Of a stretch of 64,000 nt of DNA, positions 1 to 64,000 are shown piece by piece; position 1 is the first letter of the stretch; the number at the start of each line of letters is the position of its first letter. The notes below the pieces were generated by a model that ran no database searches, was not told the origin of the DNA, and worked only from the letters and a program-made list of their open reading frames with translations. The stretch is from an uncultured delta proteobacterium (lineage in GTDB: Bacteria; Myxococcota_A; Polyangia; Polyangiales; Polyangiaceae). Both the position numbers and the translations under genes were made by a program. The stretch covers positions 832,001-896,000 of the forward strand of contig CAVOKF010000004.1 of the NCBI GenBank assembly GCA_963696385.1, read 5' to 3'.

Positions 1-410
1 TGGCAAAAGAAGCCAGAACCGAGAACCACAAGGCCGAGAATGCGGGCGTGCCGACCCGCGCCGAACAGACGCGGCCCGGCCCGGTTTTTTCGCCGGCTGT
101 GGACATCTTCGAGAACGACCACGTGATCACGGTACTCGCCGACATGCCCGGAGTGAAAGCGCAGGACCTTCAGATCGATTTGCGCGAGAGCGTGTTGACG
201 CTCACCGCGCGGGTTACCGTGCCGGAGAGCCCGAACGAATCGGACGTGCTCAGAGAATACCGATTGGGCACGTTCCTCCGACAGTTCACCCTCTCCGAGA
301 CGATCCATCAGACGGGCATCGACGCGCAGCTGACCGACGGTGTGCTGCGTTTGGAGTTGCCCAAGGTCGAAAAGGCCAAGCCCCGCCAGATCACGGTCCG
401 TACGAGCTAA
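1..410 (+). CDS. Hsp20/alpha-crystallin small heat-shock protein (start probably 1 nt before the window)
   Basis: Motifs PAVDIFE, ADMPGV, F.RQFTL and A.LTDGVL.LELPK. The frame is open back to nt 3 and the window begins TG-GCA, suggesting (A)TG at position 0. Confidence 0.9.
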   Translation, partial: AKEARTENHKAENAGVPTRAEQTRPGPVFSPAVDIFENDHVITVLADMPGVKAQDLQIDLRESVLTLTARVTVPESPNESDVLREYRLGTFLRQFTLSETIHQTGIDAQLTDGVLRLELPKVEKAKPRQITVRTS

Positions 411-562
411 CTCGTCTGGGCTACCGATCGAGAAGCGTCTCGCCCACCCCGTTGTCCGATGGACGGCCTCGGACGTGAGCAGCAGGGTCACAAGCGGCAA
501 GCGCCGCCGTGAGCGTCGCAGACGTGGGAAACCTTTCTCCGCAACCATCTCGACCGGCAACT

Positions 563-1009
563 CTAGATCGAAGTCTTCCGGCGGCGAGCGGCTGCGAACG
601 CTCCGGCGAGGGCGAGCGCGCCGAAGCCCCATGAGCGGGCAGGGGCGCTGCCCGAGCCCACCGTGCATCCCCACCTGGAACTCTTCCCGGCGCCGCGCGA
701 GGTCCCCAAGTCCGGCGGGACGACGAACGCGGCGCCCGCGTCGTTGACGCAGGTGACCCCCACGCAGGTGGCGCCCAGCCCGGCGCACTTGCAACTGCTC
801 GGATCCCTCGGGTCGCACCAGCCCGGAGAACCGCTCGCCGGCGAGACGCAAACGCGTTTGGGCCAGCTGCAGACGTCGGTGCCGCACGTCGTGCCGTGAG
901 CCTTGCAATCGCTGTCGTTCGTGCACGATTCGGCACGCACCGCAGGGGTCCAGAGCACGACGCCGGCGACGACCGCGGCGGCGGAGAGAGCGAAGGTTCT
1001 GATTCTCAC
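563..1009 (-). CDS. Cys-rich secreted protein with MYXO-CTERM-like C-terminal sorting signal
   Basis: Signal peptide, Cys-rich core, and tail GCTVGSG...WGFGALALAGAFAAARRRK (GC, hydrophobic helix, Arg run). Confidence 0.75.
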   Translation of the reverse strand: MRIRTFALSAAAVVAGVVLWTPAVRAESCTNDSDCKAHGTTCGTDVCSWPKRVCVSPASGSPGWCDPRDPSSCKCAGLGATCVGVTCVNDAGAAFVVPPDLGTSRGAGKSSRWGCTVGSGSAPARSWGFGALALAGAFAAARRRKTSI

Positions 1010-1235
1010 GGGGGTGGATCTCTTTGCCTGGACGTTGCGCGCATCCGGCTCGATCGGACGGTGAACGCGACCCTAACACCGCTCGGCGGCGACTCGCGCG
1101 TCCAGAAATCGTCCCGGAGGGGCGCGTGGGTGTGTGCCGTGGGCCACCCTTGCGACGCCGGCGCACCGAATGCGCTAGGTAAAGGAGGCCCTGGCATGCG
1201 ACGGCGGAATGCGCGAGCGGAGAAGGCGATGAACC

Positions 1236-2451
1236 ATGCCGGGCTTTGAAGGTCGCCTGTACGAATCGCTGCGGCAAGCCGGGTTGCCGGACGTGCCGGA
1301 GAGCTTCTCGATCGCCGTCGTGCATCAGGAAATTTCGCGCGCCATCGTGACCGAGATCGAGAGGTTCATCCGGGTCTTCGATCGCATAACGACGCGACCC
1401 GTTTGGCAAGAGGCCGTGACGGCCACGGCCCCCCCGATCGCGCGCGGCAAGCGCTCCGAAGTGTGCTTCTTCAGCGCATGGGATTTTCATCTCCCGCCCG
1501 AGCGTCCCGAACGGTGGCAGCTCATCGAGTGCAACGACAACGGCTCGGGATTGCTGTTCGCGGCCCTGTTGAACCGCCTTTACTACGAGGTGTCCGGGAT
1601 CGGCGAGCGTCGAGCGATGGAAGCTCCGATGCCCTTTTCGGCATTTTCGCAGCGCGTGACGGACCTGATTCGAACGGAAGCCGAGGCCTTCTTTGGCGCG
1701 CCGAGGGCGGGTCTCGTGCTCATCCTCGACGATGAGGACTCGGTACGACGGGGCAGGTTTCGGCACGAGCTCGTCCTGCTGCGCGATGTTTGTCGCCGTG
1801 CCGGATGCCACTCCGAGGTGGCCTCACCGGTGGATACGACCTGGGACGGGAGCTCTCTTTTGTGCGGGGGCGAGCGGGTCTCGTTCGTCGTGAATCGGTC
1901 GACCGATTTTTTTTGGGAGGCGCCGGTCTTCGCGCCGCTTCGCGCGGCCTACGCCGCCGGCGGCGTCTACGTGGCGCCCAATCCCTTTTCGTACGCGACC
2001 CGCAGCGACAAGGGCTTGCTCGAGCGGCTCGGGTCCCCGGTGGGCGATGCCGATTCTGGGGATCCGGCCCGACGAGAGACTCCTTCTGAGCGACCACGTG
2101 CCCGAGACGCGGCGACTGCGACCCGACAACGTCGAGGAGCTTGCGCGCGACAAGGAGCAGTGGTTCTTCAAGCCCTGCCACGGGTTCGCGAGCCGCGGCG
2201 TGCTCACGGGCGCGCAGGTCGGTCGCGCGCGTCTGCGTCGACTCCTGAAGAAAGGCGATTCGTACGTCGCGCAACGGCGGGTTGCGAAGTCTCGCCTGGA
2301 TTCCAACGAAGGCGTACCTCTGTGGGCGGACCTCCGGGTCTGGGCCTACCGCGGAGAGCGACTGCTTTTGTCGGGCCGAGCCTCCCGTCATGCCGACACG
2401 ATGGACCTGTCGCCGCCCGGGGGCTGGCTGCCGACCTACGCGCAAACGTAG
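1236..2451 (+). CDS. Uncharacterised ATP-grasp-like (glutathionylspermidine synthase/circularly permuted ATP-grasp-like) protein, +1 frameshift near 2055
   Basis: DFHL...LIECNDN, VNRSTDF and NP...SDK in the first frame; VPET, FFKP..G, YVAQ and DLRV in frame 2047-2451. Removing one T at 2054/2055 joins them. Confidence 0.65.
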
Positions 2452-2578
2452 ACGCGCTGCTGCGACCGGTCCGACAACGCGACGAAAAGGACTCGGTGCC
2501 GTTGGCGGATAATACGTCCTCTTTGGCAAACCCGCCGCGGCGCGCCGCCCTAGCTTGGCCTTCGAGGAGGCGAAAGCC

Positions 2579-3247
2579 ATGACTCTTCATATCGGGATGC
2601 TGCTCTATCCGGGCCTCACCCAGCTCGATCTGACCGGGCCCTTCGAGCTCTTCGGCCGGATCCCAGGCGCGAACGTTCACCTGGCGTGGAAGGACACGAA
2701 GCCGGTATTCGCCGACTCCGGCCTCGGGCTTCTTCCGACGACGACCCTGGCCGACCTGCCCCCCGTCGACGTGCTCATGGTGCCGGGTGGAGCCGGTCAG
2801 CTCGATCTGATGACCGACGCCGAGGTGCTCGGATTTTTGCGGACGCAAGGCGCACGAGCCAAGTACGTCACATCCGTCTGCACGGGCGCGCTGCTTCTGG
2901 GAGCGGCGGGACTGCTTCAGGGCTACCGAGCGACGACGCATTGGGCCTACGCCGACCTGCTGCGCACCGTCGGCGCAACCTTCGTCGACGAACGCGTCGT
3001 CGTCGATCGCAACCGCATCACGGCGGGGGGAGTCACGGCAGGCATCGACTTCGGTCTGCGGATCGTCGCCGAGCTGAGGGGTGACGCGGCTGCGAAGCGA
3101 GCGCAGCTCCTCATCGAGTACGACCCCGCACCCCCCTTTCGGTCCGGCCATCCGCGGGTTGCCGCCCCGGCCCTCGTGCAAGACGTGAAGCGTGCTCTAG
3201 CCGAGAGCGTCGCAACTCGAGCCGCCCGGCTCCGACCCGGCTCATGA
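2579..3247 (+). CDS. DJ-1/PfpI family protein (isonitrile hydratase-like)
   Basis: LDLTGP.E, VPGG, SVCTG nucleophile elbow, [15 protein letters not shown] and [11 protein letters not shown]. Confidence 0.9.
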
Positions 3248-4422
3248 CGCGCGCGGGTCTGCGCTCCCGCTTCGATTCTCTGATGGTCACGGCGAAGCGG
3301 CCGCCGGTCGTCATGGTCCGAGGGCACGGCTCCTTTCTCATCGACGAAAGCGGCCGCGAGTACCTCGATTTCGTGCAAGGCTGGGCCGTCAACTGCCTCG
3401 GCCACGCCCCGCAGGTGCTCTGCGAGGCCGTCGCGGCGCAAGCCGGGCGGCTTCTCAACGCCGGGCCGGCCTTTTACACGGATCCCCTGCTCGATCTGGC
3501 AGACCGGATCACGGCCGGCTGGACGCCGGCTCGAGTCCATTTCACCAACTGCGGGGCGGAAGCCAACGAGGGGGCCATCAAACTGGCGCGCAAATGGGGT
3601 CAGATCCATCGCGCGGGGGCCTACGAGATCATCACGATGCGAGGGGGGTTCCATGGCCGCAGCCTCGCCACCATGTCCGCGTCCGACAAACCGGGGTGGG
3701 ACGTTCTATTTGAACCCAAGGTGGCCGGTTTCTCGAAAGTGCCGAGGAACGACCTTGCCGCGGTCGAGCGGGCCATCGGGTCGCGGACCGTCGCGGTCAT
3801 GCTCGAGCTCATTCAGGGCGAATCGGGCGTCCACCCGGCCTCCGAGTCGTTCGTCCAAGGACTGCGCGCGCTCACCCGCGATCGCGGGCTTCTTTTGATC
3901 GTCGACGAGGTGCAGACGGGCATGGGACGCACGGGAAAGCTCTTCGCCTGCGAGCACTACGGGATCGAGCCGGACATGATGACGCTGGGCAAGGGCATGG
4001 CCGGTGGGGCGCCGCTCGGGGCGCTGGTGGCGCGCGAGAGGATCTGCTGCTTCGAACCGGGCGATCAAGGCGGCACGTTCAACGGCAACGCGCTCGTGAC
4101 GGCGATGGGCGCCGCCGTATTTCGTACCGTCAGCAGCCGCGCGTTTCTCGAAAACGTGGAATCGATGGGCGACTACCTCGCCGCACGCTTGCGGGACCTC
4201 TCGCACAGACACGGCGAGCGCGAAGTCCGAGGACGAGGTCTGTTGTTGGCGCTCGTCCTGGCGACCGACCGTGCACCCGACATCGTCGAACGTGCGTTCG
4301 ATCGGGGCCTGTTGTTGAACGCACCTCGGCCGGGTGTGCTGCGCTTCATGCCGGCGCTCAACGTGACGCGCGGCGAGATCGACGCGATGGCCGAAAAGCT
4401 CGACGCGCTTCTGCAGGGCTGA
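3244..4422 (+). CDS. argD: Acetylornithine aminotransferase (class III PLP enzyme)
   Basis: [43 protein letters not shown] lysine in [15 protein letters not shown] overlap with the upstream gene. Confidence 0.85.
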
Positions 4423-4499
4423 GAGGAGGCGGGGACGCACCCGAAGGGCGACGCCGGATTCGCTTGTCGCGCCGATCGCAGCGCGGTACGAAGCGCGCC

Positions 4500-5600
4500 A
4501 TGCCGTTCACTCGAGACCTCCCGTCGATTTTGTTCGCGGTCGTTTGCGGTTGCGGCTCTTCGCCTCCGCCGTCGGCCGCCTCCGCCCCCCCGCCCTCTGC
4601 ATCCGCCGCTGCGGCGCCCGCCGTGGCTCCGACCTCGACCGCCGCCGCGGCGACCTCCGCCGTGGCATCTTCCCCGGCGGACGAAAAGAAGATCCGACAG
4701 AATCGCGAACTTCAGGAGGATCGCGCGAAGTGGCAGGCCGAGCACAAGACCGAGCTCGACCGCTGGACACCCCAGCTCCATGCGGAGGCGAAGGCCCTTG
4801 CCGACAAGACGTACGCAAGCGGCAAGGCGGCGATCGCCGCGGTTGCGAAAGGGGCGCACCGCAAACCGGGTGATGCCGAGCGAGATACGTACCGTCACCC
4901 CGTAGAGACCCTCTCTTTTTTCGGTTTCAAACCGACGATGACGGTGCTCGACGTGGGGCCCGGCGACGGCTGGTACACGGAGCTGCTCGCCCCGGCGCTG
5001 CACGAGCACGGCCGCTACGTCGCGACGAGCGGCGACCCGAACGGTCCCCCCGATGCGCGCGACACCTTCTATGGGCAGCGCTTCAAGGCATTCCTCGATA
5101 CGGCACCCGAGATCTACGGCAAAGTCGACACGATCGTGACCGACTCGAAGGCCCCGAAGCTCGGGAACGACGACACGTTCGACTTGGTGATCGTCATGCG
5201 CGGCCTGCACGGGTTGCAGAACAACGGAACGCTCACCTCATGGCTCCGAGAGATTCACCGCGTGCTCAAGCCGGGCGGCGTTTTGGGGATCGAGGAGCAT
5301 CGCGCACCCGCGAACGCCGATCCCGTCGAGAGCGCCAAGAAGGGATATGTGCCCGAGAAGTGGGCCATTGCCCAGATCCAGGCTGCGGGGTTCGAGCTCG
5401 CAGCAAAATCCGAGATCAACGCCAATCCGAAAGACACCAAGGACTATCCGGAAGGCGTCTGGACGTTGCCGCCGACGCTGCGCCTGGGCGACAAGGACCG
5501 AGAAAAGTACAAGGCCATCGGCGAGAGCGATCGAATGACCCTGAAATTCGTCAAAGCCCCCGTCAAGCCCGCGCCTCGCAGTCCGCCGGCGTCACCCTAG
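4500..5600 (+). CDS. Lipoprotein with class I SAM-dependent methyltransferase-like domain
   Basis: Lipobox-like VCGC, Ala/Pro linker, RD.YRHP.ETL.FFG, VLDVGPGDGWYT, LKPGGVL, SEINANPKD and GESDRM. Confidence 0.85.
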   Translation: MPFTRDLPSILFAVVCGCGSSPPPSAASAPPPSASAAAAPAVAPTSTAAAATSAVASSPADEKKIRQNRELQEDRAKWQAEHKTELDRWTPQLHAEAKALADKTYASGKAAIAAVAKGAHRKPGDAERDTYRHPVETLSFFGFKPTMTVLDVGPGDGWYTELLAPALHEHGRYVATSGDPNGPPDARDTFYGQRFKAFLDTAPEIYGKVDTIVTDSKAPKLGNDDTFDLVIVMRGLHGLQNNGTLTSWLREIHRVLKPGGVLGIEEHRAPANADPVESAKKGYVPEKWAIAQIQAAGFELAAKSEINANPKDTKDYPEGVWTLPPTLRLGDKDREKYKAIGESDRMTLKFVKAPVKPAPRSPPASP

Positions 5601-6151
5601 ATTTCACTGTCTCCGGTCGAGGCCGTCCCGCCGTCGGCCCCTGCAAGGACGGGAACGGCAAGCGTAACGAGCAGCCAGTAGCCCGCGCAGGTCGTATTCG
5701 AGATCGAAAGGCCGCTCGGCGAAAGCCACCGAAATTCGGCGATGTTCCCGCTTCCGACGATGAAATTGGCGTCGGTGTCGAAGGTGTCGGGCGGCGTTAC
5801 GGCCACATAAGCAAGTGGTTGGGCATAATTGAAATCGGCGACCATCCCGCTTGGAACGGGCGGCAGGGGAGGAAACAAGAATTCGTCCGTACGATTGCCC
5901 GGGAACCACTGCCAGGCGGGGCCCCCGTCCGGCGACTCTCCGACGGTCGGGTTCGACTGCCAAATGAGAAGACAATTGGACGTGTTCGCTTGGCAACCTT
6001 GCAGTTCCCATGTGCCGGTGCCCCCGTTTTCGCCGATCGTCGCGGTGTACGCATCGCACTGATGGGTTGTGCAGCCCGACATCCCCATTGCCGCCGCGAT
6101 CGTGACCAGACCTAGGAACACCACCCCATCGCGCGCAAGCGGGTACGTCAT
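5597..6151 (-). CDS. Hypothetical lipoprotein
   Basis: Hydrophobic N-terminus ending MSGC; Trp/Cys-containing body with protein-like composition. Confidence 0.6.
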   Translation of the reverse strand: MTYPLARDGVVFLGLVTIAAAMGMSGCTTHQCDAYTATIGENGGTGTWELQGCQANTSNCLLIWQSNPTVGESPDGGPAWQWFPGNRTDEFLFPPLPPVPSGMVADFNYAQPLAYVAVTPPDTFDTDANFIVGSGNIAEFRWLSPSGLSISNTTCAGYWLLVTLAVPVLAGADGGTASTGDSEI

Positions 6152-6160
6152 GCTCGATGG

Positions 6161-6200
6161 GCGTTCGTGAGCGCTCGTGAGCGTTCGTGAGCGTTCATGA
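6161..6200. repeat. Four tandem 10-bp direct repeats, consensus GCGTTCGTGA
   Basis: gcgttcgtga gcgctcgtga gcgttcgtga gcgttcatga, 10 bp upstream of the 6151 start. Confidence 0.85.
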
Positions 6201-6339
6201 CGAATTGCAGGGCAGGTGCATGCGAGCCGCACGGCTCCCATGCACCGAGATTCTCTAAACGACAATGGGGTCTCGTGCCAACACCAAAGCGAGCGCGCGA
6301 TGGATCCCGACCGCGCAGTCGCCAGGGTCGCGATCGCTC

Positions 6340-7095
6340 TTACAGCGCGGTCAGTCCCCCGTCGACCGCGAGTTCCTGACCGACGATGAACGAGGCCGCG
6401 GGCGACGCAAGAAACACCACGGCGTCCGCCACCTCTTGCGCCTTCGCGAGTCTTCCGAGCGGAATGCGACTCAGGGTCGCCTTGCCCATTTGCTCGAGGA
6501 CCGCGGGGCTGAGTCCTCGTGCGGCCTTCGCTTGAATCGGTGTCTCGGTGGGGCCCGGGGACACGGCATTGACTCGGACGCCGGCTGCCAAGAGCTCGGC
6601 TGAGAGCGTTCGCGCGAGCGATCGGAGCGCCGCCTTGCTGGCCGAGTAAACGCTCGTTCGGGGGGCGCCGACCCGGTCGGCAACGGACGTGTTGAGCACG
6701 ACCGCGGAGCCCTGGCCCAGAAGGGAAAGCGCGCGCTGGATGGTAAAGAAGGCCCCGCGGACGTTGACGGCAAACAGGCGGTCGAAGTGCTCCTCGGTGA
6801 CGTCGGCGGCGAGAACCCACTCCGCAATGCCCGCGTTCACGAAGAGGACGTCGATGCGTGGATGCCGGGATCGCACGGCCGAGTAGAGCCGCTCGAGGTC
6901 GTTCAGTTGGGTGACGTCACCGGCGACGGTGAGGGCGCGGCCGCCGATCGCTTGTTTTGCTTCGGCCAGGCGCACCGGGTCGCGGGCAAAAAGGACCACC
7001 TCGGCGCCCGCGGCTTGAAATTTCTGCGCCGCAGCCAAACCGATGCCGCTGCTCGCCCCGGTGATGACCACCACTCGATCCTTGAATCCATCCAT
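6340..7095 (-). CDS. Short-chain dehydrogenase/reductase
   Basis: TGASSGIG, VNAG, YSASK catalytic motif, RVNAVSPG and GQEL.VDGG. Confidence 0.92.
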   Translation of the reverse strand: MDGFKDRVVVITGASSGIGLAAAQKFQAAGAEVVLFARDPVRLAEAKQAIGGRALTVAGDVTQLNDLERLYSAVRSRHPRIDVLFVNAGIAEWVLAADVTEEHFDRLFAVNVRGAFFTIQRALSLLGQGSAVVLNTSVADRVGAPRTSVYSASKAALRSLARTLSAELLAAGVRVNAVSPGPTETPIQAKAARGLSPAVLEQMGKATLSRIPLGRLAKAQEVADAVVFLASPAASFIVGQELAVDGGLTAL

Positions 7096-7224
7096 TGGTT
7101 CAACCTCCCGAGCGAGCCTGCGCGGGGCGCACCCATGGGCCCCGGCGCGTCGCTGCGTGAGCGAGAGTGTGCCCATACGTCCGGTCGGTGTGGGCTGGCG
7201 CTGATGCGTGTGGGCGTTGCATGA

Positions 7225-8196
7225 TTGCAACGGCCCATCGTGCAATGGAGCGACGTTCAAGTGTTTCTCGCGGTCGTCCGCGCCGGGACCGTTCGCGGCG
7301 CAGCCGCGGCGATGAAAGTCGACGCCTCGACCGTCTCGCGGCGGATTGCCGCGCTCGAGCAATCCGCAGGCATCCGCCTCTTTCAGCGCACGAACGCAGG
7401 GCTTCTGCCGACCGCCGCCGGAAAGGAGATGATCGAGTCGAGCGAGCGAGTAAGCCTCGAGTTCGAGCGGTTGGCGCGGCGTATGGCCGCGCACGACGAC
7501 CGTCTCGGCGGCCTCGTTCGCGTCACGTTCCCCGGCTCGTTCACGGCTCTGGTCCACGGCGCGGTGGCGCCGTTCGTGCGACGTCATCCGGCCATCGAAA
7601 TCGAGCTTTTGACTCTCGATGCGTTCGTCGACATCGACGGTCGGCACGCCGATGTCGCGATCCGCGTGGCTGCCCAACCTCCGGAGCATCTCGTGGGACG
7701 CCGCATCGCTGCGCTTGCGGCTGCGGTCTACGCATCGCAGAGCTACCTCGAACGCTGCAATGCGCCGATCGAGTCCACGGATCACGTGTGGGTCGATTGG
7801 GATCGGCGGTTGGCGTCGAAGCCGGCGTTCGCTTGGCTAGAGCAGCGCGTTCCCGCACGGCGGATCGTGGCACGAGGGTTGTCGACGTCCGACGTGCTGC
7901 ATGGGCTTGTCGCCGGGACGGGGATGGGCGCGCTTCCCTGCATCGTCGGCGATTCCGAACCCACCCTCGTCCGACTCTCGGATGCACCCCGGGAAGCCTG
8001 GTCGAGCGTGTGGCTGCTGACGCATGCGGAGCTCAAGCCGATAGCTCGCGTTCGCGCGGTCATCGCCCACTTGACGGACGCGCTGCGGACCGAACGGCCC
8101 CGCATCGAGGGGATCGGGACCCCTCACGGCATCAGAACGCACCGACCGCGCCGGCACTCATCGGTCCGACGTAAAGCGAAACCGGGCTCGATTTAG
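7225..8196 (+). CDS. LysR-family transcriptional regulator, divergent from the SDR gene
   Basis: N-terminal HTH (AAAAMKVDASTVSRRIAALE...LFQRT) and substrate domain (HPAIEIEL, ADVAIR). Start uncertain. Confidence 0.9.
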   Translation: MQRPIVQWSDVQVFLAVVRAGTVRGAAAAMKVDASTVSRRIAALEQSAGIRLFQRTNAGLLPTAAGKEMIESSERVSLEFERLARRMAAHDDRLGGLVRVTFPGSFTALVHGAVAPFVRRHPAIEIELLTLDAFVDIDGRHADVAIRVAAQPPEHLVGRRIAALAAAVYASQSYLERCNAPIESTDHVWVDWDRRLASKPAFAWLEQRVPARRIVARGLSTSDVLHGLVAGTGMGALPCIVGDSEPTLVRLSDAPREAWSSVWLLTHAELKPIARVRAVIAHLTDALRTERPRIEGIGTPHGIRTHRPRRHSSVRRKAKPGSI

Positions 8197-9091
8197 GCGC
8201 TGTCAGAAGCAGGGTGACCCCCACTGCCGTGCCGAAACCTCCGACGATCAGGGCGACCGTCGATAGGTCCGCGACCGTTCGATACGTGTGAAGTTCGTCG
8301 GCGTCGACGGGAGGGCAAAGGTTATTCGGTGCGCACCTGGGATTCAGCCAGGAATGCTCGGAGATCGACAGGATCCCGGCCACGCCGCCCGTGATCCATC
8401 CTACCGCGCCCACGGCGAACGAAACGATGGCGAGTTTCGTGTTCGTCGTCATCGGACTCGCGGGTGCCGTTTGGGGTTTGGGCTCCACGGCAACCACCTC
8501 GGCCGTGCGCGGAAGCGCATCGAGCGAGAGCGTCACGGCTTGCTCACCCCCCTCGGCGAGAACGAACGTGCTCTCCGCCGGCGCGAAACCCGGCGCGGAA
8601 GCTTTGACCCAGTGCGCGCCCGGGTTGCACGCACGGCGCACTCCGAGCGCCGCGACCGGGACCGGAACGTCATCGAGAGTCACCGTCGGCGACGTCGCTC
8701 CTCCCACGTCGATCCGGACCCACCCGAGCCGCGGTGCGAGAGCGGCCAGCTCTCGCTTCGAGTCTTCCAACGCTTTGCCGAATGCCGCGGGAGCATTGGG
8801 AGACACGGGCTCGCGCAAGATGCGCTGATACGTCTCCTGTGCTTCGAGCAGTCGGCTCAGTCCGACCTGAGCGCGCGCCAAACCGAGAAGAAGGGTGGGC
8901 GCGTGAACGAGCGCTTCGGCGCGGGCGAAACGATCGGCCGCGATGGCGTACTGGCCGTGCTGTTGCGCCTCGAACCCCTCGCGCGCGAGCGATCGCGCGG
9001 TCGCGCGGTCGGCGTCCGACGGCTCGGCGCGGGCCAACCCGGAAACGAGCGAGACGAGCGCAACGACAAGCAAGAGACGCGTTATGACCAT
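8132..9091 (-). CDS. Secreted TPR + PEGA-like protein with C-terminal membrane helices (myxobacterial type)
   Basis: Signal peptide, TPR-like A..RF..A..L..APT.LL.LAR, PG.H.V.ASAPG, C-terminal hydrophobic helices. Confidence 0.75.
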   Translation of the reverse strand: MVITRLLLVVALVSLVSGLARAEPSDADRATARSLAREGFEAQQHGQYAIAADRFARAEALVHAPTLLLGLARAQVGLSRLLEAQETYQRILREPVSPNAPAAFGKALEDSKRELAALAPRLGWVRIDVGGATSPTVTLDDVPVPVAALGVRRACNPGAHWVKASAPGFAPAESTFVLAEGGEQAVTLSLDALPRTAEVVAVEPKPQTAPASPMTTNTKLAIVSFAVGAVGWITGGVAGILSISEHSWLNPRCAPNNLCPPVDADELHTYRTVADLSTVALIVGGFGTAVGVTLLLTAPKSSPVSLYVGPMSAGAVGAF

Positions 9092-9321
9092 GAATTCCCC
9101 ACCATCGCGAATACTGCGGAATTTTCGAACGTCCAAACGAACATAGCCCACCGATGCCGTTGCCGAAATGGGCGTCTCTCGCGCACGGGCCCAGCACCGC
9201 GACACCGCTGCACGATGGCCGGAGCCCCCCATCACAGAGCCGCGTTCGGCCGACGACGGACCGGGTCGAACGGACCGAGTCGAGGGGCGACGGCGCAGAA
9301 TGGGCTATACGATCCCCATTC

Positions 9322-9930
9322 ATGCGAGTCTGCTTCTTTGGGGACAGCTTCGTGAATGGAACCGGCGACGACGACGGCCTCGGCTGGGTGGGCCGCGTCG
9401 TGGCGCGGGCTCGTCAACGGGGCCGGGACCTCACCGGCTACAACCTGGGTATTCGCCGAGACACGAGCGCTGACGTGGCGGCGCGTTGGATGCACGAAGC
9501 CAAGCTGCGGCTCCCTGCCGAGCACAAGGGCCACCTTGTGTTTTCCTTCGGTACCAACGATTGCGGATCGGATGACTTCGATAGGGGTCCGCGCATGGCG
9601 AGGGCCGACTCACTGGCCAACGCCGAGACCATTCTCAAGGCCGCTTGCAGTTGGCTGCCGACGCTCATGATCGGTCCGAGCACCGTCGTCGGTAGTAGGG
9701 ACGCCAACGATCGCATCTGTGCCTTGTCGGCGGACTACGCCAAAATATGCGAGCGACTGGGCGTTCCCTACCTGCAGGTTTGCCGGATCACCCTGGCCTC
9801 GCCGATTTGGACGCGAGAGGCGATGGAGGGCGACGGTGCCCATCCAAACCGCGGTGGGTACACACTGCTGGCAGACGCCGTGACGGACTGGCCTCCGTGG
9901 CGCGCATGGATTGAAGGTACCCTGACGTGA
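9322..9930 (+). CDS. SGNH/GDSL hydrolase
   Basis: Blocks FFGDS, YNLGIR, FGTND and DGAHP. Confidence 0.9.
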   Translation: MRVCFFGDSFVNGTGDDDGLGWVGRVVARARQRGRDLTGYNLGIRRDTSADVAARWMHEAKLRLPAEHKGHLVFSFGTNDCGSDDFDRGPRMARADSLANAETILKAACSWLPTLMIGPSTVVGSRDANDRICALSADYAKICERLGVPYLQVCRITLASPIWTREAMEGDGAHPNRGGYTLLADAVTDWPPWRAWIEGTLT

Positions 9931-10068
9931 GAGATGTCTCCGCGACGAGGCCCGCACCTTCCAGCGCTCGCCCAACCAGTCGTGCGCCCTTCGCCCGCGT
10001 CGTTCACACCGACCGAGAGCGCGGCGGGGTGCGCGCTTCGACAGGCTCGCCGTGAGACCCGGCTTCCG

Positions 10069-10482
10069 TCACTCCCCCATCGCTTTGATGATCACGCGCT
10101 TGTCCCGTTGCCCGTCGAATTCCGCGTAAAATACGCGCTGCCAGGTCCCGAGGTCCAGTTTCCCCTTCGTGACCGGCACGATGACCTCGTGGTGGACGAG
10201 CATCGACTTCAGGTGCGCGTCACCGTTGTCCTCGCCCGTCCGGTGGTGTGCGTAGTCCGCCTTGAACGGCGCCAGGTGCTCGAGCCATTTCCAGATGTCC
10301 TCGTGCAGCCCGGGCTCGTTGTCGTTGACGAAAACGCCCGCCGTGATGTGCATGGCGCTCACCAGCATGAAGCCCTCACGGATTGCGCTGTGGGCGAGGA
10401 TCCTCTCGAGGGTGGGGGTCAGGTGAACGAGCTCGCGGCGCTGGCTCGTGTGGAATGTCAGGTATTCGGTATGCGTCTTCAC
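10069..10482 (-). CDS. yjbQ: YjbQ/UPF0047 family protein
   Basis: HITAG...[12 protein letters not shown] and LGTWQ...EFDG.R; GTG start. Confidence 0.88.
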
Positions 10483-10684
10483 GGGGGCGTAGCGGCGAAA
10501 GCTACCTCCGCAAGCCCCGGCCGTCATCCTCCGTTCAGCTTGCGCGCGGTCTCGTCGCGCTCTGTAGAGCGCTTCGTACGGCGCGACCGTCGCGCTGACC
10601 GTTTCGGAGAGCGACGCCCGCGAAGGCCGCCGTCGAAGAACGGTCCGAGCCATCGTCTTCAGCCTGAAGGCTATCGCCGTTCTC

Positions 10685-11530
10685 CTACGGCCAGAAATCT
10701 TGGGTCGCCCACCACGATCCGTTCGAGGTTTGGTAAAAGCCACAAGCCACTTTCGTGTACTGAGCACTGGACATATTGAGCCAATGGTTGTCCTGTCCGG
10801 CCACAGGAGGTCCCTCGGCCCACATTTGGGCAAGGCACTTCGTGACGATGGAGGTGAGGCTTCCACCCCAGTCCGGGCACTCGTCCTGCGCTCGTTCGGA
10901 ACACTGCCCAAATGCCGAGTGGGCTGTATTGGACGCCTCGTCCGCCGCCGCCTGCCGGTCGACGCAACTTTCCTCGCCGGTGTCTTCGGCGAGAGGAGGG
11001 GATGGCGGATCGAGAGTGGCGCGGTCCTGATTGATGATTGCGACGCAGAGAGCTCTCGCCGACGCGAGCGCGTCCGCCCCGGCGGCTCCGTCCGATTCGA
11101 CGCCCGTCTCGGAAGAGCCGTCCAAGATCGGGGGCATTTCGGCGCCAAGAGTGACATCGCGCTCGCCGGCGTCCGACCCTCCGGCGCCCGCTTCCAGGAT
11201 AGGCGCGCTGGAGGCTGCGCTCGAGGATGCAGCGCGCGACGCTGCGCTGGAGGAGGCGGCGCTCGAAGCGGAGGACGGATCGCTCGAGGATGCAGCGCGC
11301 GACGCGGCGCTGGAGGAGGCGGCGCTGGACGCTGAGGACGGTTCGGTCGGGGGCAAAGCGCGCGACACGGCCTCCGACGATGGTCCGCTGGACGACGCCA
11401 TTTCCGTCCCGCGGTGGGTCATGGGGTCGGGCTGCGTAGTCGAGCCGCAAGCCACGGCGCTTGCGGTCGCCATCGTGGCGATCAGCGCTGCCCACGCAGA
11501 CCTCAAGCAACGCTTCGAAATCTGCTTCAT
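10685..11530 (-). CDS. CAP/SCP-domain lipoprotein with Ser/Ala-rich stalk
   Basis: Lipobox VAC, low-complexity linker, C-terminal CV..IN..RA...MWAEG...HW.NM....TKVACGF...W..QDF. Start uncertain. Confidence 0.7.
11218..11343. repeat. Two tandem 63-bp in-frame repeat units in the CAP-protein stalk
   Basis: Units 11218-11280 and 11281-11343 are near-identical and encode the duplicated [20 protein letters not shown] peptide. Confidence 0.85.
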
Positions 11531-11666
11531 TCGTCCGAGAAGATTCGGCACGATCGCAACAAGCGTGAAGTGCGGGGCACAAGGCCGGTGCGTCGGTGAC
11601 GTCACGACTCGCTTGTCGTCATCGGAAGTACGCCACAGCTGACCTCAAACGCGCCAGAGCAGCGCA

Positions 11667-11798
11667 TTGGCCGACGCTGTTGTCGCCGCAGCCGTGATCG
11701 GCGGATTCCTCTTCTCGGGCGCCGTGGGGATATTTTTCGGTTACGACCCGGCCGGTAAGGCATCGCACCTCAATCCGATCGAGGCGCTACGCTACGAG
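11667..11798 (+). pseudogene. Orphan C-terminal fragment of a MacB/FtsX-type ABC permease
   Basis: FLFSGAVGIFFGYDPAGKASHLNPIEALRYE matches the GI.FG.YPA.KA..L.PIEALRYE terminus. The rest of the gene is absent. Confidence 0.75.
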
Positions 11799-11874
11799 GG
11801 ATCGGGGTGGGACGCGGTGCGCGCTTTCGCGAGTCTTGCGCCCGTGAGGGCGTTCATGTCACGTTGGGCGATCC

Positions 11875-12894
11875 ATGCGATTCCACATCTTCAGCTCTCT
11901 CGCCGTGCCGGTCGGCCTCATGGTGGTCGCGTGCAAGTCGTCCTCACCCGCCGTTGCGGCCGACGCGAGCGGCGGCGCCGCCGCGACGCCCAACGAAGGC
12001 CCCGCAGTTGGGGGCCTTGCGTTCCTCGAGGGTTTCGAAGGTCAGATCGACGCGCAATTCGTGAAGGGCAGGCCCGGCGAGATTCCGACGGCGGTCGCCG
12101 CGCTGCTCAAGAGCGGCAAGTTCCGCTTCGACATTCCCGAGAAGCTCGCCGATAGCGCGCAAGGGCAGCGCTTTTTCGGGCCGAAGGCGTACGCCGTCTT
12201 CGACTCGTCGGCGAAGAAGCTCTCGGTCGTGTCCGACGCGAAAAGGCAGGTCGTCGTCATCGACATGAACAAGAGCGGCGAGCGCTTCAACGACGTGAGC
12301 CGCCGGCGGCCGCCATCGCCGGGGAGCAAGCCGGAGGAGAGGGAAAAGAAGATCGACAAGACGGGCAGGTTCGAGACTGTAGCGGGACGCAAGTGCGAGG
12401 ACTGGGACGTGTCGAGCGATCACCGCGAGGCGACGGTTTGCGTCGCGCACGATGGGATCTCTTGGTTCTCGCTGCCCGCCGCGGCACTTCCGACCGAGCA
12501 CGCATGGGCGCTCGAGCTCCTGGACGGCAAACATTTCCCGATGAAGTTCGTCGGCTACGACAAAGACGGAATGACCGAGGACTCGCGCTTCGAGATCACC
12601 AAGATGGAAAAGAAGAGCGTGCCGGATTCAGCCTTCGAGGTTCCCGCCGACTTCCAGGTGATGGATCTCGATCAGCTCATGCAAAGCTTCGCCGGAATGC
12701 GCAGGGGAATGGCCGGGGCCATGGGCGCGGGCCTGGGGGACAGTGCGGGCGCAACGGCTGCGACGCCCGGCGCAGGCGCGACGGCGCCCCCTATGCCGCC
12801 GGGCATGCCTTCGAACATCCCCGGGCTGACGCCCGACCAGATGCAGCAGATCCAGCAGCGGATGCAGCAGATGCAGCAGCGCCGGCCGCATTAG
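11875..12894 (+). CDS. DUF4412-like lipoprotein
   Basis: Lipobox VAC, KTG..ETVAG.KCE.W, EITK.EKK..PDSAFEVP..F, and a Met/Gln/Pro-rich tail. Confidence 0.7.
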   Translation: MRFHIFSSLAVPVGLMVVACKSSSPAVAADASGGAAATPNEGPAVGGLAFLEGFEGQIDAQFVKGRPGEIPTAVAALLKSGKFRFDIPEKLADSAQGQRFFGPKAYAVFDSSAKKLSVVSDAKRQVVVIDMNKSGERFNDVSRRRPPSPGSKPEEREKKIDKTGRFETVAGRKCEDWDVSSDHREATVCVAHDGISWFSLPAAALPTEHAWALELLDGKHFPMKFVGYDKDGMTEDSRFEITKMEKKSVPDSAFEVPADFQVMDLDQLMQSFAGMRRGMAGAMGAGLGDSAGATAATPGAGATAPPMPPGMPSNIPGLTPDQMQQIQQRMQQMQQRRPH

Positions 12895-12900
12895 GATTCG

Positions 12901-14133
12901 TTAGTAGGTCTGGACTCGGGATCCGGTCGTGAAGCTCCAGCTGACCGCGGCGGTTTGGCCGGAGATCGTGGCATCGAGGGTCACGGTGAACGCATGGTTC
13001 GGGGCCAGGCTCGCCTCCGGAACCAGGGCAATCTCGTTGTGCACGTATCCCGGCGCCGGGTCGTGTCCCGAGACATTGTCGGCATAAAACGTGAGAAGCG
13101 GCACGGCGGCGCCGATGTCGGTGTCCGTCAGCGTAGCCGACGACACGGCCGTAATGGCCGCGCCGCCGACGGTGCCCCATCCGTACCAGTTTGCCGTGAC
13201 GATGAAGCCAGCGTCCGGGCAGCTCGCCGCGCTCAGGGGATCGCTCGGCGCGGTCGGGCACGGATCCTCGTTGCCCACGAAATTCTCGGGGACGTCGGTC
13301 GTTCCGTTGGGCGGAAAGAGCACCGGCGATAAAACGCGCACACTGGTGGTGTTGCCCGTGGCGCCGTAGTCGAGACAGCTGTATCCCTGCGCCGACGCCG
13401 CGCCGACCTTCGTCAGACCGGGATCGAGCAGGGGAGTACGGTGATACAGGCTATTGATCCAATCGTCGACGGCTTGGCCGAGGCTTTGCCCGACGACTTG
13501 TCGATTCGACTCACTCTCTCCCCATGCAAGGTCCGATTCGACTCCCGCCTGCGCACCCCCGTCGGTCGCGCACGCCGGATACCCTGTTTCGGTGTGCTCC
13601 AAATAGCCGTTTCCGCCTCCGGCCGCGGCTGCACAAATCAAATATTGAAGATGCGTGGCGCAGCCCACGGAAGAGGCGGAATCAAGCGCGACGGGGCTCA
13701 GGCCAGCGAGCGCTCGGTACGCGTTGAGCTGAGCGAGACCGCCGTCAAGGGTCGCGTCGGCGGCGAACGCGGGGTAGACGAGCAGCCCCGGACCGGCCCC
13801 GTCGGCGCGGCTCGCCGCGTCGGCCTCACTCTCGAGCGCGTCGGCACCGTCGAGCGACGCCGCGACCGACGTCGCAGCGTCCCCTCCGCGGACGGTGCCG
13901 CCGTCTTCGACCGTTGCGTCCATCGATAGGGTATCGTTCGACGCGTCGACGCCGCGCAGATCCCCGGCATCGCCCGAGGCCGAAGCGCCCCCGCTCGAGC
14001 TGGAAGTCCCGCCGCTGCCTTGTTCGCCCGACGAGCTGCCGCTCGGCCTATCGGATGCGCCACCCGGAGGGCCCGAGCACGCCGCGACCGCCAGGATCGA
14101 GCCCAGCGCCAGCGGGCGCGCAGCACGGGGCAT
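12901..14133 (-). CDS. CAP/SCP-domain lipoprotein with acidic Gly/Ser stalk and Ig-like C-terminus
   Basis: Lipobox AAC, LN.YR.LAGL.PV, H..Y...H.E, WINSLYHR.PLL.P; ends WSFTTG. Confidence 0.8.
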   Translation of the reverse strand: MPRAARPLALGSILAVAACSGPPGGASDRPSGSSSGEQGSGGTSSSSGGASASGDAGDLRGVDASNDTLSMDATVEDGGTVRGGDAATSVAASLDGADALESEADAASRADGAGPGLLVYPAFAADATLDGGLAQLNAYRALAGLSPVALDSASSVGCATHLQYLICAAAAGGGNGYLEHTETGYPACATDGGAQAGVESDLAWGESESNRQVVGQSLGQAVDDWINSLYHRTPLLDPGLTKVGAASAQGYSCLDYGATGNTTSVRVLSPVLFPPNGTTDVPENFVGNEDPCPTAPSDPLSAASCPDAGFIVTANWYGWGTVGGAAITAVSSATLTDTDIGAAVPLLTFYADNVSGHDPAPGYVHNEIALVPEASLAPNHAFTVTLDATISGQTAAVSWSFTTGSRVQTY

Positions 14134-14485
14134 GAAACGCCTAACCGTAGAGAGGCAAGAGAGGCAGAAAAAACGACCGCCAGGCCGTGAGCACACCGAA
14201 GAAAAAGCCAAATTGCCTCTCACTGAAGATCTACACCCAGCTGCGTCCCGGGGCCTCATGAGGGAGGGGTAGTGCCCCTTCCTCGTTGGCAGCAGGCAGC
14301 GAGAGGTTCTCAGGCGTGCCGTGGCGATCCCCGTCGCCCCGCCGCGAGCCCCGGCATGCACACATCCCACTTCGCGGCGGACGGCACGACATGGGCGGGA
14401 AGGCCCGAGCGTCGTTCTGTGCCTTTTGGACGATCGTCTCTTCTCTTTAGGAGACGCGCGAGCGACCGCGCGGCGCTCCTTCGAA

Positions 14486-14878
14486 TCAATCGGTCGCGCC
14501 CGCGTCGCCTGTCTCGGAGCCCGCGGTCCATATCCCAGCCATGGTCGCGCACTGCTGCTCTCCGGTCGCGGCGCTGGTGTCGTAAAAGCATTGGTTGAAG
14601 TCGACGGAACCCGAAGTGGTCGCGCAGCAACCGACCGCGCCTTCCGGACACGCCGCAGCCGCGACGACGGTCCCCTGCTGGCTGGTGCAAAGCGAGGTCT
14701 GGTTCGCCACCTCCTTCGCAGTCAGGTTCGTTGAGGCCTGGCAGAAACTTGCGTCCCCCGGTTGCGGGATGGTGCAGACGACACCCCCGTCGGCGCTGGC
14801 CTTGTGGGCCGCCCCTGGGGAAATCAAGCAACCCGCTGCGAGCGTGGCAACAGGAAACGCGACGATCCAAAATTTCAT
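14486..14878 (-). CDS. Small Cys-rich lipoprotein
   Basis: Lipobox AAGC, multiple Cys, AAAGGAG Shine-Dalgarno just upstream. Confidence 0.75.
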   Translation of the reverse strand: MKFWIVAFPVATLAAGCLISPGAAHKASADGGVVCTIPQPGDASFCQASTNLTAKEVANQTSLCTSQQGTVVAAAACPEGAVGCCATTSGSVDFNQCFYDTSAATGEQQCATMAGIWTAGSETGDAGATD

Positions 14879-15334
14879 CCAGACTCCTTTGAGGTAAAGC
14901 CCTCCTTTCTACACTCCGCGCTTGGGGCCGCCTAGCCCTGCGGTTCCGGCGCCTTTGCCGAGTGGTGCATCCCACAAGAACCATTGCGCTTATGGACTCG
15001 CGCGACTTGCAAAACGGGACCGTGAGAGCTCCCGCCCGGGCGCCCAGGCAGGCTCGCATTCCGAAGCGGCCCCCCGCCCGTCCTGAGGCATGGGCCGGAA
15101 CCCGGGCTGCAGAAAGCTGAGGCCCCGCGGCCGGCAAGTCAACGCGCTCAAGGGCGCGCTCACGCCAGCAAGCGCGCGAGAACGGACCGGTAAGACGCGG
15201 CAAGAGTTCCTGCGCGCACGTGGTGCGTCCGGGTGTTCGGACGCGGATGCCAACGCGGGTTCGCGTCCGCCGGGTCGCCGACGCCGTAACGGCAGGAGGC
15301 GAGCCACCAAACCAGCCCCGCGCGGCCGGCGCGG

Positions 15335-16756
15335 TTACTTTCCGTACCCCGCAGCCACGATGTTGGCTTGGACGGCGTTAAGGGTCGCTACGGTCGCAGC
15401 CCCGGTGGTCATGACCCCTTCCCAGAACTCTCCCGCCGCACCATTGCTGTTGTCGCCTCCGATTCCGAGGATGATGGCGCCCTGCTTCTTCATAGGGGCA
15501 TAGCCGTTGGGACGTGCTCCGTCATACATCGTCGCCAGAGTACCCGTCGTCGCATCGCCGCCATAGAGGGCAAAACTTCCCGGGGCCGCCCCCAATCGGC
15601 CGACCACCACAGCCGTAGCGAAATTGTAGGGGAGAGACATGTTGGTCGCAACCCCCTTGGCCTCTTTGGCTCCGTTTGCGTCCACGCCGGCACATAGGCC
15701 GTTTTCGATATCGACCTCGACCCAGGGGCCGGGGCCGACACCGGTGGCCTGACCGCTGCCCCCTCCAAAATAGACCGCCTCCATGGTGGCATCGCCGTCG
15801 TCACGGTTGTTCGTTTCGGCGTTGCCGTAGTCGTAGCAGCACCCGTTGACCAAATCGTTCTGGCTCGACACCATATATTCGGTCTCTGCTTCGTCGCCGG
15901 TTGCGGTGCCGGTTGCGGTGTCGTTCCGGTAGCCCATGCCCACGCGAATGCGGACGCCGTAGACTTCGTGGCCGCTCGCCGTAGTGGGAAGATCGGTCGC
16001 ATTCGCCGGCTTGTCCGCCCCGCTGCCGTGCTGGCCGGCGGGTCCGGGAGTGAGATGATTGCCCTGCGAGGACTGGTCGTAAATGGTGGTGATGGTGCAT
16101 GTCGTGCCCGCGCAAAACGTGTCTTGCGCTGCGCCGTTGGCGAAGCCCCCGGCGGCCAGAACCCCGATGTCCTTGGTCGTGTTGTCCGACGCGCGCGTGA
16201 CTTGGTAAAGATTCCCGTTGTACGCGCTGTAGAGGGCCCGCACCGTGCTGTGCGCGGCGACGCACGGGGTGCTTGCCGCGGCGAAGATGTCACAAACCCC
16301 ACCCCCGGTCGCCGGCGGTGCCCCGCCGCTGTCAGGGCCGGCGCCCTCCTTGCCGCCCTCACCCGTCGCGTTGCCCGCGCCGCTGTCGCTGCCTTGGGAC
16401 GGAATCGGTCCGCTGTCGATGTCGCCAGCTGGGCCGCTGCTGCTGCTGGAGGAGCTCGTAGGAGCGGCGCTGGTGCCAGCGGAGCTGGTCGGGGCGGTGC
16501 TGGTGCCAGCGGAGCTCGTCGGGGCGCTGCTGCCTGCGGTGCTCGTCGCGCTGGGGGCGGGGTTGCTCGAGCTAGCCCCCGTTGCCCCCTGCGTCGTCGA
16601 GGATGCACCGCCGCCGCTATCGTCCGTGTTGATGCCGCCGGTGGAAGGGCCCTCGTCGGAACCCGAGTGCGACGAGCCGCACGCGATCAGCAGTGCCGCG
16701 AGAGAAAAGGAGGAGCGCCGAAGAAGGCGCGTGTTGAGGTGGGATCGAGAAGCCAT
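15335..16756 (-). CDS. GH54 alpha-L-arabinofuranosidase B catalytic-domain lipoprotein
   Basis: CDI....TPCVAAHST.RALY, QD.FC..T.C.IT.IYDQS, GCC.DYGNAE, MEAVYFG and KQGAIILGIGGDNS; lipobox IAC plus Ser/Thr stalk. Confidence 0.92.
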   Translation of the reverse strand: MASRSHLNTRLLRRSSFSLAALLIACGSSHSGSDEGPSTGGINTDDSGGGASSTTQGATGASSSNPAPSATSTAGSSAPTSSAGTSTAPTSSAGTSAAPTSSSSSSSGPAGDIDSGPIPSQGSDSGAGNATGEGGKEGAGPDSGGAPPATGGGVCDIFAAASTPCVAAHSTVRALYSAYNGNLYQVTRASDNTTKDIGVLAAGGFANGAAQDTFCAGTTCTITTIYDQSSQGNHLTPGPAGQHGSGADKPANATDLPTTASGHEVYGVRIRVGMGYRNDTATGTATGDEAETEYMVSSQNDLVNGCCYDYGNAETNNRDDGDATMEAVYFGGGSGQATGVGPGPWVEVDIENGLCAGVDANGAKEAKGVATNMSLPYNFATAVVVGRLGAAPGSFALYGGDATTGTLATMYDGARPNGYAPMKKQGAIILGIGGDNSNGAAGEFWEGVMTTGAATVATLNAVQANIVAAGYGK

Positions 16757-17091
16757 CGTTGCCGCCAGCCGGATTCAAGGGGTTATGGGTCAAGAACAAA
16801 TCGTATTCACACGGATTCACGCCTTCAGTATCCGGGTGGGCGAAAGCGGCTCACAAACGCCGTGGTCGTCGCTTCGGCCGGGTAGCCGATCGAGGCCGCC
16901 ACGACATCTCGTTGCCCGCAACGCGATGAAAGCCCGTTAAATTTCCGTTCATCGCCCTCATGGGACGTGGGTCCCGGGTCTTGCGTTACCGGCCCCGTGC
17001 GGCCTCTTCAGGCGACTCCACACGCCGTCCGCGAGCCGTGGCGATTCGCGCCCCGCCGACGCGCTTCAGCTGTTTCGTTCCGGACTTTCAT

Positions 17092-17625
17092 TTAGGGCGT
17101 GCCCGGCGGGTTCGGCGGGTGATGGAGCAAATGGTGATCCACGTCGGCGCTCAGCGGATTGTCCGGATACTTCTCGAGCATGTCCCGGGCTTCTTCCTCG
17201 GCTTCTTGGTAGCGGTCCATGTTGGCCAGCGCCTTGACGACGTTCCATTCGAACTCGGGCGCGTGGGGGCTATCGGGAAAGCGAGCGCGCGCTTCTCTCG
17301 CCAATTTCAGCGACTGAGGAGGATCCGACGCCGCCAGGTCGTGCAGCTTGGCGATGAGCGACGCCTCGTCGAGGCGTTCCGAAGCCGCCGGCTCCGCAGG
17401 TCGCGGCCTGGGTGCCGCCGTGGGCACCGGCGCGGGCAACGCCGGCAGAGGCTCTCGAACGGCCTCCGGTGGTACGGCGGGGGGTTCGGGGATCGACGTT
17501 TGCGCCTGGGGCGGCGCAGGCCCGGTCGCCTTCGCGCGCTTGTCGTCGCGCGAGAACATGCCAAAGACGATCGCGATCGCTATCGTCGCTGCGGCTAGGA
17601 CAAGGAGGATTGCGGGCTTGGACAC
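17092..17625 (-). CDS. Membrane-anchored hypothetical protein with Pro-rich linker and TPR-like C-terminus
   Basis: N-terminal TM helix; helical repeats RFPDSP and KYPDNP. Confidence 0.6.
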   Translation of the reverse strand: MSKPAILLVLAAATIAIAIVFGMFSRDDKRAKATGPAPPQAQTSIPEPPAVPPEAVREPLPALPAPVPTAAPRPRPAEPAASERLDEASLIAKLHDLAASDPPQSLKLAREARARFPDSPHAPEFEWNVVKALANMDRYQEAEEEARDMLEKYPDNPLSADVDHHLLHHPPNPPGTP

Positions 17626-17687
17626 GGCCTCTTCGACGGCGGACTGTAGCGTCGCCCAAGCGGAACCGACCGCTTCAAGCGAGTCGT

Positions 17688-19076
17688 CTACTTGAGATCG
17701 GGCACCAAATCGCGCGTGATGGTGTGCGAGTCGGTCATGCCGGCCTTGACGGTAGACGCCGCCATGGTCTCGTATCCCGCCCAGACATTCCACAACACGA
17801 AGGGCGATGCGGGAAACCAGGCCGCAGGGCTCACGGCGTTGGACTCGTGAAGGGCAATGGGCATGGTGCTTCCCACGACCGTTTTGACGTCGTCGAAGGC
17901 GGTGGCATCGTCCGAGTAATCCGGACCCGAGAGATCGACCATCGCCTTGCCCGGGAAATACGGCGCGATCGGAGCGGTGACGCCCGTGAGGCCGCTATAG
18001 GGCATGAGCCAGACGATGTTCGTGAGTCCCTTGGTGGTCGTCAGATACGTGAACGCATACTTCCAAAGGGCTGCGTACTGAGCTCCGGTTCCCTTGCTCC
18101 ACCAGAACCAGCCATTGGGCTGCGCCTCGTGGAAGAGCGCCAAGATGACCGGCACGTTGGCGGTCTGCATCGCCCCGATTTGAACCGCCATATAATCGAG
18201 CTTGGAATTGAGGGAGGTGTTCTCGGCCGTGCCCGCGGTGACGGCGTTATCGAGAGTGGTGGCGCCGGGAGTCGACTCGGCGCAATCGGTCCCCGTGTAG
18301 CAGTCCTGCTGGCAGGTCAGCCCTGCCGCCGGCATCCCCATATGGTAACGAACCATGGTCAGCCCACCCGCGTTCCAATAGGCAATGGCACGGGTCGTGG
18401 TGGAGCTGACGGCCGTGCAGGTGGCGCCGGTGTCGTGGTACAGGAAATCGCCCCCGAGGATGGCCGGATACTTCAAACCGTTGGTGGCATACCACGTGAT
18501 GTCGCCCGCCGGATTGTCCCAACTGGTTTCCTGCTGTCCGGACAAGACGTGGTTGCCGTACAGGCTATAGATGTAACAGAGAAGCTTCTGCGCCTGAGTC
18601 GAGGCGTTGGGTGTGACCGGCGTCGCGCTGCAAGGTGAGGTGGTCCCCCCTTCCGGACCGCCGCCCGCCACGGACGCGCTCGAGCTCGAGCTTGAGCCCG
18701 CGTCGTCCTGGCCGCCGCCCGGCATCACCAGGGTCGCGCTGGACGAGCTCGACCCCCCGGTCATCGGGGTCGTTGCCGCGGAACTCGAACTGGACGAGCT
18801 CGTGCCGGTCACGGGCGGCGACCCGGACCCGCTAGAACTGGATGACGTGGGAGCGCCCGAACCGGGACCACTTGAGCCGCTCGACCCCACGTCGGTCGCT
18901 CCGATGTTGCTCGAGCTGGAGCTCGATTCGTACGCGGGCGTCCCGGTGGACCCGGAGGAGCTCGGCCCGCTGGAACCTGCGGTGTCCCCCGAGGGGCCCC
19001 CATCCGACGAGCTTCCGCAGCCCGCAAAAGAACCAGCGACCCCACATAAAATTGCAATGGCCGTTCGAAGATGCAT
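17688..19076 (-). CDS. GH26 (beta-mannanase-like) lipoprotein
   Basis: TPNA...A.KL, LSGQ, PAI.G.DF, VPVI...HE...WFWW, NIVW, YFPG...VD..G.D, PIAL.E; lipobox FAGC plus Ser stalk. Confidence 0.85.
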   Translation of the reverse strand: MHLRTAIAILCGVAGSFAGCGSSSDGGPSGDTAGSSGPSSSGSTGTPAYESSSSSSNIGATDVGSSGSSGPGSGAPTSSSSSGSGSPPVTGTSSSSSSSAATTPMTGGSSSSSATLVMPGGGQDDAGSSSSSSASVAGGGPEGGTTSPCSATPVTPNASTQAQKLLCYIYSLYGNHVLSGQQETSWDNPAGDITWYATNGLKYPAILGGDFLYHDTGATCTAVSSTTTRAIAYWNAGGLTMVRYHMGMPAAGLTCQQDCYTGTDCAESTPGATTLDNAVTAGTAENTSLNSKLDYMAVQIGAMQTANVPVILALFHEAQPNGWFWWSKGTGAQYAALWKYAFTYLTTTKGLTNIVWLMPYSGLTGVTAPIAPYFPGKAMVDLSGPDYSDDATAFDDVKTVVGSTMPIALHESNAVSPAAWFPASPFVLWNVWAGYETMAASTVKAGMTDSHTITRDLVPDLK

Positions 19077-19331
19077 AGCGTTACCTGTGCGGACGCCGAT
19101 GCCGCACCGAACGGCTCACGCCCGTCGCAATTGCATTGTCACATAAATTGTGCGCCTGCGTTGGAGCGCTAGGGTCCAATTCGTGGCCGCCTCCGGGACC
19201 TTGCCGATCCCCTTTCCAGCGTGGCAGCCGAGAAAAACGGAACACGCGTTCACGCTCGGCGCTGCCACGGGCTCAGCGTGCGCGATCCGGGCTCCCCCAT
19301 TCTTCGAAACATGGGTCCCTCGCCAGAAGGC

Positions 19332-21107
19332 CTAATTCACGCAAATGCCGTTCACGCAGTTCGGGGGACCGTCTTGGCAGTCGTTGCTGTTTCCGCAGAG
19401 CTGCACCTGCGTCGTGTAGTCGCATCCGACCAGGCAGGACGGGGTAATGGTGCCGCCGGCATCCGGATTGTTTTCGCAGCAGACACTGGGATCGCCGCAC
19501 ATGGTCGCGCCGCACTGAATCGACTTCGAGGCCCCGCCGCCGTTTCCGGCGTCGCCCGAAGCGCCGGCGTCGGTCGAAGCGACTCCGGTCGAAGCGCCGC
19601 CGTCGATGGCCGGGATAGGGATGGGGGCAAGTGCCTCGACAGCGCCAGGCCTCAAATATTTGGCCAGCGGGAGACCCTGGCTCTGGATGCTGCCGGCCAC
19701 CAAGGCCGCGATCTTTTGCGCGCCCACGAGGTTGGTGTGCGTGGCGTCGCTGTCATTCGCGTGGAATTTGAGGCAAGCCGCCTGCAATCCGAGCGTGTTG
19801 TACCAGTCGACCGTCATGTCCGTGAGCGGGATGTACCCGACGTTGTGCGCCGCGGCGGCCGCCTTCGCCGCCACTTCGTGAAGGCTCGACTGGTCGCCGT
19901 CCGTTGTCCCGTTGCCAAACTGCACCCGCGCAGGGGGTGAAACGATGATGGGCGTGACGTTCGCCGCCAGAGCGTCGGTGATGTACTTCTCGAGGTTCGC
20001 CTGGACGGTCGCGTCCGGAACGCCCTTGTCGTTGTGGCCGAATTGGATGATCGCGTAGTCGCCGGCCGTCCAACGCGACTTGATGTCGCCCCAGTACGCC
20101 CCGTAGAAGGAAGACGAGCTCGCGCCGCTGTTGCCCCAGTTGGAAATTCCGATCGGCGGAAGGAAGAACTCGGGCAGCATTTGACCCCAGCCACCGAACG
20201 CGCCGCCGGTTTGGTCGCATTCCGTCGAATCGCTGGCCAAGTAGACCATGATCGGCTTGGTCGCCGCGGTGGCGAGCTGGTATCCGATCGCGGACACTTG
20301 CGGGGGAGTGGCCGCCGGCCCATAAAAGAAGAGATCGAGCCCGGGATATCCGCCGGGCCCACCCGCGTGGTCCGGCTGGCCCTCCATCGCCCGGGCGTTG
20401 ACGACGAAGGAAAATTCGAGGGTCTGTCCAGCCGTCGTGGTCACGGGGGCCAAAAGGCCGCGCTCCGACTCCGCGCTGATGTACGTCGAGCCTGCCGCGG
20501 CGCCGCCCACATCCACGGTCACGAGATAATTCCCGGCCTCCGACGTCCCGTCCGCGGTCGGCGTCTCGGTGGTGTTATAAGTGGATCCGCCGAACAGGCA
20601 TTCGATGCACACGCCGGTGGTGTCCTGCCCGGCGCACGCATTGATCGCGCCGCTGGTTGGCATCTGCGAGCCGGCGCCTACGGCGACCTTCTGGCACATC
20701 GCGTAGTTGGCCGCGGTCGGCATAGGAAAGCCGGCCGCTATGCCCGTGCCCGAGCCCAAGGCCGTACCGGCTTCCGAGCCCCCACTCGAACCCGGCGCCG
20801 AGTCGGACACGCTTGCGTCAGCTGCGCCCGTCGACACGGACGACCCGGACGAACCTGAACCCGTGCTGGACCCCGCTGTTGAGCCGGAAGACGTTCCCGA
20901 ATTCGACGTCGTTCCCGTATTGGTGGGGACGGTCGTCGTGCCCGAAGAGCCTGGCATTGCCGCGTCGTCGGCGGGTGTGGTGTCTCCGCTCGGGGCTCCC
21001 GAATTGGGCGGGGCTGAGCCACCGCTTCCGGAACAGGCCGTCGGGCCAATCGGGCCAAGAAGAGTCAATAAGGGGATCCATGAAAAACGTTGCTGTCCGA
21101 TGGCCAT
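19332..21107 (-). CDS. CE12 rhamnogalacturonan acetylesterase-like SGNH lipoprotein
   Basis: YLASDST, GWGQML, SGASSSSF, GDY.IIQFGHND and D.THTN..GA; N-terminal stalk, C-terminal Cys-rich module. Confidence 0.85.
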   Translation of the reverse strand: MAIGQQRFSWIPLLTLLGPIGPTACSGSGGSAPPNSGAPSGDTTPADDAAMPGSSGTTTVPTNTGTTSNSGTSSGSTAGSSTGSGSSGSSVSTGAADASVSDSAPGSSGGSEAGTALGSGTGIAAGFPMPTAANYAMCQKVAVGAGSQMPTSGAINACAGQDTTGVCIECLFGGSTYNTTETPTADGTSEAGNYLVTVDVGGAAAGSTYISAESERGLLAPVTTTAGQTLEFSFVVNARAMEGQPDHAGGPGGYPGLDLFFYGPAATPPQVSAIGYQLATAATKPIMVYLASDSTECDQTGGAFGGWGQMLPEFFLPPIGISNWGNSGASSSSFYGAYWGDIKSRWTAGDYAIIQFGHNDKGVPDATVQANLEKYITDALAANVTPIIVSPPARVQFGNGTTDGDQSSLHEVAAKAAAAAHNVGYIPLTDMTVDWYNTLGLQAACLKFHANDSDATHTNLVGAQKIAALVAGSIQSQGLPLAKYLRPGAVEALAPIPIPAIDGGASTGVASTDAGASGDAGNGGGASKSIQCGATMCGDPSVCCENNPDAGGTITPSCLVGCDYTTQVQLCGNSNDCQDGPPNCVNGICVN

Positions 21108-21526
21108 AGTGGGTCCTCGCCTTGCCAAGCGCGCGAGCGCGCCGCCGACTGACTCTGCGGTTTATCACACGAGTCGCCGAGACGCTCGGGTCATCCAGCG
21201 GCTTTGTCAGATTTCGTTCGTTTTATGAACGGGCTGTAGTCCGACGTCCACACTGAATCGTCGACCGCGCCGACCCCCGCCTTCGAACGGCTTTGGCGCG
21301 GCGGACGGTGCTGTCGAACGCGAATGCCGGCGGCCCGAGGGATTCGACACCAAGAATCGACAACACGATATTGAGGCAAATCAATCCAAAGGATCCCACG
21401 AATGAGGCATTGACGTCGATCGATGGGACGGCGCTCGCCGCGCCGACGGACGCCCTAACGACGTCGCACGTGAACTTGCCGGTCGGGGTGGGTAAGGTCG
21501 AGGTCGGGGCTCCTCCGTCGGCCGGT

Positions 21527-22771
21527 TTAGGGTGTATCGGGCGTGGTCGCGGCAACCCCCTCAGCGCGCAAGATCATTTTTTGAATGCAACAATGCAGAC
21601 CATCGATGGATGCGATGGGCGCCGAAAAATAGTCGGTGGCCCCGCGGACCGAGGGCCGACAAGCGTCCGGGTCGGATGATGCGAAGGCGAGCGTGGTCGA
21701 CGTGAAGATCACGTCCGAGACAGGCTGCTGCGAGTGCTCTTCGATGAAAAACTCGGCGACGTCCTGCAGTTGGCCCAGCATATCGATGCTGTAGGTCACG
21801 GCCGTGCCGGTGCGCGCATCGGTGACGGTCTGAACCCAGTTTTCTACGCCGAGAGTCATCGAAATGACAAGGGTGTCTCCGACCTGTACGTCCATGCCCG
21901 GACCGCCGTGGCACCCTCCGTAGCTCGGGTAGTAGGGCGATGCCGCGGATAGGAACGTGTTCACGTACTGGCCGGAGATCCACCACGACCCGTACGGGTC
22001 CCCGTCCGGAGCGTTCGGCGCGCATGTGGGGCCCCAGGTGAGGACCGGTTGCAGCACGCCATTGTCGAGGGGCTGGTCATTGGCGCCGGGCCCGTCCGGC
22101 TGCAGTCCGGGCCACAAGAAGAGCGTGCCGGACGCCGGCGGCTGGACGGGCACAGTGAGGGTGGTGTCGAGGGCCACGATTTGGTTCTGCGCCGAGGTCG
22201 CCAACGATATGAACCCATAGCCCGTTGCCCGAGTGCTGGATCCCGGAGCATTGCTCGCCGGGTAGGTCAGCCCGCCCGCGCATGGGCTGGGGTCATCGCT
22301 CGCGTCGGCACCGGATCCGTCGACCGCCCCGTCCTTCGCCGGTTCGCCGTCTCCATCCGCGGCCGCACCCGCCTCCGGATCGGAATCCGGACCGGCGCCC
22401 GCGTCTCGGATCGCACCGGCCGCGTCAAGGACCGATCTTTCATTGGGATCGGGTTTCGTGCCCGCCTCCAGGGTGGATCCGCCATCGGCGTTTTGCACGG
22501 CCGCATCGGCGTACCCGGTCGCCGCTTGCCCGCCGGTGTCGCCGTCGTTTGCCGGCACCGGCATCGAGCTCTCGGAGGCGGCTTCGCTGTCAATCCCCCC
22601 GAGCCCGTCGGAACCCGTATCGCTGGGCCCACCCGCGGGTGGCCCGGCTTCGGCCGACGGCCCGCTCGACGAGCCGCAGCCAATCGACAGGGTGAGGCAC
22701 ACAAGTCCCGCCACGCCCGCGCAACCTCCGCGACGATCGGACGACAGCCCCAAGCCCCTGGAGTTCTTCAT
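21527..22771 (-). CDS. Stalked lipoprotein with concanavalin-A/peptidase-G1-like C-terminal domain
   Basis: Lipobox IGC, acidic DAG-rich linker, LTVP..P, LWPGLQ, VLQPV, V.VGD.L and AEFFIEE. Confidence 0.55.
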   Translation of the reverse strand: MKNSRGLGLSSDRRGGCAGVAGLVCLTLSIGCGSSSGPSAEAGPPAGGPSDTGSDGLGGIDSEAASESSMPVPANDGDTGGQAATGYADAAVQNADGGSTLEAGTKPDPNERSVLDAAGAIRDAGAGPDSDPEAGAAADGDGEPAKDGAVDGSGADASDDPSPCAGGLTYPASNAPGSSTRATGYGFISLATSAQNQIVALDTTLTVPVQPPASGTLFLWPGLQPDGPGANDQPLDNGVLQPVLTWGPTCAPNAPDGDPYGSWWISGQYVNTFLSAASPYYPSYGGCHGGPGMDVQVGDTLVISMTLGVENWVQTVTDARTGTAVTYSIDMLGQLQDVAEFFIEEHSQQPVSDVIFTSTTLAFASSDPDACRPSVRGATDYFSAPIASIDGLHCCIQKMILRAEGVAATTPDTP

Positions 22772-22962
22772 TGGACGGAGAAACGGCCCGTGGGGCCCGC
22801 GGATCAAGAGGCGGTCGGTCCGCGGCAGGCCCGAGGTCCCCTCACCCACATGCCGACACGGGCAGGCCGGTGCGCTCACGTGTTCGGCCGGCTTCCGTCA
22901 TGCGACGCGTAGGTCGCCGGTCGCGCCGAAGAAGACCCGCGCATCGGAATGGAGGGGGGCCA

Positions 22963-23968
22963 TCAGTGTTTTTCCTCGTGTCCACCAAACTCGTATCGCA
23001 TCGCAGACAGCAGCTTGTTGGCGAAATCCTCGTCGCCGCGCGAAGCCAACCGCTGAGCGAGCGCAGTGCTCAGGACAGGGGCGGGCACTCCCTCGTCGAT
23101 AGCCGCCTGGAGAGTCCAGCGCCCCTCGCCGGAGTCGGACACGCGACCGGCGAATCCAGCGAGGTCAGGGCTTTTCTTCAGCGCGGGCGGCGGTCAGATC
23201 GAGAAGCCATGAACCGATGACGCTGCCATGCCTCCAGGCTTCGGCGATGTCGGGCAGGTTCAAGTCGTACCGGTAGAGTTCGGGGTGCCGGAGCGGGGCC
23301 GTCTCGGCGTCGGCCGTGCGCTTGGCATTTCCGGCGTTGGCATGGCGAAGAATGTTGAGTCCCTCGGCGTACGCGGCCATGACGCCGTATTCGATCCCGT
23401 TGTGAACCATCTTGACGAAATGTCCCGCGCCGGACGGCCCGCAATGGATGTAACCCCGCTGAGCGGTGCCGTTGCCATCGGAAGGCGACGGGGGCCCGCC
23501 CTCGAGTCCGGGCGCCAGCGCGGCAAAGAACCCGTCGAGCCTTTTCACAACCGCGGGATCGCCCCCAATCATGAGGCAGTAACCGCGCTCGAAGCCCCAG
23601 ACGCCACCGGACGTGCCGGCGTCGACGTAGTGGATGCCGCTCTTGCCGAGCGTCTCGGCTCGGCGGATGTCGTCGTGATAGTAGGAGTTGCCCCCGTCGA
23701 TCACGGCATCGTCGGCCGCGAGCAGCGGCACGAGGTCGCCGAGTGTCGACTCGACGACAGCGGCCGGCACCATGATCCAGATCGCGCGCGGCTTGTCCAG
23801 CTTGCCAACCAACTCGGCAAGCGAGCGGGTTGCCGTCGCGCCCGCTTTGACCAGATCTTGCGCCGCCTGTGGGTGGACGTCGAACACCACGCATTCGTGG
23901 CCGGCCCGAAGAAGCCGACGAACCATGTTGGACCCCATCCGTCCGAGCCCGATCATTCCGATTTTCAT
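22963..23968 (-). CDS. gnd: 6-phosphogluconate dehydrogenase (short type), one extra base near 23186
   Basis: IGLGRMG, DGGNS, SGG..G, GHFVKMVHNGIEYG, SWLLDL. The adjacent frame continues VSDSGEGRW...NKLLSAMRYEFGGH to a stop at 22963. Confidence 0.93.
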
Positions 23969-24147
23969 CTCGTCCTCTTTCGTTTCAGGCGCCTCCGCCG
24001 GACGCGGCCGCGCGCCGATGTGGAACGCAGAGCATCCGGCGTGGGGCATGCAACGCCGACGCCAGATGTCCGCCGCCGGTGATACAGCCCTAGCAGGCGG
24101 CGTCGGAGTTTGGAGAGCGCGCGTTCCGGGTCCGCGCTCGAGCGGAT

Positions 24148-24903
24148 CTACCGGTGTCCGCCGCCGCCATGACCGCCGCCGCCACCATGACCGCCGCCGC
24201 CATGACCGCCGCCGTGGAACCCACCGCGCCCGAAGGCCCCGGACCGATGAATCAGGATGCCCGCGCCGAAATTTTGATAGGGGGCGCCTCCATAGGACCA
24301 ATCGGCATTTATCCAGAACGGACCTCCCCAGTAGTAGTTTGGACCGTAGTCCCAATCGTCGTATCCACCGTAGTCGGGCTCCACCATGAGCCGCTCGAAC
24401 GGCGTCCGCTCGACGACGACGCCCGAGGCTGTCGTCACCCGCCAAAGGGCGTCAAACTCGGGTAACACGTCCGCGTGCTGGACGTCCGAGGGCAGCAAGA
24501 AGAAGAGATCGACGATTCGCTTCGCGTTCGGTTCCACGGTGACTAAAGGAGGCGGTGCCCCGGAGTTCGCCGAGGCGAACGCAGGCGCGATGGGCCCGTG
24601 ACCGTTGAGGTCGAGCCGCTGCTCTCGCGTGTCGAACGTCCAAGGTGCGGAGCCGTTGTCCGCCATGACGATGCGCAAGTGGAGGGCGCGATGAATCTCA
24701 TTGGGCGAACTCTTCGGTGAGACGTCGGTGATTCCGTAGGATGCGATCCGCACATCGCCCTGCGGCGCATTGGCAGGGACGGGGTAGTCGGCCGCGACGT
24801 TGCCCTGCATGCTCGCCGTGGCGTTCGTCGTCGGTACGTATTCATATCGGGAAGCACACCCGGCGGCGATGAGAAGCGGGAGAATGGTCCTGAAACGAGG
24901 CAT
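24148..24903 (-). CDS. Hypothetical lipoprotein with Tyr/Trp-rich segment and Gly-His repeat tail
   Basis: Lipobox AAGC; C-terminus FHGGGHGGGGHGGGGGHGGGGHR. Confidence 0.7.
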   Translation of the reverse strand: MPRFRTILPLLIAAGCASRYEYVPTTNATASMQGNVAADYPVPANAPQGDVRIASYGITDVSPKSSPNEIHRALHLRIVMADNGSAPWTFDTREQRLDLNGHGPIAPAFASANSGAPPPLVTVEPNAKRIVDLFFLLPSDVQHADVLPEFDALWRVTTASGVVVERTPFERLMVEPDYGGYDDWDYGPNYYWGGPFWINADWSYGGAPYQNFGAGILIHRSGAFGRGGFHGGGHGGGGHGGGGGHGGGGHR

Positions 24904-25123
24904 GCGAACCGGCATGCAATGGCCGGTCCGCGGCTGATTGCAGCCGAGCGGGAGGCCAGCCCAGTTCCGTCGTCTTCCGAGGTCGTGAGCGAGCAATTTC
25001 CGAAGCGCTTGTTTCACGAAAATGAGCGAGGCGAGGGTCGCCGTGGTGTGCGGCGACGCGACTTCTCGCAAGGGTCCCGTCCGATCCCCGGCCCGCCCCA
25101 CTCCGTGCCAACGTGGGCACCTT

Positions 25124-25333
25124 TCAAGGATGCTTGGCCGCACAGACCCCGTCGTCACATAAGATCGTGCAGCAATCGCTGGCCTTAACACACCTCGCAC
25201 CAATGTCTCGGCATCGGCCCATGCCCGGCGGATTGATAACCCCCGGGCCCGAGGCGGTGGAGTCCGAACACGCGAACACAACCATCACCAGGAAAACGGC
25301 GGTGCTCCACCGAATTGCGCATCGGGCAATCAT
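25124..25333 (-). CDS. Small lipoprotein with C-C-CC-C-C (cystine-knot-like) motif
   Basis: Hydrophobic segment ending FAC, then CRDIGARCVKASDCCTILCDDGVC; sigma54-like promoter upstream. Start uncertain. Confidence 0.6.
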   Translation of the reverse strand: MIARCAIRWSTAVFLVMVVFACSDSTASGPGVINPPGMGRCRDIGARCVKASDCCTILCDDGVCAAKHP

Positions 25334-25346
25334 AGCGCCTGAATGA

Positions 25347-25361
25347 GCAATTGTCATGCCA
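25347..25361 (-). promoter_or_regulatory. sigma54 -24/-12 promoter
   Basis: Minus strand TGGCATGACAATTGC (GG-N10-GC). Confidence 0.7.
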
Positions 25362-25426
25362 ATGCCGAACGCAGGAGCGGCGCCAGCGCCCGGTCGGCTT
25401 CGGCGACGTGCCGCAAGGCGAAGGAC

Positions 25427-25466
25427 GATCGGGAAAATTTCCCACTGCCCGATCGGGAAAATTTCC
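25427..25466. promoter_or_regulatory. Tandem 16-bp direct repeat GATCGGGAAAATTTCC, candidate enhancer for a sigma54 activator
   Basis: Two identical copies 24 bp apart, lying between divergent sigma54-like promoters. Related copies occur at 33128-33168. Confidence 0.65.
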
Positions 25467-25630
25467 TATGGCGCCCGGTGGCGCCCTGCTCGAGATCGTC
25501 ACCTTGGGCCTGCCTGCAAGCTGGCACGTCCCGTGCTCGTTCGCTTCGCGCTCATAGGGTACCGCGCTCAGCCGCTCGCCAGTCGGCCCGTTCGAGCTCG
25601 CTCCCCATCGCGCCGCGTTCCAACTGGCCA

Positions 25631-25645
25631 TGGCACAAGGATTGT
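25631..25645 (+). promoter_or_regulatory. sigma54-like -24/-12 promoter of the RND operon
   Basis: TGGCACAAGGATTGT (TGGCAC-N5-TTG, with GT instead of GC at -12). Confidence 0.55.
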
Positions 25646-25654
25646 GATTTGCCC

Positions 25655-26890
25655 ATGGACATGCCGGTCGTTTCCACTGTGCGCGATTCCGGCAACTCGT
25701 TGGCCGGTCCGAAGGTTAAAAGTCGGGTTCGATTCATACCCCTCGTGATCGCCGCCGGGGTCCTCGGGGTGCTAGCGGGCGGTTGGGCGCTCCTATATCG
25801 CGCGGACTCGAGGGTCAACAAGGTGGCACTCGCGTCCACGCCAAAGCCGGTCACCGTGTTGACGGCGAAAGGGGAGCCGTATCGTGCGGTGCATATCTAT
25901 GTGGGAACGCTCCGCCCTTGGGTCGACGCCAAGGTCGGCCCCCAGTTCATCTCGGCCTATGTGGAGACCGTACTCGTGCGTCCTGGGGCGGTCGTCAAGA
26001 AAGGGGAAGTCCTCGCCACTCTGGACTGCCGGTATGCCAACGCTCAGACCTCGGCAATCTCTTCGCAAGCGAAAGCCATCGCCGCCCAACAGCAGGCCAT
26101 TTCGCACGAAGCGACGCGCACGCAATCCCTCTTGGACGGGGGCTTTGTGTCCCCCAACGAGTCGGAACTGATTACGGCCAAGAGCGCCGCCGAGGCCAGC
26201 GAACTCGCCGCCGAGCAAGCGACCCTCATCAAGAGTGGCTTGGACGTCAACGACTGCATCTTGCGGGCGCCGTTCGACGGGGAGGTTTCGCTTCGACTCG
26301 TCGACCCTGGATCCTTCGTCCGTCCCAGCACGGAGATGATCGGTGTCGTCGATCGGAATACCGTCCGAATGACCGCCGATGCGCCGGAGAGCGACTTTGA
26401 CGCCATTGCCCCGGGCGCCAAAGTCACGGTCCGCGTCGTCGCGCTCAATCTCGATATTCCCGCCAGCATCACGCGGCGCGCCCCCAGCGCGGACCCGGGC
26501 ACGCGGACGGTCCACTTCGAGATCGACCTCGACGATTCCGACCGACACATTCCTGTCGACACCACAGGCGAAGTTCATCTCCCCGTAGGCCAACCTGTGC
26601 CCGCTACGGCGGTTCCGCTCTCGGCCGTCAGTATCAGTGACAAGAAGGCCACGCTCTATACCGTCGATGGCGGCGTGGCCCACGCTCGCACGCTGATCGA
26701 GATGGGCGAGGTCGGGCCGAACGTCTTCTTTCCCCCCGACGTTCTGAGGCCCGGAAGCCTGATCGTCGTCGAGGGCCGCGCTCTCCTCAAAGACGGGGAT
26801 CCTGTCGTTGCGAAGCCGGCCCAAACGGAGCCGACCGGGGCTGCAAGCAATGTCACGCAGAGTCCCCAGTCGGCGGGGACCAAACCATGA
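25655..26890 (+). CDS. RND efflux periplasmic adaptor (MFP)
   Basis: TM anchor, V.V.PG.VVKKGEVLA.LD, RAPFDG.V and AD..TRT. Confidence 0.9.
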   Translation: MDMPVVSTVRDSGNSLAGPKVKSRVRFIPLVIAAGVLGVLAGGWALLYRADSRVNKVALASTPKPVTVLTAKGEPYRAVHIYVGTLRPWVDAKVGPQFISAYVETVLVRPGAVVKKGEVLATLDCRYANAQTSAISSQAKAIAAQQQAISHEATRTQSLLDGGFVSPNESELITAKSAAEASELAAEQATLIKSGLDVNDCILRAPFDGEVSLRLVDPGSFVRPSTEMIGVVDRNTVRMTADAPESDFDAIAPGAKVTVRVVALNLDIPASITRRAPSADPGTRTVHFEIDLDDSDRHIPVDTTGEVHLPVGQPVPATAVPLSAVSISDKKATLYTVDGGVAHARTLIEMGEVGPNVFFPPDVLRPGSLIVVEGRALLKDGDPVVAKPAQTEPTGAASNVTQSPQSAGTKP

Positions 26891-29800
26891 CCGGGCTCGC
26901 GCTTCGAAACCCCATCGCCATCCTGATGCTTTGCATCGGCCTCATGGTCTTCGCGGCGGTCGTGACTCCGCGCATGAGCATCGACACGTTCCCCGAGTTG
27001 ACCCCGCCGGTACTCGTCATCGGTACGCTCTGCCCCGGTCTCGGCCCGGAAGACGTCGAGAGCACGATTTCGTGGCGTCTCGAGAAATACGTGAGTTCGA
27101 CGCCGGGCGTAGACCACGTGCAGAGCATTTCCCGCAACGGGTTCTCCATCATCTACGTCTGGCTGCAGTGGGGGACCGACCTCAACTCGTCGCAGACATT
27201 GGTTCAGTCCTCGGTCGGCTTTGCGATGGCGGCCGTCCCCAAGAGTCTCGGCGTCCTGCCTCCATTCGTTCTTCAGTACGACCCGTCCAACGCACCGGTC
27301 GTACAGGTCGTGGTCACCGGCGAGGGCTACACCGGGCCGCAGCTCTACGACTATGCCTTCAACTACATCGAGCCCCTCATCGAAGGCATTTCGGGCGTCG
27401 CGAGCGCGGCCCCCGACGGCGGTCGCATGCGCCAGATCAACGTGATCGTCGACCCCGTCAAGGCGCAAGGCAGACGCGTCACCGCACAGGACGTCTCGAG
27501 CGCCGTGGCCCTGTCGAACGCGCTGCTGCCATCCGGCGAGCTCATTTCGAAGTTTTTCGATGCGAACGTCTACACCGACGCCGTGCCCAAGCGCGTCAAG
27601 ACGATCGGTGACGCGCCCATGAAAATGGTGGGCGACAAGGCCGTCCTCATCAAAGACGTCGCCAGGGTCGAGGACGGGGGACTCCGCCCGTCCAGTCGGT
27701 CTCGGTGGACGGCAAGGAGGCGGTCTATTTGAATGTCTTACGCATCCCCGGAGGCAACACACTCAAGATCGTCGAGGCCGTATACAAGATCGTCAAGAAT
27801 CTACCCAACTTGCCGCCCGGGATGAAGGTGACGGCCGCCTTCGATCAATCGACGTTCGTGAAAACGACCTTCAGCGGGCTCAAGCGCGAGATCGTCCAGG
27901 CGCTTGTCCTCATCAGCATCGTGATCTTGCTATTTCTTCAAAGCCTTCGGGGCACACTCATCGTCTCGGCGGCGATCCCGCTCTCGTTCGCGATCACGCT
28001 GATCATTCTGTACGCCTCCGGCGAGACGTTGAACGCGTTCACGCTCGGCGGACTCACGTTGGCGATGGGACGGCTCGTCGACGATGCGGTCGTGGTGCTC
28101 GAGTCGATCCACCGGCATCAACGCGGCGGCATGAGTGCGCGGCAAGCGGCCCTCGAAGGCACCAACGCCGTCGCTCTGCCCGTGCTCGCTTCGACCTTGA
28201 CGACCATGGCCGTGCTCCTTCCGGTTCTGCTTCTGGCGGGCCTTGCGAAGAAGCTCTTTGCGCCCTTGGCCCTCACGGTCGCGGTCGCCATGATCGCGTC
28301 CTACTTCGTCAGCATGGCCGTGACGCCGGTCGCGTGCCGCTACTTTCTAGGCCATGCCGAACACAAGGGCTTCTGGAAGAAGATCGAAGCTTTCGTCGAC
28401 CGAACCGCGGAAAAATACTCGATCCTTCTTTCGCACGTGTTGCCGTTCCGCGCGACGGTGATGGGTGGGGCCGCCGTGCTCGTCGTGGCATCGGTTGTGG
28501 CGGCGGCGCGCCTGCCCACGACGTTCTTTCCCGCGATCGACGAGTCGATGGCGCAAATCTACGTGCGCTTCGCTGCCGGGACCTCACTCGACGACGCCAC
28601 GCGCGAGATCAAGGCGATGGGCACCGCGCTCAAGGCGGGTCTTCCCGCGGGTGTGGTCGAGATGGTCATCGAGAACCTCGGGGCCCCCCAAAACGCCCGG
28701 AGCGCGCTGGTCAGTCCCAACGTCGCGCCGAATACAGGATACTTGCGCCTGCAGTTTAGCGACCCCGACGATCGGAAATTTTCGCAGGATGAGCTCGGGG
28801 CGAAAGCGCGAGAGATTCTCAATCGCGAGTTCCCGGGTGTCGAGGTGCTCGTTTACCCCGGCGGGCTCGTGGCCAGCGTATTCGCCAATGGGTACACGGC
28901 GCCGCTTGCCATCGAAGTGCGCGGCAACAGCCTGCAGCGGTTGCATGAATCCGCCAGCGCGATCGCCGACGTCGCGAGGACCATCGCCGGCGTGCGCGAC
29001 GTCCGACTCTCCGTGCAGCTCAACTACCCGGAAATCCACGTCAATACCAATCGTCAGACGGCCGGTTTCGTGGGCGTCGACGCTCGCGCTGCCGCGCAGA
29101 CTACGCTCGACGGAACCCTCGGGAACATCAACCTCCCGAGCGTATGGATCGACCCGCACAATGGCCAATCTTACTATGTCGTCACCTATTACGATCCGCA
29201 CAGCGTGACCGAAACCCAGCAACTCGCGGAGCTGCCCGTGCGCGTCGACCCCGAGGGGCGCCCGGTTCTACTGGGTGCGTACGGCGACGTCGTTCGCGAA
29301 ACCGGACCGATCGCCGTCGAGCGAAACCATCTGGAGCGGGCGCTCCACGTGTATATGCAAACGGAGGGACGCGACATCGGCAGCGTCTCGAAGGACTTGG
29401 ACGCGGCGCTCGCGAAAACGCCCGCGACCCGTGACCTGAAGTACGACTGGGTTGGAGAGACGGATCTGATGAGGACGACGTTCTCCGGGCTCGGGCTCGC
29501 CTTGGGTCTCGCGGTGATGGTCGTATTCATGATCATGGCCTCTCAGTTCAAGTCTCTGCGCCTGCCGTTCGTCATGCTCTTCACCATCCCCGTGGCACTC
29601 GTGGGGATCGTCCTTGCCCTGCTGTCGGAGGGGCAAGGGTTCTCGATCACGGCGCTCATGGGAATCTTGATGGTTATCGGCATTGCCGTATCGAACGGCA
29701 TTCTTCTCGTCGACGACGCGAACACACGCCTCCGAGACGGCAAGGAGAAAGCTGTGGCCATCGTCGAGGCCGCGAGATCGAGATTCGTTCCCATCCTCAT

Positions 29801-30038
29801 GACGAGTCTCGCCACCGTGATCGGGCTTGTCCCAACGGCGCTTGGCCTGGAGAAAGGTTCCGAGGCGAACCAGCCGCTCGCGCTCTCCGTCGTCGGGGGA
29901 CTCACCTCGTCGACCTTCTTGTCGCTCTTTCTCGTCCCCGTGATGTTCATGCTGTTTGCGAAAGAGCATCCCGACAAGGATGACGACGAAGAGAAGGAAC
30001 ACGGGCATCCTGCGGGCGACTTGGCACCTGCCGAGTGA
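26887..30038 (+). CDS. RND efflux permease (AcrB/CusA superfamily), split by a missing G in the G-run at 27676-27680
   Basis: ID.FP, GRLVDDAVVVLE, NGILLVD, R..PILMTSLA and PLA..VVGGL. Adding one G joins EDGG to TPPVQSVSVDGKEAV. Confidence 0.9.
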
Positions 30039-30134
30039 GGGGGCACGCCCGCGGTGAGACACATGCGGCTGAGCGCCGACACGGGATGGCCGTTTCGCAC
30101 AGGGAAACGTCCAAGGGGCCTACTCGACTAGGGG

Positions 30135-31490
30135 CTAGCTTTCACCATCGTCGTTGATCCATTTGGCCAGTGTCTTGCTGTCGACCTCGAGTGCTTCCGC
30201 GGTTCGCCTCTTGTGCCCGCCCAATCGCTCGAGCGCCCATACCGCGTAACGCTTCTGGATCTCCCGAATCGGAAGGACGCCGGGGCCGAAGCCGCTGGGC
30301 ATCGGGACCGGCGTCGGGCCCGCGACGGTCGCGGGCAACTCGGACGGGGTCACCTCGCAGGTGCGCGCGAGGACGACGACCCGCTCGATCGCGTGCGCGA
30401 GCTCCCGGACATTGCCCGGCCAGGGATGTTCGACGAGCTTCGCCATCGCTTCACGCGAGAAACGTTCGACCGGCGACTGCGGATGTTTCTCCTTCGCACG
30501 CGTGAGCATCCGCTGGGCAAGCAGCGGAATGTCCTCGGGGCGATGCCTGAGCGGGGGAATCTCGATGGTCACGACGTCGAGGCGATAGAACAGATCTTCT
30601 CGAAATGTGCCGAGGCCGACCCGTTGGCGCAGATCGCGGTGGGTGGCCGCGACGACCCGAACGTCGATTCGCCGTTCCTTGCTGGCGCCGACCGCTCGCA
30701 CGGTCTCACTCTCGAGAACATGCAGAAGCTTCGCCTGCAGGGCCGCGGACATCTCGCCGATCTCATCGAGCAGAAGGGTGCCCCCGCTCGCCTCCGCGAA
30801 CAAACCGTCGCGCGCCGAGGTCGCGCCCGTAAACGCACCCCGGACGTGTCCGAAGAGCTCGCTTTCGAGCAAGGTCTCTGGAAGGGCCGCGCAATTCACG
30901 GCGACAAATGGGCCATCGACGCGAGGGCTGTTCGAGTGGATGGCGCGAGCCAAGGCCGACTTGCCGGTTCCGGTTTCGCCCACCAGCAGCACGGGCGTCG
31001 CCACGGGGGCAACGCGTGTCACGACCTCGAAGACCTCGCGCATGGCTGCACTTGTCCCGATGAGACTGCCGAGCGCAGACTCCGCGCGAAGGGTCGTACG
31101 CAGAGTGCGCGCTTCGCCCCGCAAACGCCTGTCGTCCATCGCGCGGCCGAGAAAGAGAACCAACTCGCTGACGGCAAAGGGCTTGGTGAGATAGTGGTAG
31201 GCGCCTTGCCGAATGGCTTCGATGGCGGTCTCTACGGCCCCATACGCGGTCATGACGATGACGGGACGCTCTCGAGCGGCGGCACGGGATCGGGCGAGCA
31301 AGCCCATGCCGTCGATGCCCGGCATGCGCAGATCGGTGACCAAGGCGTCGATTGGTTCCGTTTCGAGCCGCCTTGCCGCCTCTTCGCTCGAAGCGCACGG
31401 CTCCGCATCGTAGCCCCGTTCGCGAAGACTCTCCGACAGAGTGACGGCGAGATCGAGGTCGTCATCGACCAAGAGAACGTGCGGCAACAT
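30135..31490 (-). CDS. sigma54-dependent response regulator (REC-AAA+-HTH, NtrC/AtoC type)
   Basis: LLVDDD and TDLRMP receiver, GETGTGKS, ESELFGH.RGAFTGA, LLDEI, WPGNVREL, HTH. Confidence 0.95.
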   Translation of the reverse strand: MLPHVLLVDDDLDLAVTLSESLRERGYDAEPCASSEEAARRLETEPIDALVTDLRMPGIDGMGLLARSRAAARERPVIVMTAYGAVETAIEAIRQGAYHYLTKPFAVSELVLFLGRAMDDRRLRGEARTLRTTLRAESALGSLIGTSAAMREVFEVVTRVAPVATPVLLVGETGTGKSALARAIHSNSPRVDGPFVAVNCAALPETLLESELFGHVRGAFTGATSARDGLFAEASGGTLLLDEIGEMSAALQAKLLHVLESETVRAVGASKERRIDVRVVAATHRDLRQRVGLGTFREDLFYRLDVVTIEIPPLRHRPEDIPLLAQRMLTRAKEKHPQSPVERFSREAMAKLVEHPWPGNVRELAHAIERVVVLARTCEVTPSELPATVAGPTPVPMPSGFGPGVLPIREIQKRYAVWALERLGGHKRRTAEALEVDSKTLAKWINDDGES

Positions 31491-31616
31491 GATTGCGGCC
31501 CAAGTACTCGTAGCGCTGTCCGTCCACCGCGTCTTGGCAGAAAGCCTACACGAGCTCATCCAAACAATCAGCGCTCCGGCCCGCGATAGCGTGGCCGTGT
31601 TCCTGGCCCTGTGGCG

Positions 31617-33035
31617 TCAGAGTCCTTCGGCAATGGCACGTCCAAAGGCCGCGCGCGCCCGCTCGAGGTCGAACTGCCCGAGCGCCAGTTGAATCTCGGC
31701 ATCGGTCCGGACGGCTTCGGCGTCCGCGAGCTCGACGGCGTTGCCGATCCCCGCCCCAAAGCGCGCATCGGCCTGCCGCCAGTTGGCGCGCGCCGCGACC
31801 ACCGAGTTTTCAAGCGCTACGATGGTGGACCGGGCGACTTGCACGTGTTCGAACGTTTCTCGAACTTGCGCCAGGACCTGCAGGCGTACGACGTCGATCT
31901 CGTCGCGACGCACTTGCTCTTCGGCGACCGCGGCGTCGCGGCGGGCCACGACGACGCCGTCGAACAGCGGCCAGATCAAAAGAAGTCCCGCATCCCAGTT
32001 CGGAACGCTCGGAAGCCATCCCTCTCCAGTCGGGGTCGGCCCTGACGACGGCGGGGCACCGCCGGCGCGGCCGGAGATGGTAGCCGTCACCGAAAGATCC
32101 GGGCGGAGCTCGGCCCCGATCGCGCGTGCCCGGTCCTCCGTCCGCTTCAACTGGGCCAGAGCGGCGGCCAGGTGCGGATCGCGCTGCTGCGCCAGGGTCA
32201 GCGCGTCGCGCAGCGCAGGCATGTCCGAGACCTGCAGGGCGGCGTCGGCCGCATCGACGGCGGCGTTGGGCGCCCCGATCGAGGCGGCAAGCACGGTCTG
32301 GGCGACCACGAGTCCGCCGCGAGCCCTCAAGCGGCCCACGTCGTACCGATCCAAGTCCGCTTGGGCGCGCGTCAGTTCGATCGGAGAGCGAAGTCCGGAG
32401 TCCACCCCCCGCTTTGCGAGATCGCGGTGCACGAGCGAACGCGTGTAGGCTTCGTCGGCTGCGCGCACGATGCCTTTGGCCGAAAGGACCGAGAAAAAGG
32501 CCTCTTCAACGCCGAAGTCGATGTCCAGTCGTACACCGTCGGCCGCGTGCTTCTCCACCGTAACGAGCGCGTCGGCAGCGGCGCGCTGCGCCCCGATCCG
32601 CCCGAAGTCGAAGAGCTCCTGCTGGACTCCGGCTCCGACGAACGTGGACGCATAGGGGGACCACGTGCCCGTGGCAGTCACAGGCGTCCCGCCAATTCTC
32701 GGGACGTCCAAAAAATCGGGTACCACGTAGGTGGCGGTCGAGTTGTTGGCGGTCATCGCGAAGACCTGCGCCGTGGCCGTCACCTTCGGCTGCCACTGTG
32801 CACTCGGGACGCTCGCCTCGGCGATGCGCGCGGCAACTCGAGACACCGCGGCGTGGATGGCCGGCTGATGCGCGCGTGCGTACGCTAGGGCTTCCGACAC
32901 GGTCATCGTCCGGGTCGGGGTGACCGCATCCTGCGTTGGAGCGTCCGTCGCGGGGACCTGGGCACTCGCTGTCCCCGAGGTCAGGCCTGCCGTGAACCCG
33001 AGAAGACATGAGAGAGCGGCGCGCGGATCCATCAT
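31617..33035 (-). CDS. TolC-family outer-membrane efflux protein
   Basis: Signal peptide, QELFDFG and WPLFDG repeats, RF.AG.G...EL.DA. Confidence 0.88.
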   Translation of the reverse strand: MMDPRAALSCLLGFTAGLTSGTASAQVPATDAPTQDAVTPTRTMTVSEALAYARAHQPAIHAAVSRVAARIAEASVPSAQWQPKVTATAQVFAMTANNSTATYVVPDFLDVPRIGGTPVTATGTWSPYASTFVGAGVQQELFDFGRIGAQRAAADALVTVEKHAADGVRLDIDFGVEEAFFSVLSAKGIVRAADEAYTRSLVHRDLAKRGVDSGLRSPIELTRAQADLDRYDVGRLRARGGLVVAQTVLAASIGAPNAAVDAADAALQVSDMPALRDALTLAQQRDPHLAAALAQLKRTEDRARAIGAELRPDLSVTATISGRAGGAPPSSGPTPTGEGWLPSVPNWDAGLLLIWPLFDGVVVARRDAAVAEEQVRRDEIDVVRLQVLAQVRETFEHVQVARSTIVALENSVVAARANWRQADARFGAGIGNAVELADAEAVRTDAEIQLALGQFDLERARAAFGRAIAEGL

Positions 33036-33053
33036 GACTCGCGACCTGTCTAA

Positions 33054-33068
33054 GCACCCCTTATGCCA
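33054..33068 (-). promoter_or_regulatory. sigma54-like promoter of the tolC-regulator unit
   Basis: Minus strand TGGCATAAGGGGTGC (GG-N10-GC), just upstream of the tolC start. Confidence 0.6.
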
Positions 33069-33127
33069 CAACCACCGCTCTCGATGAACCGACGGGCCCG
33101 GCTCAGCTGGGCCAAGGTTCAGCGAAC

Positions 33128-33168
33128 GATCGGATTTTTTCCCTCCCGACCTGGAAAAATTCCCGATC
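33128..33168. promoter_or_regulatory. Inverted pair of motifs related to GATCGGGAAAATTTCC
   Basis: gatcggattttttccc ... ggaaaaattcccgatc; the second reads GATCGGGAATTTTTCC on the minus strand. Confidence 0.6.
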
Positions 33169-33249
33169 GCCGCCTTCGATCGCCCTCCCGAGGGCGGCTT
33201 GGCGGGTGCGTTGGGGTGGCCTGCGACTTGCTCAGAGCTGTGCCCCGGC

Positions 33250-34792
33250 ATGCTCGACGCGCTCCGATCGGCTCGCGATGTTCCGCTTCGCGCGCGGGGG
33301 CGCTCCCACCTCGTGGCGTGGATGGTTTTGGCCATCGGCGCCGTCACGGGGTTCGCCTGGTGGGATTCACGACGGGAGTCGGAGGCGATCCTTGGCGATC
33401 TCGGTCAGCAACAAGCGGTCGTCGCGTCCGTCGTCGCGCTCGATTCTGCGGGCTCACCTCGCGACCGTGGAGCGCGACGCCGTCCTCGCCTCCGAACGGG
33501 GCCCCGGCTGGAGCGAAGGTCGTTACCGCACGCTCGACGTCCGCGCGTCGGGAGCGCCGAGGGCGCCGGCCCCGTCCGGACTGCTGCTGACGGTCCCGAT
33601 GGCCGACGGTCGCTGGGTCGACGTGACGCTCGGTGCATCCGATCTCCTGGGTTACGCGCCACCCGTCCCGCCATCGGATGCAACCCAGCTTCTTCTCGTA
33701 CGGCTTCCGAGCGAGACCGTCCTGCACGCGGCCGATGGCCGGGTGCTGGCATCCTCACCCATTCGTGAAGCCCTCGATCGAGGGGAAGCGACGGTCCGGC
33801 TCAATCGAAGCGAAGCCGCTGCGGTCGGACTGACGCCACGAACGGCCATGGCCGGTTTGGCCCGGGTCGACGCCGGACCTCTCGGTCGATGGGGAGTCGT
33901 GGCGGTCGTCAGCGCGGCTCCTCAGCGCGATCGCGAAACGCGGGCGTTTTGGCGTTTCCTGTTCGGCGTGGCGATGGCGACAGGCCTGGTGCTGACCTTC
34001 GGCGGAGTCGCCTTGCGAAACCAGCGAAGCGAGCTCGAGGTGCAGCAACAACTTGCGATCGCCCACGTGGAGCGAGAGAGCGAAGAGCGACTCGCGCGGG
34101 CCGAGCGGATAGCCACGATGGGAACGTTCGCGATGGGCGTCGTGCATGAGGTCTCCACGCCGCTCGGGGTCATCATCGGCCGGGCCGAGCAGATTGGCGG
34201 GCGGCCCGATCAAGACGACCGGGACGTGCGTGCCGCGCAAGCCATCATTGGGCAGGTGGACCGAATACGGCGTGTCGTTCGGCGTTTTCTCGACATGGCG
34301 CGAGGCGGTCCGCCCTCGCTCGCCCGAACCGATCCCGGTGACGTGGTTCGGTCGGCCGCGGCCTCGGTCGAACACCGGTTCGCCAAGGCGGCCGTGGCGT
34401 TGTCCATCGACGTCGTCGCGAACGCGGGTGAAATCTTGTGCGACCGCGCGCTGCTCGAACAGGCCATGGTCAACTTACTGCTCAACGCCTGCGATGCCTG
34501 CGCACCCGGAGGGCACGTCGAGATCTCGACTCGGTCCGACGCGCAAGAGGTCGTGTTCGTCGTGACCGATGACGGGGTAGGGATCAAGCCGGAAGTGGCG
34601 GCGCGCGCCAAAGAATCCTTCTTCACGACCAAAGCCGCCGGAAGCGGAACCGGCTTGGGTCTGGCCATCACGTCGGAGATCGCCAAGAGCCATCGAGGCG
34701 AACTCACCCTCGCGCCCAACGGCGACCGGGGCACCCGCGCCTGCATCGAGATCCCGGTTGCGATGAAGGCAGGGATGCATGCCCACGGCTGA
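33250..34792 (+). CDS. Membrane sensor histidine kinase, +1 frameshift near 33444
   Basis: TM1 in the first frame; TM2, H-box VVHEVSTPL, NLLLNA.DA, DDGVGI and FFTTK..GTGLGL in the next frame. Confidence 0.88.
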
Positions 34793-35156
34793 GGTCCCGC
34801 GCGTGTTCGTCGTCGACGACCAGGTCGACATGGCGGAAGTGATTGCCGAAAGCTTGTCTCACCGCGGCTACGAGGCGATCGCGATGAGCTCGGGTCGCGA
34901 GGCGATGCGGCGGCTTGCCGCCGAACGAGTCGATGCCCTCATCACCGACCTCGGAATGCCCGAAGTCAACGGCCTCGCGCTCCTACGGGCTTCCATCCAG
35001 CTCGACCCCTCGCGGCCCGTCATCGTGATGACCGCGTACAGCTCGCTCGAGACGGCGGCCGAGGCCACCGGCGACGGGGCATTCCACTATTTGTGCAAGC
35101 CGTTCCGACTCGACGTTCTCTATCGACTCCTCGAGAGTGCGCTCAACCTCCGCTAG
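34779..35156 (+). CDS. Single-domain response regulator
   Basis: VFVVDD, ITDLGMP, MTA and KPF. Confidence 0.9.
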   Translation: MPTAEVPRVFVVDDQVDMAEVIAESLSHRGYEAIAMSSGREAMRRLAAERVDALITDLGMPEVNGLALLRASIQLDPSRPVIVMTAYSSLETAAEATGDGAFHYLCKPFRLDVLYRLLESALNLR

Positions 35157-35297
35157 CCCCGCCCCGCCGAGCCCCGATCGCTCCAGGAACTTTCCGTGCC
35201 TCGTCGAAAGGGTCTCCGATGCCTTCCCCACCTCCGCCGTTCGCTTCGCCGTTTCTCGCAAGGGTCCCGGGTACGGACTTGGATAGGCCGAGGGCTT

Positions 35298-35912
35298 GTG
35301 AACGGCCGGCACGAACGTCAATCGGCGCCCGCCAGGGTCCTTCTCCGCTTCGGGGGTGCCGTCCTGTGCGTGACGAGCGCGGCCTCCGTGCGGGCTGATC
35401 CGGCTGCCTTATTCGCGCGACCCATCGCCGGATGGACTCCTGGCGGCGTCGCGGCTGGGGGGCCTTCCGGGGGAGCGCTGCTCGCAGTGGAGGGTGGGTC
35501 GGCCGTGATGTTCGCGTCCGGTCCCGGCCCCGCTCGCGGTAGCTTTGCTTTCGGCGTTCGAGCGGGTTGGGCGTTCTCCAACGGCCTCGCCGTCCACCTG
35601 CGCTACGACGACCTCGGCATAAGCCTCGCTCCGTCGTCGTCACCTTTGCAGCTCGCGACGGCTGGGCTTCGCTACTCGGTCCCGTTTCTTTTCCCGTTGC
35701 CGTTCGCCGAGGTGGACGCGGGGCCGGCGTTCGTGGGCGGCGAGGCGAGGGTCGGCGCCGGCGCGGGGCTGGGCGCTTCGCTCCCTCTCGGATCGCACGT
35801 TCTCGTGGACCTCGTAGCACGCGATTGGCTCGTCCCCATCGCCGGTGAGCTGCGCCAAACGTTGACCGCAAGCCTCGGCCTCACCGTCACCTTCGCGTCG
35901 CCTTCGCACTGA
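35298..35912 (+). CDS. Hypothetical outer-membrane beta-barrel-like protein
   Basis: Signal-like segment ending VRA; amphipathic Gly/aromatic strands (GVRAGW, AGLRY, GLTVTF). Start uncertain. Confidence 0.5.
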   Translation: MNGRHERQSAPARVLLRFGGAVLCVTSAASVRADPAALFARPIAGWTPGGVAAGGPSGGALLAVEGGSAVMFASGPGPARGSFAFGVRAGWAFSNGLAVHLRYDDLGISLAPSSSPLQLATAGLRYSVPFLFPLPFAEVDAGPAFVGGEARVGAGAGLGASLPLGSHVLVDLVARDWLVPIAGELRQTLTASLGLTVTFASPSH

Positions 35913-35930
35913 GGCTCGGAGAAGAGATCC

Positions 35931-36842
35931 ATGCGCCCCTTCGCTCGTCTCGCCAAAACCCTATCGACTGGATTCGTCGCACTCCCACTTCTGGGCACCG
36001 GATGCTCCTACGCGACGATCGGACCCGGCCAGGTAGGCGTCGTGTGGACGCCAAGTGGCACGCGCCCCGACGTGCTGCCCGAGGGTACTTGGGGCGTCGG
36101 ATTCTTCGACCGCCCCACCGCGTACGACGCGAGATTGCAGGGACGCGACGAAAGGCTCGAGGTGCTCGCGTCGAACGGTCTGCGCATCGTCCTCGACGCG
36201 TCGATCCGCTATCACATCGTGCCCGCCGAAGCGGTGAAGCTCGATCACGAGTTCGGCGTCCATTATTACGAGATCCTGCTCGGGCCGATCCTGCGGTCGC
36301 AAGCGCGGCGCGTCGTCGGTCGATATCAGCCCGAGGAAATCTACTCGTCTCAGCGCGAGCTCATCGAGCGGCAGATCCGCGAGGGCGTCGAGAGCGCCAT
36401 CACCGGACGCCACATCGCGCTCGAGGCGGTGCTGATTCGAAACGTAACGCTGCCGGATACGATCCAGCAGGCGATCAACGACAAGCTGCAAGCCGAGCAG
36501 CTAGCTCTCAAAATGAAATTCGTTCTCGACCAGGCGCAAGCCGAGGCTGAAAAGCGACTCATCGAACAGAAGGCGGAGGCCGACCGGGCACGCATCTTGG
36601 CCCGATCTCGCGCCGAAACCGACAAGATCCAAGCCGAGGGGCAAGCCGAAGCCACCCGAATCACCGCCGCGGCAACTGCCGATTACGAGAAGCTGATCGG
36701 GTTGCACCTGACCGACCCCATGTTGCGCTGGCAGGAGATCGAGGCCCTGCGCGGTCTCGCAGCCTCGCCCAACAGCAAGCTCATTTTCATCGGTCGCGGA
36801 GCCGGCGCCCCCTTGCTGGAGCTCAAGGAAGGTCCGCCATGA
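35931..36842 (+). CDS. SPFH/prohibitin (band 7) family protein
   Basis: PG.VGV, R.VVG.Y..EE.YS..R, V.IRNV.LP..I..AI..K..AEQ and an Ala/Glu coiled coil. Confidence 0.9.
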   Translation: MRPFARLAKTLSTGFVALPLLGTGCSYATIGPGQVGVVWTPSGTRPDVLPEGTWGVGFFDRPTAYDARLQGRDERLEVLASNGLRIVLDASIRYHIVPAEAVKLDHEFGVHYYEILLGPILRSQARRVVGRYQPEEIYSSQRELIERQIREGVESAITGRHIALEAVLIRNVTLPDTIQQAINDKLQAEQLALKMKFVLDQAQAEAEKRLIEQKAEADRARILARSRAETDKIQAEGQAEATRITAAATADYEKLIGLHLTDPMLRWQEIEALRGLAASPNSKLIFIGRGAGAPLLELKEGPP

Positions 36843-36956
36843 AGACGAAAGGGCCATGGGTCGTCGCGGCCGTAGGCTCGAGGGAGCTCGGGCGCCGTAC
36901 CCGATCGGACGTCGAGGACGACGACAGGCAGGGTGGGATAGGACGCGCCATCGGGA

Positions 36957-40273
<3,317 letters not shown>

Positions 40274-40277
<4 letters not shown>

Positions 40278-41419
40278 CGACGCACCTCGACGGGGGTGCC
40301 GTCGCGCAGGCCCGTGGGGGGAGCGGCGACGACGGCTTCGGTCGCAGAGAGCCCCGAGAGGATCTCGGTCCACGGCCCTTGCTCCTCGCCGCGAGTGATC
40401 ATCCGAAGCCGCGCGTACCCCCCTTCGACGACGAAGACGCGATCGAGTGCGCCGAAGGACGTGAGCGCCGTCGTCGGAACGACCAGGCGCGGTCGTGCGC
40501 CGACCTGAAAGCCCACGCGTGCGAACGTCCCCGGCCGGAGCGAGCCGGCGTCCGAGGACAAATCGATCTTCACGAGGAACGTACGCGACGCGACGTCGAC
40601 GCTCGGCACGATCTCGCCTACTTTGCCGACGAGAGGCTTGGCCAGCGTCTGAATCTCGACGCTCGCGTCGTCGCCGACCTTCACGTCGTCGAGGTGCGAC
40701 TCCTCGACCGCCGCCTCGACGCGAAGCGTCCCTTCGTCGACGAGGACGAGCAGGGCCATTCCCGGCGACGCGAGCGTCCCGGGGTCCACCCGTCGCTCGA
40801 CCACTCGCCCCGCGAAGGGAGCGACGATGTCCGCGTAACCGAGCGTGATCTGCGCTTCGCCCAGGCCGGCCTTCGCCTCGTCGATCCTCGACGACAACGA
40901 ACGGACGCGGGCCTGCGCCATGAGCTCTTGCGCGGCCGCGCCTCGAAAGCGAGCCTCCGCCTCGTCGTATTGCTGCTCGGGGATCGCGTTGTCCTTCAAG
41001 AGTGAGCCCATGCGGTCGTAAGTCGATCGGGCGACCTTTGCTGCAGCACGCGCGGCCTCGAGCGCATTTTCCGCCTCGGCCTTCGCCTCCGCCGACTGAT
41101 CGAGTCCTGCCCGCGCCCTCGCGACGGAGGCACGTACGTCGTTCGCCTCGAGCTCGACGAGCAGCTGCCCGGCGGTCACCCGATCGCCCGAGCGCACACG
41201 GACCGCTCGCACGGTACCCATCGTCCTGCTCGTGAGAATCGCGGTGTTGCGTCCGCGAACCGTTCCGCTTGCGCGATACACGACGGCAAGGGGTTCCTCA
41301 TGCGCGCTGGCGACGGCCACCGAGATGGCGCCCGCTTCGGCGGCGGGATGCCGGGGCTCGCTCGCGCATGCGGTCGCCGCAAAGAGGGGGAGCAAGAGCG
41401 CGATCGCAGGTTGTTTCAT
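40274..41419 (-). CDS. RND efflux periplasmic adaptor (lipoprotein)
   Basis: Lipobox TAC, V.SGD.V..GQLL, APF.G.V, D..SRTF.VK and LRPG.F; ATGA overlap with the permease. Confidence 0.9.
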
Positions 41420-41508
41420 GGGTTGCCTTTCGGCCGTAAGAGCCGAGGTGTGGGAGAAAGGGTTCGCCACGGTCGCGTCCCGTCGCGGCGCAAATCCGCC
41501 GAGGACGC

Positions 41509-41523
41509 GCAAGGCTTGCGCCA
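41509..41523 (-). promoter_or_regulatory. sigma54 -24/-12 promoter candidate for the second RND operon
   Basis: Minus strand TGGCGCAAGCCTTGC (GG-N10-GC), about 90 bp before the adaptor start. Confidence 0.55.
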
Positions 41524-41632
41524 GATGGCAACCAAGTGCGGACGGGGTCCGGGCAACGTGCGCGCCGGTCGGCGTGAACCGTTTCTTGCTACTGAGGCTC
41601 TCACCCGAGTGAAGGAACTGAAAGGAGAGCCC

Positions 41633-42052
41633 ATGGAGGACATCGAGGTTACGTTTCCCGGCGGAAAGCGCGCCGATGCCCGCGTCGGGCCCTATGTCGT
41701 CCACACGGACCAGCCCGTCGATGCCGGCGGCGAAGCCACCGCCGTCGCGCCGTTCGACTTGTTCCTCGCCTCGCTCGCGACCTGCGCCGGGCTGTACGTC
41801 CTCGCCTTCTGCCAAGTACGGGGTCTATCGATCGACGGGCTCGCCGTTCGTCAGCATGTCGACGTCGATCCGGGGACCAAACTCCCGACCCGCATCCACT
41901 TGGAACTGAGGCTCCCGCCGTCGTTTCCGGATAAGTACCGCTCTGCGGTCGTTCGTGCCGCCGAGGGATGCAAGGTCAAAAAGACGATCGCGGCTGCGCC
42001 TGCGATCGAGGTCGCTGTCGCGACGGACGCACCGCTCGTGAAAGCATCGTGA
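41633..42052 (+). CDS. OsmC-family protein
   Basis: TDQP...GG....P..LFLASL.TCAG and second Cys in GCKVK; AAAGGAG Shine-Dalgarno. Confidence 0.88.
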   Translation: MEDIEVTFPGGKRADARVGPYVVHTDQPVDAGGEATAVAPFDLFLASLATCAGLYVLAFCQVRGLSIDGLAVRQHVDVDPGTKLPTRIHLELRLPPSFPDKYRSAVVRAAEGCKVKKTIAAAPAIEVAVATDAPLVKAS

Positions 42053-42065
42053 ACCGGGGTCCACG

Positions 42066-42137
42066 ATGAACGCGCTATTTCCGAACGATGCAGGACACCT
42101 CGATCGCGGCATTCGAGTGGTCCTCGGCCGGCCTTAG
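42066..42137 (+). pseudogene. Truncated DUF2892/YgaP-like membrane protein
   Basis: MNALFPNDAGHLDRGIRVVLG resembles the N..G..DR..R...G start of DUF2892 proteins, then stops after 23 aa. Confidence 0.5.
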
Positions 42138-42248
42138 CGCGCGGACGATCTCCGCCTCGCGAATTTCGATCAGCGAGCCTACGCTCGGCTCGAAGTGCCA
42201 ATCCACCCCTTGGCGAACCCTTTGTGCGCAATCTGGCTCCAACGCTTC

Positions 42249-42416
42249 ATGACCCTTCGCTCGGTCGCGTTCGCCGCTCTCGGCGCCGTCATCGGCCTCG
42301 CGTACCAGCGCCTCGTCGGTTGCAGGACAGGAGCGTGCCCGATCACCGCCAACCCGTACATTTCGACCCTCTATGGCGCGACCATGGGCTTGCTTCTTTC
42401 CGGCGGCCTTCGTTGA
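42249..42416 (+). CDS. DUF6132-like small membrane protein
   Basis: GA..G.AY...VGC.TG.CPIT.NP..S.LYG...G. Confidence 0.75.
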   Translation: MTLRSVAFAALGAVIGLAYQRLVGCRTGACPITANPYISTLYGATMGLLLSGGLR

Positions 42417-42725
42417 GCCGTGAACCCTTCCTCGCGGGCCCGTCTCTTCCCAGCGGGGCGAGCGAGCTGTCCGCATCCGTTGGCGAAGCGGTGTTCGCAA
42501 CGACGTCTGCTTCGCCCAAGAGGACGAGTGCTCGGAAAGGAGAGGCGCGGACGTAAAGACCATGGGCCTGGCGGATGTCGGGGACGCCGAGGTCGATGTC
42601 CTTTTCTGCGTGCGTCACGAGACTCGAGACGCCCACGGCGAGGCGGGGGGTCGGCGCCATTTCGAAAACCCCCCCCCATGAGGATGAAGCTCGTCGAGGC
42701 CGGCGCGCCGTTCGGGCTTGCACTA

Positions 42726-42747
42726 TGTTTCGAATTTGTTAGAAATA
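42726..42747. promoter_or_regulatory. AT-rich imperfect palindrome, likely ArsR operator
   Basis: TGTTTCGAA-TTTG-TTAGAAATA immediately upstream of arsR. Confidence 0.55.
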
Positions 42748-42756
42748 CATTCGCTG

Positions 42757-43065
42757 ATGTCCGCCAAGCTGGATCGCCATGCAGAACAGCTCGCGGCGCT
42801 TGGAAGTCCGGTCCGGCTCTGCATCCTTCGCTACGTGGTGCAAGGCGACGAGACGGGAACACCGGCAGGCGAGATCCAGGCGAAGCTCGAGATTCCGGCG
42901 TCGACCCTCAGTCATCACCTCGAGCGATTATCGGCCGCGGGCCTTCTCACGTCGCGTCGTGAAGGAACGTTCATCCATTACCGCGCAGAGTATGCAGCGC
43001 TTCGCGCGCTGACGGACTACCTGTGGGAAGACTGTTGCAAACGCGGCAAGGGCGCGTGCTGTTGA
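42757..43065 (+). CDS. arsR: ArsR/SmtB repressor with C-terminal vicinal cysteines
   Basis: LAALG...RL.I, STLSHHL..L..AGL, RREG..I.Y; ends EDCCKRGKGACC. Confidence 0.9.
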   Translation: MSAKLDRHAEQLAALGSPVRLCILRYVVQGDETGTPAGEIQAKLEIPASTLSHHLERLSAAGLLTSRREGTFIHYRAEYAALRALTDYLWEDCCKRGKGACC

Positions 43066-43181
43066 TCGAAGTCCGCGCGCTCAGCCGTCGGGCGGTGATC
43101 GCACCGTGGATCTCCGACGTGACCAGAGGCCTTGCCCAGCTCGACGGCGCACCGGCCCAGATGGCCGAGGACTCGACATGA
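43062..43181 (+). other. 39-aa mini-ORF overlapping both neighbours (possible internally deleted gene)
   Basis: The TTG start overlaps the arsR stop (TTGA) and its stop overlaps the aquaporin start (ATGA). Confidence 0.45.
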
Positions 43182-43906
43182 AAGCGGCTTCGCTGACTCA
43201 ACGCGCGGTGTCCGAGCTCGTCGGTACGGCGTTGCTGCTCGCGACGGTCGTCGGCTCGGGCATCATGGGCGAGCGACTCGCCGGTGGCAACGTGGCGATC
43301 GCCTTGCTCGCGAACACCCTCGCCACCGGTGCCGGCCTCGTCGCGTTCATTCTGACGTTCGGGCCGCTGAGCGGCGCCCACTTCAATCCAGCCGTGACCC
43401 TCGCCGACGCGAGCCAGGGGGGTCTCGCTTGGCGTGACGTGCCTGTCTACTTGATCGCCCAGGTGGCCGGCGCGTTCGCCGGCGTGGCCGTCGCGCACGT
43501 CATGTTCAAGGAGCCCGCGCTCTTCTTTGCCTCGCAACACGAGCGGTCCGGCATGGCCCAGCTGGTGAGCGAGTTCGTTGCGACGTTTGGATTGCTCTCG
43601 ATCATCTGGGGCTGCGTCCGAACTCGACCGGGAGCCGTGCCCTTCGCCGTCGGGGCGTACATCACGGCGGCATACTGGTTTACGTCGTCGACGTCGTTCG
43701 CCAACCCGGCTGTGACCCTCGCGCGAGCGGCCAGCGATACATTCGCCGGGATTCGACCCATCGACGCGCCGGGCTTCATCGTCGCGCAGCTGCTTGGAGC
43801 GGCGTCGGCGACGGCGCTCTTTCGATGGCTCGTGCCGACGCTGCCGCGCTATGCCGCACGCGTCATCGACCGCGTGCCCGACGCCCAGCCGGGCGAAGAG
43901 CTCTGA
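43178..43906 (+). CDS. MIP/aquaporin family channel (ars-associated type)
   Basis: SGAHFNPAVT and SFANPAVT motifs, GSGIMGERL and YWFTSSTSF. Confidence 0.92.
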   Translation: MKAASLTQRAVSELVGTALLLATVVGSGIMGERLAGGNVAIALLANTLATGAGLVAFILTFGPLSGAHFNPAVTLADASQGGLAWRDVPVYLIAQVAGAFAGVAVAHVMFKEPALFFASQHERSGMAQLVSEFVATFGLLSIIWGCVRTRPGAVPFAVGAYITAAYWFTSSTSFANPAVTLARAASDTFAGIRPIDAPGFIVAQLLGAASATALFRWLVPTLPRYAARVIDRVPDAQPGEEL

Positions 43907-43922
43907 TGAAACGATTGCTGGT

Positions 43923-44087
43923 TCAGTTACACGCCACCGCTCGGCAGCACGCGCGTAGGAGCTCCTCAAGCATCCTCCGTCCGCGCTGTACGCGCGACTT
44001 GGCTCCCGAGATTGAGAGGCCGGACCGCGCAGCGAAGTCGCGCTGACTGACGCCCTCCACGTCCACGAGTCGAAGCGCCTGGTACGG
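43923..44087 (-). pseudogene. Region-4 remnant of a SigZ-like ECF sigma factor
   Basis: PYQALRLVDVEGVSQRDFAARSGLSISGAKSRVQRGRRMLEELLRACC carries the SigZ-type GAKSRVQRGR...CC signature. No start codon or region 2. Confidence 0.7.
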
Positions 44088-44117
44088 ACGCCAGGTCCTG
44101 CTCCGGGTAGCCGAACC

Positions 44118-44966
44118 CTAAGGTGGCGTGGCGGCAAGCTCGCGGAGCGCCTGACGGACGAGCGCCTGAACGTCGCCCGGCACGGCACCGTCGTGACTCT
44201 TCGCTCGGCAAAGCAGCAGCGTCCGCTTGAGCGAATCGCATGCGGTGCGGCACCGAGAGCACGAGTCCACGTGCTCCTGCATGCGCGCGCACTCGTCGGG
44301 GCCGATCTCATCCTCTACGTAGCGCGAAAAAATGGGGACGATGTCTGGGCACCCTGGCGCGGCGGCCGCATCCGCGTCATCCAGAATTGCAGCAAGTCGC
44401 GAGCGGACGATGATCCGCGCCCGGTGCAGCCTGCTCTTCACGGCATCCACGCCGACCCCTAGAACCTGGGCAACCTCGGGCGCAGTCAGCCCCTCGACGT
44501 CTCGCAGGACGAGCACTTCGCGATACAGCGGCTCCAGATCGGTGATCGCCCTGTCGAGAGCCTTCGCTATCCGGTGATTTTCCGCAATCTCGTCCGGAGC
44601 GCTCCCCTCTGCTGCGAGTGCTCTCGTGTCATCGGAGTCGAGCGACACGAACTCCCGTGGAGCCGCGACGCGGGTCCGACGCTTCTTGATGCAAAAGCTG
44701 CGGGCGATCGCGAAGAGCCATGTCGAAAGCGACGATGCGCCGCGGAAGTCGCGCAGGCCGCGAGCTGCGGCGAGGAGTGTATCCTGCGCGATGTCTTTCG
44801 CGTCTTCCGGGTCGCTGCACATCTTGACGCCAAATCGATAGACCGCCGGAAGATACCGCTCCAGCAACACGGCAAGCGCGCGCTCGTCGCCCGCTTGAAA
44901 CGCGGCAAGCAATTTCTCATCCGAAGGGTCCAAGGCGAAACGTCTTTTAGCTCGCCCATGCCGCAT
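44118..44966 (-). CDS. ECF sigma factor fused to a C-terminal zinc-finger (zf-HC2/ZAS) domain
   Basis: Region 2 (DA.D..QD...F.G.S...TWL..IAR), region 4 (REVLVLRDVEGL...VKSRLHRAR), then C...HVDSCSRC (HxxxCxxC). Start uncertain. Confidence 0.88.
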   Translation of the reverse strand: MRHGRAKRRFALDPSDEKLLAAFQAGDERALAVLLERYLPAVYRFGVKMCSDPEDAKDIAQDTLLAAARGLRDFRGASSLSTWLFAIARSFCIKKRRTRVAAPREFVSLDSDDTRALAAEGSAPDEIAENHRIAKALDRAITDLEPLYREVLVLRDVEGLTAPEVAQVLGVGVDAVKSRLHRARIIVRSRLAAILDDADAAAAPGCPDIVPIFSRYVEDEIGPDECARMQEHVDSCSRCRTACDSLKRTLLLCRAKSHDGAVPGDVQALVRQALRELAATPP

Positions 44967-45129
44967 CGCCCATCGACCCGGGCCGTTCTACGAGGGCGTC
45001 GCCTGCACTACAGAACCAAGCATCGACGCTTTCTGCTGCGAGCCTCGGCATTGTCGTGCCCACCGAGGGTCGGACCAGGCTTCTTGGGTGAGACAAGGGG
45101 TGCGACTGCCCATCCAGGGCGAGTGCACG

Positions 45130-45500
45130 AGTGAAGCGCCGCCCGCGCCGACAGCTTCGCAACACCGAACCGATGACCGACGAAGAGCGCGCGCGCCGTC
45201 GCGAAGAGAGCGCACGCAAGTGACGCGAACGCGCACTCGCGAAGAACGCCGCGATGGCCGTCGAGCAGGTCGAGTCCCCGGTACCCGAATCGATGAAGCC
45301 GTGCGCTCATTGTGGCGGCGTGCATGCACGAGCTCTCGAGCCCGAGCAGAGCACGACCTACGAGTACGAGCCCGGTCACTTCATCCGTCGTGTGCACAAG
45401 CGGCAGAAGCTCGCATGCAGCTGCGGCCAGTCCATCGTGACGGCGCCGCCGCCTCCGAAGCTCGTCGTCGGTGGACAGTACGGCTTCGGGTTCGCCGCAT
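45130..45500 (+). mobile_element. IS66-family transposase (TnpC) remnant
   Basis: CAHCGG...E.S..YEY.PG.F.R....R.K.AC.CG..I.TAP.P....GG.Y...FAA is the IS66 zinc-finger region. The DDE core is missing. Confidence 0.75.
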
Positions 45501-45679
45501 CTTCGGCAAACAGAAGCAGACCGCGAAAATTGCCGCTGGTGCCGAAGTCGTTGAAGTGACCTTGGATGCGCGTTGGCTCCCTGGTAGAAATACGCGTATC
45601 CCGCTCCGCTGATGACGAGCTGGCCGTTCGACGGCGCCACGGGCAAGCTCCATGAGCTGCGACCGGCCGCCACGGATTG

Positions 45680-45973
45680 TTAGACGGCCCTCTTGGCTTC
45701 GACTTCGGCATCCCAATTCGGCCAAAGCAGCACCGCGGGGTGAACCTTGAGAGCGCGCGCCAACTTCTCGGCGCGCTCGGCTCCGAGCGTCGATCGCCCG
45801 CTTTCGATGCTCGAAAGGGTGGGCTGCGCGATGCCCGTCCGGTGCGCGAGCTCGGCTTGCGTCATCCCCTGCATCTCACGCGCGACGCGCACCGCGGCTC
45901 CGGGCGTCAGTCGGACGCGCACGCGCGACGGGACGTACTCGGTCGGCTTCGTCTTCTTGATCTTGGATGCCAT
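45680..45973 (-). CDS. XRE-family HTH antitoxin (HigA-like)
   Basis: RE.QGMTQAELA..TGI.Q..LS.IE.GR; AAGGAG Shine-Dalgarno; lies downstream of the toxin. Confidence 0.82.
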   Translation of the reverse strand: MASKIKKTKPTEYVPSRVRVRLTPGAAVRVAREMQGMTQAELAHRTGIAQPTLSSIESGRSTLGAERAEKLARALKVHPAVLLWPNWDAEVEAKRAV

Positions 45974-45993
45974 CGCGATCGTTCTCCTTTGCG

Positions 45994-46268
45994 TCAGGGT
46001 CGGTAGTCGTGCGGCGTGACACGTTCGTTACCGTCGTCGTATCCGCGTTCACCCGGTAGAGCACGCGCCACTGGTCGCTTAGACGCGACGATCGGAGGTG
46101 CGCGAGCTCGCCCGTGAGCTTCTCATCGTGCAAGCTCTTGAGCGCCCGAAGTCCGTGCGGGCCGGACTGACGGACGATCGCGCACCAAAACGCAAACTTC
46201 TCCGCAACGTGGTGGGGCAGCTTGTCGATCGCCTTGGCGGCTTGGCGCGCCTCGACGATCGTCCACAT
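45994..46268 (-). CDS. RelE/HigB-like toxin, frameshifted near 46027
   Basis: HDEKL.G....RSSRLS.QWRV.Y; the expected terminus ERVTPHDYRP-stop lies in another frame. Confidence 0.78.
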
Positions 46269-46438
46269 GCTCTAGGAAGTATATCAGCTATAGGCCATGT
46301 CAAGCACGCCCGTGGCCGCCACACGCGGTCCCTAGCCCCCCCGCGTCAGTGGTCCGCCGGTGCGTGTCGGTGGACCGAGCGGCCGCGCTCGCGAGCTACG
46401 CGCGGCAAACACGCGGCAAGGCGAGCCTACGACGACGA

Positions 46439-46978
46439 TCAAATAGGCTGCACCCTGTCGTCGCGCTCGATCTGCGCACGGGCCCAGGCTGGTCGTCGGT
46501 CAAACGCTGGCGCGGTCGTTGTCGTGATACCCCGCGTGCGCACGAGCGCGACGGCGAACCCACCGAGGGCGACGACCAGAAACGGCAGCGGGGCGAGCGC
46601 GAAGAACCGCAGCGCGACCCCGATGTTCACAAGCACGACCACGATGTTCGCCGCGAGGACCGACACGGGCACGACTTCCCCGCGACGGCGGAGGGCGTGC
46701 TCGACGAGCAAGTTGACGAGCCCGAGGCCGAGCGTCGTGAGTCCCACGCAGAAGCTGTCCCCGGTGAACGAGTCCAAAACCGAACGATGCTGGCCTCCGG
46801 AGACCGGATCGATGACCGTCGCCATTGAAGTCACGAGCTGCGCCTTCTCGGGCGTCATGGCCGGCGGGGCGATATGGTTGCCCACGGTATGGCCGAAGGC
46901 GATCATCACGAGCATCCAGCTCGCCACGCGGAACCACCGCGACCCAGGGACGCTCGGCATCTTCGGTTGCTTACTCAT
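46439..46978 (-). CDS. Hypothetical multi-pass membrane protein
   Basis: About four hydrophobic segments; divergent from the ECF-PheRS-like gene. Confidence 0.65.
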   Translation of the reverse strand: MSKQPKMPSVPGSRWFRVASWMLVMIAFGHTVGNHIAPPAMTPEKAQLVTSMATVIDPVSGGQHRSVLDSFTGDSFCVGLTTLGLGLVNLLVEHALRRRGEVVPVSVLAANIVVVLVNIGVALRFFALAPLPFLVVALGGFAVALVRTRGITTTTAPAFDRRPAWARAQIERDDRVQPI

Positions 46979-47250
46979 GTTCTCACCCGGTGACGGTCGT
47001 TGCGATACCGCGCCGGGGGAGGCAAGGAAGAAGGGAGCGAAGGGGCGGCGCGGTGGAACGAAGCGTTCGCGGGTCGCGCCAGCGGCGCACCCATCGAGCT
47101 GCGCCTATTCGGCTGCTCTGGGACGACGCGCCGCCGGCTGCCGTGCGGTGATGCCGATCAGGTTTGGCGAAGGATCTTGCTCGGCCCTATCGGTCGAAAA
47201 TAGGTCACATAAAGACCCGAGGGGTGTCGTTTCATCGGAGCTTGTCAGCC

Positions 47251-48534
47251 GTGATCACGATCGAAGCCACCAACGCCGAGCCCATCATGGCGCTCGTTCT
47301 GGGCGCGCGCGCGGGCGATCCGGCGGCCCTAGGCCGGCTGGTCGAGCTCACGCAGCAGATGGCGTACGGCGTTGCCTGGCAGGTTCTGCGCCGCGAGCCC
47401 GACGCGCGAGATGCAGTGCAGGACGCCTATCTGCGCGCGTTCCGGCGCCTGGGCGAGCTCGATCGGCCCGAGGCGTTCGCCGGTTGGTTGCGGCGCATCG
47501 TCGTCACAGTGGCGCTCAACCGGCGCCGGTGCAGCCGCGCCCAGTGGGTTTCGCTCGACGGCGTGACGGCGCCGCCCGTGCTCGATGCCCACGAGCAGAG
47601 CTGGACGGACGAACAGCAGCGCCTGCTGAGCCGGGCCGTCTTGCGCCTATCGCGGGAGGAGCGGCGTCTGTGCGAGCTGCACTACCACGGCGGCTGGAGC
47701 GCCGATCGGCTCGCGCAGAGCGCGGGCCTGCCGGCGGCGGCGATGCGGAAGCGCCTGCAGCGCCTGCGCGACAAGTTGAGAAGGGAGATCGAGATGGACG
47801 AGCAACGCAATCTGGGAAGTCATTCGGTTCCGGGAGATCTGCCGGCGAGCATCCTCGAGCTCTTGGCGCGGCCGCGTCTGGTCGACCTGCCGGAAAACCC
47901 TGTGGGAGCGACGCTCGCGACTCTGCTGGGCGCGTTCTCGGACTTCGCGCCCATCGAGCTCCCCGAGGAGGTCGATCTCGCGGCGGCGCTCGGGCGGCTG
48001 GGGGGCGACGCCGTGTACATCGATCGCTCCCAGCTGCAGCGCATCGAAGGTGAACGCGTGCTCCGCTACGACCTGACGTTGCCGCTCCTGCTGACTGTGC
48101 GTTGGGACGGTGCGCCGCAGAGGCTCACGGCCGCCGGGAAGGTCTACCGGCGCGAAATCGAGAGCGCGACGCGCCTCGAGGCTTTCCATCAGCTCGAGCT
48201 GTTCGTCATCGACGAGCGCCCAAAGGTCGATTCGTTCTGGCTCGCGGGCCGCATCCTCAGCGCCGTCGACCGCGCGCTGCGCCGTTCCGAGGTGCGGATG
48301 ACGCCGACCGACTATCCGATGTGCGCGCGCGCCTGGAGCCTCGACGTGCGCCGCGACGACGATTGGATCGAGCTCATGGCCTGGGGCGAGTACGCCGACT
48401 GGGTCGTGCGTGCCCTGGGCGCGGACCCGCGCCGGCACATCGCGCTCGGCGCGGGCTTCGGCCTCGAGCGCCTGGCCCTCCTGCGCCACGGCATCGACGA
48501 CATCCGCAAGGTGGCGACGGCCCGCGTGGCATGA
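47251..48534 (+). CDS. ECF sigma factor fused to a PheRS-alpha-like class II aaRS catalytic domain
   Basis: Region 2 DA.DAVQDAYL.AF..L..L..P.AF.GWL.RI and region 4 LS.EER....L.Y..G.S...LA, followed by GKVYRRE...FHQLE (motif 2), WIEL..WG and GFGLERLALLRHGIDDIR (motif 3). Confidence 0.88.
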   Translation: MITIEATNAEPIMALVLGARAGDPAALGRLVELTQQMAYGVAWQVLRREPDARDAVQDAYLRAFRRLGELDRPEAFAGWLRRIVVTVALNRRRCSRAQWVSLDGVTAPPVLDAHEQSWTDEQQRLLSRAVLRLSREERRLCELHYHGGWSADRLAQSAGLPAAAMRKRLQRLRDKLRREIEMDEQRNLGSHSVPGDLPASILELLARPRLVDLPENPVGATLATLLGAFSDFAPIELPEEVDLAAALGRLGGDAVYIDRSQLQRIEGERVLRYDLTLPLLLTVRWDGAPQRLTAAGKVYRREIESATRLEAFHQLELFVIDERPKVDSFWLAGRILSAVDRALRRSEVRMTPTDYPMCARAWSLDVRRDDDWIELMAWGEYADWVVRALGADPRRHIALGAGFGLERLALLRHGIDDIRKVATARVA

Positions 48535-48686
48535 GGGCGAAAGGCGGGGCAAGCCGGACACCTCGTGTTCTTGAGGGGGCAGAGGTGCGACGCGCCCGCC
48601 CCCGAATGCGCGATCGGCCTGGACCGGGATAGCCTGGCCCGGCGGGGATGAAGTAGTGTGGTGACTGGTATTTGGGGGAGGACTCG

Positions 48687-50150
48687 ATGGGAAGCGCGAT
48701 GGCAACGTCCAACTGGATACGGTGCCCCCAGTGCGACGGAGACGTTCTCGTCGCTGCGGAGTACGTCACGAAGTCGACGGTTCGAGCCCCCGCGTTGAAG
48801 TGCGCTCGATGCAAGACGCTTCATTTGGACGAGGCGGTTGCGCGTTCCCCCGCCGAGCGGGAGTCGGTGCGGATGGCCAAAGCGGAGCGGGCGGCCTTGT
48901 CCCCTTCGGACTCCGACCTCCCCGCCGAACCGCAAACCTTCGACGGTCCGGACCTCTATTCCCATACCTTCGAGGCGGTAGCCGACCGTGTGGGCCAGCC
49001 CGGCGGTAGGGTTTTGCTCGTGGACGACGAAGACATCGTGCGTACGGGCCATGGGCAGGTTCTCACCCGCGCGGGCTGGACGGTCGTCGCCGAAGGCAAT
49101 GCCGGGCATGCGGTGAGGCGCTTGGCGGTCGAGCGATTCGACGTGATCGTGACCGATCTGGTGATGCCCGCAATGAGCGGTCTCGACCTTCTTCGCACGG
49201 CGCGCGAGTACGATCTCGACGTCCCCGTCGTGATTCTCACCGGGCGTCCCGACGTGCAGTCCGCCATGGAGGCCATGCAATACGGCGCGTTTCGGTACAT
49301 CGACAAGCCCGTCCTGCCCGCAACGCTCGTCGACGTCGTCGGACGAGCCCGCGATTTGCACATGATGGCGCGGTTCAAGCGCGAGGCGCTGTCGGTCCTC
49401 GATCTGCCGAATCGCTCTCTGGGCGACCGTGCGGGCCTCGAGGTGCGTCTGTCGAGCGCGCTCGACTCGCTGTGGGTCGCCTATCAACCGATCGTCGCGA
49501 TCGGGCGCCGACAGGTCCTCGCGTACGAAGCACTCGTCCGCAACGAAGAGCCGACACTCCGGAGCCCCCTGGATCTTTTCGACGCAGCCGAGCGCTTGGG
49601 ACGCCTGCACGAAGTGGCTCGAAGGATACGCTCGCGCGTGGCCGCGGACGCCAGTGGACTTCCGGAGTCCGTGCTGCTCTTCGTCAATGTGCACCCGGAA
49701 GACCTCAATGACTTCGATCTCTTTTCCCCTTCGTCGGCCCTCAGCGAGATCGCGAACCGAGTGGTCCTCGAGCTCACCGAACGGGCCTCGCTGGATCGGG
49801 TGGCGGGACTGCAGACCCGCATCGGCAAGCTTCGCGAGCTCGGCTTTCGCATCGCGCTCGACGATCTCGGCGCAGGCTACGCCGGGCTTTCGAGTTTCAC
49901 TCTCTTGCAGCCGGATTACGTGAAGCTCGACGCCTCCTTGATCCGCTCGGTCGATGCGTCACCGCAAAAGCGCAGCATCGTCCGAGCCATGTTGCAGCTC
50001 GCAGCCGGCGATTTGAATTTGAAGACCATCTGCGAAGGGGTCGAGACGACCGCGGAGCGCGACACCCTCGTGGCGCTCGGCGGCGATTTGCTGCAGGGCT
50101 ACCTGTTCGCCCGTCCAAGCCGCGGATTCGTCGACCCGAAGTGGGATTAG
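48687..50150 (+). CDS. REC-EAL c-di-GMP phosphodiesterase with N-terminal CxxC...CxxC zinc-ribbon-like segment
   Basis: CPQC...CARC; receiver LLVDD/TDLVMP/KP; EAL motifs YEALVR, FVN, LELTE, DDLGAGY, VKLD, EGVE and QGY. Confidence 0.9.
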   Translation: MGSAMATSNWIRCPQCDGDVLVAAEYVTKSTVRAPALKCARCKTLHLDEAVARSPAERESVRMAKAERAALSPSDSDLPAEPQTFDGPDLYSHTFEAVADRVGQPGGRVLLVDDEDIVRTGHGQVLTRAGWTVVAEGNAGHAVRRLAVERFDVIVTDLVMPAMSGLDLLRTAREYDLDVPVVILTGRPDVQSAMEAMQYGAFRYIDKPVLPATLVDVVGRARDLHMMARFKREALSVLDLPNRSLGDRAGLEVRLSSALDSLWVAYQPIVAIGRRQVLAYEALVRNEEPTLRSPLDLFDAAERLGRLHEVARRIRSRVAADASGLPESVLLFVNVHPEDLNDFDLFSPSSALSEIANRVVLELTERASLDRVAGLQTRIGKLRELGFRIALDDLGAGYAGLSSFTLLQPDYVKLDASLIRSVDASPQKRSIVRAMLQLAAGDLNLKTICEGVETTAERDTLVALGGDLLQGYLFARPSRGFVDPKWD

Positions 50151-50155
50151 GACGT

Positions 50156-50272
50156 GTTCACGGGGGCAGCGGGCGACTGGGGGTCTTGGGTGGTCCATCG
50201 AGCACGTTACGTACCTTGCGGAGAAGCGTGTTGGGCGTAATCGGCTTTTGCAGGAATTCGATGCCGGAGTCG
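50156..50272. repeat. 117-bp direct repeat of 52130-52246 (orphan copy of the hybrid kinase 3' end)
   Basis: Ungapped alignment by eye, 8 mismatches; the minus strand encodes [26 protein letters not shown]...stop. Confidence 0.92.
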
Positions 50273-50318
50273 CGAATTCCCTGTCGGGGTCGGGGTCGGC
50301 ATTTCCGGGTGCCCCTTC

Positions 50319-51194
50319 TCAGAGGTGGTCCGCGACGAAGCGCTGCGCCCCCATCGGCGGCCTGACGTAACTGTCATCGCGTTGGCGCGCGGGCAGTTCG
50401 ACCGGCTGCGGAGTCAGATCCTCGTAAGGAACGCAGCTCAGAAAGTGCTTGACGCAATTGAGCCGCGCGCGGCGCTTGTCGTCCGCATGGACGACCCACC
50501 ACGGCGTGTCTTGCAGATCGGTGAATTTGAACATCTCGTCCTTGGCCTTCGAGTATTCGACCCAACGCTTGCGCGACTCGAGATCCATGGGACTGAGCTT
50601 CCAACGCTTGATGGGACTATGGTTGCGCGCTTGAAACCGGCTCTCCTGCGCTTCGTCGCTCACCGAAAACCAGTATTTGACCAGGATGATGCCGGAGCGG
50701 ATCAGCATGCGCTCGAACTCTGGCACCGAGCGCATGAACTCGCGGTACTCCTCTTCGGAGCAAAAGCCCATCACGCGCTCCACCCCGGCCCGGTTGTACC
50801 AGCTTCGGTCGAAAAGAACGATCTCGCCCGCAGACGGCAAATGAGCCACGTAGCGTTGGAAGTACCATTGGCCGCGCTCCCGCTCCGTGGGGGCGGTGAG
50901 CGCCGCCACTCGGCAAAGGCGTGGACTCACCGCCTCGGTGATGCGTTTGATCGCGCCGCCTTTGCCGGCCGCGTCGCGCCCCTCGAAGAGGGCGACCACC
51001 CGAAGGCCCTTGTGCTTGACCCAGGCGGCCAGCTTGACGAGCTCATGCTGAAGCTTCAAAATTTCTTCGTCGTATTTGGCCCTCTTCAGTTTCTTTTTCT
51101 TCTTCTGCACGAACTCGACGGTTGACGGATTCGCCATCGCTTTGCCGTTGCTCGCGCTCACGACTGTTGTTTCGCCATTGCTTTTGTTCGCCAT
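50319..51194 (-). CDS. ppk2: Polyphosphate kinase 2 (class I-like)
   Basis: FEGRDAAGKGG, WYFQRY, FDRSWYNRAGVE and WKLSPMD; GGAGGAG Shine-Dalgarno. Confidence 0.95.
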   Translation of the reverse strand: MANKSNGETTVVSASNGKAMANPSTVEFVQKKKKKLKRAKYDEEILKLQHELVKLAAWVKHKGLRVVALFEGRDAAGKGGAIKRITEAVSPRLCRVAALTAPTERERGQWYFQRYVAHLPSAGEIVLFDRSWYNRAGVERVMGFCSEEEYREFMRSVPEFERMLIRSGIILVKYWFSVSDEAQESRFQARNHSPIKRWKLSPMDLESRKRWVEYSKAKDEMFKFTDLQDTPWWVVHADDKRRARLNCVKHFLSCVPYEDLTPQPVELPARQRDDSYVRPPMGAQRFVADHL

Positions 51195-51463
51195 GACTCC
51201 TCCGTGCGATCGCTGACGACGGGCGCACCGAGGCCGCCGGCAGCGGTCCCGGAACGTTCGGTCGGAGCCACCTTGGGACGGGCCCCGTTTCCGTTCGTAC
51301 GTTTGGAGTGTTTCGATACCGGCACGTTCTGTTTTCCACGGGTCGCACGCGTGGCGCACCGATGACCCATGCCACCCCGGCCCCGACCTTGGAGAAAAGC
51401 TCACGATCACTCGAAGCCATAGGCTCGTTCGAAGCGACCTCGACCTCTTCAAGCCTTCGGGCT

Positions 51464-52033
51464 CTACTCGGCCCAGAGCGCTGCCAGTTCGAACTCGAAC
51501 GCCTCGAACGGCTCGGCCCGCACACGTGCGTTGCCCGGCCATGAGCCCAAGCGGAGCCATTTCTCGCGTTCCAGCCGCCAGACCTCGAGGAGCTTCGCGA
51601 GCGGGTCGACGAGCCAAGCGTGCCGCACCCCTTCGCGGGCGTACAAGTCCATCTTCTCGCCCCGGTCGAACGCTTGCGTCGAAGGCGACACCACCTCGCA
51701 AATCCAGTCGGGTGCCAGAGAAATGAACGCGCTCTCCATCGGCACCCGTGGCATGCGCTCGCGCCGCCACCCGGCCAAATCGGGCACCACGATATCCGGC
51801 TCTCCTCCGAGGTGAAGCTCAGGCTCATCGAGGAGAACCCAACCGCCCGGACCTCCGTGGCCCTTGCCGAAAGGTCCGCCCAGCTCGGCGCCGAGCTGCG
51901 ACGCCGCACGCGCATGCGGCACGGCCGGACGGGGCTGCGTGTGCAAGACGCCACCGACAACTTCGGCCACCAGGTGCCTCGGCGTCGCGAGCACGTCCGC
52001 ATACGTCGCGCGGCTTTTCGCCGGGTCGCCCAT
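51464..52033 (-). CDS. Uma2/DUF820 restriction-endonuclease-like protein
   Basis: VPDLAGWR, APDWICEV.SPST...DR..K...YA..GV...WLVDP. Confidence 0.9.
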   Translation of the reverse strand: MGDPAKSRATYADVLATPRHLVAEVVGGVLHTQPRPAVPHARAASQLGAELGGPFGKGHGGPGGWVLLDEPELHLGGEPDIVVPDLAGWRRERMPRVPMESAFISLAPDWICEVVSPSTQAFDRGEKMDLYAREGVRHAWLVDPLAKLLEVWRLEREKWLRLGSWPGNARVRAEPFEAFEFELAALWAE

Positions 52034-52056
52034 GGTCCAACGTTACCACGCGATCT

Positions 52057-52128
52057 TCCCGACCCCGACCTCGAAACCTCGACCCCGACTACCCCGATTA
52101 CCCCGACCGCGACCCAAACCTCGACCCA
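52057..52128. repeat. Degenerate CCCGAC-type short-unit array, with an inverted counterpart GTCGGGGTCGGGGTCGG at about 50284-50300
   Basis: cccgaccccgacctcgaaacctcgaccccgactaccccgattaccccgaccgcgacccaaacctcgaccc. Confidence 0.7.
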
Positions 52129-52131
52129 GGT

Positions 52132-54111
52132 TCACGCGGGCGGCGGGCGACTGGGGGCCTTGGGTGGGCCATCGAGCACGTCACGCACCTTGCGCAGAAG
52201 CGTGTTGGGCGTAATCGGCTTTTGCAGGAATGCGATGCCGGAGTCGAGCACGCCGTGGTGTACGACCGAGTTCTCGGTGTAGCCCGATACGTACAGGACT
52301 TTCATGGCGGGTCGCAGCGGGGCCAGCCGGTCGGCGAGCTGTCGGCCCGTCATGCGCGGCATGACGACATCGGTCAACAGAAGGTGGATCGTCGCGGTGA
52401 ACTGCTCGCAGACCAAGAGCGCGTCTCCGGCGTTTTGCGCGTCGAGCACGTGGTATCCCTGCGGGCGAAGGATCGCTTGGATCGACGACCGCACCAGGTC
52501 ATCGTCCTCGACCAGCAACACGGTCTCGGTCCCCCGAAGCGTCGTCGGCGGCGGTGGCGCCGAGGGAAGCGCGGACGGATCACGGTCCGTGCACGGGAAG
52601 TACACCTTGAACGTCGTTCCGTGACCGAGCTCCGAGTAGACCCAGATGTGCCCGCCGCTTTGATCCACGATCCCGTAGACCGTCGAGAGGCCCAGGCCCG
52701 TCCCCTTGCCCACCGCTTTCGTTGTGAAAAATGGCTCGAAGATGCGCTCCCGCGTCACCGCATCCATGCCCGTCCCCGTGTCGGTCACCGCAAGCATCAC
52801 GTACGGACCGGCTTTGACGCCCCTGTGCGACGCGGCATACGCCTCGTTGAGCTGGACGTTCGCGGTCTCGATCACGAGCTTGCCGCCGGTCGGCATCGCG
52901 TCGCGCGCGTTGACCACGAGGTTGACGACGACTTGCTCCAGCTGGCCCGGGTCGACCAGAATTCGCCTCACGTCGCGCGCGCCGAGGATCGTGAGCACGA
53001 TGCCCTCTCCAATGAGGGACCGCAGGACACTGTGAAGGCCGTTGACGACCACGTTGACGTCGACCACGCTCGGCTCGAGCACCTGCTGCCTTCCGAAGGC
53101 CAAAAGCTGGCGCGTGAGCGTTGCAGCCTTCCTGGCGGCCGTGACGATGTGCTCCAGGTCGATGCGCGACGGATCGGCCGGCGATGTCTGATCGAGCAGA
53201 AGCGAGCCAAACGTCAAGATGACCGACAAGAGGTTGTTGAAGTCGTGGGCGACGCCGCCGGCCAGACGGCCGACCGCCTCGAGCTTCTGGGCCTGACGGA
53301 GCTGTTCCTCGGTGCGCCTGAGGGTCAGATCGGCCTGCTTGCGTTGTGTGATATCGCGAATGGCGGCTGTGACGACTCGGCCGCGCGGTGTGTCGGCGGG
53401 GCTCAAGCTGATTTCGACCGGAAACTCCGTGCCGTCTTTGCGGAGTCCAAAGAGTTCGAGACCCGCTCCCACGGATCGCGCGCGACCCGATCGGAAGAAC
53501 GCGTCGCGTTGCGGCCGGTGCTGCGCACGGTGGCGCTCCGGAACGAGGATCTCGATGGGGCGGTCCAGAAGCTCCTCCCGTGAATAGCCAAAAAGAGCCT
53601 CGGTTCGCGTATTGACGTACTCGATGCGGCCGTCGCTGGCGACGATCACCATCCCATCGGGGGCGGATTCGAGCAAACCGCGAAACTGCTCCTCGGCCTG
53701 TCGCTTCTGCGTTTCGGCCTGTCGCCGCGCTTCGCGGACCTTGCTCTCGCGGATCTCACGCTCGACCGCCGGCAGAAGCCGCGCGAGCTTGCCCTTCGCC
53801 AAGAAGTCGTTGGCGCCGGCCTTCAGGGCCTCCACCGCCGCGTCCTCCCCAATCGAACCGGACAAGACGATGAACGGGATGTCGAGGCCGCTGCGCTTGA
53901 GAAGGGCTAGCGCCGCCGGCGCGCTGAACGTGGGCATCGTGAAATCGGAGACGATGAGATCCCAGCTGGCGCGCTTTAGGGCCGCCGTCATCGCATCGGC
54001 GGTGTCGACGCGCTCGGATACGACGGCGTATCCCCGCGCTAGTTCGCGGATGAGCAGTTCCGCGTCGTCCACGGAGTCTTCGACGACGAGCACGCAAAGG
54101 GACCGACTCAC
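52132..54111 (-). CDS. Hybrid histidine kinase REC-PAS-HisKA-HATPase-REC
   Basis: VLVVEDS, PAS (LESAPDG...[15 protein letters not shown]), [25 protein letters not shown] and a C-terminal receiver. Confidence 0.95.
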
Positions 54112-54596
54112 GACCGTCTCCGTTCGTGATCGCCGACTGGCGCGGTCTCCCCACTCGACGGCGGACGCTCGTTCAAGACGAGCCAATACTGACCGAGCTG
54201 GCGTGCGGCCTCCAGAAATTCGCTGAAGTCCACTGGTTTGCGCACGAAACTGTTGGCGCCGAGTCGGTAGCTGGAATCGATGTCTCGCCGTTCGTTGCTC
54301 GTCGTGAGCACGACGACGGGCAGCGTGCGCGTTCGCTCGTCGGCGCGCATTCGCCGTAAGACTTCAAGACCGTCCACTTTCGGCAGCTTCAGGTCCAGCA
54401 AGACGACCGCCGGGTGCGCGGTGGGGTCACGCGTTGCGTGCGGCCCGGAGGCGAACAGGTAGCAAAGGGCCTCTTCCCCATCGCGCGCGACGACAATCTC
54501 GTGGGCGACGTGGACCTTCTGGAAAGCCCGAAGTGTGAGCGCGACGTCGTCGTCGCCGTCCTCCACGAGCAGGATGACCTTTGCGCGCAGCGTCAT
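54108..54596 (-). CDS. Single-domain response regulator
   Basis: LLVED, LLDLKLPKVDG, LTTS, GANS...KPVDF..F and YWL. Confidence 0.92.
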   Translation of the reverse strand: MTLRAKVILLVEDGDDDVALTLRAFQKVHVAHEIVVARDGEEALCYLFASGPHATRDPTAHPAVVLLDLKLPKVDGLEVLRRMRADERTRTLPVVVLTTSNERRDIDSSYRLGANSFVRKPVDFSEFLEAARQLGQYWLVLNERPPSSGETAPVGDHERRRS

Positions 54597-56569
54597 GACG
54601 GATTCTCTCGGCGACTCGCCGGTAGAGTCCACCAAAACGCCGCGCCACGGCCGACCGCGCCGTCGGCCCATACGCGTCCGCCGTGACGGTCCACGATGCG
54701 CCAGACGATGGCGAGACCCACGCCGGTGCCGGGAAACTCCTTTTCGGTGTGAAGCCGCCGAAACGGGGCAAAGAGCTTGCTGGCGTAGGCCGGATCGAAG
54801 CCCGCACCGTTGTCCTTGACGAAAAAAGTCGGGGTTGGGTCTTGCTCGACGGATCCGAACTCGACCCTCGGCGTCGCCGTCTTTCGAGTGAACTTCCAGG
54901 CGTTGCCGAGCAGGTTTTCGAGGACGATCTCGATGAGATTCGGATCCACTTCCGCGAAAGCGTGGCCCTCCGCGACGAACGTGACGGCGTGTCCGGGATC
55001 CGACTTCGTCAGCCGATCGGCAATCCGGTGCGCTATCGGCGCGAGATCCACGCGCGCACGAACGAGGTCCGCGCGGTCGATGCGCGACAGCTCCAGCAGA
55101 TCGTCGATGAGGCGCGCCATTCGCTGCGCCGCCGCGCGGATGCGTTGCAAGTGGCCACGACCGTTCGCGTCGAGCTGGCTCGCGCAGTCTTCCATCAACG
55201 CCTGACTGAACCCGTCGATGCTTCGCAGCGGGGCGCGCAGATCGTGCGATACCGAGTAACTGAACGCCTCGAGCTCGGCATTTTTGCGACGAAGATCCTC
55301 CGCGAGCGCCGCCCGTGTCTCGGCGAGCTCGCGAGCGGCGCGCGCTTCGGTCGCCTCCACTTCGGTGCGCAGCAGTCGCTCGCGAATCTGCCGCGTCTCG
55401 TCCTCGAATTGTTTGCGGCGCATCTGAGCGAACACGCGGGCTTTGAGGACCGCGAAGTCGCTGGACTTGGCAATGTAGTCGTCGGCGCCGGCGTCGAGGC
55501 CGCGAATCATCGTGTCGCGGTCTTCGAGCGCGGTAAGCAAGATGACCGGGATGTCTCGGATGCCCTGGGCGCCCTTGATCTGGCGGCATGTGGCTTCGCC
55601 TCCCAGGCCGGGCATGACGACGTCGAGAAGGATGCAATCGACGGGCTGGGCCGCGAGCAGATCGAGCGCCTCCTCGCCCGACCGCGCGAGAGCCACGTCA
55701 AACCCGGCGTCACGCAGGACCGATGAGAGCATCTGCAAGTACGTGTTGCTGTCGTCCACCGCCAGAATCTTCTTCGGTCCCGCCAGGCTCGCCGGAACGT
55801 TCTCGGGGACCTGGGGGGTCGCGGCTCGCAGGATGGCACCCAGCCGCGCGAGAATCACGTCGAGCCGCTCGTCCTTGCGCACGAACCCGTCCGCCCCGGC
55901 GTCCAGCGCGCGCAGCTCGGCACCTCCCTCATCGGACGCCGTGAGCAACAAGCAGGGGATGTGGCGGAGCGCCGCGTCGAGGCGTATCCGACGAATGACG
56001 GTCGCGCCGTCGATTCCGGGCATCACGCCGTCGACGATGACGGCGTGGGGGCGGGCCGCCGCCGCGAGACGCAGCCCCTCCTCGCCCGTCGGCGCGCAAA
56101 GCACCCGGTAGGACCCGGATTCGAGCGCGCCTCGGAGCACCTGCCGGAACGTGAGGCTGTCGTCGATGAGAAGGACAACGCGCTCTTCCGACGGGACCTG
56201 GGATCGGCGCATCAGCTCGAGCGCTCGGGCCACGACGTAGCGGACCTCGTACGGCTTTCCGACGTAGTCGTCTGCGCCGGTCGACAGTCCACGAATGCGA
56301 TCGTGGACCTCCGCTTCCGTCGACAGAAGCATGACGCCCATCCCGGCCGTCGTCGTCGATGTCCGAATCTGCTCGAGCAGATCCACGCCGTTGCCGTCGG
56401 GCAACAACACGTCGAGAATCGCCACGGCGAACCGCTCCTCGCGCAGGGCGGTCTGCGCATCGGCGGCGGTCGCGCAGGCCACCACGTCGAGACCGGCGGC
56501 CCCGAGGGCTTCGGTGAGATCCATTCGGACCGTCAGGCTGTCGTCGACCACCAGGACGTCGTGGGTCAT
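54593..56569 (-). CDS. Histidine kinase with three N-terminal receiver domains
   Basis: Three REC units (VVDDS, LIDDS, AVDDS), then SVSHDLRAPLR, NAWKFT, DNGAGF and GTGVGL. Confidence 0.93.
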   Translation of the reverse strand: MTHDVLVVDDSLTVRMDLTEALGAAGLDVVACATAADAQTALREERFAVAILDVLLPDGNGVDLLEQIRTSTTTAGMGVMLLSTEAEVHDRIRGLSTGADDYVGKPYEVRYVVARALELMRRSQVPSEERVVLLIDDSLTFRQVLRGALESGSYRVLCAPTGEEGLRLAAAARPHAVIVDGVMPGIDGATVIRRIRLDAALRHIPCLLLTASDEGGAELRALDAGADGFVRKDERLDVILARLGAILRAATPQVPENVPASLAGPKKILAVDDSNTYLQMLSSVLRDAGFDVALARSGEEALDLLAAQPVDCILLDVVMPGLGGEATCRQIKGAQGIRDIPVILLTALEDRDTMIRGLDAGADDYIAKSSDFAVLKARVFAQMRRKQFEDETRQIRERLLRTEVEATEARAARELAETRAALAEDLRRKNAELEAFSYSVSHDLRAPLRSIDGFSQALMEDCASQLDANGRGHLQRIRAAAQRMARLIDDLLELSRIDRADLVRARVDLAPIAHRIADRLTKSDPGHAVTFVAEGHAFAEVDPNLIEIVLENLLGNAWKFTRKTATPRVEFGSVEQDPTPTFFVKDNGAGFDPAYASKLFAPFRRLHTEKEFPGTGVGLAIVWRIVDRHGGRVWADGAVGRGAAFWWTLPASRRENPS

Positions 56570-57645
56570 CGCGTTCCCCTGCTTCCCCTGAGAGGCAGAC
56601 CCTGCGCGGCCAGGGCGAGACTCGGACCGATCTGGTCGAGCGGCAGCACCCTGTCCACAGCCTGCAGGATCACGGCTTCGCGCGGCATGCCGTAGACGAC
56701 GGAGGTGGCCTCGTCCTGCGCCAAGGTCAACCCACCGGCCCGGCGGATCGCCAGAAGCCCGGAGGCTCCGTCCCGTCCCATGCCCGTCAGAAGGCACGCG
56801 ACCGTGGCGGGTCCCATCTCGCGCGCCAGCGACTCGAACAGCACGTCCACGCTCGGACGACACGAGTGCCGTTCGGGCGCGTACGTCAAACGCAGCCGAC
56901 CGTCCTCGACCACCAAATGCCGGTCCGGCGGCGCCATGGCGACACGCCCCGCGAGCGACTCCAGCCGATCTCCATCGCGGGCGTGGCCGACGGGCATCTC
57001 CGACTGACTATCGAGCCACTCGGCGAACGCCGTGCTGAACGGGTCGCCGATGTGGATGACGAGCAAGACCGGTACGGCAAGAGGGGCCGTGAGCGACCGA
57101 AAAATGTCCACGACGGCGGCGGGTCCACCCGTGGATGCGCCCACGGCAATCACCCGGCAGCCGTCTTGGGGGGTCGCCGCCGCCGAAGAGGGCAACGTCC
57201 CCACGCGGCCAAGCGCCGCCAGCCGCGCTCGCGGATGCGTGATCACGCGGATGCGCGAGACCAGCTTGACCGTCGAACGCAGCCGATTCTCCCACTGCCC
57301 GTCGGGCTCGCTGCCGCGCGGCTTTTCGAGGACGTCCACGGCGCCCGCGGCCAGAGCTTCGTAGGTCTGGAAGAGTTCACCCCGGTTGGTGGAGGCCGAG
57401 ACGATGAGGATCGGTGTGGGGAAGTGAGCCATGATGTGCTCGGTCGCGGCCAAGCCGCTGACGCGGGGCAGAATCATGTCCAGCGTCACGACGTCGGGTC
57501 GCAGCTTTGCGCAGAGCTCGATGGCCTCGACTCCGTCGACGGCCTCCGCGACGACCTCGCAGTCGGGGTCCCCCGCGAGCACCTCGACCAGGCGCTTGCG
57601 AACGGTGACCGAGTCTTCCACGACGAGGACACGCACTTTGCCCAT
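56566..57645 (-). CDS. cheB: Chemotaxis methylesterase with receiver domain
   Basis: REC plus GASTGGP, VIH, RPSVD.LF, LTGMGRDG and QDE.TS.VYGMP. Confidence 0.95.
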   Translation of the reverse strand: MGKVRVLVVEDSVTVRKRLVEVLAGDPDCEVVAEAVDGVEAIELCAKLRPDVVTLDMILPRVSGLAATEHIMAHFPTPILIVSASTNRGELFQTYEALAAGAVDVLEKPRGSEPDGQWENRLRSTVKLVSRIRVITHPRARLAALGRVGTLPSSAAATPQDGCRVIAVGASTGGPAAVVDIFRSLTAPLAVPVLLVIHIGDPFSTAFAEWLDSQSEMPVGHARDGDRLESLAGRVAMAPPDRHLVVEDGRLRLTYAPERHSCRPSVDVLFESLAREMGPATVACLLTGMGRDGASGLLAIRRAGGLTLAQDEATSVVYGMPREAVILQAVDRVLPLDQIGPSLALAAQGLPLRGSRGTR

Positions 57646-57648
57646 AGG

Positions 57649-59710
57649 TCACCCGATGATCCCCCGAATCAGCTGCAGAAGGTGGCCTTGATCGAACTCG
57701 CCCTTGACCATGTAAGCACGCGCTCCGACGTCGCGACCCCTTTGTCGGTCGGCTTCGGACAATCGCGACGTGAGCAAGATGGCGGGAGTCTCCCGCAGAA
57801 CGGGGTCCGCGCGGGTCCGGGCCACGAAATCGAAGCCGTCGATCCCGGGCATCTCGACATCGACGATGAAGACGCCATAGCGCCGTGCCGCGGCTTTCCC
57901 CAGAGCCTCCTCGGCAGAAGCTGCCAGGTCGACTTCGAAGCCCGCGGACTCGAGAATGCTCTGTTCGAGCATCCGGGTGGTCAACGAATCGTCCACGACG
58001 AGCAGCGGTGGGCGCCGCGCCGCGTCCCAATCGACGTACGCCGCCGCTTCGACGCGCACGGCAGTTACGAGCCTTTCGGGGTCGAGCACCAGCTGCGGAT
58101 GGCCCTCCGCATCGAGCGACGCTCCCGCGACGATGGGTTCGGCGGCCGCTTCAGCGGGAACCGGCCTGACAATCACGCTTTCTATACCGAGCAGGCGGTC
58201 GACCCCCACGGCGGCGAGTGCCGATCCCGACCCCACGACCACAGCCGAGCGGGCGCCGCTAGGGCGTGCGGAAGCGTGCTTGAACAGAGCGGTCGACAGA
58301 AACGCAAAGGGGATGGCCTGGCCGTCGTGCAGGATCGAATCGTGGTCTCCGGATCGGACCACGTCCGAGTCGTTGAGGCGCAGCGTCCGCTGCACGCTCT
58401 CGAGGGGGATCGACGCCGCCGTGTCGCCCATCTCCACCCTGAGCACGGGCAGCGACGAGAGAGCGACGGGAACGCAAATCTCGAGGGTTGTGCCGCGACC
58501 TCGCTCGCTGTGTGCCGTGACGTCGGCCTTGAGACGCGCGGCCGTCTCGCGCACGGCGTCCAAACCGATGCCTCGTCCGGAGACCTCGGTGACGGTCCGG
58601 GTGGTCGTCAATCCGCCCCTGAGAATGAGCTCGACAGCGCGGTCTAGACTGAGACTGGCCGCTTCGGCGGCCGAAAGCAGACCCCGCGACAGGGCAACAC
58701 GACGCAAGGCGTCGACATCGATTCCACGACCGTCGTCGCGGCATCGAAAGACGACCCGAGCGCCGCGACGCTCCACTTCGACGTCCACCCTTCCCACGGG
58801 CGGCTTGCCCGACAGGACGCGCTCGGACGGGGCCTCGATGCCGTGGGCCACGGCGTTTCGAACGAGTTGGAGAAGCACATCGCGCAGCGCCAGAAGAACA
58901 TGCGCGTCGAGTCGGTGTGTGCCGCCGGACGTGTGAAAGCCCACGCTCTTGTGGAGCGACTGCGCCGCGTCCTGGCACACACGTTCCAGCGGCGCGAAGA
59001 CGGAGCTGGCGGGAAGAAGCCGCAGGCGATTGGCGGCATCCCGGACTGCGGAGAGTTCGCGAGCGGCCTGAGCGGCTCCGGAGGACACACTTCGCTGAAT
59101 ACCCCCGAGCGAGCGCAGCAGCTCCTCGGCGAGACCGCGGGCCCTGGCGGCCGAGGGGCTTCCCGCGGGCGATCCGGATTCATCGAGCCGACGCGGACTG
59201 AACAGATCGACGAGAAGCTGAGCGGCCCGTTCCGCGCGCTCGAGAGCCGCTCCCTCGTTCTGCAGGCCACGGACCTGCACCGTCGCCTCGGCGACGCCCT
59301 CGAGCAGAATCGTTCATCTCGCCCACTTCGACGCGGACGGTTTCAAGCGTTTCCTCGGCTCGCGCCGCCCGGGGCAGCGCTCCGTCCCCGTCGCCGGGCG
59401 CGTCGATCGAGCCGATTCTCTTTCGCAGGGCGTTCAGGACCCCGAGCACCCCTGCCACCTCATCGTGAGGCATCGGCCGCGAGCCGTCGCGATAGGGCTC
59501 GAGAGCCCCCTCGAGGGCATGCGTCTGCTCGGCGACGTCAGCGAGCTTGACGACGCGCGAGGCCCCTTTGAGCGTATGCGCGAGGCGCAGCAGACGCGGG
59601 ACCAGTTCCTTGTCGCGCGTGTCCTTCTCGAGCTGGATCAGGCCCTCGCCCAAGCCGTCCAGGAGCTCGCGAGCCTCGATGCGGAAGTATTTGTAGGGGT
59701 CGGTGGACAC
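57649..59710 (-). CDS. cheA: CheA-type hybrid kinase (Hpt-HATPase-CheW-REC), +1 frameshift near 59308
   Basis: Hpt AHTLKG in 59180-59710; RNAVAHGIE, DDGRGID, SGRGIGLD, CheW and REC domains in 57649-59280. Removing one base joins MND to LLEGVAEA. Confidence 0.92.
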
Positions 59711-59712
59711 GC

Positions 59713-61185
59713 CTAGACATCCGCCCTGGCCTGGATGATCTTGGACAAATCGCGGGACAGGCCCGCCAGTTGGGTCGCGGTCTGCAGCGTCTGGTTCGAG
59801 CTGGCCTCGGTCTCCTTGGTCGCTTGGGCGACGTTCGAGATCGCCACGTTGACTTGCTCCACGGCCGTCGTCTGCTGTTTGGTGCTGAGCTCGATTTCGC
59901 GCGCCGCATCGCTCGTCGTCCCCACGAGGCCGGCGATCTGTTGAAATGCGGAGGTCACGTCCTTGAACTGCCGCGCTCCCGCGTCGACGGCCTTGGTACC
60001 GCTTTCGGTGGCCATCACAGTCGTGTTCACCGCGGCGCGAATGTCTTCGATGACTCCTCGGATTTCCTTGGTGGACCCGGCGACACGATCGGCCAGTTTG
60101 CGGATCTCGTCGGCCACCACGGCGAAGCGCCTTCCGGCCTCTCCGGCACCGGCTGCCTCGATCGTCGCGTTGATGGAGAGAATATTCGTCTGCTCGGACA
60201 GTTCGTTGATGATCTCCAAGATGCCTCCGGCCTGTTGCGACTTCTTGCCGAGCTCGAGCATGTGCCCGACGATGACATCGACCTGGCGTTTGATGGTGGC
60301 GATCCCTTCTTGCGCTTGCTGCACGGCCTGACTGCCGGCCCGCGCTCCCCCGGCCGTCTCCTCGGCGATGCGCGCCACGCGCTGTGCGCTCTCCGCGATT
60401 TGCTTGGAGGTCGCGAGCAGCTCGCGGATGGTCGTCGACACCTCGCTCGTCGCCGACGACTGTTCGCGTGAACCGCTCGCCTGCTGGGTGGCGGCCGCCT
60501 GAAGCTCGGTCGAAGAGCTTCGCATGCTGGAGATGGCGCGTCCGAGTTGCTGATGGAGCGATCGCGCGATGGCGATCCCCGCAACGGACACGAACGCCAC
60601 GCCGAGCAGCGCTCCGAGCGAGATGGTCGTCTTGGCGGCGCTGGCGCTCGCCTCCGCGGACTCGCTTCGCTCTCGAAGCAGATCGCGTTCCTCCCGATCC
60701 ATCGTCCCGAGCACCGCGCGCAAGTCATCCATCGACTTCTTGCCTTCGTTCGTCAGGACGACTTTCAGCGCGGCATCGAGCCCGGCCCCGCGCCGCAAGT
60801 CGATGGTGCGTTTGAGCTCGCTCAGTTTCGCCTGGATGAAGGAGTCGGCCTGGTCGATGCGCTCCTGCTGCCGCGGGTTGTCCCCCGTGAGGCCCCGAAG
60901 GCTCGACAGGACCGGCCCGTAGGACGCGAGCGCTGCGTGGTAGGGCTCGAGGTACGAATCGTCGTTCGTGAGAACAAAGCCGCGCTGACCGGTCTCGGCA
61001 TCCTTCATGATCGACAAGATGCGCGCCAAATCTTCGACAATCGCGTGGGTGTGGGACACCTTTCGGTCGTTGTCGATGAGCTGATCGGTGCTGCGATACG
61101 AGACGATGCACACCACCAGCAGAATGGCGACCGACAGTCCGAACCCCAACCCGATTTTCCGCCCGAACGTCCATGAATCGGCCAC
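59713..61185 (-). CDS. Methyl-accepting chemotaxis protein with CHASE3 sensor
   Basis: Two TM helices flanking [11 protein letters not shown]...YLEPY and GK..MD; signalling hairpin QTNIL.INA.IEAA.AGE.G..FAVVA.EIRKLA. Confidence 0.95.
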
Positions 61186-61188
61186 GGT

Positions 61189-61728
61189 TCAGTGCTCCTT
61201 GCTTGGGCCGACGGGGTCGGCGTTGACCTTCAGTGCCAGGACGGCTGCGCGAACGTCAATCACGGGTCGCGCGAGCTCGCCCACGCGCGCCACGTGCTGC
61301 ACGTGGGGGCGAACCTCGCCGCTATCCACAGCGTGCACGTCCTCTCGACGCACCCGCAGGACGCCCTCCCACTGCTCGAACCCGAGCGCCATCGATTCGA
61401 CCCCCCTAGAAAGGGCGAGCCACGACAACGCCGAATCGCCGCGCGAGTAGCCGAGTAGAACCGCAAGACTGCAGACGGGGATCAAGCTGCCCCGGATCCC
61501 CGCAATTCCGGTCACGGCTGCGTTTCGACTCGGAAGCGCGGCGATCCTCCGAGCGGCCGCGAGTCCGGACAGCTCGGTGAGCCGCAGGGCGTAGGGGTCG
61601 CCCGCCACCCGAATGGCGAGCAGGTCTTCCGCGGCGTCTACGGTGCCGAGAGAAGCGCCGGCAAAGCTGCGATCGAAGGCTCGTCGCAGGTCGATCACGT
61701 GCTGTTCGAGCGCGATGGGGGTCGTCAC
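61189..61728 (-). CDS. cheW: CheW-like adaptor
   Basis: LR.AFD.SF, YAL.L, G.AG.RG...PV..L; GTGA overlap with cheR. Confidence 0.85.
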   Translation of the reverse strand: MTTPIALEQHVIDLRRAFDRSFAGASLGTVDAAEDLLAIRVAGDPYALRLTELSGLAAARRIAALPSRNAAVTGIAGIRGSLIPVCSLAVLLGYSRGDSALSWLALSRGVESMALGFEQWEGVLRVRREDVHAVDSGEVRPHVQHVARVGELARPVIDVRAAVLALKVNADPVGPSKEH

Positions 61729-63263
61729 GCTCGGCCCCGACAAGCCCTTAGCTCCGATCGACAGAGATCGATGAGAGCGTCGCGCGTGAATCCTCCCCCG
61801 AAGAGAAGAATGCGGGAGGGGTCTTCGTGGCCGAGCAGATGGATCGCACGGCTGAGCTCGTCGCGGGCACGCTCGACGTCTCCGGTACGCCGCGCGAGCA
61901 GACCCATTTGAAGATGCGGCATGGCGAATCCGGCATCCAGGTAGGTCGCGATTCGAGCGTGTTCGGCCGCCGCGACGCGGTCGCCTGCGTGATCGCGGCA
62001 CAGCGCCATCAGGTAGTGGGCCCCTGCGTTGAGATCGTCGGCCAAGAGGATCTGTCGACAGACCTGCTCGGCTTCGGCGAGTTGTCCCGCGTTGGTGAGA
62101 AGCACGGCGCGCAGCAGCTGCGCCTCCGGGTCGACGCGCGAAGCCGTCGGCAAGGCCTGCAGCAGACTCATCGCTTCCAAAAAACGCTCTTGGCGAAGCA
62201 ATTCGACCGTGGGCTCGAGATCCACCTCGGTGCGATCGACCGGGGGCGCGGCAGGCGTTGGGTCGGGCGGGCCCGAGAGTCGTCGCGACTCTCCGGCCAT
62301 TCTCGCGATGCGCTCCGAAGCGTTCTGGATCACCTCCACCCAAGACGAACCGTCCCCCAAAAGCGACCCGGGCGACGGATCGGGCTCTGGATTCAATCCG
62401 ACTTTGGGCCCGAGAGCGTGCGCGGGCACGACCGAGTCCTGCAAGGGGTCTCGACGCCGGTAATAGAACGTCCCGTGCGTGTGACACAACTGGAAGGCAT
62501 GGGAAATCCCGCGCAGGGTCTCGGCATGACCCAAAAACAGAAAGCCGCCGGCGCAAAGCGATCGGGCAAGACGCGCAATGACGGCCGCCCGCACTTCGGG
62601 TGTGAAATACATAATGACATTTCTGCAAAATACGATGTCGAACACCTCCGGTTGCCAAAAGGAGGGGGTGTCTTCGAGCAGATTTCGCTCCTCGAAGGAC
62701 ACCATCGTACGCACGGCGTCGTCGAGCCAAAAATCTCGACCGTCCATGCGAAAGTAGCGATGGCGGGTCTCGACGGGCGTTTCACGCAACGACCAGGCCG
62801 AATACCGCCCCCGAACGGCCTTTTCGATCATCGCGGGATTGACGTCGATTCCCCATAAACCGATGTCCCAAGAGGCGGGATCGGGCAAGTGCTCCCGCAC
62901 TACAATCGCGATGGAGTGCGCCTCGTCGCCCGAAGCGCAGCCCGCGGAAAGGATTCGCAAGGCACGGCGGGACCTTTGGGCCTGGACACGGGCCGGCAGC
63001 GCGACTTCCCGTAGCGCGCGAAACTGCTCCACGTGCCGGAAGAAATACGTTTCGCCCACCGTGAGCTCCTGAGCCAGAAACCGCATTTCGGCGGCGCCGT
63101 TCGCGGTCTCGAGCCGTGCGAGGTAGGCATCGACCTGGTCGGCCGGCGCGCGGCCTCGCAGAAGCTCTGCGACCGCCGGAGTCTTGTCTTCGTCGATCTG
63201 CAACCCGAGTTGTCGTTCCACGATCGCAACGAAGTGCGCGACGCCGCCGTCGAGCGTGGTCAT
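61725..63263 (-). CDS. cheR: CheR methyltransferase with C-terminal TPRs
   Basis: TVGETYFFR, SAGCASGDE, FDIVFCRNV.MYF, GG.LFLGHAE and a TPR tail. Confidence 0.93.
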   Translation of the reverse strand: MTTLDGGVAHFVAIVERQLGLQIDEDKTPAVAELLRGRAPADQVDAYLARLETANGAAEMRFLAQELTVGETYFFRHVEQFRALREVALPARVQAQRSRRALRILSAGCASGDEAHSIAIVVREHLPDPASWDIGLWGIDVNPAMIEKAVRGRYSAWSLRETPVETRHRYFRMDGRDFWLDDAVRTMVSFEERNLLEDTPSFWQPEVFDIVFCRNVIMYFTPEVRAAVIARLARSLCAGGFLFLGHAETLRGISHAFQLCHTHGTFYYRRRDPLQDSVVPAHALGPKVGLNPEPDPSPGSLLGDGSSWVEVIQNASERIARMAGESRRLSGPPDPTPAAPPVDRTEVDLEPTVELLRQERFLEAMSLLQALPTASRVDPEAQLLRAVLLTNAGQLAEAEQVCRQILLADDLNAGAHYLMALCRDHAGDRVAAAEHARIATYLDAGFAMPHLQMGLLARRTGDVERARDELSRAIHLLGHEDPSRILLFGGGFTRDALIDLCRSELRACRGRA

Positions 63264-63763
63264 CGCGCCAGCGCCTGCGGCGCGATCGCCTGCCACACCG
63301 ACTCGGGGACGATGCGAACGGCCTCGAGCACCCACAGCAGCGCCGCATCGAGGGTCCCGACCGCAGCAACGAAGTCGGCACCCGTGCTCGACAGCAGTGG
63401 CGGCAGCACGCCCGCGCTGGTGACCGGAAAGTCGCGGACTCCTTCGACCGCCTCGACCGCCATCACGATGCTGCGCTCGCCGACCCGCAGGGCTACCCAA
63501 CGGCCGGGTTCCATCCCAGGGAGGCCCAACAGCCGGCCCGCGTCGACGACCGGCACCGGCAATCCCCGGACGACCGCCAAGCCCTGAACGAAAGCCGGCG
63601 CGTGGGGGACGGGTGCGATGGCCATCGGACGCATCGTCTCGATGACGTGACCGATTGGAAATGCCAAGCGGCTCGTCCCCTGTCGGCAGAGAAGCGTTCG
63701 CGCCAAGGCTGGCGGCGCTTCGATCAGGACGCTTGCTGAGGCCGGTATCCCCACTTGCACCAT
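63260..63763 (-). CDS. cheW: CheW-like adaptor
   Basis: V.ETMRP....VP.AP.FV.GL..VRG..VPVVD. Confidence 0.88.
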   Translation of the reverse strand: MVQVGIPASASVLIEAPPALARTLLCRQGTSRLAFPIGHVIETMRPMAIAPVPHAPAFVQGLAVVRGLPVPVVDAGRLLGLPGMEPGRWVALRVGERSIVMAVEAVEGVRDFPVTSAGVLPPLLSSTGADFVAAVGTLDAALLWVLEAVRIVPESVWQAIAPQALAR

Positions 63764-64000
63764 CGCGCATTGTCCGGTGACGGCAGCGCGGCGGCAACAC
63801 CGATCGCGTTCGCTCGCGGGCCAAGCAGTCTCGGCAACAAAAAGCCCTGGCTTTGCGCAGAGTCAACCGAACCAATCACGGCGTGCGGGCGCACCGAAAG
63901 CCCTTGTAGATGTCAAAGTTGTCCGCTGGGGCGGCTTGCGGCGCGAGCGGGACGCAGGGACTAAGGTATTCGCAACCGCGGACCGCTCGATTGTTGGACA

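Follow-up and report, generated by a model that had tools for sequence, protein, structure and literature searches.

ECF sigma factors constitute the third main route of bacterial signalling. To our knowledge, sensing by ECF factors that lack an anti-sigma factor has been explained for just a few fused extensions, namely SnoaL-like, TPR and Cys-rich ones. Examples of the ECF41 group are Ecf41 of Bacillus licheniformis and Rhodobacter sphaeroides and SigJ of M. tuberculosis. Cores of class II aminoacyl-tRNA synthetases (aaRS) have likewise been turned from tRNA charging to regulatory roles, as in HisZ and in the HisRS-like domain of GCN2; HisZ regulates an enzyme and the GCN2 domain a kinase, and neither acts on RNA polymerase. 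In BirA, an adenylate-forming fold of the class II aaRS/biotin-ligase type is combined with a DNA-binding module, and the bound adenylate is the regulatory signal.

ECF41 factors are reported to depend for their activity on a large C-terminal extension and to have a single target (PMC3426412). Within the portion of the ECF classification available, the promoters of ECF41 and ECF288 share a -35 element, TGTCACA, and have -10 elements of CGTC and TGTCTAAT, respectively (PMC7826278). The same portion describes two groups from the bacterial family considered here (Polyangiaceae/Deltaproteobacteria) that also have C-terminal extensions: ECF220, whose extension has no Pfam domain and about one transmembrane helix, with conserved membrane proteins encoded at +1/-1, and ECF276s3, of a group with zinc-finger anti-sigma factors at +1 (PMC7826278). 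A description of a sigma/PheS fusion was not found in ECF classification papers or by full-text searches, in keeping with the first-pass annotation of this DNA, which knew of no characterised example. An aaRS-type extension does not appear in the accessible sections of PMC7826278, PMC7671368 and PMC8999054, and other parts of their supplements may list one.

The gene described here lies in a window of 64,000 nucleotides, the whole stretch of Polyangiaceae DNA that was analysed. A single unbroken frame runs from 47164 to 48534 on the forward strand, and an in-frame GTG at 47251 gives a protein of 427 amino acids (aa). The gene and the elements upstream of it are:

47204..47209, + strand: -35-like GTCACA of a bipartite promoter (family motif, letters read)
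47224..47229, + strand: -10-like GTGTCG, family consensus GTGTCyTT (family motif, letters read)
47237..47240, + strand: GGAG, likely ribosome-binding site, 10 nt 5' of the GTG (letters read directly)
47251..48534, + strand: whole gene, ECF sigma plus PheS-like domain, 427 aa plus stop (ORF, Pfam, NCBIfam)

The promoter at 47204-47229 argues for a start at GTG 47251 rather than for the longer ORF from the TTG at 47164, and so backs the start that had been chosen in the first-pass annotation; the GGAG probably serves as the ribosome-binding site. The central claim of that annotation, that ECF regions 2 and 4 and a PheS-like core occupy one uninterrupted ORF, is borne out by Pfam, NCBIfam and the reading frame, and in a one-chain profile check Sigma70_r2, Sigma70_r4_2 and tRNA-synt_2d all match, with Sigma70_r4_2 below its cut-off. 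We see an even chance that the gene encodes an ECF sigma factor that is self-contained, regulates its own expression and is held under cis control by the fused domain, which would bind ATP and an amino-acid-like ligand other than phenylalanine.

The sigma half and the connector that follows it comprise four segments:

47338..47535, + strand: sigma region 2, residues 30-95 (PF04542 Sigma70_r2, 40.1 bits, cut-off 24)
47536..47619, + strand: sigma2-sigma4 linker, residues 96-123, with a PPVLD..E..W motif (family alignment)
47620..47778, + strand: sigma region 4, residues 124-176 (PF08281 Sigma70_r4_2, 20.4 bits, under its cut-off of 25.7)
47836..47889, + strand: family-specific connector DLPASILELLARPRLVDL, residues 196-213, at the place of the PheS N-terminal coiled coil (alignment)

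Residues 26-179 score 68.5 bits with the NCBIfam model TIGR02937 (sigma70-ECF), above its cut-off of 42.9, which assigns the protein to the ECF family. Region 2 residues D54, Q57 and W79 vary little or not at all across the family. The region 4 segment is helical in the predicted structure, and its Pfam score reaches 30-58.5 bits in relatives. The Pfam matches of the two regions are separated by 28 residues, and the scan of the protein returned no further sigma domain match for regions 1 and 3. The closest stand-alone ECFs are only 30-34% identical, and the nearest paralogue in the same genome is at 30% identity; SigJ was absent from the sigma chains matched in a PDB search.

Both segments that join the folded parts are conserved. 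In a 34-sequence fusion alignment, the linker residues P109, L111, D112, E115 and W118 are invariant, and linker residues 98-110 have a pLDDT below 50 in the predicted structure. The connector, which is also found in those members that most resemble PheS and has a pLDDT of 86-95, keeps P198, L204, P208 and L210 throughout the same alignment, and P208 in 77/77 sequences. When the alignment was enlarged from 34 to 77 sequences, the whole-protein model improved in pTM from 0.56 to 0.78, with the linkers still disordered. Taken together, the conservation of linker and connector and the rise in pTM, an indirect sign, hint at contact in cis between the two halves.

Contigs from four other studies span the sigma/aaRS junction (at about 47815) with 0 differences, covering 47100-47883 (X5), 47128-48071 (X6), 47610-48067 (X7) and 47562-47838 (X9). 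The architecture also recurs across genomes and in several phyla: PF01409 is present in 120/120 of the best 120 homologue clusters (55-90% identity), 117 of which carry PF04542 too. Of 92 genomic relatives found, 80 loci were kept, and their titles name 14 Polyangiaceae/Myxococcales, 58 Acidobacteriota, 3 Steroidobacteraceae, 3 'proteobacterium', 1 Pseudomonadota and 1 Planctomycetota; one locus is from an isolate, Paludibaculum fermentans (L098). Representatives of at least 412 aa have both sigma r2 and tRNA-synt_2d in 27/27 cases, at 24-45% overall identity where aligned, and the most divergent relatives lie at 24-31%. Three fusion-family clusters, with 92, 152 and 57 members, are found in the ESM Atlas. 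A domain search returned 140 representatives at E <=1e-10, a count that includes canonical PheS. In one branch (P0246) an additional GNAT acetyltransferase domain stands at the C terminus. The distribution among genomes is patchy (14/383, 4/201 and 1/401), as judged by a profile search with the C-terminal domain alone, since genomes hold many ECFs.

In a phylogenetic tree, 34 fusion cores are separated from 11 PheS sequences by one branch with support of 100/100, and the fusion cores branch from bacterial-type PheS. The tree of the sigma halves repeats the 20-versus-14 split of the aaRS tree with 0 mismatches and support of 0.996, and this agreement indicates an old fusion inherited as a unit. 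From these trees the core appears to be derived once, from the bacterial PheS alpha subunit, in a single old fusion. That two unrelated genes were joined by mis-assembly, or that a frameshift has broken one gene, is therefore scarcely conceivable: the junction is bridged by independent contigs, the 80 loci and 117 clusters were assembled independently, and the trees of the two halves are congruent. The chimeric join considered in the first-pass annotation is thus refuted.

Shorter forms were also encountered. Among eight stand-alone forms of about 250 aa that were examined, three (P0126, P0134 and P0154) fall into a 90% cluster that also contains a member of 413-425 aa, and five are on contigs of 0.9-1.5 kb; P0122 (12 kb contig) and P0138 (67.7 kb contig) have no full-length partner. 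Short sigma-only matches at identities of at least 48% are mostly fragments, and the few on long contigs (P0280, P0284, P0297, P0300 and P0301) may be split or broken genes.

The C-terminal half contains the following features:

47890..48531, + strand: PheS-type class II aaRS catalytic core, residues 214-427 (PF01409, structure, phmmer)
48064..48078, + strand: RYDLT, counterpart of PheS RT(H/Q)TS in the amino-acid site (E. coli R167-S171)
48136..48198, + strand: class II motif 2, GKVYRRE...FHQLE, residues 296-316 (R300 = E. coli R195)
48304..48324, + strand: PTDYPMC, counterpart of the PheS ring-binding stretch PSYFPFT (alignment)
48448..48471, + strand: class II motif 3, GAGFGLER, residues 400-407 (R407 = E. 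coli R301)

Residues 263-423 match tRNA-synt_2d (PF01409) with 81.5 bits (E = 8.6e-23, cut-off 19.8) over profile positions 75-237 of 246, and phmmer aligns the core to PheS chains at 3e-13. The C terminus models as a class II PheS fold, as the first-pass annotation had anticipated: residues 214-427 of the predicted structure superpose on residues 105-327 of E. coli PheS (3pco_A) with a Z score of 24.0 and an rmsd of 2.2 A over 210 aligned residues, and Foldseek gives a TM of 0.73-0.78 for the predicted core. As in bacterial PheS (E. coli, 3PCO), motifs 1, 2 and 3 are colinear within this fold. All the motifs listed in that annotation are present and align to the matching PheS positions, with NPV at residues 216-218, VLRYDLT at 270-276, GKVYRRE...FHQLE at 296-316, PTDYPMC at 352-358, WIEL..WG at 372-379 and GFGLERLALLRHGIDDIR at 402-419. 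Its description of the PheRS alpha core as complete holds for the fold and the three motifs but not for the stretch with HPARD, between motif 1 and the PheS LLRTHTS, which is shortened and lost in the fusion core. The fusion further differs from PheS in having no coiled coil, no pheT nearby and a rebuilt pocket. The Pfam scan found no anticodon-binding domain in the protein, in agreement with that annotation, and no coiled-coil domain; the PheS N-terminal coiled coil PF02912, which gives no match here, occurs in 5/6 scanned PheS representatives (not in P0196).

Profile comparisons place the core beside PheS while keeping it apart from named relatives. The bacterial PheS model TIGR00468 gives 75.1 bits, short of its equivalog cut-off of 237.45, and the archaeal and mitochondrial models give 48.7 and 34.6 bits. 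SrmL (NF051887, 'PheS-related mystery ligase'), a name under which no paper was found in the literature, is likewise a PheS-derived paralogue of unknown role. Its model scores 74.4 bits here, over model positions 97-228 (132 of 349), and 130.4 bits on the basal fusion P0183. Membership in SrmL was rejected because these scores fall well short of the cut-off of 300, and in every tested member the pheS model does equally well or better. HisZ and GCN2 are HisRS-type, whereas the present core is PheS-type, with tRNA-synt_2b reaching only 12.1 bits (E 0.2; cut-off 29.3). The likeness to BirA is one of principle alone, as Pfam finds no BPL/LplA match in the protein; moreover, BirA represses transcription and has a winged-helix domain, whereas this protein is a sigma factor for which adenylate formation is only proposed.

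We find strong conservation of the residues that bind ATP in PheS. The motif 2 arginine R300 is kept in 34/34 fusion representatives and the motif 3 arginine R407 in 33/34, while F312 is present in 34/34, H313 in 33/34 and Q314 in 30/34, Gln314 being substituted in the remaining 4/34. At the E316 position, 26 representatives have E and 8 have D (E/D in 34/34). The Glu/Asp two residues past the motif 2 Arg is less constant, with E or D in only 12/20 of the clade to which this protein belongs. Such constraint fits a ligand-binding domain and implies a functional nucleotide site.

In contrast to the ATP site, the amino-acid pocket is remodelled. The Phe pocket residues of PheS are replaced here by D274, Y355, M357, C358 and G400. 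The PheS His/Gln position (E. coli Q169; here D274) is Asp or Glu in 20/20 representatives of the same clade. Y355, M357 and C358 correspond to E. coli F248, F250 and T251 and are variable across the fusion family, and G400, at the position of E. coli A294, is Gly in 29/34 fusions and Ala in 11/11 PheS. PheS sequences keep F248, F250 and A294 in 11/11, 10/11 and 11/11 cases. These changes (His to Asp, Phe/Phe to Tyr/Met and Ala294 to Gly) make phenylalanine itself doubtful as the ligand. As some PheS active-site positions vary and the HPARD stretch is lost, the putative site may bind its ligand without catalysis.

The same losses might be read as those of a pseudoenzyme. Motif 1 of class II synthetases forms the dimer interface, and its Pro217 is invariant in 77/77 sequences, as would suit a domain that has given up small-molecule sensing and serves as a protein-protein module for homodimerization via motif 1, for docking to free PheT or for stabilisation of the sigma half. 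Drift at some active-site positions, with the loss of HPARD, is compatible with this, as is the ECF41 extension, which, in the part of that study available, is required for activity though no ligand is known (PMC3426412). Both ATP-binding arginines and FHQxE, however, are retained down to 24-31% overall identity, which would be difficult to account for if no nucleotide were bound, and we regard a pure scaffold as distinctly improbable beside a sigma factor governed by a ligand-binding domain.

If the domain binds a ligand, that ligand might be a tRNA. The domain shares its fold with an enzyme that charges tRNA, and the HisRS-like domain of GCN2 offers a precedent for a tRNA-binding regulatory domain of aaRS type, so that the core could bind deacylated tRNA(Phe) or the CCA end and couple the sigma factor to the state of translation. 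PheRS, however, holds its tRNA through the alpha N-terminal coiled coil and the beta subunit. The fusion is devoid of the PF02912 coiled coil seen in most PheS representatives, a PheT-type anticodon-binding domain is neither fused to it nor adjoining, and it is the amino-acid pocket, not the tRNA surface, that diversifies between subfamilies. The sensing of uncharged tRNA put forward in the first-pass annotation is accordingly unsupported, with both coiled coil and beta subunit missing, and we hold this variant to be very unlikely. A small ligand bound together with ATP remains the version we favour.

A bipartite motif, GTCACA-N16-TGTC, precedes the gene in 75/77 distinct loci from all phyla, with a spacer of 16 nt between GTCAC and TGTC in 73/75 sites. 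In controls, GTCAC-N16-TGTC was found 0 times on the reverse complement and in 0/77 loci in two in-gene windows. The motif moves with the gene between phyla, the behaviour expected of a promoter recognised by its own product, and this conservation suggests that the sigma factor reads the motif upstream of its own gene and is thus autoregulated. In its -35 element the promoter nearly equals the TGTCACA reported for ECF41, whereas the -10 differs, being GTGTCyTT here and CGTC in ECF41, as far as the available part of the classification goes (PMC7826278). ECF41 resembles the present family in further respects described in the accessible part of its study, namely a sizeable extension at the C terminus of the ECF core, no anti-sigma factor, and a highly conserved promoter with very few targets (PMC3426412). 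The extensions themselves differ, being a SnoaL-like fold in ECF41 and a PheS-type catalytic core here, and no SnoaL-type family is among the Pfam matches of this protein up to E 1.

A position weight matrix (PWM) scan of the genome that carries the fusion gave two sites of at least 18 bits, against a chance expectation of 0.047 per genome for the second: the promoter of the gene itself (20.4 bits) and C3:517569(-) (24.4 bits), which lies 132 nt 5' of a Peptidase_S66 gene (LD-carboxypeptidase/MccF family). This gene was not accepted as a target, its orthologues in 5 other fusion-bearing genomes having no site (best scores <0). In 5 Acidobacteriota genomes, the strict pattern matched the gene's own promoter alone (5/5), and allowing one mismatch gave 5 extra matches versus 2 in controls; in 5 Polyangiaceae genomes there were 3 matches and no common target. 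Pattern searches in these 10 other genomes, which would miss weaker or divergent target promoters, thus found no second conserved target.

The surroundings of the gene are equally sparse. All-against-all clustering of ORFs at the 80 loci found no conserved neighbour gene, while also returning antisense shadows of the fusion gene itself. The commonest neighbours, a PadR gene and a MacB/FtsX permease, occur at 14-19/80 loci and are presumably multi-copy families in Acidobacteriota; a block of DNA ligase, DJ-1, 5'-3' exonuclease and Lhr genes is beside the gene in 6-9 closely related loci. None of the neighbours in the window recurs at other loci, and no anti-sigma gene was found near the gene in the window, nor a conserved one at the 80 loci. 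The canonical PheS of the genome (301.1 bits) is at C5:857058, on a contig other than that of the window (C4), and the only PheT B5 match in the genome is close to it, at C5:865648. The first-pass annotation was therefore right that neither pheT nor an anti-sigma gene adjoins the fusion. ECF41 genes adjoin a carboxymuconolactone decarboxylase, oxidoreductase or epimerase (COE), whereas no such cluster recurs here. Going by the available group descriptions, ECF220 and ECF276s3 were likewise rejected as homes for the protein: the extension carries PF01409 and the membrane-protein ORF upstream, at 46439-46978, recurs at no other locus, which sets it apart from ECF220, and the missing anti-sigma gene sets it apart from ECF276s3.

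Promoter and distribution together invite a reading in which the enzymatic half is the output. The PheS-like domain would then be catalytically active as a ligase, or would bind a PheRS-directed natural product or a Phe analogue as a decoy, and the sigma half would only provide inducible self-expression by positive feedback, making the gene a mobile module of one gene, with its own product as the regulon. Paralogues of aaRS are often antibiotic self-resistance genes. Consistent with such a module, the gene's own promoter is the sole conserved target found, the ATP site is conserved in the manner of an enzyme, the extra GNAT domain of P0246 suggests chemistry downstream of the core, and the gene has a patchy, accessory distribution in which it crosses phyla with its promoter. 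Yet the surroundings of the 80 loci hold no conserved gene for an acceptor, a carrier protein or biosynthesis, weaker or divergent targets would have escaped the pattern searches, and the conservation of the sigma2-sigma4 linker and the connector is left unexplained. On balance we think this reading unlikely.

The arrangement that we prefer instead, a sigma factor under control of its own extension, would work as follows. The ECF-type promoter GTCACA-N16-TGTC at 47204-47229 would drive production of sigma regions 2 and 4, the connector and the PheS-derived core. The core has shed the PheS parts for tRNA holding and PheT pairing and retains the ATP-binding residues in motifs 2 and 3. It would bind ATP and an amino-acid-like ligand other than phenylalanine, and it may form an adenylate. 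The bound state would act in cis on sigma2, sigma4 and the conserved linker, and the efficiency of the sigma factor with RNA polymerase would depend on the state of the domain. ECF41 logic, in which an extension replaces the anti-sigma factor, would thereby be joined to the chemistry of BirA. The fused regulatory extension without an anti-sigma factor that the available part of the ECF41 study describes is a precedent for this logic (PMC3426412).

A more specific version, which we offer tentatively, is that the fused core condenses ATP with a non-Phe amino acid or a similar metabolite and keeps the adenylate, the occupied state switching the sigma factor on or off. With no tRNA to receive the product, the core would hold an aminoacyl-adenylate. 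A bolder idea still is that an adenylate made on the initiating holoenzyme might be used as the first nucleotide, yielding a 5'-aminoacylated transcript.

The fusion is conserved, appears to carry its own promoter and is apparently undescribed, and through it a small molecule and ATP may switch transcription directly. If so, an aaRS catalytic core as a built-in extension would be a new sensing principle, in which ATP and amino-acid chemistry are tied straight to promoter choice, and PheS would become one of the few synthetase cores with a second, regulatory use. Should the core hold its adenylate, the protein would represent the first enzyme-sigma 'trigger factor', in which control of the BirA type is coupled directly to RNA polymerase. 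The family is large, belongs to abundant soil phyla and has a compact, portable promoter, which makes it readily testable, for example with the copy from the cultured Paludibaculum fermentans, and it could possibly supply an orthogonal, ligand-controlled sigma/promoter pair for synthetic biology. Across the family, subfamilies with distinct pockets would read distinct amino acids, their analogues or aaRS-directed antibiotics.

The forward-strand open frame at 47164-48534 contains an in-frame GTG at 47251, from which a protein of 427 aa would be read. Pfam divides this protein as follows:

Residues 30-95: Sigma70_r2, 40.1 bits (cut-off 24)
Residues 124-176: Sigma70_r4_2, 20.4 bits, slightly below the cut-off of 25.7
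Residues 263-423: tRNA-synt_2d, 81.5 bits (cut-off 19.8), profile positions 75-237 of 246

The first-pass annotation had placed all three domains in one chain, which stands for region 2 and the synthetase domain and falls short of the Pfam cut-off for region 4. The TIGR02937 whole-sigma model of NCBIfam does exceed its cut-off (68.5 versus 42.9), and residues 14-180 match the ECF sigma factors SigK, SigW, and SigE in sequence alignments against solved structures. The same alignments match residues 266-420 to residues 161-314 of E. coli/Salmonella PheS (E 3e-13), and every PheS motif match listed in the first-pass annotation lies in register with PheS. Dedicated synthetase models are far from satisfied: NCBIfam pheS scores 75.1 against a cut-off of 237.45, the "PheS-related mystery ligase SrmL" model 74.4 against 300, and the NCBIfam models for archaeal-type PheS and mitochondrial PheRS, at 48.7 and 34.6, also stay far under their own cut-offs.

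An AlphaFold2 model built on a 34-homologue alignment gave a mean pLDDT of 83.6 and a pTM of 0.56, and one built on 77 sequences (identity down to 24%) reached 88.8 and 0.78. Both linkers, residues 98-110 and 190-194, stay disordered in the latter, and the rise in pTM despite this hints that the three modules may have a preferred mutual arrangement. Foldseek ranks PheRS alpha chains as the best PDB matches (TM 0.73-0.78 on target, rmsd 2.5-3.2 A, ~214 columns), and VIA-align superposes model residues 214-427 on 3pco_A 105-327 with a Z of 24.0 and an rmsd of 2.2 A over 210 aligned residues, followed by human mitochondrial PheRS, SepRS, and PylRS. Because of these matches to PheRS alpha, the predicted structure confirms the class II synthetase fold claimed for the C terminus. 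Uncharged tRNA, also put forward as a signal for the PheS-like domain, finds no support, since the parts of PheRS that hold tRNA are missing from the fusion, and we regard such sensing as very improbable.

The fusion is not a chimeric join. Near-identical DNA occurs in 20 runs from 14 studies of soil, peat, and wetland, and four runs, each from a different study, have contigs that bridge the sigma/synthetase boundary (~47815) with no differences. The architecture, which the first-pass annotation had proposed to seek across genomes, also recurs widely. Among the best 120 clusters of a 5.8-billion-protein collection, at 55-90% identity to the fusion protein and ~420 aa, all 120 carry PF01409 and 117 also carry PF04542, the other three being 318-341 aa long. 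The C-terminal domain as a query against 1.84 billion representatives returned 799 matches at E<=0.001, 140 of them at <=1e-10; sigma region 2 and tRNA-synt_2d occur together in 27/27 scanned representatives of at least 412 aa other than ordinary PheS. Some full-length members are only 24-31% identical overall to the protein studied here and have a far more PheS-like synthetase part, with PF01409 scores that reach 175 bits. Three ESM Atlas clusters, with 92, 152, and 57 members, share this architecture. A genome scan found 92 relatives, and the 80 loci retained span several phyla by record title: Acidobacteriota (58), Polyangiaceae/Myxococcales (14), Steroidobacteraceae (3), "proteobacterium" (3), Pseudomonadota (1), and Planctomycetota (1). 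Acidobacteriota carriers include Vicinamibacterales, Bryobacterales, Solibacteraceae, Terriglobia, and the isolate Paludibaculum fermentans.

Several variants accompany the family. Representative P0246 (596 aa, on a 16.9-kb metagenome contig) belongs to a branch with an extra C-terminal GNAT acetyltransferase domain behind the PheS-like core, suggesting that chemistry may occur downstream of it. Two representatives are PheS-like domains lacking the sigma half: P0122, with 251 aa on a contig of 12 kb, and P0138, with 262 aa on a 67.7-kb contig from a Phycisphaeraceae MAG. The conserved Met of EIEMDEQ is the start of P0122 and three other short forms. P0122 and P0138 may each stem from a split gene, from initiation at an internal start, or from a broken gene.

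A maximum-likelihood tree, suggested by the first-pass annotation, was built from 34 fusion cores and 11 PheS, and a single branch with 100/100 support parts the two groups. The protein studied here belongs to a long-stemmed derived clade that comprises 20 representatives; P0183 and P0186 lie closest to PheS. As the sigma-half tree gives the identical 20-versus-14 split, with no mismatches and a support of 0.996, the two halves diverged together, and a single old fusion event evidently lies behind the family. The sigma half shares only 30-34% identity with the closest stand-alone ECFs and 30% with the closest paralogue in its own genome.

Active-site residues were compared over the same 34 fusions and 11 PheS, with E. 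coli numbers taken from pairwise alignment. The motif 2 Arg (R300, E. coli R195) is present in 34/34 fusions and the motif 3 Arg (R407, E. coli R301) in 33/34; within FHQxE, F is found in 34, H in 33, and Q in 30, the last position being E in 26 and D in 8. The motif 1 Pro217 is present in 77/77 sequences. In contrast to the kept motif 2 and 3 residues, the amino-acid site is rebuilt. The His/Gln of the PheS RT(H/Q)TS motif is Asp or Glu in all 20 members of the derived clade (D274 here); E. coli F248, F250, and T251 are replaced by Y355, M357, and C358, at positions that vary across the family. PheS with Gly in place of Ala294 admits para-substituted phenylalanines. This position is Gly in 29/34 fusions versus Ala in 11/11 PheS, a change reported as a means of relaxing PheS specificity in counter-selection markers (for example PMC7136838). 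The HPARD-bearing stretch of PheS is missing from all fusions, and only 12/20 of the derived clade retain the acidic residue two positions past the motif 2 Arg. In our reading, nucleotide binding is under selection, and the second ligand would be something other than phenylalanine and would differ among subfamilies; catalysis by the PheS-like core is possible but not assured. A PheS-like domain serving as a ligand-free scaffold seems to us quite unlikely.

The follow-up also yielded a new result, a conserved promoter. In ~260 nt upstream of each gene (77 distinct regions), 75 contain the bipartite motif GTCAC(A/G)nT-N12-GTGTC(C/T)TT, with a GTCAC-to-TGTC spacing of exactly 16 nt in 73/75 copies. 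The motif is absent from the reverse complement and from two in-gene control windows (0/77 in each), and it is common to Myxococcota, Acidobacteriota, and Steroidobacteraceae copies. Its layout, judged by sequence, is that of an ECF promoter; portions of PMC7826278 give TGTCACA at -35 with CGTC at -10 for ECF41 and TGTCACA with TGTCTAAT for ECF288. Around the fusion gene itself, simple sigma-70 promoter and terminator scans found neither, and the conserved elements lie as follows:

47204-47209 (+): GTCACA element, first half of the promoter motif
47224-47229 (+): GTGTCG element, second half of the promoter motif
47237-47240 (+): GGAG, after the promoter and before the GTG at 47251

The position of the promoter supports a start at GTG 47251, as first annotated, and excludes the TTG at 47164, which is upstream of the promoter. 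Since the promoter accompanies the gene across phyla, it is most simply read by the gene's own product, which would imply positive autoregulation.

Within lineages the gene is patchy. Using the C-terminal domain as the query (strong match, E<=1e-40), strong matches occur in 14/383 genomes of its own family, a tally that takes in two genomes flagged as unpublished (G300 and G261), which have PheS-level matches only and on which no other result depends. A genome of the same genus, G314, holds two copies (contig C6:115271-115978 and C29:24636-25346), each 72% identical to the C-terminal domain studied here, and one copy in another family genome is interrupted by stops. In a phylum sample of 401 genomes its own genome is the sole carrier, and 4/201 genomes carry it in an order sample around one Vicinamibacterales carrier. 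The fusion gene is therefore an accessory gene that has moved between phyla.

No window neighbour recurs beside relatives, and no conserved neighbour emerged when every ORF of the 80 loci was clustered. Besides PPK2, Uma2, and an XRE-type pair, the surroundings comprise:

44118-44966 (-): second ECF, one 282-aa ORF with Sigma70_r2, r4_2, and a C-terminal zf-HC2 zinc finger (anti-sigma type), 2.3 kb upstream of the fusion gene
Upstream, opposite strand: 179-aa membrane-protein ORF
48672-50150 (+): receiver plus EAL protein (response regulator, c-di-GMP phosphodiesterase type) with a Cys-rich N terminus, 138 nt downstream

A simple scan found no terminator-like site between the fusion gene and the receiver-EAL gene. 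The second ECF may be a sigma/anti-sigma fusion. The overlapping ORFs at 45680-46268 (-), one for a 97-aa XRE-type HTH protein and one of 130 aa with no Pfam match, resemble a toxin-antitoxin pair in their layout. In one group of Vicinamibacterales or Acidobacteriota loci by record title (L051, L060, L061, L065, L069, L076, L079, L080, and L089), the fusion gene shares a conserved block with genes for an ATP-dependent DNA ligase, an Lhr-type helicase, a 5'-3' exonuclease, and a DJ-1/PfpI protein. The block probably reflects synteny within the lineage and not a link in function.

A promoter weight matrix finds two sites of at least 18 bits in its own genome, one being, at 20.4 bits, the promoter of the fusion gene itself. 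The top site, C3:517569 (-) (24.4 bits, 0.047 expected by chance; locus L117 ~8036-8070), lies 132 nt ahead of a Peptidase_S66 (LD-carboxypeptidase/MccF family) gene, L117:6989-7906 (-), and is absent before the S66 orthologues of five other carriers. In five Acidobacteriota genomes the strict pattern finds the gene's own promoter only, and one mismatch adds 5 hits versus 2 control hits, none of them ahead of a recurring gene; in five Polyangiaceae genomes three sites have no target in common. It is in our view unlikely that the output is the PheS-like domain itself, as enzyme or decoy, with the sigma half supplying only self-induction. The PheT B5 domain and the canonical PheS, which scores 301.1 bits, are on contig C5 of the same genome. 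Equal weak matrix hits also revealed near-identical stretches of at least 95 nt at eight or more places (C3:1905, C4:1133582, C4:1168343, C5:1498676, C5:1525906, C7:1351219, C7:1376668, and C7:1430259), probably a multi-copy insertion element.

A full-text literature search found no published description of a sigma-PheS fusion. The main text of ECF classification 2.0 (PMC7826278) lacks "tRNA," "synthetase," and "ligase"; in the searched part of its supplement, 16/16 "tRNA" passages concern neighbouring genes and none fused domains. Relevant portions of Pinto et al. 2020 (PMC7671368) and of a 2022 review of non-canonical ECFs (PMC8999054) do not mention the fusion, and databases name these proteins solely "sigma-70 family RNA polymerase sigma factor." ECFs with fused regulatory extensions are a known kind; the type of module fused here is, in our assessment, undescribed for any sigma factor before. 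The closest working analogy is BirA, whose DNA binding is set by the adenylate that a related fold makes. ECF41 lacks an anti-sigma factor, has a large C-terminal extension that is crucial for activity, and has a single target (PMC3426412). The extension of the fusion is a predicted ATP- and amino-acid-type ligand-binding domain. By analogy with ECF41, the picture with the best support is that of an ECF sigma factor whose activity would be set in cis by its own fused C-terminal domain, with no anti-sigma factor.
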